Virus record (IMG/VR): IMGVR_UViG_2597489997_000001
Location: 128,001-192,000 of that record
Direction: 5' to 3' (one strand)
Source of the DNA: a virus
Lineage: Duplodnaviria; Caudoviricetes
Length of the DNA: 64,000 nucleotides
Part shown: positions 1 through 64,000 of the stretch, piece after piece
Layout of the letters: each line of letters starts with the position of its first letter
Numbering within the stretch: position 1 is the first letter of the stretch
Notes under the pieces: model-generated
The model's input: only the letters and a program-made list of their open reading frames with translations
Databases searched by the model: none
Told to the model about the DNA's origin: nothing
Translations under genes and position numbers: made by a program

Positions 1-2
1 CA

Positions 3-185
3 CACGTTAAAGAAGGTCTTCAGAAAGCCCACAAAGGTAAACTGGAAGATCTGGGTATTAACAACCTTAAAGACTGGCCAATGGCTACTGATGACGATAT
101 TCAAGGTGACTCTACCGAAATCATCGTCAACATGCATGTCTTGAAAGAAGCTATCCGTGGATTTGCTCGTGGTGACTGGCGCTAA
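3..185 (+). CDS. 3' end of upstream virion gene (baseplate/tail-fibre family), partial
   Basis: Open frame from window edge, HVKEGLQKAHKGKLEDLGINNLKDWPMAT...; resembles the H..AHG..K..(I/V)GL...DN(F/W)..AT motif of the three following genes. Confidence 0.65.
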   Translation, partial: HVKEGLQKAHKGKLEDLGINNLKDWPMATDDDIQGDSTEIIVNMHVLKEAIRGFARGDWR

Positions 186-195
186 ATCATAAACT

Positions 196-225
196 CTTAA
201 CCGGAATCTTCGGGTTCCGGTTAAG
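196..225 (+). promoter_or_regulatory. cUUCGg stem-loop between genes, no U-tract
   Basis: CTTAACCGGAATC-TTCG-GGTTCCGGTTAAG. Confidence 0.75.
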
Positions 226-243
226 TAACTCAAGGTTACTCTA

Positions 244-3200
244 ATGATCAAAGAAGATATTCCTCTTTATAAGTTAGACCTTACAGGTACTGACAAGTAT
301 AACAGAGTTGACCACGAATATGGATACCGAAGAGAAGTAAAGAACAACAACATCGTAATCCCTCCTAAAGGTCCTTTCTACCAGAAGTCATTTAAGATGT
401 ATGGTAAAGATGGTCAACCTTTAACTATGGATAAGGATTGGGAGTTCTACGGGATCATGGGTAAGTTAACCCAGTTCACCGGTAAACCCGTTGGCCTCTT
501 TATTCGTATCCTTGATGACTCAATTACCGAATGGTATTGGGATTATCAAGTAGTGGGTAACTTTAATAAGATCACCAATGAAATCCTCAATATGCTTCAC
601 AGCATTTATGAAGATGACCGTTTTGTTCATTGGGATAATATCGAAAACAAACCACTGTGGTTCATTCCTGAAATCCACCAACATGATCTTGCTTATGAGA
701 TCTACGGATTTACTGACCTGGTTAAAGAACTGAGTCGTATTTCCGAAATGGAAGTGACGATGTTGCGTGCTGACGCAATCATCATTAAACAGTTGCAGGA
801 TAACCTGGACTATTACATCGAAGGCTTCAAGAAGGTACTCAAAGATCTGATTGACAGTCACGATCGTAATAAGAAAGATGCTCACGGTGTACGTAAACAA
901 CACATCGGTCTTGACCTGGTCGATAACTTCGCTACAGCGACTCTAGAGGAAACTCTGGACGGGTTACGTGATGATCTTCACATTACCCCTTATAACGCTG
1001 CACGTGCCGCAGAAGCTGCCGCAGGTCGAAATGAGCGACTGTTCCCATCAGGTTCTTTACCTATCCTGCGTTATGGGTCTGATACATTTATACCTCCAAC
1101 TATCATGGGTAGCTTTGAAGGTTTAGGTGGGATAACCTCACGTTGTGGCGCCATTGTTGAAAACGACGGTACATTGCTTATTCTTAAGCACCGTAACAAT
1201 GGTAAAATCCGTGGCCTGTATTTCACACGCTGTTCTAACTGGCAATCGGGCACTCCTAACTATGAGTTTACCTCTTATGTCTATCAGCACCCAACTGCCA
1301 CGGCAGCAGGTGCAGTATTAGATAGCATCATCGGTGGGTCTAACCAATATGTGATGGTTGTGGGTGACTCTAAGAAGAACCTGTGGTGGTGGGCAGAAAC
1401 TCACGGTACCTTTAACCCAGATGCACACGTCTTGATTCCATTCACAGGACAGTGGACGTCGGCTGATATGGATCCGGCAGCTAACACCCCTGCTGACATT
1501 TATAACTATCAAGGTTTGGCTTCTGTTTGTGCTGACGCTAACTATAAAGAACGTTGGTGTATTGTTCAAGGTTACCCGCTGAATAAAATCTGTGAACGTT
1601 TCCGTCAAGGTGTCATTCCCGATTACGATACGTTAGGAACTTTGGCTTGGGGCGGCGGTGCTGTTATCAATGGTGGGTTCAGTATCAACGTTGTCACCGG
1701 TAATACCATTCAACGCGTCCCTATTGATTACACCCATCCGGTATTTGGTAAGTTCAATGATAACTTCTGGACTCCACATTGGCCAGAAATAGTCGTTGAG
1801 GGTAATGTAAGAAAGATTAAATCTTATTACGCGAATTACCAACCCATGGCAAGATCCGTCCAGACGTATAACTCACCTCGTGCTTTCTGGGGTAAATTGA
1901 GCGGGTCTGGTTATGGTCTTCGAATTGATGCGTATTCCCGTGAATTTACTTTTAGTGGGGTGAACGTCGGCAGGGTAATGTCGATGAAAGCCAAAGTCGA
2001 GTTCGTGGATGTTAACGGTACTTTGACAGCTAAAATTACATCTGTTCCAGGTCAGGATAAGTTATGGACGATTAACCCTGAGGATACCACGGCGACACAA
2101 CTTGAGTGGATTGATTATATCAAGAACTGCACCACCCAGCTTCAATATGTTTCTCAAGATCAGACAGGTCTTGTTCAAATTGGTAGTGGGGTTGGATTTG
2201 GATTGTCAGGTACTGGTAACGTTTCATTCCCTCCAGCATACTCGGCCTTTAAAGCCAGGTTTATGGAATCGGGCGATGACCTCCTGACCCAGGATTATGA
2301 TTCAGCCAACATTACTTACTTCCATCGTTCGTATCGTGAAAACGAACTTAACCCTATAGGTATGGGTTCAATGTTTGCCTCTCAACGTTTCATCGTTGGA
2401 GACTACAAAAACCCAATGACCGCAGGGATAATGGTTCGCCAGTTGAAAGTTGGTAATAACCGACCTGATGGGTATCTGGAATGGTTCTATCGTCCAGTCA
2501 ACTACATGAACACCAACTATGACCACGTCCCGCCTACTCAAGTGTCGACCTTCAACGGCAATGCGATGAAGCACTACCCATTTGTTTCTGATGGGGGGAT
2601 TGTTCAGGGCCTTGGGTTCCAAATGCCGTTGATGATGCAACTTCCTACACCCGGTGCCCCGATTACCAGAAATCAGGAATTACTCAAGTATATCTGTGGA
2701 GCCAGTTCCGGTAGTCGGTTAATGGGCATCACTGATTACAATGAACTTCCAGCAGGCTATCCGGCTGTTCCCATGACGGACTATAAGTTGGTGTGGGAGA
2801 TCACGTCAACCATGTCTGGTAAGTCACCAGTATTCAGCCCGGTTAGTGTGGTCGACATCAGATCACTCATTGGCGCAAATGGATCAGTAGCCAATATGTT
2901 TAAAGCAGCTGGTTACACTCAAGCTGAAATAGACATGACCTGGGTTATGGTCAGAGTTATCAGTCCATCTGGTCAAATGCACGCCATCTGGAAAGTATTC
3001 CGTGTCAAAGCAGATACGATGGAAATCGAATCAGGTGTGTTGGTTACTACCCTAACTGTATCGGGATATACCGCTCCAGCTCCTGGCGTCGTCTATGGGA
3101 CGTATTCTGGTGTTGCAGCAACTCAGCTCTCGCAGGTTCATAAAACCATCAGCGAAGCAAATGCTGTCGGTGTGATTTACACCCTGCCTAAATATGACAG

Positions 3201-3984
3201 GGCCGTGGGTAACACTCCGGGCTATGGTTGGTGTGTGCCGTTCAAGAAACGTCAAACTCCTATCGATGCAGATACTTATACTGTACAGATCGTTCCCGAT
3301 TGTCGTTGGCAGTCGCCAGGTGGACAGACCATGTCACCTAGTACCGTTGAGATTTCTGCCGATGGTCGTACCATCCTTAACCATACCCGTGTCAACACAC
3401 CTGAATGGGGTGCTGATAGCGGTGATACACCAATGCCTTATTACGGTCGTGGTTACGCTGGTCAAGGTCAAAACATTTTCGAAGGGGCAGCAATATCGTG
3501 TTCTGTTAACAGTTACACGACTAACGTGTTCCAAGAAATCTTCCGTGGTCAGTATGAATCACAAATGGTAGTGGGAATGAGTAACATCCTTATCCCGCAA
3601 TATACCATTTATTTCAGTGAGATGAGGAATATCCTACTAGCTGGTAAAATGTATGATATCCCTGCGACATATATCGATTTGTTGGTTCAGGATCCAGCTC
3701 CTCAGAATAAGACGTATTACGTTTACCTTACTTATTCTGGTGGTAAAGCTGAGTACTCTACTTCAACAGAGATTAGACCAGAAACAGCCGCGCAATCTAT
3801 GATTGCTAAAGTTCTTTGTGGACCTACTCAGATCGATAACATTCTCCCGTATAACCGATTCTCTATGGATGGTGCTTCGATTAGTGCAGTCCGTCAGGGT
3901 TCGAGCATTCTTGCTTCCTCTGGCTCATTGTACGAAATTGGTAACACAGATAACATCTTGCTTGATAGTGATTTTATCCCGTAA
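244..3984 (+). CDS. Large virion baseplate/tail-fibre protein, paralog 1
   Basis: 1246 aa; shares W..I..KP...HxH, HG..K..GL..DN..TAT and PP.I.GSFEGLGG blocks and the C-terminal domain with the next ORF; structural-module context. Confidence 0.75.
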   Translation: MIKEDIPLYKLDLTGTDKYNRVDHEYGYRREVKNNNIVIPPKGPFYQKSFKMYGKDGQPLTMDKDWEFYGIMGKLTQFTGKPVGLFIRILDDSITEWYWDYQVVGNFNKITNEILNMLHSIYEDDRFVHWDNIENKPLWFIPEIHQHDLAYEIYGFTDLVKELSRISEMEVTMLRADAIIIKQLQDNLDYYIEGFKKVLKDLIDSHDRNKKDAHGVRKQHIGLDLVDNFATATLEETLDGLRDDLHITPYNAARAAEAAAGRNERLFPSGSLPILRYGSDTFIPPTIMGSFEGLGGITSRCGAIVENDGTLLILKHRNNGKIRGLYFTRCSNWQSGTPNYEFTSYVYQHPTATAAGAVLDSIIGGSNQYVMVVGDSKKNLWWWAETHGTFNPDAHVLIPFTGQWTSADMDPAANTPADIYNYQGLASVCADANYKERWCIVQGYPLNKICERFRQGVIPDYDTLGTLAWGGGAVINGGFSINVVTGNTIQRVPIDYTHPVFGKFNDNFWTPHWPEIVVEGNVRKIKSYYANYQPMARSVQTYNSPRAFWGKLSGSGYGLRIDAYSREFTFSGVNVGRVMSMKAKVEFVDVNGTLTAKITSVPGQDKLWTINPEDTTATQLEWIDYIKNCTTQLQYVSQDQTGLVQIGSGVGFGLSGTGNVSFPPAYSAFKARFMESGDDLLTQDYDSANITYFHRSYRENELNPIGMGSMFASQRFIVGDYKNPMTAGIMVRQLKVGNNRPDGYLEWFYRPVNYMNTNYDHVPPTQVSTFNGNAMKHYPFVSDGGIVQGLGFQMPLMMQLPTPGAPITRNQELLKYICGASSGSRLMGITDYNELPAGYPAVPMTDYKLVWEITSTMSGKSPVFSPVSVVDIRSLIGANGSVANMFKAAGYTQAEIDMTWVMVRVISPSGQMHAIWKVFRVKADTMEIESGVLVTTLTVSGYTAPAPGVVYGTYSGVAATQLSQVHKTISEANAVGVIYTLPKYDRAVGNTPGYGWCVPFKKRQTPIDADTYTVQIVPDCRWQSPGGQTMSPSTVEISADGRTILNHTRVNTPEWGADSGDTPMPYYGRGYAGQGQNIFEGAAISCSVNSYTTNVFQEIFRGQYESQMVVGMSNILIPQYTIYFSEMRNILLAGKMYDIPATYIDLLVQDPAPQNKTYYVYLTYSGGKAEYSTSTEIRPETAAQSMIAKVLCGPTQIDNILPYNRFSMDGASISAVRQGSSILASSGSLYEIGNTDNILLDSDFIP

Positions 3985-4047
3985 TAACTAAACAAAACTA
4001 GTGGGGCGATCTTTTGATCGTTCCATTAGTTTATTATCGAGGTTTAG

Positions 4048-7000
4048 ATGAAAGATATTGAAATTATCGACATCGACTATTCTGCCACGGACCCTCTTTA
4101 TAAGAAAGAGGATGATGTTGAAATCGCAAAAATCTCTGGGCCTTTTATAGTGCCTGAAGAAGGCCCTATTTATCAAGACTCCGTAAGGGTCATCGGGAAT
4201 AGCGGTTTAGATTTAATCCCTGGTACGGATTTCGAATGTGTCGAACCAGTAACTGACTTAACCCAAGTCACTGGCAAAGCTGTACACTTATATGTAGAGC
4301 TGAAAGACCATATCGTTGCTTCTGGTGGTAAAGTTAAACTGATCTACCAGCGTGTCGGTAAGCCGGTTATTTCAGTTAAGACACTTCTGAAGATGTTGGA
4401 AGAAATGGTAATTGAAGGGAAATCCATTGACTGGGAAACACAGGTCACTGGTAAACCTTTAACATATCCTCCAGCGTGGCACAGTCACGATATTCAGAAC
4501 AGTAAAGAGCTGGTAGGTTTTGGTGGTTTGGTAGAGCTATTCTCTCGTCTCACTTGGGAACATAAAGAGAGTGGTGAAAAGATGAAGGAACTCATCGAAG
4601 AACTCCAGACCAAAGTGTACGACCGCCTTAACTACATTCAAAAACTGAAGTGGGGTGCCATCATGGCCCACATCAGAAACTATAAAAACCCACACGGTGT
4701 TGTTCCAGCTAACGTTGATGCAGGTAACATTGCTAACAACGCAACTGCAACTCCACAGCAGGATTTGGAAGGTACTCGTACCGACCTATACTCAACGCCT
4801 AAAGGTTTCCGTCAGGCAATTGAGAACGCTGAACCGGTATCTGAAGAATACATCGCTCAGAACGAATTACCATTTGGTTATTATGGTTCTGGGATTTACC
4901 TCCCTCCTCCAATCACAGGTTCGTTTGAAGGTCTGGGTGGTGACGTAGAAAACTCAGCATTCTGTTTGGAAGGTAACGGTTGGTTAGTTGGGTTAATCCG
5001 TGCTTACGATGGTCGTGTTAAAAACCTGTACTATGTTTACAACATGGACTTCAGAGACACTAACCAGACTCGTAGCCCTTGGCTGAACACCTACGCCAAA
5101 TATGATCACCCGGTAACTGGACCAGAACCCACGGATCCAAACGCGCCACCTAAAAAGAATATCAACTTTATTATATCGGGTTCTAACGACTCTGTTATAA
5201 TGGTAGGTTCTCAGGACTCAGGCACCGGCATGGTTGATAATCCTGATAAGTGGTGGATTGGGGTTTCTAACTCAACGTTTGACCCAAACAGCCATACGTT
5301 GAAACCTTTGAACATGGCTGCTATTATGGCCGCTTGTCCTCAGAAGAATCTTACTCCAGGGCATACCACAGTTTCCCATGTAGGTGATTGGGTTTACTTA
5401 TTAGTGGGTCAGGACTCTTTCGAAGGTGACAGTTTAGCTCCGGGCACCGACTATCTTAATTCGCCATCTAACTATCAGGTAAGGATGTTTAGGGTCCCTT
5501 ATAAGGACTTGCTGGATACATCTAAGTTGACTATTAATTTTGTTCCGGTCAATGTAACCTTTGATAACGCGGATCGTCTTCATCGTACTAACCAGGTTGC
5601 TTTCTTCCCAGCCCAGATTAAACGCCCTACTGGCGGCGATCCATATGAAATCACGGGTACCGTTGTCAACTTCACAGCCAAGGTTAGAAACGCATACCTT
5701 AACCGTAAGCTTCAGTTCTTTATTGTTCCTAATCCCAACAATACGAGAATGGCCAAGATGAAAGTCTTGTGCATGCCTTATCAGATATATTACGATCCGG
5801 TACTTGAAGCGTCACGTGGTTTCCAAGCTAACGTCATGATGAGTTACGATTGGGATGTGGCTGCCAACACTATGTCTCTCGACAGTCATTGGATTAAACC
5901 TACCTACGACTCATTAACGGGAAATGTGGTTAACCCTACTCAGGTCCATAACGATTATATCGAAAGTGGTTACTGGGCATGGCACGCTTCTCGATTTGCG
6001 AACGTAGCTGGTTCCTGGGTTCCTGGTTTCGGATTTGTGTCAATGGGTTCTTCTCAGGCTGGTGTTCCTCCGTTTACCTTTGCTTTATCAAGGATAAACA
6101 GGGGCGATGATCCAGCTCAAGACTACGACCATTTCTCTAACTTGCCGATTAACTGGAGTGATAGCGCTGGGGTATTCAACAGCCGTCAGGCTATATTCAG
6201 GATGCGTTCTCCGTTTGGTGTTGCAGGTTTCCCTCGTCACTACAGTCAGTTGTATGCAATGACCGATGGAGTACGTCAATGGCCAATTGAGATATTCTCG
6301 GCTGAGAACGAGGACCAACGTCAACAAACCTTCTACCGTATAACTGAAGGCGGCGCTGATGATAACTATATCTACCGTGACTCATTGAAGTCCAAGTACA
6401 TCCCTACACAAATTAGAGGTCGTAAGACTAACTCTAGTTTTGGCGTGGTAAAAGGACTTAACTACAATGTGGGTTACGTTAACCGCCCTAGACGAGCTAA
6501 CGCCACATCCAGAGGTACTGGATTGATCAGTTGGAAACGACTAAAGGTCCATACTAATCCGGGCGCCCCTTATGAGTTTGGTCAAACAACCAACTATGAT
6601 GGTAATGTGGTAGCTTCAGTTCAAGAGCCGGACGGAAGTCTGTTGGTTAACCTTGATGTAGACTATACCCTGGATCCAGTTGCAAGAACCATATACTGTA
6701 AAGCAAATAAGCTTAAGCAGGTTCGTCTACCTCGTTCATTCTGGGTGGATATGGTCATGCAGGCGCTAGGATCTCATGCCAATGAGCTGATTGATATCGC
6801 CACTAGCTTCTTCATTAACAGAGAGCCTGGAAATAACGCAGATCAAGCTACATCAATGTGGCAGTGTACCTACCATGTTAAATCATCTCCTAGTCGTACA
6901 AGGATGATTATTGGCACCTTTACCTGGGATGTTGCCAGTACGGGTGGTGATGGGATTCGTGTACTGCGTCCAGTCGGGATGAGTTATCCATTTAACGCTA

Positions 7001-7872
7001 AAGCCACAGGTCTCGAAGGTAACTTACTTCGTCCTGGTTCTGCTGATAACACAGTAGTGAATGGACACCATGCTGTCAATGCAGATGGTTCATGGGGTTA
7101 TGTCGAACTTAACTCAGGGCTTGAAGTTAAAGCACAGAACATCCAGATCTTGGACTTTGATGCCGAAGGCCCAAAAGCAAGGGAACAGATTTGGGGACCT
7201 GGTGTAAGAATAGCCACGCCTGGTAACGCCAGCTCAATGAGAGTCTGTTATAGATTCAGGTCTGGTGCTGTTGCCGAAGCTAGCGTGATGTGGGTAAGTG
7301 GTCAGGCATTTAACGCCGAATACAACAACATTGTCTTTGCTAACAAGGACTACGGTTGGATGTACGGTGTAGCTCCACAGATATCAGGTGGTGCGATGGA
7401 TCTCCTATACCCATGGTCCGGAACATACAGAGATCAGCCAACACCTGGCGACTTCTATGTAATGAACGGTGCTACTTACGTTGAGGGCAACTGGTCGATA
7501 TTCATTAACGCTGATGTCCTTGTGACCTTTAATGGTTACAGCATGACAGCTAAGATGACTAACTGGGATCTCCGCGATCTTACCGATGTGTACAGGAGTC
7601 AGATATTCTATATCTACTGCTTCGCCAATGGTTCTGTTGCGGAATATGAGATAACTAAAATCCTTAGACACCATAACTCTAATGGAATTTTAGTTGCCAC
7701 AGTGAGAACGAACGAGCTGGGTATTTTCAGTATTACCCACCGTCAGAGTTTCACTATTAGTGGTTTCCCATTAACCCGTTTACCTGACATGGGTGTTCCA
7801 GTATCCTCTGGTGCTCTTACTGAGCAAGGTACTTATCGATTCTTGAAACGTACTGATCTGTATCAAAACTAA
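4048..7872 (+). CDS. Large virion baseplate/tail-fibre protein, paralog 2
   Basis: 1274 aa; GAGG RBS; YGSGIYLPPPITGSFEGLGG aligns with YGSDTFIPPTIMGSFEGLGG of paralog 1. Confidence 0.75.
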   Translation: MKDIEIIDIDYSATDPLYKKEDDVEIAKISGPFIVPEEGPIYQDSVRVIGNSGLDLIPGTDFECVEPVTDLTQVTGKAVHLYVELKDHIVASGGKVKLIYQRVGKPVISVKTLLKMLEEMVIEGKSIDWETQVTGKPLTYPPAWHSHDIQNSKELVGFGGLVELFSRLTWEHKESGEKMKELIEELQTKVYDRLNYIQKLKWGAIMAHIRNYKNPHGVVPANVDAGNIANNATATPQQDLEGTRTDLYSTPKGFRQAIENAEPVSEEYIAQNELPFGYYGSGIYLPPPITGSFEGLGGDVENSAFCLEGNGWLVGLIRAYDGRVKNLYYVYNMDFRDTNQTRSPWLNTYAKYDHPVTGPEPTDPNAPPKKNINFIISGSNDSVIMVGSQDSGTGMVDNPDKWWIGVSNSTFDPNSHTLKPLNMAAIMAACPQKNLTPGHTTVSHVGDWVYLLVGQDSFEGDSLAPGTDYLNSPSNYQVRMFRVPYKDLLDTSKLTINFVPVNVTFDNADRLHRTNQVAFFPAQIKRPTGGDPYEITGTVVNFTAKVRNAYLNRKLQFFIVPNPNNTRMAKMKVLCMPYQIYYDPVLEASRGFQANVMMSYDWDVAANTMSLDSHWIKPTYDSLTGNVVNPTQVHNDYIESGYWAWHASRFANVAGSWVPGFGFVSMGSSQAGVPPFTFALSRINRGDDPAQDYDHFSNLPINWSDSAGVFNSRQAIFRMRSPFGVAGFPRHYSQLYAMTDGVRQWPIEIFSAENEDQRQQTFYRITEGGADDNYIYRDSLKSKYIPTQIRGRKTNSSFGVVKGLNYNVGYVNRPRRANATSRGTGLISWKRLKVHTNPGAPYEFGQTTNYDGNVVASVQEPDGSLLVNLDVDYTLDPVARTIYCKANKLKQVRLPRSFWVDMVMQALGSHANELIDIATSFFINREPGNNADQATSMWQCTYHVKSSPSRTRMIIGTFTWDVASTGGDGIRVLRPVGMSYPFNAKATGLEGNLLRPGSADNTVVNGHHAVNADGSWGYVELNSGLEVKAQNIQILDFDAEGPKAREQIWGPGVRIATPGNASSMRVCYRFRSGAVAEASVMWVSGQAFNAEYNNIVFANKDYGWMYGVAPQISGGAMDLLYPWSGTYRDQPTPGDFYVMNGATYVEGNWSIFINADVLVTFNGYSMTAKMTNWDLRDLTDVYRSQIFYIYCFANGSVAEYEITKILRHHNSNGILVATVRTNELGIFSITHRQSFTISGFPLTRLPDMGVPVSSGALTEQGTYRFLKRTDLYQN

Positions 7873-7874
7873 AA

Positions 7875-7910
7875 AGAGATGGGGACTTCGGTCCCCTCTC
7901 TAAACAGGAG
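7875..7910 (+). promoter_or_regulatory. GGGAC-UUCG-GUCCC hairpin directly followed by AACAGGAG RBS
   Basis: Same cassette recurs on the minus strand at 52668-52692. Confidence 0.75.
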
Positions 7911-7916
7911 CAATCC

Positions 7917-10900
7917 ATGTATGTAGATCCTAATAAACCTCTTCCGCCTGCCGATACAAAGGAAGACTATCTTGGATCCGTTCTTAATGCTGTTATCGAT
8001 ATCAGTAATAAAAGAACAGAAACGCAAGGTACTCCAGAAGAGTATGAGGAGAAGATAGCCGATCAGCAATGGGAAGCTGATCAAAAGTTGGATGCCTTTT
8101 CTAAATGGGCTGATGACACTCTACTTGCCCACACTAATAAGAAAGGTGCGGTTCATGGAGAGACAAAGGCTTCGGTTGGTCTTAATCTAAAAGACAACTG
8201 GCGCATGGCTACTATTCCTGAGCATGAAGCTGGTCAAGCTAAGAACTTGTTCTGCCACCCATTCGGTTCGAAGAAACTAATCGAAGCACGTTTGGTTATC
8301 GATCCTAAGCGTTATATTCGTTCTCGCATTATTCCTATCGCTTCTGGCGGTCAGCTGGGTAACGTACCGCAATGGCCATTCAGTTGGGAAGAGGGTGAAA
8401 TCACTCAGTCCCTGGATGACCCGTTAGAGTTCTACGGTGAAACTCCGTGGCAGTTCTCTACCGATAACGGTGTGTTCCTTATTCCAGCACTGAACGGTGC
8501 AGATATCCTGACGCAGCACGTTGCTGACCCAGGTCGTCCTAAGCGCGCTGTAACGCCATTTGGCGGGACTAATATTCGTGTCTATAATAAGACCTTGGAT
8601 ATACGTCGTAGTCGTCCCTCTCTGCTGCGTGGGGAGAGTAGCGATGAACCAAGTAACTCTTTGATTAAAGGTTCCGCTCACCTGTTTGACAGGCACACAG
8701 CGTTCTATTGTGAGACTGACTACATTGGCGCCCGTGCATTTAACAAAGGTCGCTTACCGTTTGACGTTCTGACTAACAATGGCGTTACCAAGACAAACTG
8801 GGCCGGGATTCTGGAATCTCGTGAAGACATGTTGTACAACATCAATACAACCATGTTTAACGGAAACCTATCTGGCTGGGGTGACGACATTTACCTCATC
8901 TTTGAAATCGGAATGTGGCAATTCAGTCAGACCGGTTTAGATTCCAAAAATGGTTCAGGTCGTCCTGCTGAAACTATTGCTTCTTTAGGTACTAAGGTTG
9001 AGACATTAACCTTCACAGTTCCTGGTAACGGTAAATTCCGTATCCTGAAGCGCGCTGGTAAGTTGGACGCTATTGCAGTTAAGTTCCGTGATATACTGAA
9101 CTATAATGCAGCAGATAAAGATTTGCTGTGGAACCAGTTTAACCATGCTCACTTTACTCACGTAGCCTTTACTTGGCGTAACCGTTTGAAAGGTGACTTC
9201 GCTCTCCGTGTTCCTGTTGGTTTCAGTAGTAAAGATGGTGCTTATTACACCAACTACTATATGGACATCAACTGTCTGATTAAAGAGAACATGGCGACTA
9301 AGTCAGCCACTGTGGTATTCAATACTCTTCGTGAAGTGGATACGAACATTCAGACATTGAACGCTAACTTCCAGGTTACTGCCACAGGTCGTTTCGTTCA
9401 ATACGCCTATAACGTCAAAGGTGATATCTTCCACCCATTGGTGTTTAACGGGACGTTTGAATCTCAAGGTGGTCACGTCAAGGCGTACACGTTCTATAAC
9501 CGTCAGTATGTCGGTTACTATGAACACAACGTTGATGGAGTAGGTACTTGGATCGCTAATGGCGATAACATCAAACCTACCTTGGTTAAGTACAACTACA
9601 GCCAGATCTCCAACCTGAACCAAGATGGGATGTACGGTGACCACTTACGCCATATCCCTGTGAAAGCAAATACTGACGGGACAACCGACTATCTGGTTTA
9701 CAGTCGTGACTGGCGACATCAGTATCGGTGGTGCGTGGTTAATGTTAAGACGGACACCGCTCCTGAAATGCTGACCAGTACAGGTCACCACTTAGGTCCA
9801 TGGCGTAATAAGGTTGAATGGATTAAACCAAGTCAATCAGCGTTACCTTCATTCTTAATTTCCAATGAAGAGAACTCGACTGTCTTTGATACCAGTGCTC
9901 TGGTGTTTAACACACAGAACGCATTCAAAGGCTTCGCTCGGTTTGGTGTTGATGTTTCCAATGCCGCTAATCCAGTTCAGCCTATGGACGAGGTTGATAT
10001 CGATGACCCAATCCTGACTTGGATTGCTAATAATGGTGGTCGTTGGTCTAAAAGTCACAAACAGATGTTCTATTTCAAGAACAGACTGTTCTGGGTTTCT
10101 CAGACTACCGATGTGAGTGAAGTTAAAGCAGATGGTACCGACACGTATTACGGTTGGATCGCTGACTGCTATCTGGACGTCGTAGGTGACAAACGCATTA
10201 TTAAAGTCAGTGGTGCTCTTGCTGACAAAGGTGTTGCTAAGCCACTCAAGGTAAACCTCAAAACCAGTCTTGCTGTTAAGTCTTCGGAAGTAACAGGTTG
10301 GGATGCTTTTGATTCAACAGACGTTTACACGATGCTGATGAGTCAGACGGGTTCCAGAACAAGTTACCTGGTTATGATGAACCTCGCTCCATTTAACAAC
10401 TTCTACTTCGAATTCAAACTGGATATCGATACCGCACTAGCAACAACATCATTCGCTCCATTGAGCACAGGTGCTGTGGATCCAGTGTTCCCTTACGACC
10501 CTACCAATGGGTTCCAGGTAGATTACGACGCAATTACAGGTTACGGTAAGATCGCACCACACCGCTTCCACGTAAACTTCCAGACACCAGTTATGCTGAA
10601 GAAAGCCATGTGGGCATTCAGAAAGACACCTGGTCACTACGGACTGTTTTCACAATCAATCGGGTTTACTGTCGCTGAAGGTGGAGTCATGAACTCTATC
10701 GAAGGGACGCCTATTTATCCCGTTGGTTCTGTCGTAACTATTGGTGGATCTAACGTGGTTGTTAAATCACCAATCAGTGCCGCACAGTCTCAGTTCGGTG
10801 GAGACGAGGAACTACTGATTAAGCAATACGGTAGCTCTGATCCTTCTTTGACCTCTCCTGATGGTCTGACTCTTTACGGAGTTAAGAACAACTACGGGTT

Positions 10901-13058
10901 AGAGACTCAGCCTAACTCAGGTATCAGCCCTTGTGGTTTCTTGAGGAACAACAAGTTCTATCATTATGACCCTAACGGCTGGCGTCATGCTCTCTTACCA
11001 GTAATTGATGGTAAGCGTATGAGCTTCTATGGGTACGGTAACTCGTTCCCTGCCTTCTTAGGTGTCAATGGTTCCGGTGTTCCTGTTAACCGATTCTTCC
11101 TGCAAGCTCAGGCCACGATTATTCAGTGGGCTACTTCAGAAGGTCGTGTTATCTATATCGGTTCCGGTGCAAACATTAACATTGTGATCAGTGGGGAAAC
11201 CCAGAGTTACGCCGGTGGTGGGACGTACACAATACCTGCTAAGTACACAGGTGCTGTGGATATCCAGATTACTGGTCTGATTACTCTGAAGTGGATGCCT
11301 GGTTTCGGTAACCTGAAACAAATCGGTAACACTGTCACTAGACTGGACTTCTCTGAGTCAACACAGTTTACAATTACTTCTCCATTGCCTTCACGCATTA
11401 CTTCACTGCGTGGAACATTCAGAAATGCTAAAGGTGCTCAATACCCGAACATCGAGTCATGGGATACCAAGAACATTACTGACATGGCTGAGTGTTTCCA
11501 AGGGGCAACTGTCTTCAATGGTAACTTGACTAACTGGAACACGTCCGCTGTTACGACCATGGAAGGGATGTTCGATGGCGCTGCTGCGTTTAACCAGGCA
11601 ATCGGTAAATGGAACGTACAACGTGTTGAGACCATGGGTAAAATGTTCAGAGGGGCGACTGGGTTTAAAGCCGACCTTTCTACCTGGAACATTACCCGTT
11701 GTGCTGTATTCGCAGAGATGTTTAAAGGCGCATCCAACTTCAACGGGAACATCAGTACTTGGAACGTTCTGACCTGTTATGACTTTACCAGTATGTTTGA
11801 AGATACCAACCTCTTCAACGGCGATATCTCTAAATGGATTATTACCGGAGCTACACGCTTCAGTAAGATGTTCAAGAATGCGAAAGCATTTAACGGAGCT
11901 ATCAACATCTGGGATATGTCTTCAGCCATTTACATGGATGAGATGTTCAGCGGAGCTAGTGCGTTTAACAGAACTCTGGCTAACTGGAATACCAGTAAAG
12001 TCATCACGACTCGTGAGATGTTCTACAACGCCACCAACTTCGGTAAAGATGCTGCCTTCGTACTGAGTGCTTGGGATATGCGTCTGAACCTTGACTTGAC
12101 CAGAATGTTCGCTAATAGCGGATTCAACTGTAAGGTCGATGGTTGGAGCTTCGGTAAAGATGCGAGTCTGTACGAAATGTTCCTGGGAACCAAAACGTTC
12201 AACCAAGACATCTCTTCTTGGGATGTGGGTAACGTTGATGACTTCTCTGGGATGTTCAAACAGAGCACTGCATTTAAAACCATCATCTCCAATTGGGTAC
12301 TGGCTTCTGTTAGCAAAATGTCTGGTATGTTTACAGCATCGAGCTTCAGTGGAGACCTTATCGATTGGAATATCAGTTCCACTAAAGACATCATGATGGA
12401 CGGTGTGTTTGCTGATGCTCCATTCTTTAACGGAGCAGGTATCGCTACATGGAACACATCTAAAGTAACCACCATGGCAAGAATGTTTGCCAATGCTGTA
12501 ATCTTTAACCGTGACATTACGGGTTGGGATACCAGCAAGGTAACCACGTTCTTTGAAATGTTCCTCAATGCGAAGGCATTCAACCAAGCTATCGGTGTTT
12601 GGGATGTTTCTTCAGGTACTATCTTCCGCAACATGTTACGATTAGCAATTACCTTTGATCAGGATCTTGATAATTGGAACATGAGTAATGCTACAGACAT
12701 TTCTGATATATTCAGAGAAGCTGCTGCGTTTAACGGTAAAGTGGGTGCTTGGGATACATCTAATGTCATCGCGATGAACGGTACATTTGTATCCTGTCCT
12801 AAGTTCAATCAGGACATATCTGGATGGAACGTGTCTAAAGTTGAAAACTTCGTTGGTATGTTTGGTTCGACACTTGTGTTTAACCAGGATATCAGTGGGT
12901 GGAATACTTCATCTGCTACAACCATGGAAGGCATGTTCAATGCTGCAAAAGCATTCAACCAAGACCTGTCTGGTTGGAATGTTGCTAACGTAACTAACCA
13001 CACTAACTTCGATGTGGGTGCTACAGCATGGGTACTTCCAAGACCTAACTTCGTGTAA
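7917..13058 (+). CDS. Baseplate/tail-fibre paralog 3 with C-terminal DUF285/BspA-like repeat region
   Basis: N-terminal HTNKKGAVHGETKASVGLNLKDNWRMAT family motif; about 20+ repeats of FN.DIS.W(N/D)(T/V)S.VT.M..MF..A in the last ~560 aa. Confidence 0.8.
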   Translation: MYVDPNKPLPPADTKEDYLGSVLNAVIDISNKRTETQGTPEEYEEKIADQQWEADQKLDAFSKWADDTLLAHTNKKGAVHGETKASVGLNLKDNWRMATIPEHEAGQAKNLFCHPFGSKKLIEARLVIDPKRYIRSRIIPIASGGQLGNVPQWPFSWEEGEITQSLDDPLEFYGETPWQFSTDNGVFLIPALNGADILTQHVADPGRPKRAVTPFGGTNIRVYNKTLDIRRSRPSLLRGESSDEPSNSLIKGSAHLFDRHTAFYCETDYIGARAFNKGRLPFDVLTNNGVTKTNWAGILESREDMLYNINTTMFNGNLSGWGDDIYLIFEIGMWQFSQTGLDSKNGSGRPAETIASLGTKVETLTFTVPGNGKFRILKRAGKLDAIAVKFRDILNYNAADKDLLWNQFNHAHFTHVAFTWRNRLKGDFALRVPVGFSSKDGAYYTNYYMDINCLIKENMATKSATVVFNTLREVDTNIQTLNANFQVTATGRFVQYAYNVKGDIFHPLVFNGTFESQGGHVKAYTFYNRQYVGYYEHNVDGVGTWIANGDNIKPTLVKYNYSQISNLNQDGMYGDHLRHIPVKANTDGTTDYLVYSRDWRHQYRWCVVNVKTDTAPEMLTSTGHHLGPWRNKVEWIKPSQSALPSFLISNEENSTVFDTSALVFNTQNAFKGFARFGVDVSNAANPVQPMDEVDIDDPILTWIANNGGRWSKSHKQMFYFKNRLFWVSQTTDVSEVKADGTDTYYGWIADCYLDVVGDKRIIKVSGALADKGVAKPLKVNLKTSLAVKSSEVTGWDAFDSTDVYTMLMSQTGSRTSYLVMMNLAPFNNFYFEFKLDIDTALATTSFAPLSTGAVDPVFPYDPTNGFQVDYDAITGYGKIAPHRFHVNFQTPVMLKKAMWAFRKTPGHYGLFSQSIGFTVAEGGVMNSIEGTPIYPVGSVVTIGGSNVVVKSPISAAQSQFGGDEELLIKQYGSSDPSLTSPDGLTLYGVKNNYGLETQPNSGISPCGFLRNNKFYHYDPNGWRHALLPVIDGKRMSFYGYGNSFPAFLGVNGSGVPVNRFFLQAQATIIQWATSEGRVIYIGSGANINIVISGETQSYAGGGTYTIPAKYTGAVDIQITGLITLKWMPGFGNLKQIGNTVTRLDFSESTQFTITSPLPSRITSLRGTFRNAKGAQYPNIESWDTKNITDMAECFQGATVFNGNLTNWNTSAVTTMEGMFDGAAAFNQAIGKWNVQRVETMGKMFRGATGFKADLSTWNITRCAVFAEMFKGASNFNGNISTWNVLTCYDFTSMFEDTNLFNGDISKWIITGATRFSKMFKNAKAFNGAINIWDMSSAIYMDEMFSGASAFNRTLANWNTSKVITTREMFYNATNFGKDAAFVLSAWDMRLNLDLTRMFANSGFNCKVDGWSFGKDASLYEMFLGTKTFNQDISSWDVGNVDDFSGMFKQSTAFKTIISNWVLASVSKMSGMFTASSFSGDLIDWNISSTKDIMMDGVFADAPFFNGAGIATWNTSKVTTMARMFANAVIFNRDITGWDTSKVTTFFEMFLNAKAFNQAIGVWDVSSGTIFRNMLRLAITFDQDLDNWNMSNATDISDIFREAAAFNGKVGAWDTSNVIAMNGTFVSCPKFNQDISGWNVSKVENFVGMFGSTLVFNQDISGWNTSSATTMEGMFNAAKAFNQDLSGWNVANVTNHTNFDVGATAWVLPRPNFV
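11400..13030 (+). repeat. Tandem ~25-aa (~75-nt) DUF285/PARCEL-like coding repeats
   Basis: e.g. FNQDISGWNVSKVENFVGMFGSTLV / FNQDISGWNTSSATTMEGMFNAAKA / FNQDLSGWNVANV. Confidence 0.85.
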
Positions 13059-13068
13059 ACGACATATA

Positions 13069-13100
13069 CTCCCTACCCTTCCTTGCGGAGGGGTAGGGGG
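13069..13100. terminator. Hairpin between convergent genes (probable bidirectional terminator)
   Basis: CTCCCTACCCTTCC-TTGC-GGAGGGGTAGGGGG; flanked by CATA and TATG. Confidence 0.7.
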
Positions 13101-13115
13101 GTTATGCTTATGTTA

Positions 13116-14096
13116 TTATGCTGACGGGGTATCTGTTTTACTACCACCAGACTGAACACCACCATGTCGGTGACCGAGGTAACGAATGTTGTCAATGGTC
13201 CAGCCACCTTCAACGCTACCTGCTCCACCAAACTGACTGAATGCTCCTTGAATACCGACGTTACCTTGTACGGTGTAGTTACCCAGTTGGTTATAGTTCC
13301 CTTCGTGAGTAACATTGCCCTTCATATAGATTTCAGGAGAAACCAAAGAGGTCTTCTGAGTTTCCATGCTGATGGACTTATCAGCTTTCAAGCTAAGATC
13401 AGTACATTGGATATCGATCTTATCTTTACCCTTCAGTAACATATTCTTTTCACAAGAAAGGGTGATATCTTTCTTTTCAATATTAATGAAAGACTTCTCA
13501 TCATTAATGAAACTTAAAGCATGCGCCATAGAGTTCAGAGATAAGATATTATTCTCACCATCCACAATACTGAACTTCCCTTCACCTGTATTCAATTCGA
13601 ATGCATATGAAGTAGGCTCCCCATTCCCCTGTCCAGTTAAGAGCTGAATCTTCTTCTGGTGAGTGGAGAGTAAAAGCATGTAATAGTTTTCAGGTGTAAC
13701 TGGTGTGTTCTCATCTACGTTAGGTGACGCAGAGAAAGCCCAGATTATCGTCTCAAGACGCAGAGTCCCATCCATACCAAAGTAAGTCCATAAATACTTG
13801 CTCGTACCTTGGAACTTGTAGACGACTACCTTACTACCTTTACGAACATCCGGAGCTGTTACACGGTTAGTGTTTAAAGCCATCCATTTAGCAGGTACGG
13901 TGTTACTCTGTAAAGAACTACTGGATTGAGTATCACCTGTAGGTGTCAGCGTCGAGGTATTTTTAGTTTCTACCGTCGTCGTTACTTCACCATCGGATTC
14001 TGGGAACAAACCCTTGATATGGATTTGTACCTCATCAGTGTCAACGTCCTTGTCCATAGCGACAACGCCGACACCGTAGCATTCTAACACATTCAT
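13116..14096 (-). CDS. Baseplate central spike / cell-puncturing protein (P2 gpV-like)
   Basis: OB-fold-like N-terminus (W.....RVTAPDVRKGSKVVV), beta-repeat middle, C-terminal YLGHRHGGVQSGGSKT HxH apex motif. Confidence 0.85.
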   Translation of the reverse strand: MNVLECYGVGVVAMDKDVDTDEVQIHIKGLFPESDGEVTTTVETKNTSTLTPTGDTQSSSSLQSNTVPAKWMALNTNRVTAPDVRKGSKVVVYKFQGTSKYLWTYFGMDGTLRLETIIWAFSASPNVDENTPVTPENYYMLLLSTHQKKIQLLTGQGNGEPTSYAFELNTGEGKFSIVDGENNILSLNSMAHALSFINDEKSFINIEKKDITLSCEKNMLLKGKDKIDIQCTDLSLKADKSISMETQKTSLVSPEIYMKGNVTHEGNYNQLGNYTVQGNVGIQGAFSQFGGAGSVEGGWTIDNIRYLGHRHGGVQSGGSKTDTPSA

Positions 14097-14116
14097 ATTA
14101 GACCCTTGAGGTTATC

Positions 14117-16594
14117 ATGTTAGTTAAACTGATTCTAAAGAATTACATTCCCTTAGCTAAAAAGAATGTGACTTATATCGAACTGAACACCAAAGATGTG
14201 TTTAACATCATCCTTGGTCGAAATGGGTTTGGTAAAACTTCTCTGATGAGACAGCTTACTGTATATCCACCAGATAACGCAGACTATATGCAAGGTGGTT
14301 ATAAAGAAAGTCATCATGTCATTGGTAAGAATAATTACATCCTGAAATCGACAACAGGGAAGTCTTCAGAGCACCACTTTATCCATAACGGTAAGGAGCT
14401 TAATGAAGGTAACACATTATTGGTTCAACGTGAGTTAGTTAAGATTCACTTTGGTGTTACACCAGCAATCAATAATGTCATTACTGGATTAGATGTTCGT
14501 GACTTATTCACGACCTTATCTACAGCTCGCCGTAAAGACTTCCTGATGGCTGTTAACCCAAATGACACCTCTTATGCTCTTAAGGTATTTGAACGTCTTA
14601 AAAGCAATCTGAACTCGATTAAAGGTGGGTTGAAAACTCAGCGTCAGCGTTTAGTCGTAGAGGAAGGTCGTTTATCTCAGTTAGCAGCAATGGACTCTGA
14701 TAAGCTGAACGAAGAGATTCGTGTACTGGATGACCAGATTAAGAATGCACTTCTTATTCATGGTGAGTTGTCTAATATCCAGCATGAAGATATCGTAGAC
14801 CTCCGTACTGAGATTGGTAACATCCTTTCTTTCTTAATTGGTGCTAACCATTCTGTTAAACATGGTCGTCATCAGTTATTGAGAATGAAGGAACAGTGTG
14901 AAGGAACGTTCGAGTATTATAAGAGTCGTGAAATTCGTTACTCAACCACTTTGACGGAATTGACAAGTCAGTTATCTGGCCTTGACCTGGGTAATAATAA
15001 CCTGGACAGTTATCGTCAACGTTTGGCTGTTAACCAAACAGCTATCGAGCTGAATACAGCTGAACTGGAAACACTCCAAAACCGATTTGACAAACACCCA
15101 ATATTTAACGAGATCATGGGTGATGAGAAATTCTACCACATTGCTGAAGAACTGATCTCTTCACTGCATTCGGTCAACCGTGCTCGTGATGCGGATATTA
15201 CTTCGTCTCGTTATGCTGCCAAAGTAGCAGAACTGAACGAGATCAAAATAGAACGAGATAACAAAAAGAATCAGGCTACTGAGATTCGTCATACATTGGC
15301 TCATTTCAATAAAGCTGATCTGATCAACTGTCCTAAGTGTGAAACTAAGTTTAAACTAGGGTTCGAGAACATCGACCTTAATAAACTTAATCATGATCTT
15401 GAAACCATTGAGACTCGTCTTAATGAATTACAAGAACGTTATCGTCTCGTGAATGATTACGTAGATGCTAACGAAGGGTGGTATGAGTCCATGATGGGAT
15501 TATCCCGTTATGCTCGTCGTACTGAATATCCAGCATTCATTACTAAGATCATTGGTGAATACCGTGTGGGTAAAACGGACATCTCCGTGTTGATTGATCT
15601 TATTCGTTCAACGGTAGCCATAGCAGATGTCAAGAAAACGCTTGCGGTCCTTGAAGAAGAAAATAAGAATGTCGAGACACAGATCAAGTTTCTGGAAAGC
15701 TCAAACGTCGAACTGTTGTTTAAAAGGGCGGCATGGGTCGAGCGTGAACTGGCTTCAGTTCAGAATTCTTCCCGAAGAGTCCTTAAACAAATCGAAGGAA
15801 TCGACGACCAACTTGGAACCATCATTCTCGATGCCCAAAAGAGAGATCGACTTGGTTACTTGATGGAAGAGTTAGAAGGGAAAGTTATTAACAATGGTAA
15901 GAATAAAATTCGTATGCGTGTTGCGGATGTTATTACTGAATTGACTCCTCGTAAGAGTCAGCTTATTAGTAACCTTATTCGTGCTGAATCCCTGAACTCA
16001 GTAATCCAATCTATCAAAGACAACATTGCAGACCTGGAACGTCGTGAGAAACACACTGCTTTATTAATGGACGGATTATCACCGACTAAAGGCATCATCG
16101 GTTATCTGATGAATGACTTCTTGAAATCGGTAGTTGCTAACGTTAATGCGATCATTCAACCTATCTGGACTAACCGTTTATCTGTGCTGAACTGCTCAAC
16201 CAGTAAGAGCGACGAAGATGTAGACTTGAGCTATAACTTCCCGCTTATCTCTGGTGCAAGCGATAAGACCAGTAAAGATATTGCAGAAGGTTCCGGTGGT
16301 GAGCGTGAGATCATTAACTTTGCATTCCGTTTAGTGCTTCGTCGTTACTTAGGTGACCGTTGTTCTATCCCATTAATGATGGATGAAGTGGGTGTTGCTT
16401 TTGATGAGCTACACAAAGGACGTTTCTCAGCATACATCGCTGAACAGTTACGTCTGGATAAATTACCGCAAACCTTTATGATTTCTCACAACTATAAAGA
16501 GTATGCGAGTCATGCCGATGCGAACATCATTGCGTTGAACACCGATGGTATTCGTGTTGGGTTCGAAGTCAATAAGAAATCTGTAATCAAATAA
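14117..16594 (+). CDS. sbcC: SbcC/Rad50-like SMC ATPase
   Basis: Walker A GRNGFGKT, coiled coils, central CPKC zinc hook, signature GSGGE, Walker B MMDEVG..FDE, H-loop MISH. Confidence 0.88.
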   Translation: MLVKLILKNYIPLAKKNVTYIELNTKDVFNIILGRNGFGKTSLMRQLTVYPPDNADYMQGGYKESHHVIGKNNYILKSTTGKSSEHHFIHNGKELNEGNTLLVQRELVKIHFGVTPAINNVITGLDVRDLFTTLSTARRKDFLMAVNPNDTSYALKVFERLKSNLNSIKGGLKTQRQRLVVEEGRLSQLAAMDSDKLNEEIRVLDDQIKNALLIHGELSNIQHEDIVDLRTEIGNILSFLIGANHSVKHGRHQLLRMKEQCEGTFEYYKSREIRYSTTLTELTSQLSGLDLGNNNLDSYRQRLAVNQTAIELNTAELETLQNRFDKHPIFNEIMGDEKFYHIAEELISSLHSVNRARDADITSSRYAAKVAELNEIKIERDNKKNQATEIRHTLAHFNKADLINCPKCETKFKLGFENIDLNKLNHDLETIETRLNELQERYRLVNDYVDANEGWYESMMGLSRYARRTEYPAFITKIIGEYRVGKTDISVLIDLIRSTVAIADVKKTLAVLEEENKNVETQIKFLESSNVELLFKRAAWVERELASVQNSSRRVLKQIEGIDDQLGTIILDAQKRDRLGYLMEELEGKVINNGKNKIRMRVADVITELTPRKSQLISNLIRAESLNSVIQSIKDNIADLERREKHTALLMDGLSPTKGIIGYLMNDFLKSVVANVNAIIQPIWTNRLSVLNCSTSKSDEDVDLSYNFPLISGASDKTSKDIAEGSGGEREIINFAFRLVLRRYLGDRCSIPLMMDEVGVAFDELHKGRFSAYIAEQLRLDKLPQTFMISHNYKEYASHADANIIALNTDGIRVGFEVNKKSVIK

Positions 16595-16598
16595 CAAC

Positions 16599-16612
16599 GG
16601 GGCTTCGGCCCC
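16599..16612 (+). promoter_or_regulatory. Small cUUCGg hairpin before RBS
   Basis: GGGGC-TTCG-GCCCC then TAAGGA. Confidence 0.6.
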
Positions 16613-16623
16613 ATTAAGGAAGA

Positions 16624-17145
16624 GTGATGCAAAAGTTATTCCCTATCGCTAACAGAAATACCCGCCATCTGTTTATCGATCCACTGTTGAGTAAACCAAG
16701 CTTCGTTGCAGGTGAAGGTTATGTTAGTGGGGAAATGACCAGCTTTATTAAACCAGGTAAAGTTCCTAACCTGGCTGAGCTGTGCCGACCTGAAGATGTG
16801 AAGTTCACAGTAACAGAAGAACCCGATCCAACTACTATGGGTATCAGTGAGATCATGTTCGGCATGTATGACGAAAATAAGGAATGGCGCGTTGTATCCG
16901 TTACCGATCTCGATATTCCATTTGTTGCTGACGGCCCTGCTCGTTCGACAATCGATGGGTGCATGGCAGTCCAACATCCGTTCAAAGAAAAGGGTATGGT
17001 AAATATTCCAATCAGTCTTCTATATGAACGTGGGACTCGTGCGCTGACATTTAAAGAAGTTCCAAATGTCGGTTATGACTCTGGTGTTCCACAAATTCTG
17101 GGCATTAAACTGAACCTGGATTGGCGTGACGCTAAGATCGTTTAA
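16624..17145 (+). CDS. Hypothetical protein (weak paralog of 21669 and 24695 genes)
   Basis: AAGGA RBS, GTG start; N-term LFP..N..T and C-term ILGIKL motifs. Confidence 0.7.
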   Translation: MMQKLFPIANRNTRHLFIDPLLSKPSFVAGEGYVSGEMTSFIKPGKVPNLAELCRPEDVKFTVTEEPDPTTMGISEIMFGMYDENKEWRVVSVTDLDIPFVADGPARSTIDGCMAVQHPFKEKGMVNIPISLLYERGTRALTFKEVPNVGYDSGVPQILGIKLNLDWRDAKIV

Positions 17146-17153
17146 TACATATC

Positions 17154-17282
17154 GATTAAACTTCCTAGGATGATCCCTGGGAGGTTTAATCCTTGCGGTA
17201 AGGTGATTCATCGATAAAAATCAATCTTTTGTTAAAACACTCTTTATACGTCGCGAAAGCGGTGTGTAAAAAGTAGACCGCC
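17154..17282 (+). ncRNA. Candidate structured intergenic RNA / terminator cluster
   Basis: Long hairpin at 17154-17191 plus a 12-bp GAAA-tetraloop hairpin at 17243-17270 with three G-U pairs. Confidence 0.3.
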
Positions 17283-17294
17283 AGTATATTTTAA

Positions 17295-17317
17295 GCAGAT
17301 ATTATCTTTATGTCTAA
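17295..17317 (+). promoter_or_regulatory. Putative phage early promoter (AYATTATY-N4-TGTMTAA)
   Basis: GCAGATATTATC-TTTA-TGTCTAA; four copies with identical spacing in intergenic DNA. Confidence 0.65.
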
Positions 17318-17368
17318 GCGATAGAAATATTTACTGCTCCGATCAATTTACTTATAGGTACTACACAC

Positions 17369-18136
17369 ATGAACAGGTTTATCTTAACCATCTTTCTCTT
17401 AATGGCGAGTACTCTGGTTTACGGGTCCGTAGGTGCTAATCCTGACGACTATACCAGAACAGTTGTAATGAAGCGTTTCGATGCAGTCAAGCATGACTTC
17501 TATGAAGCGTCCAAAGCAACAGGAATGGATATGGGTGATCTTGTTGCCATTGCCAGTATTGAATCAACATTAAATAAGACCGCCAAGAATAAAGCTCCCG
17601 GAACGTCCAGTGGACTATTGGGTTACACCAATGGTACTTGGCAATCGGACCGCAAAGCTTATCATAAAGATCTTGGTCTCTCAGCTAATGTTAGTAAAGG
17701 TAACGTCAGAGCCAATTTACTGATTGGTGGAAAAAGCTTAGTCGAAACAGAAAGATTTCTCATAGAAAATTCGCATTTGACTGTAGAGACAGTCAGAAAA
17801 GGCGACCTTTATATGAGTCATTTCTTAGGAACTACAGGAGCACTCCGCGTCATTAACTCGAATAGTTACACGCCGATGTCTAAACTCGTTAGTATTTCTA
17901 AGGCCAATCGAGTCCACTTTGTCAAGCCAAATGGTCAGGTGCGTACAGCACGTGAGTTCCGCTTGTACATGGACATGTTGGTGAAACGTGAACGCGCTTT
18001 TTACGCAGAGGAGATCCAGAAATATCAACTGGCTAAACTTACCGAACAACTTCCTTCTTCTGTAGCGGACTCCATCAATGACGTCATGTCAATCGCTACC
18101 AATAACACATCCAAGTATGTAGGTTGGTCGCTGTAA
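17369..18136 (+). CDS. Secreted lytic transglycosylase (SLT, phiKZ gp144-like catalytic domain)
   Basis: N-terminal hydrophobic signal; ASIES catalytic Glu motif; GLLGY motif II; LYMSHFLG..GA motif III. Confidence 0.8.
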   Translation: MNRFILTIFLLMASTLVYGSVGANPDDYTRTVVMKRFDAVKHDFYEASKATGMDMGDLVAIASIESTLNKTAKNKAPGTSSGLLGYTNGTWQSDRKAYHKDLGLSANVSKGNVRANLLIGGKSLVETERFLIENSHLTVETVRKGDLYMSHFLGTTGALRVINSNSYTPMSKLVSISKANRVHFVKPNGQVRTAREFRLYMDMLVKRERAFYAEEIQKYQLAKLTEQLPSSVADSINDVMSIATNNTSKYVGWSL

Positions 18137-18203
18137 AAACTTAATATCTACGCACTGTGTGATGTTGTGAGAGGAACAATTTTTCATAAAGAGGTTAGCT
18201 CAT

Positions 18204-18467
18204 ATGAGCATTAGACAAATTAACTGCACTTTCGACAGGAATGGTATTTTATCTCCGGTTGCTAGTTCGGGTCCAAACACAACAGTCGCATTAGTCAATA
18301 TCCAGGGAGACCAGGTTACTGGTAAGACTGGAACAATCAGTTACGCTGGTAGTGTTCGAGCATTCTTGACATTTGACCATCTCGGTTTACGAGTTGAATC
18401 ATACACGTTAACGGTGCAAGACTATGCGACTCAGGTTTCTGTTGAAAATATCGTACGCGTTATTTAA
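18204..18467 (+). CDS. Hypothetical protein
   Basis: GAGG RBS, 87 aa. Confidence 0.7.
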   Translation: MSIRQINCTFDRNGILSPVASSGPNTTVALVNIQGDQVTGKTGTISYAGSVRAFLTFDHLGLRVESYTLTVQDYATQVSVENIVRVI

Positions 18468-18476
18468 TATCAAAAC

Positions 18477-18510
18477 TTAACTTGGGATGGGTAACTCCGT
18501 CCCAAGTTAA
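18477..18510 (+). terminator. Intergenic hairpin followed by TATG
   Basis: TTAACTTGGGATGG-GTAACT-CCGTCCCAAGTTAA. Confidence 0.6.
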
Positions 18511-18532
18511 CCTATGCTGTTCGTGAGGTATA

Positions 18533-18910
18533 ATGGAGAAACGTAATAAACCTGCATCTATTTTCATTGAACATCCGAAAGGATTTAGAATGGATATTTT
18601 TGTTGACTTCACTGGAGATAGTACACTAACAGAAAGAGAAACAATAGCAAGAATTGCAAGAGTCGAAACGTGCCTGAGTAAAAATGGAATGGGTGTCGTA
18701 AAGGACTCATTTAATATCATGTTCGATTCGTATTACATGCTCATGACTGCGATCAAAGAGCGATACATTGAAGATATTACATTGCCTAATTTCGATACCT
18801 TTACCAAAGAAGATATTGAAGAAGCAATAGTCTTCCTTATTAAATCAGATAAAGCTTGTTCCTTATTCGATGAGATATTCGATGACGACCAGGCAGCAAT
18901 CGTACACTAA
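18533..18910 (+). CDS. Hypothetical protein
   Basis: GAGG RBS, 125 aa. Confidence 0.7.
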   Translation: MEKRNKPASIFIEHPKGFRMDIFVDFTGDSTLTERETIARIARVETCLSKNGMGVVKDSFNIMFDSYYMLMTAIKERYIEDITLPNFDTFTKEDIEEAIVFLIKSDKACSLFDEIFDDDQAAIVH

Positions 18911-18925
18911 CCATAGAGAAATAGA

Positions 18926-19675
18926 ATGCAAACTTTTGAAACGGTATTGTTCCACGAGAAGGATTGGAAAATAACGCTGGTCACTGAAAGAACGCCAGTG
19001 GATAAAGTAACCTCCTTCTTCAAAGTTCATTTCGTTGCAGGTGATGTCCCCCGTGTGGCTAAACGCTGTTGGTCTTATGACGGCTATCTCCACACAAAGA
19101 AAGTTTTTGCTGATCACGTAACACACCCACGTCGTTACACCCCTTTCGATATGCATTGGAAGTTAGATCGTGACTACGGGGAAGATTTCAAAGAGATGAT
19201 GGTTAGTCTAATTGAGAACCCGTTCCTCATGGCTAAGATTTGCGAACACAACCGCAAGACCAAACATCAACCCCATCTATTAAAAGGACACACTTACGTT
19301 AATAAGGAAATGGACGAACATCTCTTTGACGTATTCGATGAGCCTGACGTGGGTATTAAGCTGTGGTTTAAACTGAAGTCCGAGAAAGCCAAAGCTAAGT
19401 TAGAAGGATGCATCCAGTTCGATGGTGAGAATTGTGAATTGGATATTGACCGCTTCTTTGAAAGTCAGACGCCTCTTCTGAATCCTACTGCTGTTCAGAA
19501 TGCAGTAATGGGTTCGATTGTTGATGTCATGGCTCGTGCTCATCCTGATGAGCTTGATCGTAAAGATATCGTGGCAGAGATTGTCAAGTGGTTTGAAGAA
19601 AGCCGCTTCGGTCTCAATTTCTTATTAAATAAACTGAATAAGGAATACCCTGTACGCACTGCGACAAAATGTTAA
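18926..19675 (+). CDS. Hypothetical protein
   Basis: 249-aa ORF in co-oriented operon. Confidence 0.75.
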   Translation: MQTFETVLFHEKDWKITLVTERTPVDKVTSFFKVHFVAGDVPRVAKRCWSYDGYLHTKKVFADHVTHPRRYTPFDMHWKLDRDYGEDFKEMMVSLIENPFLMAKICEHNRKTKHQPHLLKGHTYVNKEMDEHLFDVFDEPDVGIKLWFKLKSEKAKAKLEGCIQFDGENCELDIDRFFESQTPLLNPTAVQNAVMGSIVDVMARAHPDELDRKDIVAEIVKWFEESRFGLNFLLNKLNKEYPVRTATKC

Positions 19676-19685
19676 AGGAGACGTA

Positions 19686-21659
19686 ATGTCTAATAAGGTA
19701 AAACGCTTGCTCGAGTTACAGGCTCAGATTAAGTATCATGACTACATGTACTTTGATCAGGATAAGCCGGTGATCTCTGATGCCAAGTATGACGAGATGG
19801 TTGCTGAATATCAGGAACTCCTCGAAGAACACCCTGAATTTGATCCAGCGAAACATACTGTAGGATTTGTGGCTCCAGATCCCTCAATGGAAACCGTTAT
19901 GATTGTCGAGCCGATGCTATCAATTGGCAAACGCAAGACTAAAGCCGATTTCCAGAAATGGATTACTCAGAATGTTTCAACCGATGCGATCTACGAAGAC
20001 AAGCTGGATGGGATGGCTCTGCGCATCGTTTACCATTATGGTGAGCTTATGTGCATCCATACTCGTGGTAATGGAACTGTGGGAGCAGTTCTAAGTCATC
20101 GCCGTCATTTGCTGTTGAATGTCCCTGACTATATTGCCGAAGATAAGGAAGAACCCGTAACTGAGTATACTGGGGAAGCGTTATGCATGTATGCTGATTT
20201 TGAAGCGTATGCAAAACGCCATGAGTTAGATATTAAAGATATCGATACTCGTTCCACGGTGTCTGGGTTAATGAAACGTCAGAAGTCTTCAGATCGTGAT
20301 GATCTTCCTATTTACTTCAAGTGTTATAACGCGAGCAGCAATGTTCGTAATCGTTACGGGTTTTATACCCAGCTACGTCAACACTTTATCGCTTCAGGTT
20401 TCGACTTACCTAAGTTGTTGTCACCAACCGCTGTAGAAGCTCTCCTGGACCTTCCAAGCAAACCAATCGATACTTATCCTGTCGACGGTATTGTGGCTAA
20501 GGACGACGATTTGAGGAGCTGGGATAAGGAACAGGATGCGCAGTACTATTCTTATGCAATCTGTTACAAATATCCAACCTTGGCTCTGCAAAGTAAAGTC
20601 ACGGGTATTGATTGGTCTATCGCTAATAGTGGTGAGTTGATTGGTACATTGATGTACGAGCCTGTTGACTATGACGGAACTAAATTGTCCCGTTGTAAGT
20701 TAGACTATGCTGCAAGCTATTTCGAGAAAGGCTTGCGTATCAACTCCATTATCAGCGTAACGAAATCAAATGAAATTGTACCCAAGCTTGTGTCTTTGGT
20801 TGAGCCTGGCACTGGTCTCAAGCTTTCATATCCTGAGTTCTGTCCATTCTGTAATAAACCTGTTCGTATGGATGATGACAATAAGGTTGCTTTCTGCGTA
20901 AACCCTGACTGTGAAGGTCAGTTGTTGAAACAGTTAACCCGCCTGTCTGAAATCGATGCGTTCGATATTAAAGGTTTGGGTCCCAAACGTATTCAAGCAT
21001 TGTTAGACCATGGATTCTTATCCAATCCGTCTGACCTGTTTGAGTTAACCGAAGAAGACCTTATCAATGCAGGAATTGATCTTGCCACATCAGGTTCCAT
21101 AATGGAACAGATTGGTAAACTGGATGACAAAGACATCAGCCGTTGGCTGGTTGCTTTAGCTATCCCTGAGTTAGGTGTTGGTCGTGCTATTGACATCTCT
21201 AACTTAGCTGCAACGAACGGAATGAATGATGGATTGAAGTTCAGTAACCTGGATGATTTCATTCGTATCATGACTGACGGCATGTTCCTTAAGAATACGT
21301 TTGGATTGGATGGATTGGTTATCGGAATGCATATCAAAACGCATGAAGAAGAGATCCGTAAATTCCTATCCCACTATACGTTTAACAAGGAACGCACGGG
21401 CATCGCTCAGGGAGTCCCTGTATCGATCTCTGGCGGTTGGCCGGTGCTTACACGGGGATTATTAGCGGAAGGTCTTGCTAACGCCGGATACGTGCTCTCA
21501 GACACTGTCTCGCAGTCAGCCAAGGTGTTACTCACCGGAACTAAACCTAGTCCTGGTAAGATAGCCAAAGCTAATCGCTGGGGTATTCCGATTATTAACA
21601 TTACGTCGGTATATGACATTGCAACCATTGCCGTATTGATTGCTAATGCAAATAAATAA
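19686..21659 (+). CDS. ligA: NAD-dependent DNA ligase
   Basis: Domain Ia Y..D.P.ISDA.YD, PMLSI, KLDG adenylation motif, TRGNG, DGIV.K, CPFC...C....C zinc finger, HhH IKGLG, C-terminal BRCT. Confidence 0.95.
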   Translation: MSNKVKRLLELQAQIKYHDYMYFDQDKPVISDAKYDEMVAEYQELLEEHPEFDPAKHTVGFVAPDPSMETVMIVEPMLSIGKRKTKADFQKWITQNVSTDAIYEDKLDGMALRIVYHYGELMCIHTRGNGTVGAVLSHRRHLLLNVPDYIAEDKEEPVTEYTGEALCMYADFEAYAKRHELDIKDIDTRSTVSGLMKRQKSSDRDDLPIYFKCYNASSNVRNRYGFYTQLRQHFIASGFDLPKLLSPTAVEALLDLPSKPIDTYPVDGIVAKDDDLRSWDKEQDAQYYSYAICYKYPTLALQSKVTGIDWSIANSGELIGTLMYEPVDYDGTKLSRCKLDYAASYFEKGLRINSIISVTKSNEIVPKLVSLVEPGTGLKLSYPEFCPFCNKPVRMDDDNKVAFCVNPDCEGQLLKQLTRLSEIDAFDIKGLGPKRIQALLDHGFLSNPSDLFELTEEDLINAGIDLATSGSIMEQIGKLDDKDISRWLVALAIPELGVGRAIDISNLAATNGMNDGLKFSNLDDFIRIMTDGMFLKNTFGLDGLVIGMHIKTHEEEIRKFLSHYTFNKERTGIAQGVPVSISGGWPVLTRGLLAEGLANAGYVLSDTVSQSAKVLLTGTKPSPGKIAKANRWGIPIINITSVYDIATIAVLIANANK

Positions 21660-21668
21660 GGTGGGCAA

Positions 21669-22106
21669 GTGATCTATCCAACCTGTAACCCAAGAACTGA
21701 ACCATATCTCATTAAGGGGGTGGCCCCAGTTCAGCAAAACGGACATGAACTCTGTTTCTTTAAACCTGGCATTATTAACAACGCCAAAGAACTATTCATT
21801 GCTCCGTATGTCCCGGACTTTGAAGACATCACTATTGACTCTGAATCTCTAACCCCTGTCAGATTACTGATGGAAGGTATCGACCCCAATGGTAATAGTG
21901 TACGGTTCTTTGCTGGTAAGGAAGATGATAAAACGCATTGTTCTTATTTGTTAGGTAACCTAGAATTCGAGTATGAAGTGGTTCTCACTCATACCGACAA
22001 ATCAGATACTCTTTCTATAGAGTTAAAGGTAAAGAACTGGACCTCAACTGGAACACTTAAAGCGTTGAGTGTGATCGGTGTGGCTATCGCCGCAAAGCTT
22101 AAGTAA
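21669..22106 (+). CDS. Hypothetical protein (weak paralog of 16624 and 24695 genes)
   Basis: AAGGTGG RBS, GTG start; IYP..N..T and VIGVAI motifs. Confidence 0.7.
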   Translation: MIYPTCNPRTEPYLIKGVAPVQQNGHELCFFKPGIINNAKELFIAPYVPDFEDITIDSESLTPVRLLMEGIDPNGNSVRFFAGKEDDKTHCSYLLGNLEFEYEVVLTHTDKSDTLSIELKVKNWTSTGTLKALSVIGVAIAAKLK

Positions 22107-22121
22107 CAAGCAAATTAAATA

Positions 22122-22151
22122 AGAACTCTACCCGTCATTGGGTAGAGTTCT
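22122..22151 (+). terminator. Intrinsic terminator, degenerate relative of the 35060/50282 hairpin
   Basis: AGAACTCTACCC-GTCATT-GGGTAGAGTTCT followed by a T-rich tract. Confidence 0.75.
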
Positions 22152-22177
22152 ATTCTTTCTTTTATTAAGGAGTTTTT

Positions 22178-22486
22178 ATGTTCCGTAAACATTTGGTTAT
22201 CATCCGTGGTCAATATGCTGGCATCGCTCATGGTGCTCAGAAAGTTATTGATAAAATGCAGGGACAGGACGATATCTTTCTGATTGAAGAATCAGACCAG
22301 TGTTTCACCGTAGTTGCAGGTGACGAAGATTTCAACCGCTTCGCTAAGATGTTCATGGGTGAATGGCAGGTCAGTGTTGTTAAGACTGGTCAGTTACCTG
22401 ATTACACGAACGTTCTGGTGTTCGGTAAGGTCATGGACGGCGCTCTGCAACAACGCGCTCAAGACATCGCTAAGAAAATGTTCTAA
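22178..22486 (+). CDS. Hypothetical protein
   Basis: AAGGAG RBS, 102 aa. Confidence 0.8.
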   Translation: MFRKHLVIIRGQYAGIAHGAQKVIDKMQGQDDIFLIEESDQCFTVVAGDEDFNRFAKMFMGEWQVSVVKTGQLPDYTNVLVFGKVMDGALQQRAQDIAKKMF

Positions 22487-22495
22487 GGGGTAATC

Positions 22496-23116
22496 ATGGA
22501 AAAACATTACGATTTACAGCGTCGTGGTAATGACGGTTGGATTCTTAATCGTGGTGACCATCAGATCCAAATCTTCCGTCTTCGTGAAGAAATCCAGATA
22601 GGTCCTCATTTTAAGAAGGAACTCTGCGGGGTAGCTTTCCGATATCAAGATTCATCAAAGAACGATCCACAGGAATCTATAACCCTTAGTCTGAAAACAA
22701 TCGATCCGGAACATGATAATACAGATCACTCCCTTATTTATATGACCAGGAAGATATTAGAGCAGGTTCACCTGGGAACCTTTGGTCAGGAATGTTCACG
22801 TTTAAATGAGCGCACTGAGTTTCTGGAATATATCCTGAAGTTCTTGGGCGAAGATCCAAACGTCTATATCGACCGACCTATTCGTATCCCCATTGATACC
22901 CCTATTGGTAAACAGTGGTTGGTAAATTTGGAGGATGAACGATACTACGCAACTCGTAGTTATAGTCCAAGTGACGATTTATATACCACGACCATCCATC
23001 TGACAAATACGAAGTTTCAAATTGGTTCAGGTAAGTATAAAAACCAATCCATGACCTTCATGAGTAAAACTGCCGTCCCGCTGGACATTAATGCGGTAGT
23101 TCTGGTGTTTAAATAA
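22496..23116 (+). CDS. Hypothetical protein
   Basis: 206 aa, RBS present. Confidence 0.75.
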   Translation: MEKHYDLQRRGNDGWILNRGDHQIQIFRLREEIQIGPHFKKELCGVAFRYQDSSKNDPQESITLSLKTIDPEHDNTDHSLIYMTRKILEQVHLGTFGQECSRLNERTEFLEYILKFLGEDPNVYIDRPIRIPIDTPIGKQWLVNLEDERYYATRSYSPSDDLYTTTIHLTNTKFQIGSGKYKNQSMTFMSKTAVPLDINAVVLVFK

Positions 23117-23123
23117 TTAGGAT

Positions 23124-23149
23124 CCTCTGAGGGCAAGTGCCCTCAGAGG
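23124..23149. terminator. Intergenic hairpin
   Basis: CCTCTGAGGGC-AAGT-GCCCTCAGAGG. Confidence 0.65.
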
Positions 23150-23176
23150 TCCATTAAACTAAAGGAGTTTTATTTC

Positions 23177-23944
23177 ATGGGTGTTTTAAGAAAATTTGAT
23201 CCAGAATTAGACCAATACTTCAGTAACGATGATCCCAAATATGTTATTAGGGATTTAATATATGAATCTGAGTTAGGGAAGACCAGAGTACAATGGACCA
23301 GGGGTTTGAATACGGTAAATGCCCCATATTACGATCAAGATGGAAACCAGGTTAAATTAATCGGCGACGATTCAATCAACATTAGTGTCGTGGGGCCTGG
23401 CTCTAGTATCATGTACGCCCAGTATCCAAGTGATGATTTGGATCCAAGTATCCCCACCTTGGAATCGGTGATTAACAAAGCGTATGAGTACCTAGTTCTT
23501 AGAACAGTACAGCCCCAACCTATATCCGAATCTGATCCAGATATCGAATGGATGGCCGGTTTAACTGTGGAGAACTTACTCCTGATGATAGACGATCTTC
23601 AAATTAACATATCTGATTTTTCCACAAAGAACCCGGTCATAATCATGGGGCCCAAATGGAGACCAGTTAAAGAGTGTGGATTAAACCACTCTAAAGAGTA
23701 TTATGCTTATAATAAGGACGGATCCAATAGATACTCAGTTAGAATGAACGTCACTGATGGGTTTATAAATTATTATGTATCACAGTACAAAGAAGTGACA
23801 ATCAAGCATGGTGATTGGGTTGTCGGTGTTATTTATGAACCGACAGAGACTAAAATTCATAAAGTTCCTCTTGCCGAGGCTCATGCCATCACCACAAAGC
23901 AAATAGGAATTTTATTTAATGATGATGTTGAACAAGTGTCTTAA
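23177..23944 (+). CDS. Hypothetical protein
   Basis: AAGGAG RBS, 255 aa. Confidence 0.75.
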   Translation: MGVLRKFDPELDQYFSNDDPKYVIRDLIYESELGKTRVQWTRGLNTVNAPYYDQDGNQVKLIGDDSINISVVGPGSSIMYAQYPSDDLDPSIPTLESVINKAYEYLVLRTVQPQPISESDPDIEWMAGLTVENLLLMIDDLQINISDFSTKNPVIIMGPKWRPVKECGLNHSKEYYAYNKDGSNRYSVRMNVTDGFINYYVSQYKEVTIKHGDWVVGVIYEPTETKIHKVPLAEAHAITTKQIGILFNDDVEQVS

Positions 23945-23955
23945 CTAATATAAAA

Positions 23956-23977
23956 GAGAGGTCCGTTTGGACCTCTC
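23956..23977 (+). terminator. Hairpin followed by TATGTTTG
   Basis: GAGAGGTCC-GTTT-GGACCTCTC. Confidence 0.65.
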
Positions 23978-24094
23978 CTCTATGTTTGTTTGAAAAAATA
24001 GGGTTCTACCTATAATAAGGTAGATAATGTTTATTAATCTGGAGATTTCTTATGAAGAGTGAACTTCCCTGTTCCTCAGTAATTTAAGGAGGGG

Positions 24095-24640
24095 ATGATG
24101 GATTGGCATATTTATACTGATGGTTCACGTATTGGTGATTCGACCACTGATGGTGGACCTGGCGGATGGGCATGGGTCTGTACCTATGGCGATATCCGAG
24201 CCGAAGATAGCTGTGGGTTCTTCAAGACCACGAACAACCGTATGGAGATATTGGCTGTAGTAGAAGCTCTTTCTCAATTACAGGAAAGTTCGTCTGTCAA
24301 GATTTATACCGACAGCCAATACACAATTGATGGTGCTACAAAGTGGGTATGGGGCTGGATCAAAAATGGATGGCAGAGAAAGACCCAATCTGGTGGTTTA
24401 GAAGATGTTAAGAACTGTGACCTGTTCAAACGTCTTCATGAACTTACCCGCTTTCACAAAGTCGAATTTATCAAGGTTAAAGCTCACTCCGGTATTCCTG
24501 ATAACGAACGCTGTGATGTGTTAGCTAAATCTGCTGCCGCTAACCCTACCAAAATCGATGAGGGATTCACTCCTCGTCCTGCTGGTGAGAAGACAGGCGG
24601 TTATCGACCTTGGGGTGGTAAACCTCACTGGAAACGTTAA
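24095..24640 (+). CDS. rnhA: Ribonuclease HI
   Basis: YTDGS, GPGGW, TTNNRME, YTDSQY, N.DL, VKAHSG...NERCD.LA motifs. Confidence 0.95.
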   Translation: MMDWHIYTDGSRIGDSTTDGGPGGWAWVCTYGDIRAEDSCGFFKTTNNRMEILAVVEALSQLQESSSVKIYTDSQYTIDGATKWVWGWIKNGWQRKTQSGGLEDVKNCDLFKRLHELTRFHKVEFIKVKAHSGIPDNERCDVLAKSAAANPTKIDEGFTPRPAGEKTGGYRPWGGKPHWKR

Positions 24641-24646
24641 ACTAAT

Positions 24647-24675
24647 CCCACTATTTCGGTAGTGGGTTTTCTTTC
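24647..24675 (+). terminator. Intrinsic terminator
   Basis: CCCACTA-TTTCGG-TAGTGGG then TTTTCTTTC. Confidence 0.8.
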
Positions 24676-24694
24676 TTATATAAGGTAGAAACAA

Positions 24695-25307
24695 ATGTAC
24701 GAACAAGTTCGGTTGATCCCTGTATTCAACTCAACTACTGAGGATGTATTTGTTCCAACAATGGATTATCCTCCGTTCGAGTTTACTTACGGTAACAACG
24801 ATATCCTGGAGCGTCCCGATCTATTTTTCAAGTTACCTGAAAGTTGATGCCAATATCAACCTGCGTCATTTGGTATCCCTTGGTTCTGAGAAATGGGGCG
24901 TCAATGATCATATTGATTTGAGCCGTCTTTACATCAAAGGTGTTCTGATCAAAGTAACCAACGGTGATAAAGAAGAAGTATTGGAGCTGGATGGTCTGTT
25001 CGGCGTTGCTGGCACTGGTTTCCTCCCAGCTATCCATTCAAGTCATCAGGTGCGCAGAGCTTATCTGAGTATGAAGCATCTTGCAGCACGTTGTTTCAAA
25101 CGTCCTGACCGTTATCCCCCAACGATCTTCGGTAATGAAGAAGCTCCTAACATCACCTTCGAGTTAGGTCTCTGTTATGATGATCAACAGGGTGTTGTTG
25201 AGACCACCATTCACTCTGCAATGAGTAGCGTCAAGTCAGCTACCGTTAAAGTGATCGGATACATTCTGGATATTGAACACAAGTCTACGGACCTGAACCT
25301 TATTTAA
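24695..25307 (+). pseudogene. Gene split by an apparent +1 frameshift near T5 at 24824-24828
   Basis: RBS-led ORF 24695-24847 (MYEQVRLIPVFNSTTED...) overlaps a +1-frame ORF ending at 25307; the joined product has both paralog motifs of the 16624/21669 genes. Confidence 0.6.
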
Positions 25308-25313
25308 TCCGCC

Positions 25314-25323
25314 ATTTTATGTC
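25314..25323 (+). promoter_or_regulatory. Putative late promoter (TATG core)
   Basis: ATTTTATGTC upstream of head gene; identical 10-mer on the minus strand at 51918-51927 upstream of a virion gene; phiKZ late promoters have a TATG core. Confidence 0.45.
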
Positions 25324-25344
25324 ATCTATTGTTGAGGTCTCAAC

Positions 25345-27777
25345 ATGCAACTTGTAACTTGTGCGTTCCCTGGAACTGGTAAGTCTACCATTTCTAACAA
25401 CGCAGAACAATACGGGCTTATCAAAGCGCACGTCTATTATGATGACAGAGAAGGCGTTTGTGTCAGTCTCTTAAACTCTGATAAAGTTCCCGTATTTGAC
25501 TCGGACAGTTCAATCTTTCCGAAAGAAAACTTTCCGAGCAATTATGTAGAACACATCAAGGGACTCCTTCGAGATTTCCCCGAATGTGTTATCATGGTAT
25601 CAAGCCACGACAATGTCCGTGAGGCATTACGTGAAGCTGGTATCGACTATATCCTTGTTTATCCACAACGTGAACTCAAGGGTGATTACCTCGAACGCTA
25701 TGAAGGCCGTGGGTCTCCAGAACCGTTCATTAAACTGATGGATGATAAATGGAATGATTTCATTGACTCTTGTGAGTCGGATCCTTCCACATCCAAACGT
25801 GTACTATCCGAAGGGGAATATCTCGTGGATAAAATTGAAGAGTTGAAGAAGTTTTGGCCTGCTAAGAAAGTAGACGGGAATGAAGCTTTCCCAACTGCTG
25901 TCATTTCAGGTACCGAGTCAATTGGCGATATCGTCAGTGATGGTGAAGGTAATGCAGTAGCTGTCTGGGGTCAGAATGGTCTGGAACCATTACCTGCTGA
26001 TGACGGTGTTACCACTGGTGATGTCATCATCGACGGTGAAACTGGGCAGGTAGTTGGTACAGTAACTGAGGTTGAAGTAGAAGCCGAAGCTAAACCTGGC
26101 CAACCTGGTGTTACTGTAGAAGTAGAAACTGAAGTTCAGCCAGCTCCTGGCGTTTCTGCGGAACAAGTAGTTGAAGCAGTTGTAGCCGCTACTCCGTGCG
26201 AACCAGACAACGTTGATGTTGAAGTTAAACAAGACGGTACTGTTGTGGTGGAAGCTTCTGAAGTTATGCCTGCGGGCGAAGCTTCTGAAGTTGTTGCGGA
26301 AGTTGTTGGTGCTCAAGCTGATGCTCCAGAAACTGTAGTTGTTCAGCCTGCTGATGTAGTTGTTGAAGCAGAAGGTAGTTTTAACCCAACTGCTGCGATC
26401 TTCGCTGCTGCTCTGGGTGATAACCCTGCTCCTGAACCAACTGTGGCTCCTGGTCCTGCCATTGTTGATCTGGCAGAACTGAATGGTCCTGATACTCAGG
26501 TAGTCGTTGCTGCTGAAGAACCAACTGTAGCTGCCGTTGTCGTTGATGACGGTACTCTGACCTCCGAGGTTGTTAGCGTTCAGGCTGATCCTTCTGTTGC
26601 TCCTGTTTCTGGCGAAGTCATTGTTGACGGCCAAGAAGACGCAGGCGGTGAAGTGACTGTTGACGTCGATCCTAAAACCGGCGTAGTTGAAGTTGAAACC
26701 GCAGAAGGTACTGTTACTGTGACCCAAGAAGAAGTTAAAGTTGACGGTGCTGACATCGTTGTTACTGGTGCAGTTGAAGGCGACGACCTTGTTCAGACCG
26801 ATGCTGATCGTGCTGACCTGATTGAGCTGAAGCTGGACATGCAGAACGATATCGATGCTATCGAGCCTATCGTAGCTATGGGTAAAACGGAAGAGCATGC
26901 TGGTAATGAAGCATTTGCAGCCGGTTCCGAAATCTTAAACAAAGCAGCTGCTGAAGCCAAAGCAACTTACGGCATCGAAATGGAACCTACCCTAGCAGGT
27001 CTGGAAGGTTTCCTGGAAGGATTGAAAGGTGCAGTGGGTAAAATTACTGCCGCTCTGAAATCCAAGCCAACTAAACAGGATCTCTCTATCGTTAAGAAAT
27101 ATCTTTACGAGAATGAGAAAGCTGCTGCGGTTTATTCCAGTGCTGATTGGCAAGGTAAGCAAACCTTCATCGAAGGCGGTAACGTCACTGTACAAACCCC
27201 TGCTTTGCTGAGTAATGCTACCACTCCTTCTGAAGTGGCTGGTGTGGTAAACTCCATGTTGAAGAATGCTGAAGATGCTTTCAGTAAACATGTTAAGAAC
27301 GAAACTGAACGTCTTAAAGCCGGTGTGAAAGCTTTCAACGCTATTCGCAACCTGGGTAAAGATGCTCCGGTATCAGAGCTTGAAAAGCATCTACCTATCA
27401 AACCAGAAAAACTGACCTCGGGCGTAGCAGACGCTGGTCTGGATAAAGTAGAAGTTGGTTTGTCTGGCAAAGAGCTTCCAGTTCTGACTGCTGACAAAGT
27501 AAAAGAAGTTGTTAAGATCATGGATACCATTACTGATACGCTGGTTAAGTTTATCCGTATGGAAGAAAGCACTTTCGATCTCTATCCTGGTGATGAAGTC
27601 GAACGTTCTGCCTTTATCGAAGCGCATGAAAATACCGGTGCTGTTAAAGAACTGCTCAGCGTGATCGAGTACCGTTCAAGCCCAGTGTCCTTCACTGCTA
27701 TCGACAAAGCACTCCATGAAAAACTGCTTCCAATTGCACAGTTCTTGGAAAGCTGGATCCTCAAATCAGTTAAATAA
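25345..27777 (+). CDS. Putative head (inner) protein with N-terminal P-loop domain and long acidic propeptide
   Basis: AFPGTGKS Walker A; V/E/A/P/D-rich linker; repeated G-x-E sites (GNE, GTE, GLE, GQE); C-terminal domain paralogous to the next gene. Confidence 0.7.
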   Translation: MQLVTCAFPGTGKSTISNNAEQYGLIKAHVYYDDREGVCVSLLNSDKVPVFDSDSSIFPKENFPSNYVEHIKGLLRDFPECVIMVSSHDNVREALREAGIDYILVYPQRELKGDYLERYEGRGSPEPFIKLMDDKWNDFIDSCESDPSTSKRVLSEGEYLVDKIEELKKFWPAKKVDGNEAFPTAVISGTESIGDIVSDGEGNAVAVWGQNGLEPLPADDGVTTGDVIIDGETGQVVGTVTEVEVEAEAKPGQPGVTVEVETEVQPAPGVSAEQVVEAVVAATPCEPDNVDVEVKQDGTVVVEASEVMPAGEASEVVAEVVGAQADAPETVVVQPADVVVEAEGSFNPTAAIFAAALGDNPAPEPTVAPGPAIVDLAELNGPDTQVVVAAEEPTVAAVVVDDGTLTSEVVSVQADPSVAPVSGEVIVDGQEDAGGEVTVDVDPKTGVVEVETAEGTVTVTQEEVKVDGADIVVTGAVEGDDLVQTDADRADLIELKLDMQNDIDAIEPIVAMGKTEEHAGNEAFAAGSEILNKAAAEAKATYGIEMEPTLAGLEGFLEGLKGAVGKITAALKSKPTKQDLSIVKKYLYENEKAAAVYSSADWQGKQTFIEGGNVTVQTPALLSNATTPSEVAGVVNSMLKNAEDAFSKHVKNETERLKAGVKAFNAIRNLGKDAPVSELEKHLPIKPEKLTSGVADAGLDKVEVGLSGKELPVLTADKVKEVVKIMDTITDTLVKFIRMEESTFDLYPGDEVERSAFIEAHENTGAVKELLSVIEYRSSPVSFTAIDKALHEKLLPIAQFLESWILKSVK

Positions 27778-27787
27778 GGTAAACGTA

Positions 27788-29059
27788 ATGGAACTGAAAA
27801 ACATCGCTGACATCAAGAAAAAGATGCAGGGTGATATCGGAACCCTTACCAAAGTGATCTCCGCCTGTTCGCAGGCGGATACCCGCTCTGGTATGGAAGG
27901 CTATGAAGATGGCGGTAAAGTATTTACTGACGCCGCTAATCACTTCAAAACCCAATATGGTGTTTCCGTAGAACCTACCTTGGCTGGTATGGAATCTCTG
28001 GTTACTCAGCTGGCCACTGGTCTGAAGAAGATCGAAGATAAAGAAACTTCCGATGCTATTCTGACCCACATGTTAGTTGGGACTGAATCACGTAAGGCTG
28101 ATTTAGTATTGGCTCAAATACGTGGTACAAGTGATCTTCACGTCCTGACCTCGATGATCTCTAACCGTCAGGATGGTATCGACGGGATGGAAGATGGTGG
28201 TACTCACTTCGGCCACATGGTTTCTACCATTAAAGAACACTACGGTGTTGAAGTGGAACCCACGTTGTCCGGTCTGGAAAGTTTTAGCTCTGTTCTTAAA
28301 TCAGCAATCGGGAGCATTACTAACCTGATGAAAGGTAAGAATAAAGCAGAGAAAGCTCGTCTGATCAAACGTAACTTCGCTCAAGCAGAAGAAGCTGTTA
28401 AGCAATACGCTTCAGCTGAATGGCTGGGTAAGCGAGAGTACGTCGAAGATAAGACCGTTAAAGTCAAAACCCCGGCGGTCTTCAAAGATGTTAAGAACAT
28501 CTCCGATCTGATGGGTGTTGTCAATGGTATTCAGAAAGATGTTGATTCTGCGTTGGCCAAACATACGGCGGTTATCAATCAGCGCTTGACCGCTGGCCTG
28601 AAAGTATTCAATCAGTACGACAACAAAGATCCTGGTGATAAGGAAATTACAAAAGAGCTCGATGGTCTGGTAATTACCCCTCCTTATCTTAAAGGCGGTG
28701 TTGACGACTCCAAGCTGAAAGAAGTTAAACTCGGGACTTCTCCTGTTGAACTTCCGACGCTGGATGAAGCAGGTGTTAAATCCGCTGTGTCTGCTTTGGG
28801 TAAATTAATCGCTGGTATCCACACTCTGTGGGCGAAACTAGAAACCATAGATAGTAAGCTTCTGTATGAAGAGGATATCTATCAGTCCGATTTCTGGAAT
28901 AAAATGACTTCCGGTAAAGGTTTCGGTCAACTGTGGGATGCGGTCACTTATGACGCTGCCCGTGAAGTGAAAGAGATCGGGTTTGCCTACGACGACGTGG
29001 TACTCACCATTGCTCAGTTCATCGAAGGTTGGATGCTGGCTTCCATCAAGCACAACTAA
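27788..29059 (+). CDS. Putative head protein, paralog of the preceding gene's C-terminal domain
   Basis: Start moved to ATG 27788 (TAAGG RBS); YG...EPTL.G.E module twice; ends IAQFIEGWMLASIK vs IAQFLESWILKSVK. Confidence 0.75.
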   Translation: MELKNIADIKKKMQGDIGTLTKVISACSQADTRSGMEGYEDGGKVFTDAANHFKTQYGVSVEPTLAGMESLVTQLATGLKKIEDKETSDAILTHMLVGTESRKADLVLAQIRGTSDLHVLTSMISNRQDGIDGMEDGGTHFGHMVSTIKEHYGVEVEPTLSGLESFSSVLKSAIGSITNLMKGKNKAEKARLIKRNFAQAEEAVKQYASAEWLGKREYVEDKTVKVKTPAVFKDVKNISDLMGVVNGIQKDVDSALAKHTAVINQRLTAGLKVFNQYDNKDPGDKEITKELDGLVITPPYLKGGVDDSKLKEVKLGTSPVELPTLDEAGVKSAVSALGKLIAGIHTLWAKLETIDSKLLYEEDIYQSDFWNKMTSGKGFGQLWDAVTYDAAREVKEIGFAYDDVVLTIAQFIEGWMLASIKHN

Positions 29060-29077
29060 GTAAATCTGTAACTAATC

Positions 29078-29107
29078 TGGGTATAGGCTAACCCCTATAC
29101 CCATTTT
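29078..29107 (+). terminator. Intrinsic terminator
   Basis: TGGGTATAGG-CTAACC-CCTATACCCA + TTTT. Confidence 0.75.
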
Positions 29108-29191
29108 GCTGTCTGTTGAAATTTTGCCACCTGCTTTAGCCGGACCAATAACGGTACCCGCAAAGCACACGCATATATAAGGAAGTAGTAA

Positions 29192-30427
29192 ATGGCCCGT
29201 AGTTCTGACATTCGTATTTTCATCGCTAAGAAATTCCCTACTCTCCCAATGGGTCTCATCTACGTTGAACTCCATTCATTAATTACTACAATGGAATCAG
29301 CCAAAGACGCAGAAGGTTACAAACCTGAGTACGGCACCACTTTCCAAAATGAATGGGTCAAAGATACCGTTCATATTAAACCAGGTAATAAAGTTGCTTT
29401 TGTATCCAGTAAGGTTTCCTTTACTGAGAAGTCCATTTATCAGTTCCTGGAAGAACTGTCAGTTATCAGACATATTGACATGACTGGGGATATGACATTC
29501 CTGGACATGTATGGCGTTGTGCCGCTAGATGACGTGAAAGATATAATGTCACCTGCCGAAGTTGCAGGACTCAATGCTGAGGTCTACGCTACGCTTATGA
29601 AGCGTTGGTATAACCGTCATCGTGATGGGGCTAGCAATGCAACTATAATTCAACGTCGCTTGCGGAATGTTGATGCACATATTGAAGTGATGTTGGATAA
29701 GTTTGTCTTCCATCAAGACCAACGCAAGATGAGTTTCGATGTGAAGTATGTCGGTAAGACAGAACCTCATATCTTCTTGGTACCTGACTATGCATTTGAC
29801 ATTAAAGATACCAGCAGTAAGAAGTTCCGACTTTATCACCGTGATGTTGAAAAATACGTCACTGCTGGAAACATTAATTTTGGTGATGCGGTAACTAAGA
29901 TATCTGAATTTACTGGTGGCGAGAATAAGCATATTGCTCATGCGCTCCAGGCGATCATCGGGGAGGTGATTGGATGTGTGGCTAGTGGCAACACCGATAT
30001 CTTTGTTGTCGAGGGTTATCATCACGATTACACAATCAAAGCGGCGTGGGTATCTACTCCCCACAAAACTACAATCACCTTTAGTGTAAGACCTCGTAAA
30101 CCGGCAGACCCGACTCATGTGGGAATCAATATCACTAGTGAGTTGAACCAGCTTATTGTTAGTATGAACAAATACGCGGGAGAATTCGAGCAGGCTCATG
30201 TTTCATATGTCGGGGGTTTGCTGGATGTAGCTACCAATGGCGCATTCCTATCTCAGTACGCGAATAAGCTCCCACCGGTATTATCCGACTATACCGCAGA
30301 GGTTGTTCAACCTAGTGATCTTACCGAGCATTTGGTAATTACACCCGCTGTCAAGAAAATACATGACCCTCGTCGCTATAACCTTCGATTCGTGACTCAA
30401 GGGACGCGTAAGCTAATCCCTAGGTAG
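29192..30427 (+). CDS. Hypothetical protein (possible frameshifted C-terminal extension to 30572)
   Basis: TAAGGA RBS, 411 aa; +1 frame stays open from 30417 to 30572. Confidence 0.75.
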   Translation: MARSSDIRIFIAKKFPTLPMGLIYVELHSLITTMESAKDAEGYKPEYGTTFQNEWVKDTVHIKPGNKVAFVSSKVSFTEKSIYQFLEELSVIRHIDMTGDMTFLDMYGVVPLDDVKDIMSPAEVAGLNAEVYATLMKRWYNRHRDGASNATIIQRRLRNVDAHIEVMLDKFVFHQDQRKMSFDVKYVGKTEPHIFLVPDYAFDIKDTSSKKFRLYHRDVEKYVTAGNINFGDAVTKISEFTGGENKHIAHALQAIIGEVIGCVASGNTDIFVVEGYHHDYTIKAAWVSTPHKTTITFSVRPRKPADPTHVGINITSELNQLIVSMNKYAGEFEQAHVSYVGGLLDVATNGAFLSQYANKLPPVLSDYTAEVVQPSDLTEHLVITPAVKKIHDPRRYNLRFVTQGTRKLIPR

Positions 30428-30577
30428 CGTTGATCCAAAAGAACTCACTCAGATGAAGACGATATCTGATATGATGGCCGATGTCGATGATGGTCGTGTC
30501 GTGAGTTGGGAGAGTATCAAAAATCCTAAACAAACTGTTTGGTCTCGTTTAACCGGATTCTTCAAGAAATAACATAC

Positions 30578-30605
30578 CCCTACTCTCCTTAACCGGAGAG
30601 TAGGG
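30578..30605 (+). terminator. Hairpin flanked by CATA/TATG
   Basis: CCCTACTCTCC-TTAACC-GGAGAGTAGGG. Confidence 0.7.
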
Positions 30606-30641
30606 AGTTATGATTTGTTTTTCATTTGTATTTAAAGTGAA

Positions 30642-30664
30642 ACAGATATTATCAAATTGTATAA
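30642..30664 (+). promoter_or_regulatory. Putative phage early promoter
   Basis: ACAGATATTATC-AAAT-TGTATAA. Confidence 0.7.
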
Positions 30665-30693
30665 ACGTTTATATTAATATAGAGGATTTACTT

Positions 30694-31455
30694 ATGAAAA
30701 CTATTGACCGTAATGCATTTACTCAAACTACAATCGAAGCTATCGGTTATTATGTTTACTCTCTGATCGATCCACGTAACGGCGAAACTTTCTACGTCGG
30801 TAAAGGTGTAGGTAACCGCGTATTCATGCATGTTCAGGATTCCCTGAAAACTCCGCACTCTACTGACAAGCTCGACCGTATTCGTGAGATCCACGATGAG
30901 GGTTATGAAGTAACTCATTTGATTATCCGTCACGGCATGACCGAAGATCAGGCATTTGAAGTAGAGGCCGCTATTATCGACATGACACCAAATCTAACTA
31001 ACTTAGTTAAAGGTCATGGTTCTATTCGCGGCCCTAAGTCTATCAAGCAGATCAACGAAATGTACGATGCTGAAATCGCCGACATCGATGGTCTGAAAGT
31101 TCTGATGATTAAAATCAATAATAGTTACGGCAAAATGGATCCTATTGATGCGACCTGTTTCTCCTGGAAGATCTCCGCAGAGAAAATGATGAAAGCTGAT
31201 GTTATCCTGGGTGTTGCTAATGGGATCATCCGTACTGTATTAGAACCTCGTGGTTGGAATTTCTCTAACCCAATCCAACATGGTGAGATGTGGGAACATT
31301 ATGGATTCGACCACATGGACCAAGAACAGCGTAAGCGTAAAGTAATCAAAGCTATACCTGCCGACATTCTTTTACATGAACGTTTGATAGGTAAAGCTAT
31401 ACCTGCTGAATACTCCATGAAGGGTTCTCAGCAAGCACTTCGTTATAACTACTAA
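30694..31455 (+). CDS. GIY-YIG nuclease, LEM-3-like family
   Basis: YYVYSLIDPRNGETFYVGKG.GNRVF.H, AFEVEAAII, LTNLVKG; start at ATG 30694 after GAGGA. Confidence 0.85.
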   Translation: MKTIDRNAFTQTTIEAIGYYVYSLIDPRNGETFYVGKGVGNRVFMHVQDSLKTPHSTDKLDRIREIHDEGYEVTHLIIRHGMTEDQAFEVEAAIIDMTPNLTNLVKGHGSIRGPKSIKQINEMYDAEIADIDGLKVLMIKINNSYGKMDPIDATCFSWKISAEKMMKADVILGVANGIIRTVLEPRGWNFSNPIQHGEMWEHYGFDHMDQEQRKRKVIKAIPADILLHERLIGKAIPAEYSMKGSQQALRYNY

Positions 31456-31472
31456 CATAGAGGAAAGTAGAA

Positions 31473-31829
31473 ATGGCTAAATATAACGCACCGTCAGTAA
31501 TACTGGCAAAAGAACTTATTGCTTCTCGTTTAAGTTTCGTCTTGATTCAAAAGCTAAAGACAACCACTCGAGGTGTACTCGCTACACGCATCGGTATGAG
31601 CCGTCACATGGTTAACCGATTAGCCCGTGGTGTTAGCAAGAATGTTTCACTGGACGCCATGCTGTTGGTTGCAGAGCGTTTAAACGTTAAATATAAAGTA
31701 TCAATGGAATGGTCTGGTAAAGGACTGCCCGCCGTAACGGTAGAGTTAGTTGATCTTTACCCTGGACTGAAGAAACCCGTCACTAAAGTCCCTAAACACC
31801 AATCCGATAATGAATTCTACATAGGTTAG
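31473..31829 (+). CDS. XRE-like helix-turn-helix protein
   Basis: TRGVLATRIGMSRHMVNRLARG...NVSLDAMLLVAERL. Confidence 0.7.
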   Translation: MAKYNAPSVILAKELIASRLSFVLIQKLKTTTRGVLATRIGMSRHMVNRLARGVSKNVSLDAMLLVAERLNVKYKVSMEWSGKGLPAVTVELVDLYPGLKKPVTKVPKHQSDNEFYIG

Positions 31830-31834
31830 TCCCA

Positions 31835-32113
31835 ATGCCTCCTAAGAACGTCACTGATGTACCAGAAACAATTAAGCGTGCCATCTATGCTCCTATTTAT
31901 GAGGAGATGAGCCAACTGAAAAGAGCCACTACTCAGAAAGAGTTAGCTAGCACTTTCGGTGTAAGCCAAACCACCATAGGTAGTATTCTCAATGGTGGGA
32001 TCCAGCACGTCAGTCTCAATAAGCTGATTCCTATCGCAACCCAGATGGGAATTGAAATGTCAATCACTACTTCTGCAAGCGGTGTTGATAAAGTAACCAA
32101 AATAACTAGGTGA
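31835..32113 (+). CDS. XRE-like helix-turn-helix protein
   Basis: TQKELASTFGVSQTTIGSILNG...VSLNKLIPIA. Confidence 0.8.
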   Translation: MPPKNVTDVPETIKRAIYAPIYEEMSQLKRATTQKELASTFGVSQTTIGSILNGGIQHVSLNKLIPIATQMGIEMSITTSASGVDKVTKITR

Positions 32114-32119
32114 GTTATT

Positions 32120-32587
32120 ATGAAAGATAACAACGGTGTTGAGTATTATAATCCATCTGGGGTGGATGTCTGGTTTGCCCGTTACGAATTAAAAGCACCT
32201 GGAGATCCAACCCCCATGTTCTTTGATATCTGGGGAGCTGGTTTAGCCAACCCTAGTAGTAAACCCAGCATGCTGGAAACGCCCCTGGTAGATATAGTAG
32301 ATGATATTCCAATGACTGTTATCGATTGTTTTGGGATATTCACAGAAGCAGAAAGGGAAGCGCATAAGGCATGGTTAGTACCCAATCTAACTCCGCAATT
32401 CGCTCCTATTCCTTTTGTTCTTCGTGAGCCTACTGATTCATTAGGAATGAGTAAAGTAGTCTGTACTCCCGTTCAGTACGGTGAGAAGAACTATCTTAGT
32501 TATAAACCAGTGGGTGATGATTACATCCTCCAAGAAGGAGAACGGTTCGTAAAACCTAAGAACCCTTCTTTCCCAACTAAATTCTGA
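32120..32587 (+). CDS. Hypothetical protein
   Basis: 155 aa, in operon. Confidence 0.7.
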   Translation: MKDNNGVEYYNPSGVDVWFARYELKAPGDPTPMFFDIWGAGLANPSSKPSMLETPLVDIVDDIPMTVIDCFGIFTEAEREAHKAWLVPNLTPQFAPIPFVLREPTDSLGMSKVVCTPVQYGEKNYLSYKPVGDDYILQEGERFVKPKNPSFPTKF

Positions 32588-32594
32588 GGTAATA

Positions 32595-33572
32595 ATGAGC
32601 AAGCAGATTTGGAACCACAGTCCTTTCGTCCACAGTGAGTGGGTGGAGTTTACCGGACTACGTTTTAAGAACCCGTACATGCTCCGTCTTAAAGATGGTC
32701 GTGAACTACCAGGCTATCCCAATGCAGGTGCTTGGGCAGTTGAGTATAATGCCTGGATCGAGGATAGTGAGGTAACTCACATCATGCCTTTACCCGATAA
32801 CTATCCTGGGCTGGGTCGCCAAATGCCCGGTGGTTTCAGGATTGCTCGTGACATCGAGTATTTCGGTAAGCGCTATCCTGTTTGGTGCGGAACCAAAGAT
32901 GGGTTTGTCAGAGAAAACCAAATCCCTAAAGGAAAGGAAATTCTCCCAATCCGTATCATGGCTTACCGCGATAAGAAAGATACCACCAAGAAGGTTCATC
33001 TCTTCGTTACCCAGGGTTTGTTAGTTGATATTCATCCTTCTAATGTATCTCTGGAGTCAATGCAGAAATATACCGAAGTCCCTGGATTCTGGCCCGATGA
33101 CGACGTTCAGGTATTGTCGTGTGACGAACTGGTACACTGTATCAACAATGCAGCTGTGTACAAACAGTTAGAGTCCACAGAACCATTAGTCCCAGAGATC
33201 ACTAAGTATCTCCGCGAGGTTATTGGTTTGACTCCTCAACGATATCTTCCATTATTCGGGTTTGTGGTAACTCAGTGGAAAAAGGATAAGGAAGATTTCT
33301 GCCGTCAATTAGAAATGGGAATGATCGTCCAAGATAAAGTCAAAGACCGCATGGAGCAATGGCGTATCCTGGAGAAACCCAAGCTTACTAAGACTGCCCG
33401 CGCCAAGTTAATTAACTTAAGTCGTGGTCCTGAGGTAGATAAAACCTTCACCATTGAAATGTTGGAAATATCTAACTTCCTTAAGAACCCTCTCATTCTT
33501 CCTCCGGTCAAGTGGGAAGGAGCGAGTCGAGTATTCAATCCAGCTCATTATTTGAACTCACCTGGCCAATAA
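32595..33572 (+). CDS. Hypothetical protein
   Basis: GAGG RBS, 325 aa. Confidence 0.75.
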   Translation: MSKQIWNHSPFVHSEWVEFTGLRFKNPYMLRLKDGRELPGYPNAGAWAVEYNAWIEDSEVTHIMPLPDNYPGLGRQMPGGFRIARDIEYFGKRYPVWCGTKDGFVRENQIPKGKEILPIRIMAYRDKKDTTKKVHLFVTQGLLVDIHPSNVSLESMQKYTEVPGFWPDDDVQVLSCDELVHCINNAAVYKQLESTEPLVPEITKYLREVIGLTPQRYLPLFGFVVTQWKKDKEDFCRQLEMGMIVQDKVKDRMEQWRILEKPKLTKTARAKLINLSRGPEVDKTFTIEMLEISNFLKNPLILPPVKWEGASRVFNPAHYLNSPGQ

Positions 33573-33580
33573 GGAATCGC

Positions 33581-33934
33581 ATGAGCATAACTAAAATAAG
33601 ATCGGGTGTCCGTGTCTCTGGGTCTTTAAAAACCCTTGATATGGATACCAGTATTTTAGCGCTAATAAAAACACGGCTGAGAAGACTGTACTCTGAAGCT
33701 GACCAGTCGGTCTTTGCCTACATCATCAATCCATTAGTGACCACCAGAGCCAATCAGTTATCGGACGATAAGTTCCGCGCTCGTGTTAAGAGTGAATTAC
33801 TGAAGCACGCCCAAATGGTGTTCCCTGATCGTAATTATACCGAGGTTAGTGATTACTCGGTGTTGTATAATGCGATTGTTGATTTCATTAAGGAGCGCAA
33901 CGATAAGATCAGCGCCTACCAAAGGAATAAATGA
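33581..33934 (+). CDS. Hypothetical protein
   Basis: Start moved to ATG 33581 after TAAGGA. Confidence 0.7.
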   Translation: MSITKIRSGVRVSGSLKTLDMDTSILALIKTRLRRLYSEADQSVFAYIINPLVTTRANQLSDDKFRARVKSELLKHAQMVFPDRNYTEVSDYSVLYNAIVDFIKERNDKISAYQRNK

Positions 33935-34185
33935 TGGAAATAAACTTATATGTTGCTATGGGGTTAGTATTCTTGGTTGGCTCGGTACTTCTTATTAGTG
34001 AGGTAGTGTTTAGCTATACCCATTACGCTCGAGTGGAGCCGAGGATGTCATACGAAGAGGATGTCCGTTATTCGCGCATTCTTAAAGAGATGTTGTTCCG
34101 GCGAATATTAATTATTGGCATTGCAGTTAGTGTGAGTGAAGCACTCCTCATCGCTATGCAATTAGCCAACGTCTTTTATAAATAG
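33931..34185 (+). CDS. Small two-TM membrane protein
   Basis: Two hydrophobic segments around a basic loop. Confidence 0.7.
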   Translation: MMEINLYVAMGLVFLVGSVLLISEVVFSYTHYARVEPRMSYEEDVRYSRILKEMLFRRILIIGIAVSVSEALLIAMQLANVFYK

Positions 34186-34194
34186 AGGGAATTT

Positions 34195-34440
34195 GTGCTC
34201 AATCTCATTTTAGCTTTTTCCATGGTTGCGGCAGTAGTTATGTTTGTAGCTGTGCTTGTGATGGAATCTATTTTCCTTGCAAGAGATCTCGGTCGACGTA
34301 TTAAGAATATCCCAGAGTCAGTTCGCTCTTTCCACCGTGCTTGGTTAATCAAGACGTTCCTTGTAAGGATGGGTGGTATGGGTGTTATCTTATTCCTGAT
34401 TGAATCAGTAGGTTGGACTTATATTTATCAAACATTATAG
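34195..34440 (+). CDS. Small two-TM membrane protein
   Basis: GAGGG RBS; same topology as the preceding gene. Confidence 0.7.
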   Translation: MLNLILAFSMVAAVVMFVAVLVMESIFLARDLGRRIKNIPESVRSFHRAWLIKTFLVRMGGMGVILFLIESVGWTYIYQTL

Positions 34441-34448
34441 AGAGCGCT

Positions 34449-35054
34449 ATGAGTAAATACCCAAGTATCGAAGCTGCATTGGTGGATGGACCCGGATCTA
34501 TGACCGGTAGCATTAACGAAGCATTCAGTGTTGGTGTGATGCGTGAGATCGGTGATTCTATCGATGGCGGATTAACCAGTTGGCTGAATGAAGTTGGTGT
34601 ACCTCGTCGTTTTCACTTTGCTTTCAAGGTGAAACGTCTGAAGAGTTTAATGGTGGATGATGTTAGCACCCACTCATTCCTCTCTTTACTTAAAGAAACC
34701 TTCAAGCTTCAATACGGGGATTGGATCTCCCTTATTCACATTGATCCGCCAGAGAAGTATAACTCTTCTCATTTACAGAAATTCCTGATGTTTACCGTCT
34801 ACAGTGCATTACTTGAAGATCTTAAAGATCATCATGCAGCGTTCAAGTCTACGCTGGTGTACCTCGATGATATTGAACATCATGTAAATCTGTTTAATCG
34901 TGTTCTTTCTAACTTACCTGATGCGACTATCATTGATGAAGTTATTATCAGCCAGGAGGTTGTACGGAGAGCAGCTAGAACACTTATCGATAAAGGCGTT
35001 ATGCAATTAACCTGGGATACAATTGAATATCGTCAAGGTATTATACTGAGCTAA
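34449..35054 (+). CDS. Hypothetical protein
   Basis: Start moved to ATG 34449. Confidence 0.7.
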   Translation: MSKYPSIEAALVDGPGSMTGSINEAFSVGVMREIGDSIDGGLTSWLNEVGVPRRFHFAFKVKRLKSLMVDDVSTHSFLSLLKETFKLQYGDWISLIHIDPPEKYNSSHLQKFLMFTVYSALLEDLKDHHAAFKSTLVYLDDIEHHVNLFNRVLSNLPDATIIDEVIISQEVVRRAARTLIDKGVMQLTWDTIEYRQGIILS

Positions 35055-35059
35055 CATAC

Positions 35060-35097
35060 GAGAACCTACCCGTAATGGGTAGGTTCTCTATTATGTT
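35060..35097 (+). repeat. 38-bp terminator-like hairpin element, copy 1
   Basis: GAGAACCTACCCGTAATGGGTAGGTTCTCTATTATGTT; exact reverse complement at 50282-50319. Confidence 0.9.
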
Positions 35098-35128
35098 GTT
35101 TGTTTTTCTTTTCGGTATAAATTTACAG

Positions 35129-35151
35129 GCAGATATTATCCTAGTGTATAA
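35129..35151 (+). promoter_or_regulatory. Putative phage early promoter
   Basis: GCAGATATTATC-CTAG-TGTATAA. Confidence 0.7.
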
Positions 35152-35176
35152 CCGCAAACATTTAACCTGGAGATAA

Positions 35177-36181
35177 ATGATGGATAAGAAAATTGGGTAC
35201 ATTACCAAACCAGTCATGCCCGTAGCAAACTGGGAAGAAGAATTGAAACACTTTGGTATTTTAAGTGACTGTGTCACCGTTGCGGAATTGGAAAGCATCA
35301 AACCAATTCGTAGTGATTACGATTCCTGGATCTTCAATGTTCCGACCGAACTCATGGAGCGTATCAATGCACGTATCCTTGAAATGGGAATCACCCGCGA
35401 AGAAGCTGAAACCATAGTTGGTAAAATGGTTGCTTGGGTTCAGTATTCATCCAGTACAGGTGCGGTGTATGAATTGGACTCTGTTCCCAAAATGAAGTTA
35501 TCTCCCGAGTTTTCTTGGGCAGACTTCAAACCTAATCCAAATCTACATCGTATTAATGCGGACGCTTCTGATGTCGAAATCAAAGGTGTTCATTTGAAAT
35601 CGTCACGTCCAACGGCTCGTGACAAGGTCATGGTTATGTTAGCCACTTTGTCAGAACTCGAATTACAAGACGACTTCCCAGGTGTGGAACATGATGTCTT
35701 GGAATATGTGGCTTATTGGGGCAATGATGATTATGTCATGGGTGCTGATATGGGGAAATACCTCGAGTCGGTCACCATAGATGGTAAAGCAGTGCATCCT
35801 CGTCACTACATCTACTGCAAACCACAGAAAGCTGTTATCTGGTTGGGTTACGAATTACTTCGTGGTAACCGCCCACAGGTGGTTCTGAAACATGATCCAG
35901 AAAACGACCTCCGTGAGTTCATTGGTTTGCCTGACGACCATCCGCTGAAGAAAGGGGTACTTGCCTTAGCCCGCGAGAACCGTGTAACAGGTAAAACACT
36001 TTACCGTGAAGTTGCCTTATCTGGTGGCTTCCCACTAGGTCGGTCTTTTGCCGAACCATGTACTGAACAATTTGTTGATGACCGACCTGAAACCATCAAA
36101 GGTAACAGTCGCCAGCGCATCGTCGATAATGGTAAACATAAATGGCCAGCTGCCAAAACTCGGAAAGGACATCGCAAATGA
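35177..36181 (+). CDS. Hypothetical protein with basic C-terminal tail
   Basis: GGAG RBS, 334 aa, first gene after the promoter motif. Confidence 0.8.
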   Translation: MMDKKIGYITKPVMPVANWEEELKHFGILSDCVTVAELESIKPIRSDYDSWIFNVPTELMERINARILEMGITREEAETIVGKMVAWVQYSSSTGAVYELDSVPKMKLSPEFSWADFKPNPNLHRINADASDVEIKGVHLKSSRPTARDKVMVMLATLSELELQDDFPGVEHDVLEYVAYWGNDDYVMGADMGKYLESVTIDGKAVHPRHYIYCKPQKAVIWLGYELLRGNRPQVVLKHDPENDLREFIGLPDDHPLKKGVLALARENRVTGKTLYREVALSGGFPLGRSFAEPCTEQFVDDRPETIKGNSRQRIVDNGKHKWPAAKTRKGHRK

Positions 36182-36435
36182 AAGACACAATCAACACTTT
36201 AACCCATGCGGCATTATTGGCAGTGGGTAAGAAAATGAGAGAGCAGGGTATCTCTGGGGGACTTATTTCAGATATACACTTCAGTCACCTCAGAAGACAA
36301 CAGCCTATCTTTGACCAACCGCGCGGTATTGATCTCCCCACCAATGACGGGTTCCAAGAGAAACGAAATCGTCAAGTACGTCAGGGTAAGAAATCTGCCT
36401 GGCCAGTTCCTCGTGGGAAGGGGCATCGTTATTAA
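36178..36435 (+). CDS. Small basic protein sharing C-terminal motif with the preceding gene
   Basis: ATGA overlap, AAAGGA RBS; ends GKKSAWPVPRGKGHRY. Confidence 0.7.
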   Translation: MKDTINTLTHAALLAVGKKMREQGISGGLISDIHFSHLRRQQPIFDQPRGIDLPTNDGFQEKRNRQVRQGKKSAWPVPRGKGHRY

Positions 36436-36581
36436 TGAAATATGCTTTGGAGTACATAAGTAAGAAACGTGCGACACAACGGTGGTATCAGTCTCCGGAG
36501 TTTAGCGTGTTTCTTATTATATTAATCGCTACGGTCATTTCTCTGGCCGTAACTTATTTTGTCTATCGAGGACAGCCGTAA
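36435..36581 (+). CDS. 48-aa single-TM protein (not in ORF track)
   Basis: TAATG coupling at both ends; MKYALEYISKKRATQRWYQSPEFSVFLIILIATVISLAVTYFVYRGQP. Confidence 0.65.
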   Translation: MKYALEYISKKRATQRWYQSPEFSVFLIILIATVISLAVTYFVYRGQP

Positions 36582-36904
36582 TGAAGTTGACAGGTCCAAA
36601 GGTGAAGGCAGATTTAATCAAAGGAATTATTATTTTGATTATCTGTTTGTTTTCCGTAATCATCGGGTTCACCTACATAGGTTATAAAGAAGAACATCGC
36701 CGTATCGAAAAAGGTGTTAATATTTTAACTGGAATGGGGTACAACAAAACCGAAATCATCAAAGGCAAAGCAGTGTGCCCTAAAGGTGAATACGGACGCT
36801 GGTATCACGCTGTCAATAAAGACGGTAAAGAAGAACGCGGTGTACTGTGTGTAACCGGGGACACTGGATTACCATACACCATCCCTGCTCCTAAGGATAA
36901 ATAA
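36581..36904 (+). CDS. Membrane-anchored hypothetical protein
   Basis: N-terminal TM; two Cys in the soluble part. Confidence 0.7.
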   Translation: MKLTGPKVKADLIKGIIILIICLFSVIIGFTYIGYKEEHRRIEKGVNILTGMGYNKTEIIKGKAVCPKGEYGRWYHAVNKDGKEERGVLCVTGDTGLPYTIPAPKDK

Positions 36905-37141
36905 ATGCAATCTGAATTACTCATTTTAATTCTGTCTCAGGTCACCCTTACCGGGATTGTACTCATCCTGGCTGTTCTGGAGGTGGCTAAAATGTATCAC
37001 CGTATGTTCTATGCTGGAGAGGATGCTCGTAAAGCTAAGAGTGCCGTGGATAACTGTAAACACCAGCTCTGGACCATCATGGGTATCTACATGGTCCTGA
37101 CTGTGGTCCAGTTCTACAAATCGGGCATTCCTATTTTCTAA
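36905..37141 (+). CDS. Small two-TM membrane protein
   Basis: Topology like the 33931/34195 genes. Confidence 0.7.
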   Translation: MQSELLILILSQVTLTGIVLILAVLEVAKMYHRMFYAGEDARKAKSAVDNCKHQLWTIMGIYMVLTVVQFYKSGIPIF

Positions 37142-37153
37142 CCAGAGGTAACT

Positions 37154-37825
37154 ATGACACAGTTAGTTGAAGGACCAAACTTCGCATATTCAAATTGCGG
37201 AATTGATATGGTTATTCCTTTCCACCCAAGGGTATACCATCTCGTTGATAAGATCCACCTTAATACGTGGGCTGCAATCTTTTCGGTAGCATTATATAAC
37301 GTTGCCCATGAAGGTGAAGAACAAATCAACGAACGCAGTTTTATTCAGGATTCTATTATGCATCTTGAATTCGGATATGAACGACATACGGTCGCTGCTG
37401 ACATCGCTCAGTATCTTGCCAATACTCGTGACTTGTTAAAGATGTATTACATGCAGTGCGTCAATGACTATGTAATCAAAGCCATGAATATTGATAAGAC
37501 CAAATCCTCTACTCAATCTGGGGACTATACAGTAAGGAAGATTATTCATTACTGGCTGCGTACTGAGCTGAGTCATTTATGTGGAAAATCAACCCACCAT
37601 ACTACCTGGAGTACGGTATCTGATTTGTTCAAAGATCATGGTGTGTTGCTCCCAGCTATCTGGCTGGAAACATTTGGGTTATATGCTGAAGAACCAATTA
37701 GTCCGTTCGCCCAACTTGCGGCTGCTTCAATGAACGGTGATGATGTTACGACTATTGATGTCAGGGTGACTAACACTGATACCGGTGTTCATTTCGAAAC
37801 CATGGACAATGGTAGTTCTGAATAA
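37154..37825 (+). CDS. Hypothetical protein
   Basis: GAGG RBS, 223 aa. Confidence 0.75.
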   Translation: MTQLVEGPNFAYSNCGIDMVIPFHPRVYHLVDKIHLNTWAAIFSVALYNVAHEGEEQINERSFIQDSIMHLEFGYERHTVAADIAQYLANTRDLLKMYYMQCVNDYVIKAMNIDKTKSSTQSGDYTVRKIIHYWLRTELSHLCGKSTHHTTWSTVSDLFKDHGVLLPAIWLETFGLYAEEPISPFAQLAAASMNGDDVTTIDVRVTNTDTGVHFETMDNGSSE

Positions 37826-37847
37826 TAGTTCGATTTCAGGAGCTTTA

Positions 37848-38186
37848 ATGGCGACAATTCAATTTAAAGATGTAGATTTCTTTGGTCTAAAGTTGTTGGA
37901 TAAAGAGAACTGCCGTTTCTGTGTTAGATCCGGTAAAGCCTTTATGTATATTAATAATCAACGTTTTGATTTTGAAGATACTCCGGCAACAACAGAAATC
38001 ACTAAGTTCGGTTTAGACTTTGAAGCAGTAAACATGGACACCAGTAAAGATGTCACTGTTGAAGGCTTCATTTTCTTCTGGCAAAAAGAATCCTTTTATG
38101 CCGCCGCAATTATTGACCTTAAACGTAAACACCCACCTATCGTTATCCGGGCCGGTGATGCTTTAAAGGAAATAGAAAATGAATGA
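37848..38186 (+). CDS. Hypothetical protein
   Basis: Start moved to ATG 37848 after AGGAG. Confidence 0.7.
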   Translation: MATIQFKDVDFFGLKLLDKENCRFCVRSGKAFMYINNQRFDFEDTPATTEITKFGLDFEAVNMDTSKDVTVEGFIFFWQKESFYAAAIIDLKRKHPPIVIRAGDALKEIENE

Positions 38187-38646
38187 CATGAAGAAAACCG
38201 AAGATGGGTATTACCAGTTGAGTGTCGGCGGACTTGATATAGAAAATGACAATGGTCGTATCTATCTCTCGCCAGGCGACTTTGATGACGATACTTATCC
38301 TGTTGACCATAAAGAATTGGCGATGGCTCAACAAGTAAGTAACCTGACTGCTGAGAACTATCAGAAGTTACGTGATGCGACTACTTACGAAGAACGTCTT
38401 GTCATTATCGAAGATGTTGCTACCTACAACCGCAGTAAGTTCAAATCCCTATCTAAACGTCGTAAGAAAATCTTTATAAAAGGATTTACGCATTACGACA
38501 TCAGAACGGGTGATTTGATTCACTATAATAACCGTGGATCCATCTGGGTATTCCCAGCTCCAATAACTCACACCTTCGTGGAGAAGACCGGTATACCGTT
38601 CGAGAACATGATGGGTGCCTGGGTTAGCGAGTTGATGCATCCATAA
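38179..38646 (+). CDS. Hypothetical protein
   Basis: AAGGA RBS, 155 aa. Confidence 0.7.
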   Translation: MNDMKKTEDGYYQLSVGGLDIENDNGRIYLSPGDFDDDTYPVDHKELAMAQQVSNLTAENYQKLRDATTYEERLVIIEDVATYNRSKFKSLSKRRKKIFIKGFTHYDIRTGDLIHYNNRGSIWVFPAPITHTFVEKTGIPFENMMGAWVSELMHP

Positions 38647-38700
38647 TACGTTTCAATCAACTGGAGTAATGCTCCGAAATATAACCACCAAGAGGTAATT

Positions 38701-39153
38701 ATGTTTAAAGCAATTTGGAAAGGCGTTAAGTGGTTCTTCAAGCAACCGGATGATTCCAAACTTCCGGTACGCGGAAAACCGATGTTCTCCCAACCAGGTC
38801 AGGTTCCTCGTGTAGGAACTAACATCCCAGTCAACCGTAATGTTGAAGGACGGTTGGTTGCTGGTGAGAAAGAACAAGGGATTATGAGCTCTTATGCTCA
38901 AATGGTTGCTCTGACCAATTCTGACACGCAAGCTATTGAGCTGGCTCAGTCTAAACGTTTTGGTCCGCATGCATTAACCGAAGCTGAAATCGAGTACGTA
39001 CTGGAGAACTCCGATATCGCTCACCAAAAGGACAAAGTTATTAAGGCAATCAACCTGGCACTGAACTTCCAATATGCCCGCTATACCACGGTCATTGACG
39101 AAGCCATTGCAAAGATTGATGCCGTTATCGAGCAGCCTTCTGTAGATAAATAA
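38701..39153 (+). CDS. Hypothetical protein
   Basis: GAGG RBS, 150 aa. Confidence 0.75.
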   Translation: MFKAIWKGVKWFFKQPDDSKLPVRGKPMFSQPGQVPRVGTNIPVNRNVEGRLVAGEKEQGIMSSYAQMVALTNSDTQAIELAQSKRFGPHALTEAEIEYVLENSDIAHQKDKVIKAINLALNFQYARYTTVIDEAIAKIDAVIEQPSVDK

Positions 39154-39181
39154 CTTTCCAGTTTTAAAGCACTAAAATCAG

Positions 39182-39213
39182 GATAGGGTGGTGAAATACC
39201 ACTCTATCTTTTT
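39182..39213 (+). terminator. Intrinsic terminator
   Basis: GATAGGGTGGT-GAAAT-ACCACTCTATC + TTTTT. Confidence 0.75.
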
Positions 39214-39249
39214 CCCACCTATTCTTTTTAATTTGTAAGGATTAGTGTA

Positions 39250-40686
39250 ATGACTAAGAAAGTAAAGAACAGTTCTCAGCCCGGTAGCCTGAATAAAGCG
39301 CTCCCTGAGAAAGCAAAGAAGGCCGTTGATACCATCGTTGACGATATTAAAAAGGCTGATGGCGAACTGGACAACAGCCAAGACTCGTTTGGGTTTGGTG
39401 GTATTACGGTTGAAGCTAAACCAGCTAAGCCATTCGAAGCGACCGTCGTTGAGCCTGTGAATATCCCGCAGCGGTTTTCCAAATATGGCCGTCGTGTTGA
39501 CATAACCAGAAAGCCAGAACTTATCGTGGGTGGTAAGGAAATCGAGCTGGTTGTATTAAAACCGGAAGAGTATCCGCGTGCTCTCAGCAGTACGTTCTAT
39601 AACCACGATAAAGACAATATCCTGGTTGCTCCTCGTGATACATCCAAGCACTCTGTAGCACATCCAGGTTGCACTCTCGAGCGTAAAGACTTAAAGGTTT
39701 ATAAGGCCATTGTCAATGGTACTGAAATCTTTATGACCGCAGGTTCTTCTCTGATCGTTAAGGAAACTGTCGTCAAAAATGGCTGCTCTGACCCGTGGGA
39801 TCTTGAAGAAGGATTTAATTCCACTTCTATCAAAGATCAAGACCCAGTCCTGGTTCTTATTGGTTCGGAATTAACCACCAGTTTATTGAACGTCAACGGG
39901 TATAACTTGTTGAACAACTCTTCTCTGGAGTCCAAGACAACATACCTGATGAATTCTCGTGTGATTGCGTCCCGTCTCCACTCTGAAGAGACGATTGACC
40001 TGGATAGCACCAACCTGAACTCCAGCGTTATCTCTGGAACTAAATGGTTGCGTTCTTCTAAGTCTGACTTGGCGTTACTTAACCTCGGGGGTATCCGACA
40101 TATTACTCTCGAGCGGGTTTCTACACGCGGTGATGGTTCGTTCTCTCTGACGACGTGGGCTAATAAAGACCGCTTATCTTTGCGCATTGCCGATATCACA
40201 CTGACAGAATTCAATATGAACTTCTCGTCTGATGATCTGCCGCTGGATAAGAACACCGGACCTGATACGGTAATCAACATTAACCGTCGCGTAGACTATG
40301 GTTACTTCTCGGGGATTATCCACGTTCCATTCATCCGTATCAATAAGTTTGATATGCTGGTTGGTGATAACGTGTTTACTGGTAAAGAGCTGAATCCGAC
40401 TTCCTTCCCTCAAGAAGAGAAGAAAGAAGAACTACTGCCAAATCCGAGCCCGTACGGTTATACTCCTCCTCTGTATCGCCCTGCCCCTTACTCTATGGGT
40501 GGAGCGCGTATGGATGATACCTGGAACAAAGCACGGAAGATCATTTCGTTCCAGGCTGCTGGTCATAACTATTCTGGTAAACAGAACCCACTGGGAACAC
40601 TGGGGGAATCATTGGTTGACACATTAGTCGATCAGATTCGTTCCCGTAACAAACTGTATATTGAACTGTTTTCATTTGTAAAGTAA
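39250..40686 (+). CDS. Hypothetical protein with Ser/Asn/Leu-rich possible beta-solenoid segment
   Basis: 478 aa; LNNSSLES/LMNSRVIAS/LNSSVISG short repeats. Confidence 0.75.
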   Translation: MTKKVKNSSQPGSLNKALPEKAKKAVDTIVDDIKKADGELDNSQDSFGFGGITVEAKPAKPFEATVVEPVNIPQRFSKYGRRVDITRKPELIVGGKEIELVVLKPEEYPRALSSTFYNHDKDNILVAPRDTSKHSVAHPGCTLERKDLKVYKAIVNGTEIFMTAGSSLIVKETVVKNGCSDPWDLEEGFNSTSIKDQDPVLVLIGSELTTSLLNVNGYNLLNNSSLESKTTYLMNSRVIASRLHSEETIDLDSTNLNSSVISGTKWLRSSKSDLALLNLGGIRHITLERVSTRGDGSFSLTTWANKDRLSLRIADITLTEFNMNFSSDDLPLDKNTGPDTVININRRVDYGYFSGIIHVPFIRINKFDMLVGDNVFTGKELNPTSFPQEEKKEELLPNPSPYGYTPPLYRPAPYSMGGARMDDTWNKARKIISFQAAGHNYSGKQNPLGTLGESLVDTLVDQIRSRNKLYIELFSFVK

Positions 40687-40698
40687 GAGAGGTGCATT

Positions 40699-41379
40699 AT
40701 GGAGGCTATTAACAAATTAGTCGCTGAGGAGCTGACTAAGCTAATGCATAGCTTCGGCAACCTGTTCATACATGTTTCGGGTGAGGGTAAGATTGACTTC
40801 CTCCAGAAAGATGGGCCAGGTTGGTTAGGGATGATTAAGTACGTAGTCTCTGGGGATATCGGGTGTATGAAACCTTATAAGGGTTACGACACCTGCGCAC
40901 TTGATCAAGCGATTGATTATCTGCTTAACCTGGAATACGCTCCTCACTTAAACTCATCCGCTAACGAAGAGTTTCTGCCTGATGATGAAACATGGAAGAA
41001 ATTCATCATGGACATTAAGGAAGAATGTTCTTATCAGGGACATCCAAAGCCGAAGTATAAGTTCGAGCTGTTAGGTGGTGATGACGGTAAAACTGTCGTG
41101 ACTACTGTCACACTTGAACCTATCTGCAATGAGTTCATTGTGGGTGAATACAAGGCAAGTCAGAAAGCTGAATTCATCGGAGAGATCGATGATTACGACC
41201 AGCCGAAGATTAATGGGTGTTGGGTGAAGGTTGGTGATAAGATTATCGATATTGAACTCGATAAACTGATTCATTTCCGCCACCGTAAATATCAGCCTCG
41301 TAAAGGGGACTATCTCCTGCACGATGAGAGTAAAGGTGTTTACATCATCCTTCCTCAAGCAGACTACTCAATCCACTAA
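40699..41379 (+). CDS. Hypothetical protein
   Basis: GAGG RBS, 226 aa. Confidence 0.75.
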   Translation: MEAINKLVAEELTKLMHSFGNLFIHVSGEGKIDFLQKDGPGWLGMIKYVVSGDIGCMKPYKGYDTCALDQAIDYLLNLEYAPHLNSSANEEFLPDDETWKKFIMDIKEECSYQGHPKPKYKFELLGGDDGKTVVTTVTLEPICNEFIVGEYKASQKAEFIGEIDDYDQPKINGCWVKVGDKIIDIELDKLIHFRHRKYQPRKGDYLLHDESKGVYIILPQADYSIH

Positions 41380-41386
41380 CGCATAC

Positions 41387-41414
41387 GGTAAGAGGGGCTT
41401 CGGCTCCTCTTACC
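41387..41414 (+). terminator. cUUCGg hairpin followed by TATGTTTT
   Basis: GGTAAGAGGGGC-TTCG-GCTCCTCTTACC. Confidence 0.75.
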
Positions 41415-41445
41415 TATGTTTTCATTTGAATTATTTTTTAGCTCT

Positions 41446-41464
41446 ACATTATTAGAGTGTATAA
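41446..41464 (+). promoter_or_regulatory. Putative phage early promoter
   Basis: ACATTATT-AGAG-TGTATAA. Confidence 0.6.
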
Positions 41465-41500
41465 CTGATACAATTTTACTTACTTATAGAGAAAGGAATT

Positions 41501-41878
41501 ATGAATAATTGGACCCCGACCAAAATGGTTTCTGCATTAGCTGATGAAGAACATAAGCTGTATCCCCATCATTTAATTACTGCTGCACAAAACACGACCG
41601 TGGTTAATCCTATCGTCGATCATGCATTCTTCTACAACATCTCTAATCCGCCAGCGTCAGAAATGGAAAATCACTCTGTGGTGGCCAAACGTATGGCTGA
41701 GATTGAAGAACAGTTGACTGGATTTACTCCCGATGATAAAGTTCGGACATTATCAGACTTGCGTGATTTCTTCTACAAGCGTCTGTGTCGTGCTCAGCAT
41801 TCTGGCATCCAAGCTGCGGTAGTAGAATGTCGTAACCTGTTACAAGCAACTCGTTTAGTTGAAACTTCACTGCTGTAA
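41501..41878 (+). CDS. Hypothetical protein
   Basis: AAAGGA RBS, 125 aa. Confidence 0.75.
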   Translation: MNNWTPTKMVSALADEEHKLYPHHLITAAQNTTVVNPIVDHAFFYNISNPPASEMENHSVVAKRMAEIEEQLTGFTPDDKVRTLSDLRDFFYKRLCRAQHSGIQAAVVECRNLLQATRLVETSLL

Positions 41879-41919
41879 TTCGTAGTACCCTAACCCACCC
41901 TTATATAGAGAGATTAAAT

Positions 41920-43053
41920 ATGAACACTTTCAATTCCCAACGTTGTGACTACATCGAAGTTCTGAACTCTTATCTGATCGAAGCAAACTCTGAAGAGACA
42001 GAGTACGATGTAGATGCAATCCGTGTTCGTCTCAACTTCTGCCAGCAACTGACTGGCGAACAGTTCATGTTGAACAAAGATTATTTACTGAATACCCACC
42101 CAGCTCTGCTGTGCAAAGGTCTGATGGGTGTTCTTCTTCCAAACCTGCCAGGTACCGCTGTAAACCCACGTATCACCACATACGGTTGTGGGGTCGATAT
42201 TGACGGTGACTTCAATATCCACGGTGATTTGGTTATTGGGGTTGATAAAGCATTTGAGGCCAATAATCATATCTCTGCCAGAATTCAAGCGCTGGACCTT
42301 CTGTTTAATTCAGATGCACAGTTTACCGGTTATCCTTTATACCCTAGTGATTGCGCTCCACGTATGTCAATGTACGGTGGAAACAGAATGACTGGTGAAA
42401 GTGAGCGTCGTGACCCACGTGACATTTTCCATAAAGGTTTCGATGTTTCAGAACTGAACCTCGGTGGTGATTTGGTTAACTTGTTTACTCACGTTCCGAA
42501 CCCATTCCCTAAAACAGATATTGTCGGAATGATTGCTCGTAAACATCCTGAGCTTGCTCAAACACGCATGCATCTGGATATGGAGATGCCAATCAGCGAT
42601 GGCACTAAGAACGTCATGGATGCCGTTGTAGCACGTCATTACATGTCTGAGTTCTCCCAGGCCATCGAAGAAGCTGTTGCCCTTCCTGGCCTTGATAAAG
42701 AAATCAAGACTGGGCTCTCCTTAGTGAGCGAAGTGATCAATAAACATTTCTCCGGTCTTGCCATGGACAAAGAGATCCCGAATGAACCAATCTCTATGGT
42801 TCAGATGTGTTCCTTGAAACATCATCCTTCTGTTGTTAACGAACAATATCGTTCAAAGGCGTTCCTCAACGTTATGCCTGCTGAACATGCTGAGAAGTTA
42901 ATGAAGAACATGCAAGTCATGCTGAACCTCATGAGTGAGCAAGATGACCCTGAGTATTACGAATCAGTCAAAACGGAAATTAAGCGTCTCCGTTATATCG
43001 CTGAAGGGGCAATCAAGTCTCATCGTGACGTAAACAGCAAATGGGTTGATTGA
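41920..43053 (+). CDS. Hypothetical protein
   Basis: 377 aa. Confidence 0.75.
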   Translation: MNTFNSQRCDYIEVLNSYLIEANSEETEYDVDAIRVRLNFCQQLTGEQFMLNKDYLLNTHPALLCKGLMGVLLPNLPGTAVNPRITTYGCGVDIDGDFNIHGDLVIGVDKAFEANNHISARIQALDLLFNSDAQFTGYPLYPSDCAPRMSMYGGNRMTGESERRDPRDIFHKGFDVSELNLGGDLVNLFTHVPNPFPKTDIVGMIARKHPELAQTRMHLDMEMPISDGTKNVMDAVVARHYMSEFSQAIEEAVALPGLDKEIKTGLSLVSEVINKHFSGLAMDKEIPNEPISMVQMCSLKHHPSVVNEQYRSKAFLNVMPAEHAEKLMKNMQVMLNLMSEQDDPEYYESVKTEIKRLRYIAEGAIKSHRDVNSKWVD

Positions 43054-43091
43054 TTCAACCCACTTAACCATTTAGTACAGAGGAAAGTAAA

Positions 43092-43895
43092 ATGAACAAC
43101 AACTTTAACTATTATCACAATTCTGGGTTTGGTACGCTTTACATGAACGAAATGTTTGGTCGCTCATCTATCGGTACCAGTCGTCTTCTCGACTGTGTTA
43201 ATATTATCACCAGTGGGATACACAAAACAGTTACTGATAACTTCAACGTTATTGTGAGTACAATGGGTCGTCCCGAGGCTGTTGCTATTTTCCTCAACAA
43301 CTTGGAAAGGGCCACTGACCGTGACCGACTCACGTATATTGAACAATCAGTGGCTCATCTTCGTGGTGAGGGCGTTCTCAGAAAAGAGGAGTCTAAATGG
43401 GGTGCGGATCTCTTTGAGGGGGATTACATGGAGAACTTGGCTAAGTCTCCTAAACTGGTCTCCATGTTAGCGCTGGTAACAATAAGTCGTACCATAACAG
43501 ATCCTAACAACCCAGTTATTAAACTCCGTATCAAACTGGCCGAAGACTACAACAACGGCAACAAGGTTCATTTGAATCCAGTAGACGATCAACGTGATAA
43601 GCTAACCAGTCTGAAAACCATTCTTAAAGAGGGTGGTCGTAATACTCGTATGCGGAAAGCCACAATAACAGCTCGTTGGATTGAGGTCATTAAGATTTAT
43701 GTTGACCTGAAGAAAGAGATGTTGAAGAACTCATTGGAAAAGACCATCTGGTTGAAAGATGAGAAAGCGAAAATCGATTCTGATCCTAAACTTCGTGCTG
43801 GTGTACGAGACCTGGTCGACGATATTGAAGATCTGATCCGGTTCACTGATGAACTCCCAGAAGAAGTGTTAGAAGTATTCCGTAAAGCAATCTAA
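43092..43895 (+). CDS. Hypothetical protein
   Basis: GAGGA RBS, 267 aa. Confidence 0.75.
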   Translation: MNNNFNYYHNSGFGTLYMNEMFGRSSIGTSRLLDCVNIITSGIHKTVTDNFNVIVSTMGRPEAVAIFLNNLERATDRDRLTYIEQSVAHLRGEGVLRKEESKWGADLFEGDYMENLAKSPKLVSMLALVTISRTITDPNNPVIKLRIKLAEDYNNGNKVHLNPVDDQRDKLTSLKTILKEGGRNTRMRKATITARWIEVIKIYVDLKKEMLKNSLEKTIWLKDEKAKIDSDPKLRAGVRDLVDDIEDLIRFTDELPEEVLEVFRKAI

Positions 43896-43953
43896 CATTA
43901 CTTCACTCCCAATAACTCGTAAACAATTAAACCCATTAATTAAGGATTTAACC

Positions 43954-44391
43954 ATGACTAAGATTAAAGCATCCACTCCAGACGTCGCTCCTAACAACCC
44001 GTTCAAAGATGTATTCGGTCCAGCAGCGGCAGAGCGCAAACAACTGATCAATAAGATCAAAGGTATCCACGCTAAACGTAATGAACTGCGTGGCGTGTCT
44101 GGCACCAAAGAGCAGTGGAATGCTCTCACTAAAGAAATGCACTCTGTTCAGAACCGCATTAATGAACTGAACGTTCAACTGGGTATTGAGGTGAAAGTGT
44201 TCCCCGCTCCGGTGGATAAGAAACACTTCAATGAACAGAAAACTGGACGCTTGCGCACAGATCGTAAGCAAGGCGAATTCAAACATTACAAGGGTCGTCC
44301 ACAAGGTGGATTCAAACGTGGCGAGGCTATTGTAGTCGGTGCAGAAACTTCAGCTGACAAATCTCGGGTCACTGGTAATCTGAAGGACTAA
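43954..44391 (+). CDS. Basic hypothetical protein with coiled-coil hairpin
   Basis: TAAGGA RBS; K/R-rich. Confidence 0.75.
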   Translation: MTKIKASTPDVAPNNPFKDVFGPAAAERKQLINKIKGIHAKRNELRGVSGTKEQWNALTKEMHSVQNRINELNVQLGIEVKVFPAPVDKKHFNEQKTGRLRTDRKQGEFKHYKGRPQGGFKRGEAIVVGAETSADKSRVTGNLKD

Positions 44392-44395
44392 CAGG

Positions 44396-44416
44396 TAGGG
44401 GGAGGAAACTCCCCTA
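44396..44416 (+). terminator. Probable terminator
   Basis: TAGGGGGAG-GAAA-CTCCCCTA + T-rich tract. Confidence 0.6.
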
Positions 44417-44490
44417 TTATTTTGTTTGATCAAAGGGCGGTTAATCACTTCCCTTTTATGAAACAAACCTAACAATATAGAGAGGTCATT

Positions 44491-44925
44491 ATGTTCCAGA
44501 TTCGTAAGGTTCAAATTAGTAAAGACGGAACTGCAATGTCCGTCCCTGGTCGTAACTTAGCCGAGATCGTTACTATCTTGGTTACTATCAATAACCACAT
44601 CCAAGCCTGGTCAACCGAATTCAGTCATGACTTCGATGTTAGGATCAGTACTGGGTTTGAGTGGAACGAGAAGATTGAAAACAAGTTCTCTCGTAAAGCT
44701 CCCGTCAGGTACATTCGTATTTGGGGTAAGTATCCAGATGACCTAACTCAGGGTTATCGTACTGTTATCGGCATTGAACTGGAAACGCACACCGGAAGGA
44801 AACACCTGGTCATGTTTAACGACCTGCAATTCCCAGAAGTACGTGATACCATCGAAAAGCTGTATAAACGTTTTCATAGCGAGTTGATGAAAAATGACAT
44901 TGAACGAGCACAAGAAAGAAGTTGA
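44491..44925 (+). CDS. Hypothetical protein (paralog of 47041 gene)
   Basis: VPG...I...APVRYIRI vs VPG...I...APVKSIRV. Confidence 0.75.
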   Translation: MFQIRKVQISKDGTAMSVPGRNLAEIVTILVTINNHIQAWSTEFSHDFDVRISTGFEWNEKIENKFSRKAPVRYIRIWGKYPDDLTQGYRTVIGIELETHTGRKHLVMFNDLQFPEVRDTIEKLYKRFHSELMKNDIERAQERS

Positions 44926-45109
44926 GGCTTTGCTAGCTCATGCTAAACGTTACGGTGATTACCAAGGTATTACCGAACATGAACAGCTTCTCTCTGACTT
45001 AGAGAAGTTAACTGAATCCGAATATGCTTCTTATATCAAAGTAAGAAAAATGTTCGGGGCTAACAGTGTCAAACCTATAGTAAGGATTCCCAATGCCAAT
45101 GGCACTTAG
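44894..45109 (+). CDS. Hypothetical protein
   Basis: 71 aa, overlapping operon packing. Confidence 0.6.
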   Translation: MTLNEHKKEVEALLAHAKRYGDYQGITEHEQLLSDLEKLTESEYASYIKVRKMFGANSVKPIVRIPNANGT

Positions 45110-45296
45110 CAGAAAAGAGGTTGTTCTTATTCTTCGTCATAAATCCAAGACGTCCAAGAATAGAACAATGTCTCAAATGTTTGATTTGGAAGCAAACCGA
45201 ATTGAACGTATGGATGACAAAGAGTTCGAAGCATTTGCTAAGGACTTTGTCGGTAAGCAAAATCAAACCACTGTAACTAAAAGGACAACACGATGA
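45093..45296 (+). CDS. Hypothetical protein
   Basis: TAAGGA RBS, 67 aa. Confidence 0.65.
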   Translation: MPMALSRKEVVLILRHKSKTSKNRTMSQMFDLEANRIERMDDKEFEAFAKDFVGKQNQTTVTKRTTR

Positions 45297-45652
45297 AACA
45301 TGTTCGCTATCTGGATCAGGATTTAGGTACTCCTCTTCCACCTGCTCCAAAGGAAGATTGTTGGGATGCGCTTTTCAAAGGTGGGTTGTCTAAGGCTAAG
45401 AAGATCGATCTCTTCTATAAGCTCCAATCTCAGAAAGAAGCTTCTGAAGGTAATACCCGTCCGACTAACACAATTGAACGTCGTTTGATTGCCAAGCTGT
45501 TTAGTCGTAAGGCTCAAGCCATATGGATGAACTGTACTCTGCGTATCTATGATTACAGAAATGCTAATCTTCGTCCATCAGAAGTTGACATCCGTATTAT
45601 CAACAAGTTATTTGATAATCACGGGGCAATGATCAAGGCTGGTACCATCTAA
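45293..45652 (+). CDS. Hypothetical protein
   Basis: ATGA overlap, AAGGA RBS. Confidence 0.7.
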   Translation: MKHVRYLDQDLGTPLPPAPKEDCWDALFKGGLSKAKKIDLFYKLQSQKEASEGNTRPTNTIERRLIAKLFSRKAQAIWMNCTLRIYDYRNANLRPSEVDIRIINKLFDNHGAMIKAGTI

Positions 45653-45705
45653 CTCCGTATTACCGTAGTACCTCATTAACCATTTTAACCAAGAAGGAAA
45701 ATATC

Positions 45706-46335
45706 ATGGCTGCTAACAAGAAATCCCCACGTAAGAAAGGTTCTGCAACTCGTCGTCGTTCTGTACACATCACCAACGTGATGAACCATGCAATCAACCG
45801 CTTTTACATGATGGGCGATATGAACCATGATCCCATGTCGTTTCACACTAGTGAAATCAACATGTATTTGAAAGGACTTGACCTTTCTATCGCTTTGCAA
45901 GAATTGACCAAATTCTTTTACGCTGAACGTCGTGAATGGATTCTTGGTGTTTACCACTTCTTTAAAGTGGACGGGAGCATTCAAGTTGTTCCTACGGAAG
46001 TCATCATTCAGGACGCACTGCTGAATGAAGTAGCCGATGCAGTAGAGGGTCATATTAAGACTCTGAAAGAATCTATCATCGATGTTGATGATGACCACAC
46101 CGAGGAGAACTACTTCTTCTACGGGTACTACATCAACTTCGGTAACGGGTTAAATATGCCCGCTATGGAAGAGGATATCATCCAGGCATTCTTTAAAGTT
46201 AACAATGACCTGAGTGATGTTAAACCAGAAGTGTGCGAGTGTAACGCTGAGAAAGTTCTTCGTGCCATTGCAGGTGAGAAATTCTCCCTGACCAACTCCA
46301 ACGCTTTAGTAAGCACAATGAAAGAGGTTGTATAA
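45706..46335 (+). CDS. Hypothetical protein with basic N-terminal tail
   Basis: AAGGA RBS, 209 aa. Confidence 0.75.
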   Translation: MAANKKSPRKKGSATRRRSVHITNVMNHAINRFYMMGDMNHDPMSFHTSEINMYLKGLDLSIALQELTKFFYAERREWILGVYHFFKVDGSIQVVPTEVIIQDALLNEVADAVEGHIKTLKESIIDVDDDHTEENYFFYGYYINFGNGLNMPAMEEDIIQAFFKVNNDLSDVKPEVCECNAEKVLRAIAGEKFSLTNSNALVSTMKEVV

Positions 46336-46673
46336 TGAGCAAGATGAAACTGGTATTCACCGCATACGAAGAACGCTGGGATAACTTCACTGTTGATGTC
46401 GTAATCAAAGCCACTCTGAATGGCGTTGAGTTGGACGCTACTTCTTTACCTATGTCGCACAAGCGTGCGACTACTGAAGTGGTTAACCGGGCTGCTATGA
46501 GCCAAATTCAAGACATCGTGGAACAATCCATCAAACGTCTGGGAATGCAGCCCTCTGATTATGACCGTAATCTGACTGACATGTTGAAACAGTTCGAAGT
46601 GTTCTTACACCAGGACTTCCGTGATCAATGTTCAGAATACGAAATCCCTTTCAAACATTTACTTGCCGCTTAA
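46335..46673 (+). CDS. Hypothetical protein (tandem paralog of next gene)
   Basis: L.FT..E....(A)TLNG..L motif. Confidence 0.75.
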   Translation: MSKMKLVFTAYEERWDNFTVDVVIKATLNGVELDATSLPMSHKRATTEVVNRAAMSQIQDIVEQSIKRLGMQPSDYDRNLTDMLKQFEVFLHQDFRDQCSEYEIPFKHLLAA

Positions 46674-46690
46674 CTTAGAAGGAAAGCGAA

Positions 46691-47041
46691 ATGAAACAGA
46701 CTCTTATCTTTACTGACTTCATCGAAAACATCGAACCTAATCGTTACAGTGTCGAAATGCTGGCTACTCTCAACGGTCACGTGTTAAAGTTCCTTTCTCC
46801 GTATAACGCTGCTGATATCACCAAAGAGAAGAAGGATCAGATCTTCCGTGTAGGTCTGAACACTATCTTGTCTAACGCCATTGCTCATCAGCGCCTTACT
46901 GACGACACTGTGCCTTCGCCGGTTAATATGGCGATGCTGGATAAGTTTGGTATGTTCGATATCAAACAAACCGTTACTTTCAATAACGATCTGAATAAAG
47001 CCGGTCGTGATACTTCTATCCTGTTGGAAGGGATCTGGTAA
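46691..47041 (+). CDS. Hypothetical protein (tandem paralog of previous gene)
   Basis: LIFTDFIE...LATLNGHVL. Confidence 0.75.
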   Translation: MKQTLIFTDFIENIEPNRYSVEMLATLNGHVLKFLSPYNAADITKEKKDQIFRVGLNTILSNAIAHQRLTDDTVPSPVNMAMLDKFGMFDIKQTVTFNNDLNKAGRDTSILLEGIW

Positions 47042-47451
47042 TGGAAACTCGTGAATATCATTTACCTGGTGAATTTGATCTGCGTGTTCCTGGTGTAGAC
47101 AAACGTCAAATTTCTTATGTTATTGGGAAGATCGTCGCCATTCTCATAGAGATGGATAAAGCCGTAGAACAGAGGGCGTTTGGTGTATTTGAGCTTGTCC
47201 TTGATTTACTCCCGATCAAACCTACCCGAATCTATGGGTCGGCTCCTGTTAAATCGATAAGGGTCACTCTTAAGGAATCTGGGGATGGTAAGCGACTCGT
47301 GATTCTACTCGGAGTCCTGAATTGTGTTAACGTCAGAACGGAAGATTATTTCTACGTTGAAGATCTAAAGGCAATCAGGGGCAAACTGATCCGTCATAAT
47401 TTCAAATTAGAACGTGAACTTATGCTGGAGAAGGGGGACGAGGGGAGATAA
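47041..47451 (+). CDS. Hypothetical protein (paralog of 44491 gene)
   Basis: TAATG coupling; shared motifs. Confidence 0.7.
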   Translation: METREYHLPGEFDLRVPGVDKRQISYVIGKIVAILIEMDKAVEQRAFGVFELVLDLLPIKPTRIYGSAPVKSIRVTLKESGDGKRLVILLGVLNCVNVRTEDYFYVEDLKAIRGKLIRHNFKLERELMLEKGDEGR

Positions 47452-47452
47452 C

Positions 47453-48274
47453 ATGTTTGATTTCTTCAGACCTAAACCGATAAGTAAAAAGAAGCTCTTT
47501 GAGATTCATCATGGAACAACACGTTCCGTGATTCTCTTTCATAAGTGGGCAATTAAAATTCCTCACTTGAAATCATATAAGGGGTTCCTTAAGGGACTCC
47601 TTGCTAATATGACTGAACGGTCCATTTGGCATTGTTGTCCTAACTACTTTCTTCCGGTCATCTGGTCTATGCCATTGGGTCTGGTAGTGGTTATGCCGCG
47701 TGTCAAAGCAACCAAACAGGTTACTTGGTATTTACATGCGTTCATGGCCGATTTATTTCATGCTAACAACGATGATAACGATGAAGCCCTTAATGCAAGG
47801 CGGTATTGCGAATACATCCCAAGTAATGTGGCGATGTATAAAGGTAAACCCGTTTGTATTGATTATGGTACCTATATTCACCCCGACGTCACGGAAAAGG
47901 AACTAGACGGGGAGATGTATTATTTAAAGTTAAAGACCAGAAACCTCGTAGAGGAAAAGTTTGGTCCTCAGGACTGGAGTCATTATGGAAACCAAGAAAA
48001 TATTCTCGTTGTACAAGAATCCGCTGAGGTATGTTTGGAGCTATTGGATATTCCAACATTTACCGCTAATGTGGAAAGTAAGGATCGCAAACTTCCACAT
48101 GGATTACTGGCAATGGAAAAGGCAAACGAAGGATCGGTTATTCGGGTCTCTCGGCGTGGTAGTGCTCCAGGAAGTGAATCCCTGGGGGACAATAACGTTA
48201 TCCCACGGAACGTTCCGACTCAGAGACGTCCGATACCGGTTGAAGCGATCCAAACTACCGTGGTACTCAACTAA
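47453..48274 (+). CDS. Small protein-kinase-like fold protein; C-terminus probably over-extended by a lost stop
   Basis: G..R.V.....AIKIP, N..E, E/DxxxxN, IDYG motifs; start ATG 47453; last 290 nt overlap the next gene. Confidence 0.55.
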   Translation: MFDFFRPKPISKKKLFEIHHGTTRSVILFHKWAIKIPHLKSYKGFLKGLLANMTERSIWHCCPNYFLPVIWSMPLGLVVVMPRVKATKQVTWYLHAFMADLFHANNDDNDEALNARRYCEYIPSNVAMYKGKPVCIDYGTYIHPDVTEKELDGEMYYLKLKTRNLVEEKFGPQDWSHYGNQENILVVQESAEVCLELLDIPTFTANVESKDRKLPHGLLAMEKANEGSVIRVSRRGSAPGSESLGDNNVIPRNVPTQRRPIPVEAIQTTVVLN

Positions 48275-48452
48275 GACCGCTGTCGGTACGCAGTGTACGG
48301 ATGAGGAGGCTCATCCCATAAAGTTATCTGGTCACAATCAGTTAGCTAAGTTCCTGAATGAGCAGTTAAGAACTGTGGCTAATCAGAAACAACATCAAGA
48401 GCTGAAAGCTCAAATCGTAAATCACAAATTCAAGGAATACAATCATGACTAA
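47985..48452 (+). CDS. Hypothetical protein
   Basis: GGAG RBS, ATG 47985; coupled to the next gene. Confidence 0.7.
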   Translation: METKKIFSLYKNPLRYVWSYWIFQHLPLMWKVRIANFHMDYWQWKRQTKDRLFGSLGVVVLQEVNPWGTITLSHGTFRLRDVRYRLKRSKLPWYSTKTAVGTQCTDEEAHPIKLSGHNQLAKFLNEQLRTVANQKQHQELKAQIVNHKFKEYNHD

Positions 48453-49185
48453 GCAACGTAAAACAGTTTACATCACCCACGCTTCTGCACCACACGAGGA
48501 TCGACTCATCATTAAACTGAGTTCATCAGAAGCTGCTGTTCAGGGATCCTGTAAAGCATCAGAAATCTTCCCTACCATCAAATCACTGGTAGCGGAACTG
48601 TTTGCCGAAGACTGGAAGGTCGCTAATCAGATTAACCGCATGGACCGTGAAGAGTTTGCATCCAAATACCACCTCGGATTCACTCCCACGGTACGTCCAG
48701 AATTCAAAGACGACTTCCTTGTTCCTCGCCCTCTGCGTATTCTGGCCGAACTCATTGATGCTCTGCAAAATAAAGAAGACCGCCAAGAAGGCGTGGCAGC
48801 TGTTGTTGAAGCATTGGCCGGTGAAGCCAAAGAAGATGACAACCCAATTTCCGATGTCATTGAAAAGATGTTCGACACTCGTGATTTTGCATGGGCTGTT
48901 GCAGCACAGGGACAGTGCAAAGCGAGTGGTAAAGCGTGGGGCGCAGAATACGAATTACGCTTCACTCATGCTGTAGGTAACTGGTATGTAGAAGGTTATG
49001 TGGGTACCATGAAAATGCGAATTTTCAAAACTCACTCTACCATCCAGATTTATCTGACCACTATGGACTGCAATCAGTTCGATATGTCTCGTTGCGATGT
49101 CAACCTGAGCGTTCATGATAAGTTCGGGTTCCGTGATTGGATCAAAGCACTGGCTAAACGTCAAGCTCCTAAACAGGAAGGCTAA
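48445..49185 (+). CDS. Hypothetical protein
   Basis: AAGGA RBS, 246 aa. Confidence 0.75.
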   Translation: MTKQRKTVYITHASAPHEDRLIIKLSSSEAAVQGSCKASEIFPTIKSLVAELFAEDWKVANQINRMDREEFASKYHLGFTPTVRPEFKDDFLVPRPLRILAELIDALQNKEDRQEGVAAVVEALAGEAKEDDNPISDVIEKMFDTRDFAWAVAAQGQCKASGKAWGAEYELRFTHAVGNWYVEGYVGTMKMRIFKTHSTIQIYLTTMDCNQFDMSRCDVNLSVHDKFGFRDWIKALAKRQAPKQEG

Positions 49186-49415
49186 TGAAAGAAGCTTTAA
49201 TAATAATTCTCATGGTTGTGGTAGCGTTAGTGCTACCCACCATTACCGCCTTCTATGTCCACACACTGTTTGAAGAGTTAAACATTATGGATCTCTTTAT
49301 GCTCTGGCTTGGGTGTGTTGTGATGTTCTCCGTAATCACCATTGGCATATTAGACGCAGTGTCCCCCACGTTAGTTCGTGGGGAATTCTCTAACAGAAAT
49401 CATCGGGGTGTATAA
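49185..49415 (+). CDS. Small two-TM membrane protein
   Basis: Two hydrophobic helices; TAATG coupling. Confidence 0.7.
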   Translation: MKEALIIILMVVVALVLPTITAFYVHTLFEELNIMDLFMLWLGCVVMFSVITIGILDAVSPTLVRGEFSNRNHRGV

Positions 49416-49900
49416 TGATTAAAGAAATCTCTACGTGGTTGATTGATCCTATTGATAATAACTGTGGGATCACGTTAACCGATGCTCAAATAACAGCATT
49501 ATCTATTTGGTTGACATTGGCTTATAATGACCCTCATGTGAAACCTTTGTGGTTTGCTCGCTGTGGTGAGTTTGCAACGCGTGATGGTCACACCATCAAG
49601 CTGAAGGGCATGGATGGCTGCATGTCTATGGATACGGTAATTAAGTTCCTGAAATCTATCAACTCTATCTGTGGCGGACCACTACATCACGAATATAATC
49701 GTGATGGGCTCTACTCAGTTAAAGTGATAGATGAAATTCTGGGTTACTACGATAGCCGTGATCGTAGTTGTTCGTCCATTGGCTTACGCTATACCGATGA
49801 CATGAAGGTTTGGTACGGGGTCAAAGCTAAAGTCTCTCAGGGTGCTGAACTAACATCCGTTAATTACAAGTTCGACAATTTGACTTTAGGTCAATTCTAA
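49415..49900 (+). CDS. Hypothetical protein
   Basis: TAATG coupling, 161 aa. Confidence 0.7.
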   Translation: MIKEISTWLIDPIDNNCGITLTDAQITALSIWLTLAYNDPHVKPLWFARCGEFATRDGHTIKLKGMDGCMSMDTVIKFLKSINSICGGPLHHEYNRDGLYSVKVIDEILGYYDSRDRSCSSIGLRYTDDMKVWYGVKAKVSQGAELTSVNYKFDNLTLGQF

Positions 49901-49931
49901 TTTAACCATTCTCCTATAGAGGTAGTAACAA

Positions 49932-50282
49932 ATGAAACGTGCGGTGATTCTCGTTGTAGCTATTAGTATGATTCTTACAGGTTGTTTTATGGAACCAAAC
50001 TCTACTAATACTGAGATCAGTGCTGGCAGTCATTATTTAAAAGGTCAGGTAATAGCCCTAGAAGCGTGTTACAGCAACGCGACTGACGTAGGGTCTACTT
50101 GTGTGGGTGTTGTCGATAACAACGGTCAGAAGCGCGCTGGTCGCGTTATGGGTGATATACGGATAGGTTCAAACGTCTATAAAGAATGTACCATCAGTGA
50201 AAGGGGTAATACCTGTTCCAATGTTTGGAAAACCTCTGTGGGAGAAGGTTATTTGAAGGGCGGTGAAATAGTTAACTTGTAA
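49932..50282 (+). CDS. Putative lipoprotein
   Basis: MKR + hydrophobic stretch + LTGC lipobox; four further Cys. Confidence 0.75.
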   Translation: MKRAVILVVAISMILTGCFMEPNSTNTEISAGSHYLKGQVIALEACYSNATDVGSTCVGVVDNNGQKRAGRVMGDIRIGSNVYKECTISERGNTCSNVWKTSVGEGYLKGGEIVNL

Positions 50283-50319
50283 ACATAATAGAGAACCTAC
50301 CCATTACGGGTAGGTTCTC
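50282..50319 (-). repeat. 38-bp terminator-like hairpin element, copy 2 (inverted), between convergent transcription units
   Basis: Exact reverse complement of 35060-35097. Confidence 0.9.
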
Positions 50320-50345
50320 TAGTTTATAATCTATTCATTTTTTTT

Positions 50346-51869
50346 TTATGAGTCAATACCGACCTGTATTATCACATCTTGAGCAGGTCCGTTGTTCTCA
50401 CTCTCTTTAAAATTCAGTTGAGCGAGGTATGCGAGGAACCCTGTCGTGGGTATGTTAAACAATCCCATGGTCCTTATCCTGTATGGATCGCTCCACGGAA
50501 CATCGAGGAATACTGTTGCACCACTCGATGTATTAATGCTCCCAGAACCCGTTATCGGAGTTGGGCTTCCGTTCTTCGTTCTCTTCTGGTTTACAGTAAT
50601 CTGTAAAGAAGCAGACGTTGCACCCTTAGGAACATTGGCTGGGGTTACTACTGTACTCAATGGCTCAGGGGTGAAATTAACCACCACAGGGTTAAGGGTA
50701 TATTCCTTATTACCGGATTTAACCTTGAACACCACGCTGATTTTACCACCTGCAAATTTAGAGGAATAATCAAACGCATATACCCCTGAAGCAGGTGTAA
50801 CGGGATTCAGCCGTGTAGCAATGGAATCATAAACGTTTGTGTTCCCACTGACTACAGGTGTTGTCACAGCGGAAACAAATGTGACATCAGTAGCAGGAAC
50901 CCCATCTTGATCTACGATGGTTATCTTTCGTTCACCTACGGTGAACGTGTTCAGGCTTCCAGATTCTAATGTCGCTGATAATGTTCTCACAACTTGCTTA
51001 GCGATGTTGTAAGTAATGGTGGATGTTAGATTCCAAGTAACCCCTAGAACGGTATACTCGTAACTAAAAGTGACTTCTCTAGAAACAGCTTCGACGGAAT
51101 CATTAATCACCTCCCAAGCTCCAGTCTCTGGGGTAAAGTTAATATACTCGTCTGAAGCAGTTATGTTTTTAGCAGAAGCAGTTACGTTGGTTCCATTGTA
51201 GTTAGTTAAGACTAATGGGAAAGCTCCAGTATCCCCTAGTTTAACATCTATGGAAGATGGTGTTGCTGTTAAAACGGGCGGTAGTACAAATGTGTAAACA
51301 ACGGTTAATTGAGCATCGTAATAATTGAACTTCAGATTCCCACTGATACTCTCACCGGGATTAGGGTTAAAGTCAGGAGAGATTTTAAACTTAAGTTCTG
51401 ACGCGGTTTTGCCAGTGATATTAATGATACCGGAAGAATCGACTATTCCTAAGTCAAGACTATTGAGGTCTATTCTTTCCGTACCGTTCCAAAGAGTAAA
51501 CGGAATGGTGTATTCAACTGCTTTATCAAATCTCTCTATGGGTTCGGTAGAATCCATTTTAAAATCTGGCGGAGAAACCTCAACCTCTATACTGAGCGTT
51601 GATATGTCTTCACCCTCGACACCTTCCTCATGCCCGTCATATCCAAATGGGACCACTATCGTGTTGGTGCCAGTCGCGATACCCTTTATATGAAGATCTA
51701 TGTGTTTACCATCTTCGTTTATATCACCACCCGCGCCTTCGACGAGATCTTTGAAATCGACTTGGTCGTTGAGTGTCATAGTCTTATCTACAGCGTTCTT
51801 ACCCTCAAACAAAGCAGTAACTTGGAACATTACTGTTTGCCCTTGCAACAATGTTACTTTATTAGCCAT
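50346..51869 (-). CDS. Ig-like repeat virion protein; putative fibre tip (class-B acceptor, no donor tail)
   Basis: GAGGA RBS; N-term TL..G.....Q....FEGK...VEG; Big-like VDQDGVP motif. Confidence 0.7.
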   Translation of the reverse strand: MANKVTLLQGQTVMFQVTALFEGKNAVDKTMTLNDQVDFKDLVEGAGGDINEDGKHIDLHIKGIATGTNTIVVPFGYDGHEEGVEGEDISTLSIEVEVSPPDFKMDSTEPIERFDKAVEYTIPFTLWNGTERIDLNSLDLGIVDSSGIINITGKTASELKFKISPDFNPNPGESISGNLKFNYYDAQLTVVYTFVLPPVLTATPSSIDVKLGDTGAFPLVLTNYNGTNVTASAKNITASDEYINFTPETGAWEVINDSVEAVSREVTFSYEYTVLGVTWNLTSTITYNIAKQVVRTLSATLESGSLNTFTVGERKITIVDQDGVPATDVTFVSAVTTPVVSGNTNVYDSIATRLNPVTPASGVYAFDYSSKFAGGKISVVFKVKSGNKEYTLNPVVVNFTPEPLSTVVTPANVPKGATSASLQITVNQKRTKNGSPTPITGSGSINTSSGATVFLDVPWSDPYRIRTMGLFNIPTTGFLAYLAQLNFKESENNGPAQDVIIQVGIDS

Positions 51870-51917
51870 GGCGATTTCCTCGTTATGACTCCTGTGATAT
51901 ATCTCCGAAATAATGGG

Positions 51918-51927
51918 GACATAAAAT
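51918..51927 (-). promoter_or_regulatory. Putative late promoter (TATG core)
   Basis: ATTTTATGTC on the minus strand, same 10-mer as 25314. Confidence 0.45.
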
Positions 51928-51933
51928 CCTAAT

Positions 51934-51963
51934 AGGAGTATCTCCCAGATGGGAGATACTCCT
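51934..51963 (-). terminator. Hairpin terminator after the 230-aa gene
   Basis: AGGAGTATCTCCCA-GA-TGGGAGATACTCCT (perfect inverted repeat). Confidence 0.75.
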
Positions 51964-51971
51964 TAGTTATA

Positions 51972-52664
51972 TTACTGTACGAACTGAACGTCGAAGCGAT
52001 TAGTCGGAATTGACCCATCGTTAATGTTGGTGTTCAGAACAACATCTGCACGCAGGGTGTAATCAACACCATCGTGATTACCAACTACCAGCAGTTTAGC
52101 GGTTGCCGTAACAACTTCAGTAGTGGATGATGCGATAGATTTAAACGCAAAGTTACCTTCACCAACCACACCGCTGAACTCAAACTTATCCATAATTGCA
52201 TCTGGATCGACACTAACGCCGGTGATGGTGTTGGATATATCGTTCTCAGCTTCGCCTTCACCTTTAACAACTTTAAAGGTCAGAGGTTTACTTTCCCAAA
52301 GATCCATGGTAAGTGGAGTGGTAACATCGATCAAGCGAGCCAGAGGGGCGGCTGCGGTGATCGTAAGTGCTATGGTCTTCGTACTTTTACCATAGCCTTC
52401 CACATCGGAGTTAACCCCAGCATCAGCATATTTGAATACCACTGTTGCTTCTTGGGTACCTTCCAGTACACCAGTAAGTGGTACGTCAACAACACCAGCA
52501 CCGCCATCAACGAGAGCACCGATAGTAACCAGACCCTTGAGGTCAGAAGCATCGGAATCAACACTGATCTTATTCAGGGCAAATGTTTTCCCTTCAAAGG
52601 TAGGTTTGATTTGAAGAGATGCAACTGCTCCCACTTCCAATGTAAAGTCTTTGTCGGCCATCAT
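51972..52664 (-). CDS. Two-domain Ig-like protein; putative self-polymerising fibre subunit
   Basis: Class-B acceptor N-terminus and GSIPTNRFDVQF donor C-terminus; AGGAG RBS; hairpins on both sides. Confidence 0.7.
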   Translation of the reverse strand: MMADKDFTLEVGAVASLQIKPTFEGKTFALNKISVDSDASDLKGLVTIGALVDGGAGVVDVPLTGVLEGTQEATVVFKYADAGVNSDVEGYGKSTKTIALTITAAAPLARLIDVTTPLTMDLWESKPLTFKVVKGEGEAENDISNTITGVSVDPDAIMDKFEFSGVVGEGNFAFKSIASSTTEVVTATAKLLVVGNHDGVDYTLRADVVLNTNINDGSIPTNRFDVQFVQ

Positions 52665-52667
52665 TTT

Positions 52668-52692
52668 CTCCTGTTAGGGACCGAAGTCCCTA
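52668..52692 (-). promoter_or_regulatory. GGGAC-UUCG-GUCCC hairpin plus AACAGGAG RBS
   Basis: Same cassette as 7875-7910. Confidence 0.75.
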
Positions 52693-52697
52693 TTGTT

Positions 52698-55517
52698 TTA
52701 AAGGAACTCAATATTAAAACGAGTAGTAGGAATACCACCCGAGTTAGGACGAGTACTCAATTTCACCTCTGCGGGGAGATCGAATACATTACCTTCATGT
52801 GTAACCTTGAACATCAGTGAAGCATAGTTAACCTGCCATTTAACCGGGTCGGCTTTAACAGATTTGAAGCCCCATGATGTATCAGAGATTTTCACAAACT
52901 CAAACTGCTGTGAAATTTCAGATGCGTTAACACAAGTAATCTCAGTCAGTTCAGAGGTAATATCTTGGTCACCTGCTTTAATACTAAATACTAAAGGCGC
53001 GGTATCCCAAAGGTCCATCTCATAACTTCCAGTCAATCCTTCTAAATGAGGACCGGTGGAGTTACCGATGGTGTACTTAATCTGAACGTTATCAGACCAC
53101 TTCATCGCCTGTTCTGGAATACGGAAGGAGAATCTGAATTCACCAGTTGCGGTAGTCTCAGGGTCCTTCTTAATAGTCCAGGTACCATCAGGCGAAACAT
53201 CAATATAGTCGTTAGGTGTTACCGACCACTCAACGGTAGCGTCTGTCAGGTCAAGACCAGGAGTCATCCTGGAAGTCACTTTAACAGGAACCTTACCGCT
53301 GTCGCCATTAACCCCAGTGATTTCACCAATCACTTCAACAGTCGGTGATGGGTTAGTCGTTTGGTGAGAAACTTTCACATCGAAGCTAACAGTACGTTCA
53401 TGATAGGTAATCGTAAAGTTAGTGATTCTCGTGTTCATCCCCTGGTCAGGAACCCACAAGGATTTAATCGTGAACCCACCTTCGATATTCTTAACAATCT
53501 CCACTTCATCCGGTTTGTTTGTCGTAACAACTAAACCATCGGAAAACATACTGATTGTATCTGTCTCTGATGTCAGTTTAAGGGTGATGTCAACCTGGTC
53601 TCCGGTTTTAACGTAAACCTGAGGAATAACATCGTCTACAGTTAAACTACCCAAACAAACTACTGACGTTTTGACTTCTACACGGTCTTCACCAATAACA
53701 CCTGTTGGGCTTCCGCCATCACGATAGAAGTTGAAAGTAATATCACCGTAGCGGTTATTCTGGAGACCTTCTACAACTACGTCATAGCTTCCATTGTCCC
53801 CAGGACCCTGACCGACAATGCTAACATGACTAGGGACTGTTGAAGTTGGCTCATCAAGATGGATAGGAATGTCAGTTCCTTCACCATTTATCGTTGGGTA
53901 GAAATTAAGCGTTTTCTGCTCACCCACTCTGAGGTTAACCTTGCTATTCCCAATCACATCAAAGTTGACAGGAGGAATAACATTAACCTGACACATCACG
54001 TCGACCCATTGGACGATATTGCCTGTGGTGTTCCAGTCCTCATCAATGGTGAATTTGAATTGTCCCGATTCCCCAACATTGCTGGACTTAATTGTCCCAA
54101 CGTAAGTACCAGGCGCTCCTTCTTTAGGAACAAACTGAGTAATGATCTCAACACCCGGACCAGATTGTTGGAGAACCAACTCACCAACTACCGGCGCTGA
54201 AGAATTATTCAGTCGTTCTTGTTTAAGAGTAACTTCTACCTGGGTATCTTTATCTACGGTAATCGCGAGTGGTGTGACAGTAGATATGACCGCTTTACCT
54301 GGAGCACTGTAAGTCAGTGTATTCAAGGTGGTTTTGAAAGCACCCAAACTTACTTTAGGAGCAACAGTAAGTTCACATGCTACAGGACCTAAATCGACAG
54401 TCCAGTAATAACGACCAGGCGTACCCTCTACAGGGAAGAAGTTCCCACTGTCGCCCTGATTGGTACCAAACAGTGGCGTGACCTGAGCGTTTAATGAGCC
54501 GTCGTAGAGAAGACCAGAAACAGGAACATTATCCTGATCGACTACATCAAACTGAATGGTGTTCTTCTTAGAAGATTCCAGCTCAGTTGATCCGACAACC
54601 TTAGCAGTGAGGGTAATGGCTTTAACGTATTCGAATTCAAAACTGAACGGAACAGTTGGGTAAATAGATGCAGTACTGTCGTTGTTGTAAGTTCCACTGA
54701 CAGTAACTTTACCAACCTCACCAGTTGATTTAATACCGAAGCTATATGTACCAGGAGTTTCAGTATTGGTTATTTGCTGACCTAACGTCGCAGGACCTTC
54801 GAAACCAGTAATTCTAACTGTTCCCACAGCTGGGGAATTAGGATCACTCGAGATTGCTTTGGTTAAGGCAAGAGTGATATCAGTTACTTCATTCAGCACT
54901 GCTGGAGCTGAATTTGGTACTGGAGTTGCAACAACCAAGGTCCCAGGGTTATTAAAGACCATATCGTCCAGGACGTAGGAATCTGTCTTATCTGGAACGG
55001 TAACGGTGAGAGTTACCGTTATCGTACCGGTTGTTTCACCAGGAGTTACTACAATGTAGTAACGGCCAGGAGTGTTAGGGTCCTGGTATATCCCACTGCC
55101 GTAAGATGTTACGACCGATCCAGTTCTTGGGTTCGTCACAAGCTTGAAATCAACTTTAGTGGCGCCGATAACTGGATCACCATTACCATCTTTCAGAGTA
55201 AAGTAAAGCTGTACGCGCTCAAAGGGAGTAAGGTCTCCAGTTGTTTCCAACTCGTAGGTTAGGACGTACGTTTCGATATGCTTATGGGTTAATGATAAAG
55301 GAACAACAACACGATGCTTTCCTTTATATGTAAAAGTTAGGTTCGGTGTATAAACAGTATCCTGTTCCACATCACCGGTAAAGGAATACGTAATCGTATC
55401 CTCACCGATGTCGGAAATCTGGACCCCTGGGGTGGGGTCCAGTGTTATTACCATTTCAGGATCTTTGTTAGATATCACCGTACCATTAACACTAGCGGCT
55501 TGCTTAAGTGTTTTCAT
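52698..55517 (-). CDS. Multi Ig-like domain virion protein (class-A acceptor, class-B donor)
   Basis: Big-1/invasin-like D..G.PV.G...PG.Y motifs; N-term SNKDP...IGEDTITY; C-term GGIPTTRFNIEFL. Confidence 0.75.
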   Translation of the reverse strand: MKTLKQAASVNGTVISNKDPEMVITLDPTPGVQISDIGEDTITYSFTGDVEQDTVYTPNLTFTYKGKHRVVVPLSLTHKHIETYVLTYELETTGDLTPFERVQLYFTLKDGNGDPVIGATKVDFKLVTNPRTGSVVTSYGSGIYQDPNTPGRYYIVVTPGETTGTITVTLTVTVPDKTDSYVLDDMVFNNPGTLVVATPVPNSAPAVLNEVTDITLALTKAISSDPNSPAVGTVRITGFEGPATLGQQITNTETPGTYSFGIKSTGEVGKVTVSGTYNNDSTASIYPTVPFSFEFEYVKAITLTAKVVGSTELESSKKNTIQFDVVDQDNVPVSGLLYDGSLNAQVTPLFGTNQGDSGNFFPVEGTPGRYYWTVDLGPVACELTVAPKVSLGAFKTTLNTLTYSAPGKAVISTVTPLAITVDKDTQVEVTLKQERLNNSSAPVVGELVLQQSGPGVEIITQFVPKEGAPGTYVGTIKSSNVGESGQFKFTIDEDWNTTGNIVQWVDVMCQVNVIPPVNFDVIGNSKVNLRVGEQKTLNFYPTINGEGTDIPIHLDEPTSTVPSHVSIVGQGPGDNGSYDVVVEGLQNNRYGDITFNFYRDGGSPTGVIGEDRVEVKTSVVCLGSLTVDDVIPQVYVKTGDQVDITLKLTSETDTISMFSDGLVVTTNKPDEVEIVKNIEGGFTIKSLWVPDQGMNTRITNFTITYHERTVSFDVKVSHQTTNPSPTVEVIGEITGVNGDSGKVPVKVTSRMTPGLDLTDATVEWSVTPNDYIDVSPDGTWTIKKDPETTATGEFRFSFRIPEQAMKWSDNVQIKYTIGNSTGPHLEGLTGSYEMDLWDTAPLVFSIKAGDQDITSELTEITCVNASEISQQFEFVKISDTSWGFKSVKADPVKWQVNYASLMFKVTHEGNVFDLPAEVKLSTRPNSGGIPTTRFNIEFL

Positions 55518-55536
55518 GGTGACGATTTAATCCTTA

Positions 55537-58500
55537 TTAACTTGGGAGGACGGAACTCTGAGTTAAGGTTAAAGGATGGTCCTTATCGCCTTCACCAGAA
55601 GTTTGGAATCCTTCCGAGAGTACCAGAGCAACTGATGTACTTTGTTGTGTCACTGTTAATGGACGATTCACCACTTGCGCGGCATTAGTACCAATCTTCA
55701 TGCTATAATCAATAGAGGTTTGAACGACAGTTTCATCGAATACTTCCCCTTTGAATCTAACTTTGAAGCTCGTTGGGGTTAGAGAATTAGGAACCATTTC
55801 GATAGCTGCATTATCTTTAACAGTTACCGATACGACTCCATTATTATTGGTAGTTGAATTATCCAGAGTTAATGGGGAAGAGCCATAACGCATGTCAGCG
55901 TGAATTTCAATCTCATCACCAAAGACACCGGTGATGGCTGTTTCGGTCTGATTAACGTTAGTGGTGTTAGCGGTAAACGTAGTGATAGGGATGGTCAACA
56001 CTGCGTAATCCACACCTTCCACTGAACCCGTTGCACCCGTTCTGGTGAAGGATATGATATTTGGGATAGCTACTGAGTTGCCTGGCTGTATTGGGCAGTC
56101 GTATAACTTAGTGTCACCCATGAAGTTCACACCTTCAATGGATTTGATATTGCCAGCCACCAGAATTTCCTTAACGGTAAATCCAGGGTTGCTAGATATC
56201 TTCTCACCTCTGTACCAGCCACTGACATTTATCCTTGCTGTTCCGCCTGCGGCCACAGTAACGTCACCACGAGGTGTGCCCGGGTTCATCAATTTAAGAA
56301 TGAACTCGGCACCGTCGTATTCAGCAATATTAAAGGTACCCGATGCATTACGAACAACACTATCGCCAGTGAGCTGATAAGTGAAGTCGGTAAGAACGGA
56401 AGTAGCCGGAATCTCAGTCGAGGAAGTGATTAACCAACCCGCATCTTTCTGAACAACATGGTCATTAGGAACAACCTTCAGATTAGTTACACGGCTAGTA
56501 AGATCAGTGGTTCCTTCCATTACTTTAAATGGAGGGGTGGTTCCAAAATCCCAAACTTTAACGCCCACAGGTGCATCAGTTACAGTAAGGTTATACTCTC
56601 TAACGACTGGAGCGGTTACTGTGAATGGATACTTCCAATTACCCTCATCAGTAATCGTCCCTGTGATCACTGCGTTCCCACTTGTCACCAGATCAAGGAT
56701 GATCCCGTAATATCCATTCTCATCCAATGCCAGTAACCCGGCGTTACTACCACCTGTTACAGTAATTCCACTGAGAGTCCCATTAGGGAACGTATACGGT
56801 GCTTCCACCCCATAGCGTTTCTGATCAAGTTTGAACTTGACCGTTACCTGATGGTTTTCATCTGCGGTGTAAGAAGGTGCATCTAACGTAGGTGTGACTG
56901 GAGATTTAGGTACGACAATGGTCGTATCCAATGACACTCTACCGCCTGAGTTTGGAGAGGTAACGGCACCTTTCAAGTTTAAGGTGTCTCCAGTATGCCC
57001 TGCGGTAAATTTCAATATCAGTCCATCAGCATCGTCAGGGTCATTAATGACACTATAACCTTCAGAAGCAATCATCGCATTACCATTACTCGGAGCCGGT
57101 ATAAGTTTAGGGTTATACACTACAGGTGTTGTTAATGCGGTAGAACCAACCCGTAGTTTGAACTTAAGCTCATTCTGAGTTGCCGGTGTGGCAGTAACTG
57201 TTTCAGATGTTACAGCTATCCCTAAATTTCCTGATGTGGCATAAACCCAGAAGTTAGAGTCGGTAGCTGGAGGCGGTGATGGTGTCCAATCCTTACTACC
57301 TTCAGGGGTACTATAGTACGCTCTAATCGGGTTGAAATACCCCTCAGTCCCTCCGAGGGTTGGTCTGGTGATTCTACCCCATACAGTGGTTCCTGTTCCA
57401 CCCACCCATTCCCAGGCTATGTTACCATTGGTGTTACCGGTCGCCTGACCAAAAATACTGTACATCGTAAGTTTGGTGTCTTCTAGCGGGATTCTAACAC
57501 CGTTAAGAATTGCGTAGACTATCGCTGCCGGACCAGTCCTTGATCCGCTCCTCATGTATGTAACTTCGTTTTGCCGACCAGTGAAACACCAACCAACGTT
57601 ATACATGCTGAGATAGTCACCGTTAATGAATCCAAGATCGGATGACCTGGTAACAACATCTTTACCTTCAACTGTTCCCGGAGTACCCTTAACCTTATAC
57701 TTAACACCAGTGAGTGTTAAAGGCGTTGCCTGCTTATTAGGTGATGCATGAGTAGCTCTAGCCCTAAGCGTTATTGTCAGTGTTTTATTATCTTCGGAGG
57801 CTTCTTGTTTAACTAAGGTAGTGTATCCACCCAAGGTTCCGCCAAGATCTGACAATTCAACTTTATCTGCGGCAGGTTTGCCTTTATATATAGGATAAAC
57901 TATAAAGGTTGTATCCTGAGCGATGGAGGCTCCGATCACCTCAGTAGGTTTAATGATTTCTAAAGTGACCCCATTCCAAGCAGCCAACTTAAAGGTAGCA
58001 GTTACCTGAGAGGTGAACTCTTTACCATCAACCTCAAAGGTCAGGTTAAATGTGGTCTTAACGTCACGAGCCGTTGTTTCGGCTGTTTCAACATACCACA
58101 GTTTTCCACCTTCGGTATCCGCAGTGATGTAAGTGTTAGGGACCATCTCAACTTTCTTGAGTTTGTCACTAGCATCTTCGCCGGCTGCGTTGGTGATGGT
58201 AAATGGTAATTCATCACCAGACTGCCAGATAGAAGTGGAGATAGGTTTGTCGGTGTAAACCAGATCTTTAATCAGGTTAGGTTGAACAGTAACATTGATA
58301 TCCATGGTGTCAGATTTACCGCCATAAGTGACAGTCATCTTAACAGGATAGCTCGTTTCCTGAAGAACCTCTTTGATTATCTTACACGTTACATCGGTAT
58401 CAGTTAAGAAACCTTTGCGCTCCAGGATATCGGCCGGAGCAAACGTATAAGTGATCCCAGTTGTAGCTGGTTTCAGTTCAGCGCCATTCCAGGTCAACTG

Positions 58501-61116
58501 GATAGGGATGTTAACGTCTTTGGTTTCAACCCCAGTGACATCTTGAGATTCAGGTGTTACTGCAAGAACATCATCCCATACCTCAACTTCTGGTAACCAC
58601 GCATCCCAGTTTAGATGTTTGGTATTGGCAGGGTAGCCCCAGTTATTGGCGGCTTTAACCGCAATAGACGGGTGGTGGGTACCGACTGTCTTACCAACGA
58701 TATTGATACGGCGGCCTTCACTGAGACCATATGGCATTACTTCATAAAGAACACCACCATCCGCTCCATTGGAGTTGGATGGATCTGGAGGACTGAGTGT
58801 GTCACTAGTAGCATCTTTGCCGCGATCAGTAATGACCACATTCAACATGCTGTTCTGACCAACCTTAAGTCTGAGTTTCTCCCAACGATCGACAGAGTTC
58901 GCATGAGGGCTCATCTTGAAGGCAACACCATCCCAGGCCGGAAGGTTGAATGTACCTGTTCCACTGTAGTCAGTATTGACACCGTCCACCACTAACTTAA
59001 AGTTAAATGTAACCTGAGTGGATTTAGGTGCAGTGTCAGCATAAAGAACAGCCCATGCCTTTTTGTTCACAGCAGGGGAGGTATCTGGTTTAACATAATC
59101 GTTAGCCGTTACCTTAAGTTCCGTTATCTGGGAAGTTACATCTGTTCCAGCCAACGTCACTGTAAACGGAGGAACATCACCCATCTGCCACATCGCTACC
59201 GTAATTGGGTTGTCAGTGATGACAGGAACAATCTTACTTGCTCTGAGCTTAAACTCAACAACCTGAGTCTCCCCAATCGGATACTGAACTTTCATGGAAA
59301 CACTAACGTCTCCAAGTTCACCCATACCTTTAGCATTAAAGCTATAAGTACCGTCTTCCGTTTCCTTAACAGGAGAGGTGTCGGTGGTGAAGCCTTTACC
59401 TGTAACAGTAAGTTCGGTAATTTCAATGGCGTTAATAGGAGTGGTGACTGCTCCCTGTTCCTGGGTTAACTTAAAGATAACCTTAGTCACAGAGTTGTTA
59501 AAGTAGTTGATCTTATTATCAGTAGGTGTTGCTACAAATGGGGAAGCTTCAACAATAACTGGAGTAAAGGTTCCCGGTACTGAAGCGTAACCCGTACCTT
59601 CACCATTCTTACCTTGTTTTGGTGAGACCATTCCAACTATTTCAAATCGGAATTTCTTATACGGCATCACAGGTAGGTCGATTTGGACCACACCTTGCTG
59701 GTTAGCAGTATGCCCACCAAAGGTAATGTCTTCACCAATTTTAGCGTCAGTTGCTACATCATAGAGACGTCCAACAAGACCATCGGACTTAGCCCCATTA
59801 ACAGTCCACAGAGGACCTTCCCCATAAGTAGGTTGAGACAGTTTCAATCTCAAGGATTGCGCTACGTTAGGAGTTATAGGGTCAAGCAATTCCATTGGAA
59901 TAGAAGAAGGGGTTAATGCAAATACAGTAACACCACCTGCTATACCAATACTCGGATTATCGTCTACCGCGTAAGTGGCTTTCCATAAGAAACCAACATC
60001 TTTAGCGATAGGTCCATTTAAACGTACAGTCCACGAGTTCCCGCTCTTACCCACAATGGTGATGTTTGGAGGAGTACTCGGGTCAGATGCACTTACTGAC
60101 ACTGTCAGTGTCAGGTTAGCATTCCCATTAGGAATGGCGGCGCCCTTATACGTGATTACTGGCGATACCAAAATAGTATCTCCAGCATTACCGCTCAGCA
60201 AACGTTCATATGTGTTAGGGAATTGAATACTCAACCCAGTTCCAGTATCTACCAGACACAGGACCCCGAACTGAGTTAACAGCTCGCCTTGTGTATCTCT
60301 GACAACTACGTTCTTTCTACTATTACTGATATCAGTGAAAGTCATTGAGACTTTTCTAGCATCATCGCCTACTACAACGTCAGTAGCACCAGATACGCCA
60401 TTACCAGGTTGATTCAGTAGCGCGGTGTCAGTAACGTATTCTGAAGGGTTAACCAGGATATTTCTTTTATAAAGGGAATAAGTAAATTCACCGGACTGGT
60501 TTACCGAGCTAATTACTGGAGTGTCATTCCCACCATGGATGCGTGCCTCGTAATCGGCTTTCGTCCATTTCTTAATGGTAACAGGAACATCTGCGGTTAA
60601 CGTATATGGTTTACCTGCGTGTGTACCTGATACTGTAAATTTGAATGTGCTTACTACGTCATCGCTATCAGCAGTGATGGCGGTGAACATCATGTTATTT
60701 GTTTTTGCGAGATAACTGGTATGAGTACCAGCATTATCAACGATACTATCAATAGCGAATCCGGAAGTAAGATCCCGGCCAGAGACCGGGAGAATTACTC
60801 GGAACGGTGCTTGATAGGCTGAGCCTGCCTCGACTTCGATCGGTTTGACTTCTACGATAGTAGGTTCTTCAGCTAATGCCCGCTGAACGATATTCAGCGG
60901 GACTTCATAGCTAATGAGACCCATGTACGTAAAGGTCAAGTTGAGCGAGTACGTTGCGTCTTCATCCGGGAATCCATTAAAGCCGTAGGTGATAGTATCT
61001 TCACCGATTTCCTTAATGAACACGTTCGGGTTGGACTCAAGTACTATAACAAGGTTTGGATCCTTGTTGCTCAACTTTTTACCGTCAACCATCAGGCTTT
61101 GTTTCATCTTAGCCAT
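55537..61116 (-). CDS. Giant multi Ig-like domain virion protein (class-A acceptor and donor)
   Basis: 1859 aa, T/V/G-rich; repeated ..W..G..PF.V....D.T and VEG.D domains. Confidence 0.8.
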   Translation of the reverse strand: MAKMKQSLMVDGKKLSNKDPNLVIVLESNPNVFIKEIGEDTITYGFNGFPDEDATYSLNLTFTYMGLISYEVPLNIVQRALAEEPTIVEVKPIEVEAGSAYQAPFRVILPVSGRDLTSGFAIDSIVDNAGTHTSYLAKTNNMMFTAITADSDDVVSTFKFTVSGTHAGKPYTLTADVPVTIKKWTKADYEARIHGGNDTPVISSVNQSGEFTYSLYKRNILVNPSEYVTDTALLNQPGNGVSGATDVVVGDDARKVSMTFTDISNSRKNVVVRDTQGELLTQFGVLCLVDTGTGLSIQFPNTYERLLSGNAGDTILVSPVITYKGAAIPNGNANLTLTVSVSASDPSTPPNITIVGKSGNSWTVRLNGPIAKDVGFLWKATYAVDDNPSIGIAGGVTVFALTPSSIPMELLDPITPNVAQSLRLKLSQPTYGEGPLWTVNGAKSDGLVGRLYDVATDAKIGEDITFGGHTANQQGVVQIDLPVMPYKKFRFEIVGMVSPKQGKNGEGTGYASVPGTFTPVIVEASPFVATPTDNKINYFNNSVTKVIFKLTQEQGAVTTPINAIEITELTVTGKGFTTDTSPVKETEDGTYSFNAKGMGELGDVSVSMKVQYPIGETQVVEFKLRASKIVPVITDNPITVAMWQMGDVPPFTVTLAGTDVTSQITELKVTANDYVKPDTSPAVNKKAWAVLYADTAPKSTQVTFNFKLVVDGVNTDYSGTGTFNLPAWDGVAFKMSPHANSVDRWEKLRLKVGQNSMLNVVITDRGKDATSDTLSPPDPSNSNGADGGVLYEVMPYGLSEGRRINIVGKTVGTHHPSIAVKAANNWGYPANTKHLNWDAWLPEVEVWDDVLAVTPESQDVTGVETKDVNIPIQLTWNGAELKPATTGITYTFAPADILERKGFLTDTDVTCKIIKEVLQETSYPVKMTVTYGGKSDTMDINVTVQPNLIKDLVYTDKPISTSIWQSGDELPFTITNAAGEDASDKLKKVEMVPNTYITADTEGGKLWYVETAETTARDVKTTFNLTFEVDGKEFTSQVTATFKLAAWNGVTLEIIKPTEVIGASIAQDTTFIVYPIYKGKPAADKVELSDLGGTLGGYTTLVKQEASEDNKTLTITLRARATHASPNKQATPLTLTGVKYKVKGTPGTVEGKDVVTRSSDLGFINGDYLSMYNVGWCFTGRQNEVTYMRSGSRTGPAAIVYAILNGVRIPLEDTKLTMYSIFGQATGNTNGNIAWEWVGGTGTTVWGRITRPTLGGTEGYFNPIRAYYSTPEGSKDWTPSPPPATDSNFWVYATSGNLGIAVTSETVTATPATQNELKFKLRVGSTALTTPVVYNPKLIPAPSNGNAMIASEGYSVINDPDDADGLILKFTAGHTGDTLNLKGAVTSPNSGGRVSLDTTIVVPKSPVTPTLDAPSYTADENHQVTVKFKLDQKRYGVEAPYTFPNGTLSGITVTGGSNAGLLALDENGYYGIILDLVTSGNAVITGTITDEGNWKYPFTVTAPVVREYNLTVTDAPVGVKVWDFGTTPPFKVMEGTTDLTSRVTNLKVVPNDHVVQKDAGWLITSSTEIPATSVLTDFTYQLTGDSVVRNASGTFNIAEYDGAEFILKLMNPGTPRGDVTVAAGGTARINVSGWYRGEKISSNPGFTVKEILVAGNIKSIEGVNFMGDTKLYDCPIQPGNSVAIPNIISFTRTGATGSVEGVDYAVLTIPITTFTANTTNVNQTETAITGVFGDEIEIHADMRYGSSPLTLDNSTTNNNGVVSVTVKDNAAIEMVPNSLTPTSFKVRFKGEVFDETVVQTSIDYSMKIGTNAAQVVNRPLTVTQQSTSVALVLSEGFQTSGEGDKDHPLTLTQSSVLPS

Positions 61117-61149
61117 TAGTTACAGTTCCTTTATTACAGGGTTGCTAGT

Positions 61150-63999
61150 TTAAGCGGATACTGATTGCTTAACCGTAGCAGGGTGATATACGTCACCAAT
61201 GACGTCAGTCTCGAAATCATCGGAAGGAGTTAAGGTTGCCGGGAGTATACGAACGTTGAGTGTTACGTCAGCGAAGTCACTACCCTCGATAGCGTTACCT
61301 GAATCCACGATAGCTTTAACTCTAACTGTGATGTCTTCAGTACCAACAACATCGCCAGTGTAAGTCAAGAGCAGACCATCGTCAGTTGCTTTCTCTACCT
61401 TGGTAACGGTGATAATACCTTTACCATCAATAGTAGCAATGTCGACAGTTGTATCAGGGTACAGTTTGCCATCACCAAAAGATCCGCCGATGTGAATCTG
61501 ACCGGTCTTACCTACAACTCCTACGCTGTCTTCGGCGACAGGTTTCAGGAGCTTACCGTTCCAACCCTTGACAGTGAACTTCACAGTTTGCTTCAAGGTT
61601 ACCAGGTCAATACCAGTACCATAGGTAACGGTAAATTCTGGCATCACGGTACTTTCTGCCGTGGCTGCATCGTAGACTTCCCAAGTGTTACCTTCGCCTT
61701 TACGTACGTAGCTATTGGCGGAGATCCCAGTGAGAGTACAATCAGCAGTAATATCATTTCCTTTGAACATTACTTTAAATGGCAGTTCGCCTTTATCCCA
61801 GATCTTAGCTACAACGTCTTGGACGTCAGTAATTTCTGGAGTCGCAGCTGGTTGCTGGGTCACTGACAGGTCAAACTTCCCACTATAAATAGGTGGAGTT
61901 TTCGCCGCTACTGTTGTTGATATAACAGTGTGAACCGCAGAATCGACATCTGCCAAGAATCTGACTTTAAAACTATCGACTTTACCAGAACCCGGCACAT
62001 ATTCGATAACCCCAGCTGGTAAGAACGTAATTCCATTTTTCGCTTCAGAGTAATCCAGCCTTGTGTTACTGGTGTAACCAATCACATTAACAGTAAGTTC
62101 GTCACCCAACTTACCAGTGACAGCATTAGGTCCCTCTATGAAGATGTATGCAGGGCTGCTGTATATACTTATCGGTACTCGTATTTTAGCCTGCTGTTTA
62201 GGATCGGTAGAGCCAGTTACCTTAGCTGTAACATCAATCCAAGAAGCAGCATGGGCATTCCTATTCGGAGTGAATTGGTAAATCAACGCCGGACCAGTAC
62301 CAGCATACACAGTAGGACCTGACATCGATCCTCCCTGACCTAACGCGACATGAGTTAATGAGGAAACAGGTTCTCCTTTATAGATACCGGCCACTCTCAA
62401 TGTTGCATTATTCCCACCGCCACTGGAAACCGCCATGGTGTTTCCGTTGTTTCCATCTCCGGTCACTCTCAAGACTAATTCAATTCCATCATACTTCCCG
62501 ATGTTGAACAGAACTTTTTGAGTCGGAGACTTCGTTACTTTACCGCTATTAACAGTAATGGTGTAGGTTACTTCCTCAGTCACTGCCTGTGTTTGATCAC
62601 CAGCAATAATCTTCCATGGCTTAGTGATTAGAGGACCAGCCTCAACACGGTTGTTAGGAGACACCACAGAAATACCAGTAATCCATTTAGCTGGAATCTC
62701 ATTACCACCAATCGCAGTTTTCACTTTGAATGGTAATTCAGTACCTTTATCCCAAACCTTCCCATCGATAGATTTAACATCAGTGACAATGAAGTTACCA
62801 TCCCAAGCTTTCAGATGGAACGTTACATCAGTACTGAGGTTAACTGCGGAAGCACCAGAAGGAACAGACACAGTCATCTTAACTACGACATCTGTATCAG
62901 CTGCTGGAGCATTCAGCACTTGCCATTTACCATCTACCAGACCAATGTAATCATTGGCTGAAATAGTGGTCAATGTCACAGTTGATGTTTTATCAACACC
63001 ATCTAAAGTCACTTTGAATGGCAGAGGTCCAGTATCACCCAGAGACGCGGTGACTTCCTGAACATCTTCTACTTCTGGGAAAGTGATGTTACTGATCTGA
63101 GTAGCAGCAACAGTGAACCATGCGAACTTATCTTCACCACCGACTTTACCAAACCCGATAAGAGCATCCTTGGTTATCTTAGGATCGGTAGTCAGCTCGC
63201 TTTCGAACCAAACGCTAATTTGGGTGGTAGTTACGTTGGCACCATTACTGGTGATCAACGGTCCTTTAACCCAGCTCGCACCACCATGTGTCAGGACAAC
63301 AGGGGTGAGTCCGTAGCGGATAGAGAATGCTAACGGATACTTCAGCGCATTGGTAGGTGAGTAACGACCTTCTACAGCAGTTGGTTGTACCACGTCAGTA
63401 CGAGGGTAATACTTGTCGGAATAATACACGTAGCAAGGGAGTTTAACCTTCACGTAGTCAACGTTCTCAACTGCGTTTGGATCATTCTCTTTGCTCAGTA
63501 ACCCGAACAGGAAATACCCGTCCTCGCTCGCCATCATATCCGTAGCGCCTGCTGTAGTGTACACAGGTTGGAATGACGGACTAGCTCCGGCTCCGGCACC
63601 TTGCAGTTTCAGGGTATGACCAGGCATGGTTATGTTTTTAGCCCAGACGCCGTACTTAACGCCTAGGTCAGCAGCGACCATTGCTCTGGTACGATAGGAC
63701 CCTTTAACGTAGAAAGTACCTTGAGCGCCAACGGTAGTAACCATCCCACCATTAAACGCATTAGGGGTATGGAGTTCAACCGCAAACTCTTTACCGTCAT
63801 ATGGCCTGATGGTAAACTGACTGGTTACCTCAAGAGTGACATCTTTAAATCCATCATTAAACACAGCAATAAACGTAACTGGCGTAACTACCCCAGCGGC
63901 CGTACCGTTGTATACTTCCCAGACGACAGTTCTAGGGTTTGCTGGATTATAATCAGGGTTTGTTCTGACATAATCATTTTGTTTAACGGTAACTGATTT
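61150..63999 (-). CDS. Giant multi Ig-like domain virion protein, 5'-truncated by the window edge
   Basis: Frame stays open upstream of 63864 to the window end (KSVTVKQNDYVRTNPDY...WEVYNG); same repeat types; class-A donor C-terminus. Confidence 0.8.
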   Translation of the reverse strand, partial: KSVTVKQNDYVRTNPDYNPANPRTVVWEVYNGTAAGVVTPVTFIAVFNDGFKDVTLEVTSQFTIRPYDGKEFAVELHTPNAFNGGMVTTVGAQGTFYVKGSYRTRAMVAADLGVKYGVWAKNITMPGHTLKLQGAGAGASPSFQPVYTTAGATDMMASEDGYFLFGLLSKENDPNAVENVDYVKVKLPCYVYYSDKYYPRTDVVQPTAVEGRYSPTNALKYPLAFSIRYGLTPVVLTHGGASWVKGPLITSNGANVTTTQISVWFESELTTDPKITKDALIGFGKVGGEDKFAWFTVAATQISNITFPEVEDVQEVTASLGDTGPLPFKVTLDGVDKTSTVTLTTISANDYIGLVDGKWQVLNAPAADTDVVVKMTVSVPSGASAVNLSTDVTFHLKAWDGNFIVTDVKSIDGKVWDKGTELPFKVKTAIGGNEIPAKWITGISVVSPNNRVEAGPLITKPWKIIAGDQTQAVTEEVTYTITVNSGKVTKSPTQKVLFNIGKYDGIELVLRVTGDGNNGNTMAVSSGGGNNATLRVAGIYKGEPVSSLTHVALGQGGSMSGPTVYAGTGPALIYQFTPNRNAHAASWIDVTAKVTGSTDPKQQAKIRVPISIYSSPAYIFIEGPNAVTGKLGDELTVNVIGYTSNTRLDYSEAKNGITFLPAGVIEYVPGSGKVDSFKVRFLADVDSAVHTVISTTVAAKTPPIYSGKFDLSVTQQPAATPEITDVQDVVAKIWDKGELPFKVMFKGNDITADCTLTGISANSYVRKGEGNTWEVYDAATAESTVMPEFTVTYGTGIDLVTLKQTVKFTVKGWNGKLLKPVAEDSVGVVGKTGQIHIGGSFGDGKLYPDTTVDIATIDGKGIITVTKVEKATDDGLLLTYTGDVVGTEDITVRVKAIVDSGNAIEGSDFADVTLNVRILPATLTPSDDFETDVIGDVYHPATVKQSVSA

Positions 64000-64000
64000 G

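What the first reader, a model, noticed from the sequence alone, without database searches (positions are those of the whole stretch)
50346..63999. Ig-like gene chain with matched C-terminal donor and N-terminal acceptor ends: candidate pilus-like phage fibre built by strand complementation
Seen: five consecutive minus-strand Ig-repeat genes, each with its own stop codon; the four whose 5' ends lie in the window have their own RBS. The first four end with what is, internally, the beginning of a domain, and the next gene begins with the remainder. Class A: ...F(E/Q)T...GD..HP.T..QS* (61150 and 55537 ends) is followed by M...KQ...V.G..(L/I)SNKDP..VI.L...P.V.I..IGEDTITY.F.G (61116 and 55517 starts). 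Class B: ...G.IPT.RF...F* (52698 and 51972 ends; internal equivalents YDGAEFILKL, WDGVAFKMS, YDGKEFAVEL) is followed by M..K..TL..G.....Q....FEGK...VEG (52664 and 51869 starts). The order is X-(A)-1859aa-(A)-939aa-(B)-230aa-(B)-507aa, and the last gene has no donor. Established: donor-strand complementation links Ig-fold subunits in chaperone-usher pili (N-terminal donor) and type V pili (C-terminal donor). Inference: these proteins form a gene-order-collinear fibre with a two-class connector code, with 939aa as an A-to-B adaptor and 507aa as the tip. I am not aware of this being described for phage virion fibres.
Basis: partly seen in the sequence, partly recalled or inferred. Interest (0 to 1): 0.9.

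Follow-up and report, generated by a model that had tools for sequence, protein, structure and literature searches.

The report
Split-domain connectors in phage fibre genes
Five neighbouring genes of a giant phage encode strings of antibody-like domains, and each gene is cut one or two strands into a domain at a conserved 'plug and socket' sequence, which suggests, without proving, that the proteins snap together end to end into one long fibre.

Summary
Five minus-strand genes (4079, 1859, 939, 230 and 507 aa; the first runs past the window) are built of three recurring Ig-like domain types. Each gene boundary falls one to three strands into a domain. Both end classes recur in all 9 related jumbo-phage genomes examined. 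The class B C-terminal motif occurs 45 times in the 58 proteins held, always 3-4 residues from the end. The class A junction also exists unsplit inside five relatives' giant genes, so its two halves form one domain in cis. The ends are the best conserved parts: 43% against 17% pairwise identity for class A tails. AlphaFold2 models the 230-aa protein at pLDDT 89 but leaves its invariant last 18 residues without structure.

Two corrections. In class A, both genes carry the same strand (8-9 residues overlap). The sockets lack N-terminal edge strands, not a core strand, so no pilus-like groove is shown.

End-to-end assembly by strand donation is my best reading (0.6). It would be a new variant of a known principle. 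The scan holds another first-reader note on this same stretch; its follow-up is withheld.

The parts
61150..63999 (-). G1, first gene of the chain; window holds its last 949 codons. Full length 4079 aa, start at contig 201389 (window-equivalent 73389). Its N-terminal 220 aa form a conserved non-Ig module, a candidate virion anchor; the body is Ig-like super-repeats.
   Evidence: N-terminal module 60-64% identical in 7 relatives
61153..61230 (-). Class A donor tail of G1 (last 26 aa, ..DDFETDVIGDVYHPATVKQSVSA)
55537..61116 (-). G2, 1859 aa: class A acceptor at the N-terminus, Ig-like body (W domains at 86, 631, 951, 1509), class A donor at the C-terminus
60877..61116 (-). Class A acceptor (N-type domain, residues 1-80 of G2). 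By alignment to the cis domain it begins at the third strand.
55540..55617 (-). Class A donor tail of G2 (last 26 aa, ..GFQTSGEGDKDHPLTLTQSSVLPS)
52698..55517 (-). G3, 939 aa: class A acceptor at the N-terminus, class B donor at the C-terminus (A-to-B adaptor)
55278..55517 (-). Class A acceptor (residues 1-80 of G3)
52701..52757 (-). Class B donor tail of G3 (last 19 aa, ..NSGGIPTTRFNIEFL)
52675..52692 (.). Short stem-loop (GGGAC-TTCG-GTCCC on the coding strand) in the G3-G4 spacer, just before the G4 ribosome-binding site; role unknown
51972..52664 (-). G4, 230 aa: class B acceptor domain, one W domain, class B donor tail. It is the best conserved chain member (51-76% identity in 24 database homologues).
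52350..52664 (-). Class B acceptor domain of G4 (residues 1-105). By alignment it starts at the second strand; the first strand of cis homologues is absent.
51975..52028 (-). Class B donor tail of G4 (residues 213-230, NINDGSIPTNRFDVQFVQ): nearly invariant, without secondary structure in the monomer model
51934..51963 (.). 13-pair stem-loop in the 102-nt G4-G5 spacer; role unknown. It was scored as terminator-like only on the + strand, which is not the coding strand.
50346..51869 (-). G5, 507 aa: class B acceptor at the N-terminus, Ig-like throughout, no donor tail (last member or cap)
51570..51869 (-). Class B acceptor domain of G5 (residues 1-100)
50289..50321 (-). Terminator-like hairpin (15 pairs, T-rich tail) right after G5: end of the five-gene unit

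Best explanation
The five genes encode consecutive segments of one long, flexible fibre or adhesin of a phiKZ-related jumbo phage. Only G1 carries the conserved N-terminal module that probably fixes the fibre to the virion (inferred). G2 to G5 have no such module. Each begins with an Ig-like domain that lacks its own first strand or strands, and those strands are encoded at the 3' end of the upstream gene. After separate translation, the C-terminal tail of each protein is proposed to add onto the truncated first domain of the next protein as an edge strand or hairpin (beta-sheet augmentation, strand donation in trans). This would rebuild the domain that is continuous in unsplit homologues and join the proteins in gene order: G1-(A)-G2-(A)-G3-(B)-G4-(B)-G5. 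Two or three connector types act as a grammar, and modules with matching ends are interchangeable between phages. Shown: gene structure, domain grammar, position and conservation of the ends, existence of fused equivalents, and an unstructured conserved tail in the G4 model. Inferred: physical docking, its specificity, virion location and the anchor role.
For: 1. Splits lie inside domains. By hmmalign to five naturally fused junctions, class A donors cover the first part of the N-type domain and the acceptors supply the rest. In the AlphaFold2 model of a cis N-type domain of G2, the segment that I align by hand to the donor forms strands 16-19, 22-28 and 32-41, with block pLDDT 79-91. 2. Class B acceptors start just after the cis first-strand columns in 9 of 9 cases. 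3. The ends are the most conserved parts. Class A tail 43% against body 17% mean pairwise identity (12 sequences). Class B tail 54% against 34% (13 sequences), or 49% against 31% for the 8 non-G4 donors. Acceptor A domain 51.5% against 23% for the next domain (11 sequences). Nucleotide identity between the window's own paralogous junctions is only 52% and 47%, so conservation is at protein level. 4. Position rule. The B-donor pattern occurs 45 times in 58 proteins, always 3-4 residues from the C-end. In an all-against-library HMMER search, 26 of 30 hits match the W-plus-tail part and all 26 end within 2 residues of the C-terminus; 2 more match the acceptor domain, starting at residues 1 and 4. 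The A-acceptor motif sits at residue 14-15 in 22 proteins. 5. The G4 model has pLDDT 89.4, yet the nearly invariant last 18 residues have no secondary structure and pLDDT falls to 75 and 62. That is what a tail waiting for a partner would look like. 6. The 45 proteins with a pattern-matched B tail begin with a class A acceptor (18), a class B acceptor (24) or the anchor module (2); the one exception, P0033 (105 aa), starts inside a W domain. Minimal 201-202 aa adaptors exist. 7. In Aeromonas phage LAh10, three adjacent large genes, and more distantly a fourth, each carry their own anchor-like N-terminus and have no connectors. So a protein has either an anchor or a socket. 8. A preprint on phage Goslar reports head-to-tail filaments anchored at the baseplate, so end-to-end fibres exist in this phage family (section 12 read).
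Against: Models come without coordinates, so I could not see an open edge or groove. The acceptor domain of G4 is modelled confidently without a donor, so it may not need one. Class A junctions carry the same strand twice, which simple complementation does not predict. In Kc263, pEt-SU and SXP01 the last chain gene ends with a B tail and no B acceptor follows; a protein search in Kc263 and SXP01 found no other acceptor. In SXP01 an A donor is followed by a third acceptor type. The cis W-K boundary in my G2 model has pLDDT below 50, so whether the class B donor strand belongs to the downstream domain is not shown structurally. I saw no virion proteomics. The N1M2 paper reports no visible tail fibres by EM (passages), while the Kc263 paper mentions a tail 'with visible fibers' (passages).
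Confidence: 0.6

Rival explanations
1. Plain gene fission without docking. A giant Ig-repeat gene was cut several times, and the pieces act as separate soluble or separately attached proteins. The terminal fragments are leftovers.
For: Fused and split states of the same junction both exist. The number and place of cuts differ between relatives. The G4 acceptor domain is modelled as well folded on its own.
Against: Leftover partial-domain tails should decay. Instead they are the best conserved segments and keep a strict terminal position. G2-G5 have no other conserved module that could attach them to anything. A cut for independent pieces would be expected between domains, not after the first strand or strands of the next one.
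Confidence: 0.15
2. The conserved ends bind something other than each other. For example, each socket domain docks to a virion site or to the G1-type anchor, and the tails bind a chaperone, the host surface or another phage protein.
For: In three relatives the last gene ends with a B tail that has no downstream socket. The B tail TNINDGSIPTNRF is far more elaborate than the WDG turn at the cis W-K boundary.
Against: Class A donor and acceptor are two parts of one domain in five unsplit homologues. An HMM of the B acceptor finds only G4 and G5 in the whole contig. Donor and matching acceptor are adjacent, in that order, at 4 of 4 junctions in the window. Among the relatives I noted one exception, the SXP01 A donor followed by a C-type acceptor.
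Confidence: 0.12
3. Recoding. Ribosomes bypass the stop and spacer, taking off at the donor copy of the TL.Q strand and landing at the acceptor copy. This would give some continuous giant protein, and the duplicated strand would be the take-off and landing pair.
For: Class A (and class C in relatives) show a duplicated peptide on both sides of a short spacer of 19-33 nt in the window.
Against: The two copies use different codons (ACC TTA ACT CAG against ACA CTT AAA CAA at G2>G3). Each downstream gene has its own Shine-Dalgarno box and ATG. Class B has no duplication. Conservation is at amino-acid level, not nucleotide level. No test was run.
Confidence: 0.03
4. The conserved ends are DNA-level recombination linkers that let phages swap fibre modules, as proposed for conserved boxes in T-even tail-fibre genes (recalled, not checked).
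For: Module content between the connectors differs strongly between relatives, while the connectors stay.
Against: Paralogous junction cassettes in the window share only 52% (218 of 417 columns) and 47% (168 of 358) nucleotide identity, with at most 70% in any 30-column block. That is too low for homologous exchange. This role would not exclude docking.
Confidence: 0.05

Closest known systems
Type V pili of Bacteroidia (FimA/Mfa1 type), strand exchange with a C-terminal donor (recalled knowledge, not checked in a call)
   Same: The donor is the C-terminal end of one Ig-like subunit. It would fill the place of an N-terminal strand of the next subunit, giving a head-to-tail polymer with adaptor and tip subunits.
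   Different: In type V pili the N-terminal strand is removed by a protease from a lipoprotein precursor outside the cell. Here the strand is simply encoded in the upstream gene. The proteins start MADK.. or M.TLKQ.., which does not look like a lipoprotein signal peptide (by eye; no signal-peptide predictor was run). Subunits are up to 4079 aa of tandem domains, assembly would be cytoplasmic in an infected cell, and there is no sequence relation.
Chaperone-usher pili, donor-strand complementation (recalled knowledge)
   Same: An Ig-like subunit is completed by a strand from its neighbour, and tip and adaptor subunits follow an ordering code.
   Different: There the missing strand is the C-terminal core strand G, the donor is an N-terminal extension, and a chaperone and usher are needed. 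Here the missing strands are N-terminal, the donor is C-terminal, and the socket protein is modelled as folded on its own.
DUF7941 filaments of chimalliviruses (Goslar gp22/gp23, PhiKZ gp126/gp127); preprint 10.64898/2026.04.21.720040, section 12 read
   Same: Same broad phage family. An N-terminal module shared by several proteins is followed by variable host-recognition parts. Head-to-tail assembly occurs by docking a flexible region of one protomer on the N-terminal domain of the next. The fibres are proposed to hang from the peripheral baseplate.
   Different: Those are small globular protomers in hundreds to thousands of copies. Here the proteins are Ig-repeat proteins joined at split Ig domains. 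Pfam gives no hit for the G1 N-terminal module, so kinship is not shown.
T4 long tail fibre (gp34-gp35-gp36-gp37) (recalled knowledge)
   Same: Adjacent genes in fibre order encode consecutive segments of one fibre joined non-covalently end to end.
   Different: The T4 fibre is built of trimeric beta-structured rods and needs chaperones. Here no tail-fibre family is detected and the domains are Ig-like, with generic tandem-Ig matches only.
Titin Z1Z2-telethonin and other beta-sheet augmentation links between Ig domains
   Same: Ig domains are tied together by intermolecular strand pairing at their N-terminal ends. Titin Z1Z2 chains are the top Foldseek PDB matches of the G4 model.
   Different: The match is generic tandem Ig (TM 0.28-0.34, 12-14% identity). 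Telethonin is a separate cross-linking protein, not a tail of the neighbouring subunit.

Membership tests
Chaperone-usher pilus subunits | Ig-like fold lacking its C-terminal (G) strand, leaving a core groove | tested here: not met
   Acceptors lack N-terminal strands only. The G4 model is confident through its last domain strand, 200-212. A groove could not be inspected because no coordinates are returned.
Chaperone-usher pilus subunits | N-terminal extension acts as donor strand | tested here: not met
   The conserved dangling segment is C-terminal (45 of 45 B motifs lie 3-4 aa from the C-end). N-termini are part of the modelled domain (strand 5-11, pLDDT 86).
Chaperone-usher pilus subunits | Dedicated periplasmic chaperone and outer-membrane usher | not tested
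   Pfam on the five chain proteins gave no pilus-family hit. The rest of the contig was not scanned for PapD or usher families.
Type V pilins | C-terminal strand or strands donated into the site of the neighbour's N-terminal strand | tested here: inconclusive
   The topology fits: a C-terminal tail and N-terminal strands missing.
Type V pilins | Lipoprotein precursor whose N-terminal strand is removed by a protease | tested here: not met
   The proteins begin MMADKD, MKTLKQ, MAKMKQ and MANKVT, with no signal or lipobox-like stretch by eye. The missing strand is encoded by the upstream gene instead.
Bacterial Ig-like domain families (Big_1, Big_2, invasin D3) | Pfam match above the gathering score | tested here: not met
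   The best hit is Invasin_D3 in G3, 20.9 bits against a cut-off of 33; the others are weaker. The fold is Ig-like by Foldseek. Atlas leads to Big_1 and invasin score below 0.9.
Chimallivirus DUF7941 fibre proteins | N-terminal DUF7941 module detectable by profile | tested here: inconclusive
   No Pfam hit for the G1 N-terminal 220 or 560 aa, the 200-aa paralogue or the 711-aa protein, even at E up to 10. I do not know whether this Pfam copy holds the DUF7941 model.
T4-type long tail fibre | Recognisable tail-fibre domains | tested here: not met
   No PHROG or Pfam tail-fibre family was found. Oligomeric state was not tested.

The most novel reading that the evidence does not exclude
The connectors are a general plug-and-socket grammar that lets this phage clade build fibres of variable make-up. 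The 230-aa protein G4, with a B socket and a B plug on one small, highly conserved body, would be a self-polymerising, pilin-like subunit. It would form a homopolymer stretch of open length between the adaptor G3 and the cap G5, and it ends the chain in phages that lack a G5-type gene. The duplicated strand at class A junctions would be a self-cap on the socket that the incoming donor hairpin displaces (strand exchange without protease or chaperone). A covalent lock, an isopeptide between conserved Lys/Glu of the socket and Asn/Asp of the plug, is a further untested possibility.
Probability: 0.2. Interest if true: 0.85.

Novelty: new variant of a known kind. Interest (0 to 1): 0.7.

Why it matters
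If the ends dock as proposed, this would be a virus-encoded fibre assembled by strand donation between Ig-like subunits. That principle is so far tied to bacterial pili. Here the code is readable from gene ends alone: anchor, A socket or B socket at the N-terminus; A plug, B plug or nothing at the C-terminus. It would explain how jumbo phages make very long adhesive fibres from separately translated pieces. It would also explain how such fibres are reshuffled between phages with different hosts. And it would offer small natural plug-and-socket pairs for protein engineering. It gives annotation rules for a set of orphan giant genes now labelled hypothetical in every relative I looked at.

Tried and rejected
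Read-through of the stops was rejected: there are additional in-frame stops or a frame change at every junction.

Pfam and PHROGs on the five proteins and their neighbours gave nothing above threshold.

The G2 model covering one N-W-K super-repeat (A2, 12 rows) gave good N and W domains. The W-K boundary and the K domain were below pLDDT 50, so it says nothing on class B topology.

The search for related loci with G4 alone found nothing. With an alignment it found 3 IMG/VR loci, and one has the contig length of pEt-SU.

HMM alignment of class B donors to cis junctions was messy because of the longer loop, so the donor side of class B rests on alignment by eye.

Donor-acceptor covariation was not pursued. 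The two ends lie about 100 bp apart, so linkage alone would give it.

The isopeptide idea got no support or test. The socket Lys20 is invariant in G4 orthologues but replaced in G5-type sockets, and the plug Asp/Asn is Lys in some donors.

Complex prediction gave no verdict (see below). Literature searches for strand complementation or donor strand together with phage fibres and Ig-like domains listed no such description among the top rows (listings only). This is not proof of absence. Supplements are closed, and virion proteome tables there may bear on virion presence.

Full report
What is there. The window is bases 128001-192000 of a single 284,757-bp contig. By protein similarity it belongs with phiKZ-related jumbo phages of 253-277 kb: Pantoea Survivor, Serratia Yubaba and Sureiya, Kosakonia Kc263, Edwardsiella pEt-SU, Klebsiella N1M2, Erwinia AH04 and Shewanella SXP01 (12 records, all below 60% identity). 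On the minus strand lie five consecutive genes. G1 is 4079 aa and is cut by the window end. G2 is 1859 aa, G3 939 aa, G4 230 aa and G5 507 aa. The spacers are 33, 19, 33 and 102 nt, and each downstream ATG has its own Shine-Dalgarno-like box. Extra in-frame stops or a frame change exclude read-through. Terminator-like hairpins stand before G1 and after G5. Pfam and PHROGs give nothing above threshold.

Domain grammar. Iterated HMM searches on these proteins and on those of the seven relatives define three recurring Ig-like domain types. W has a 'WD..PF' signature and ends F.x..(W/Y)DG; 106 copies were found. K follows W and has the signature '..YKGKP'. N has the signature 'LNDP.L.IT'; 70 hits were found. 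N-W-K super-repeats of about 310 aa recur along the giant proteins. Foldseek places my two models among generic tandem Ig and cadherin-like structures.

Where the genes are cut. Class A junctions (G1>G2, G2>G3) lie inside an N domain. Five relatives carry the same junction unsplit inside a giant gene (N1M2, SXP01, Yubaba, Survivor, pEt-SU). Of 17 donor-HMM hits, 12 are at a C-terminus and 5 are internal, and each internal one runs straight into acceptor-type sequence. I aligned donors and acceptors to these fused versions. Donors cover the columns up to '..P.TL.QSV.L' and acceptors begin at 'TTLKQ'. The two halves therefore overlap by 8-9 columns. In the AlphaFold2 model of a cis N domain of G2, the segment I align by hand to the donor forms strands 16-19, 22-28 and 32-41, with block pLDDT 79-91. 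So a class A tail corresponds to the first three strands of the next domain, and the acceptor repeats the third.

Class B junctions (G3>G4, G4>G5) lie at the W-K boundary. All 9 acceptors aligned start right after the roughly 9-column first-strand segment of 35 cis junctions, with no overlap. The donor is that strand (RFDVQF, RFNIEF), preceded by an enlarged, nearly invariant loop (TN.NDGSIPTN) in place of the cis 'WDG' turn. A third junction type in Yubaba, N1M2 and SXP01 cuts a W domain in the same manner, again with an overlap.

How regular it is. All 9 related genomes seen (7 named, 2 IMG/VR) have the chain and the same ends, although the number of genes and the cut points differ. G4 has 24 homologues of 51-76% identity in 5.8 billion proteins. 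In the HMMER scan of 1.84 billion representatives, 26 of 30 hits match the W-plus-tail part. All 26 end within 2 residues of the protein's C-terminus. Two more hits match the acceptor domain and start at residues 1 and 4. A B-tail pattern matches 45 times in the 58 proteins held, always 3-4 residues from the end. The A-acceptor motif sits at residue 14-15 in 22 proteins. Of the 45 proteins with a pattern-matched B tail, 18 begin with an A acceptor, 24 with a B acceptor and 2 with the G1-type N-terminal module. The exception is P0033 (105 aa), which starts inside a W domain. There are minimal adaptors of 201-202 aa: an A acceptor domain, one W domain and a B tail. The pattern matches the tail of P0055 only; P0054 has a variant tail. 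An HMM of the B acceptor finds only G4 and G5 in the whole contig.

Conservation. The ends are the most conserved parts of otherwise fast-evolving proteins:
- Class A tails show 43% mean pairwise identity against 17% for the preceding ~125 residues (12 sequences).
- Class B tails show 54% against 34% (13 sequences), or 49% against 31% without the G4 orthologues (8 sequences).
- The acceptor A domain shows 51.5% against 23% for the following W domain (11 sequences).
Paralogous junction cassettes within the window share only 52% and 47% nucleotide identity. The constraint is therefore on the protein.

Structure of G4. With 24 homologues, AlphaFold2 gives pLDDT 89.4. The model has two beta domains (strands 5-103 and 109-212). 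The last 18 residues (NINDGSIPTNRFDVQFVQ) have no secondary structure, and pLDDT falls to 75 and then 62. A segment that is nearly invariant yet not part of the protein's own fold fits a docking tail. The same model shows the acceptor domain folded with confidence, beginning at strand 5-11. By alignment, what it lacks is the first strand of the cis domain. I take that to be an edge strand from general Ig topology, not from the model. The tools return no coordinates, so I could not look for an open edge or groove.

Anchor. Only G1 has the 220-aa N-terminal module. It is 60-64% identical in the seven relatives and about 32% identical in Aeromonas jumbo phages (31 records). A 200-aa gene elsewhere in the contig shares it, and a 711-aa gene has a more distant version. 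In Aeromonas phage LAh10, three adjacent large genes, and more distantly a fourth, each carry their own copy and have no connectors. So in these phages a fibre protein starts either with the anchor module or with a socket. That is what a chain model predicts.

Reading. The most economical explanation is that the five proteins join in gene order by donating their C-terminal strand or strands to the truncated first domain of the next protein. A plain fission without docking would not keep partial-domain tails as the best conserved parts, nor cut after the first strands of a domain each time. I put this reading at 0.6 because binding was not tested.

Points against or unexplained:
- The duplicated strand at class A junctions.
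- A B tail with no downstream socket in Kc263, pEt-SU and SXP01, where the G4 homologue is last. This invites the idea that G4 polymerises on itself.
- An A donor followed by a third socket type in SXP01, where the two genes look like tandem duplicates with the same kinds of ends.
- The low-confidence cis W-K boundary.
- No virion data. The N1M2 paper saw no tail fibres by EM (passages), while the Kc263 paper mentions visible fibres (passages).

Comparison with known systems. The topology (a C-terminal donor replacing N-terminal strands) is nearer to type V pili than to chaperone-usher pili. It differs from both by having no protease, chaperone or secretion step and by its giant multi-domain subunits (both comparisons recalled, not checked). 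Gene-order fibres are known from the T4 long tail fibre (recalled). The closest published idea in this phage family is the head-to-tail DUF7941 filament model for Goslar and PhiKZ (preprint 10.64898/2026.04.21.720040, section 12 read). I could not show kinship to it. Three literature searches listed no description of split Ig domains as fibre connectors in phages. The papers on N1M2, Kc263, ZPAH34 and the Erwinia phages RisingSun and Joad were checked by term search only and do not discuss these genes.

Verdict. The connector grammar is well supported by comparative data. The assembly mechanism is plausible but unproven, and the pilus-like 'groove' detail is not supported. It is a new variant of a known principle, and worth a bench test.

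Noticed in passing
contig 200730-201389 (G1 residues 1-220; locus L021:11730-12389), contig 215289-215894, contig 205349-207544: A ~200-aa N-terminal module (..V.KDP.F.PV...L..RI..LE..) heads G1 and a stand-alone 200-aa gene; a 711-aa gene has a more distant version. It is 60-64% identical in the relatives and ~32% in Aeromonas jumbo phages. In phage LAh10, three adjacent large genes, and more distantly a fourth, each carry one. It is a candidate virion anchor. No Pfam or PHROG hit.
   Followed up: partly
window 52675-52692 and 51934-51963: Stem-loops in the G3-G4 spacer (UUCG-type tetraloop just before the G4 ribosome-binding site) and in the G4-G5 spacer (13 pairs). They might set the relative amounts of G4 and G5.
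   Followed up: no
L007:7913-12484 (Shewanella phage SXP01 record): An open frame of about 1520 codons between two annotated chain genes carries no CDS in the record. Its N- and C-terminal ends are of the same kinds as those of the gene before it, which has a similar length (likely a tandem duplicate). It probably starts at a GTG.
   Followed up: partly
L003:7355-7970 and L003:14263-14451 (Klebsiella phage N1M2 record): The second chain gene is annotated from 7970 although the frame is open from 7355 and begins like the third socket type. After the B-tailed gene only a 62-aa CDS is annotated, so the cap gene may be lost or truncated.
   Followed up: no
contig 201509-205348 (locus L022:112-3867): A 1252-aa gene sits between the 711-aa anchor-type gene and G1. 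Its reading frame opens at the base right after the stop of the 711-aa gene. In AH04 and Kc263 the homologous 716-722-aa gene is followed directly by the giant gene. Whether it is another attached module was not examined.
   Followed up: no
BFVD rows: Entries G9IA95 (507 aa), G9IA97 (939 aa) and G9IA98 (two pieces of 930 and 929 aa) have the lengths of G5, G3 and G2. They may be the same proteins in a public record; the record is not named here.
   Followed up: no
protein P0035 (3635 aa) and P0037 (4123 aa): Giant proteins that start with the anchor module and end with the B tail. P0035 contains a G4-like K+W unit fused in cis. So some relatives run from anchor to B plug in one gene, with no class A cut.
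   Followed up: partly
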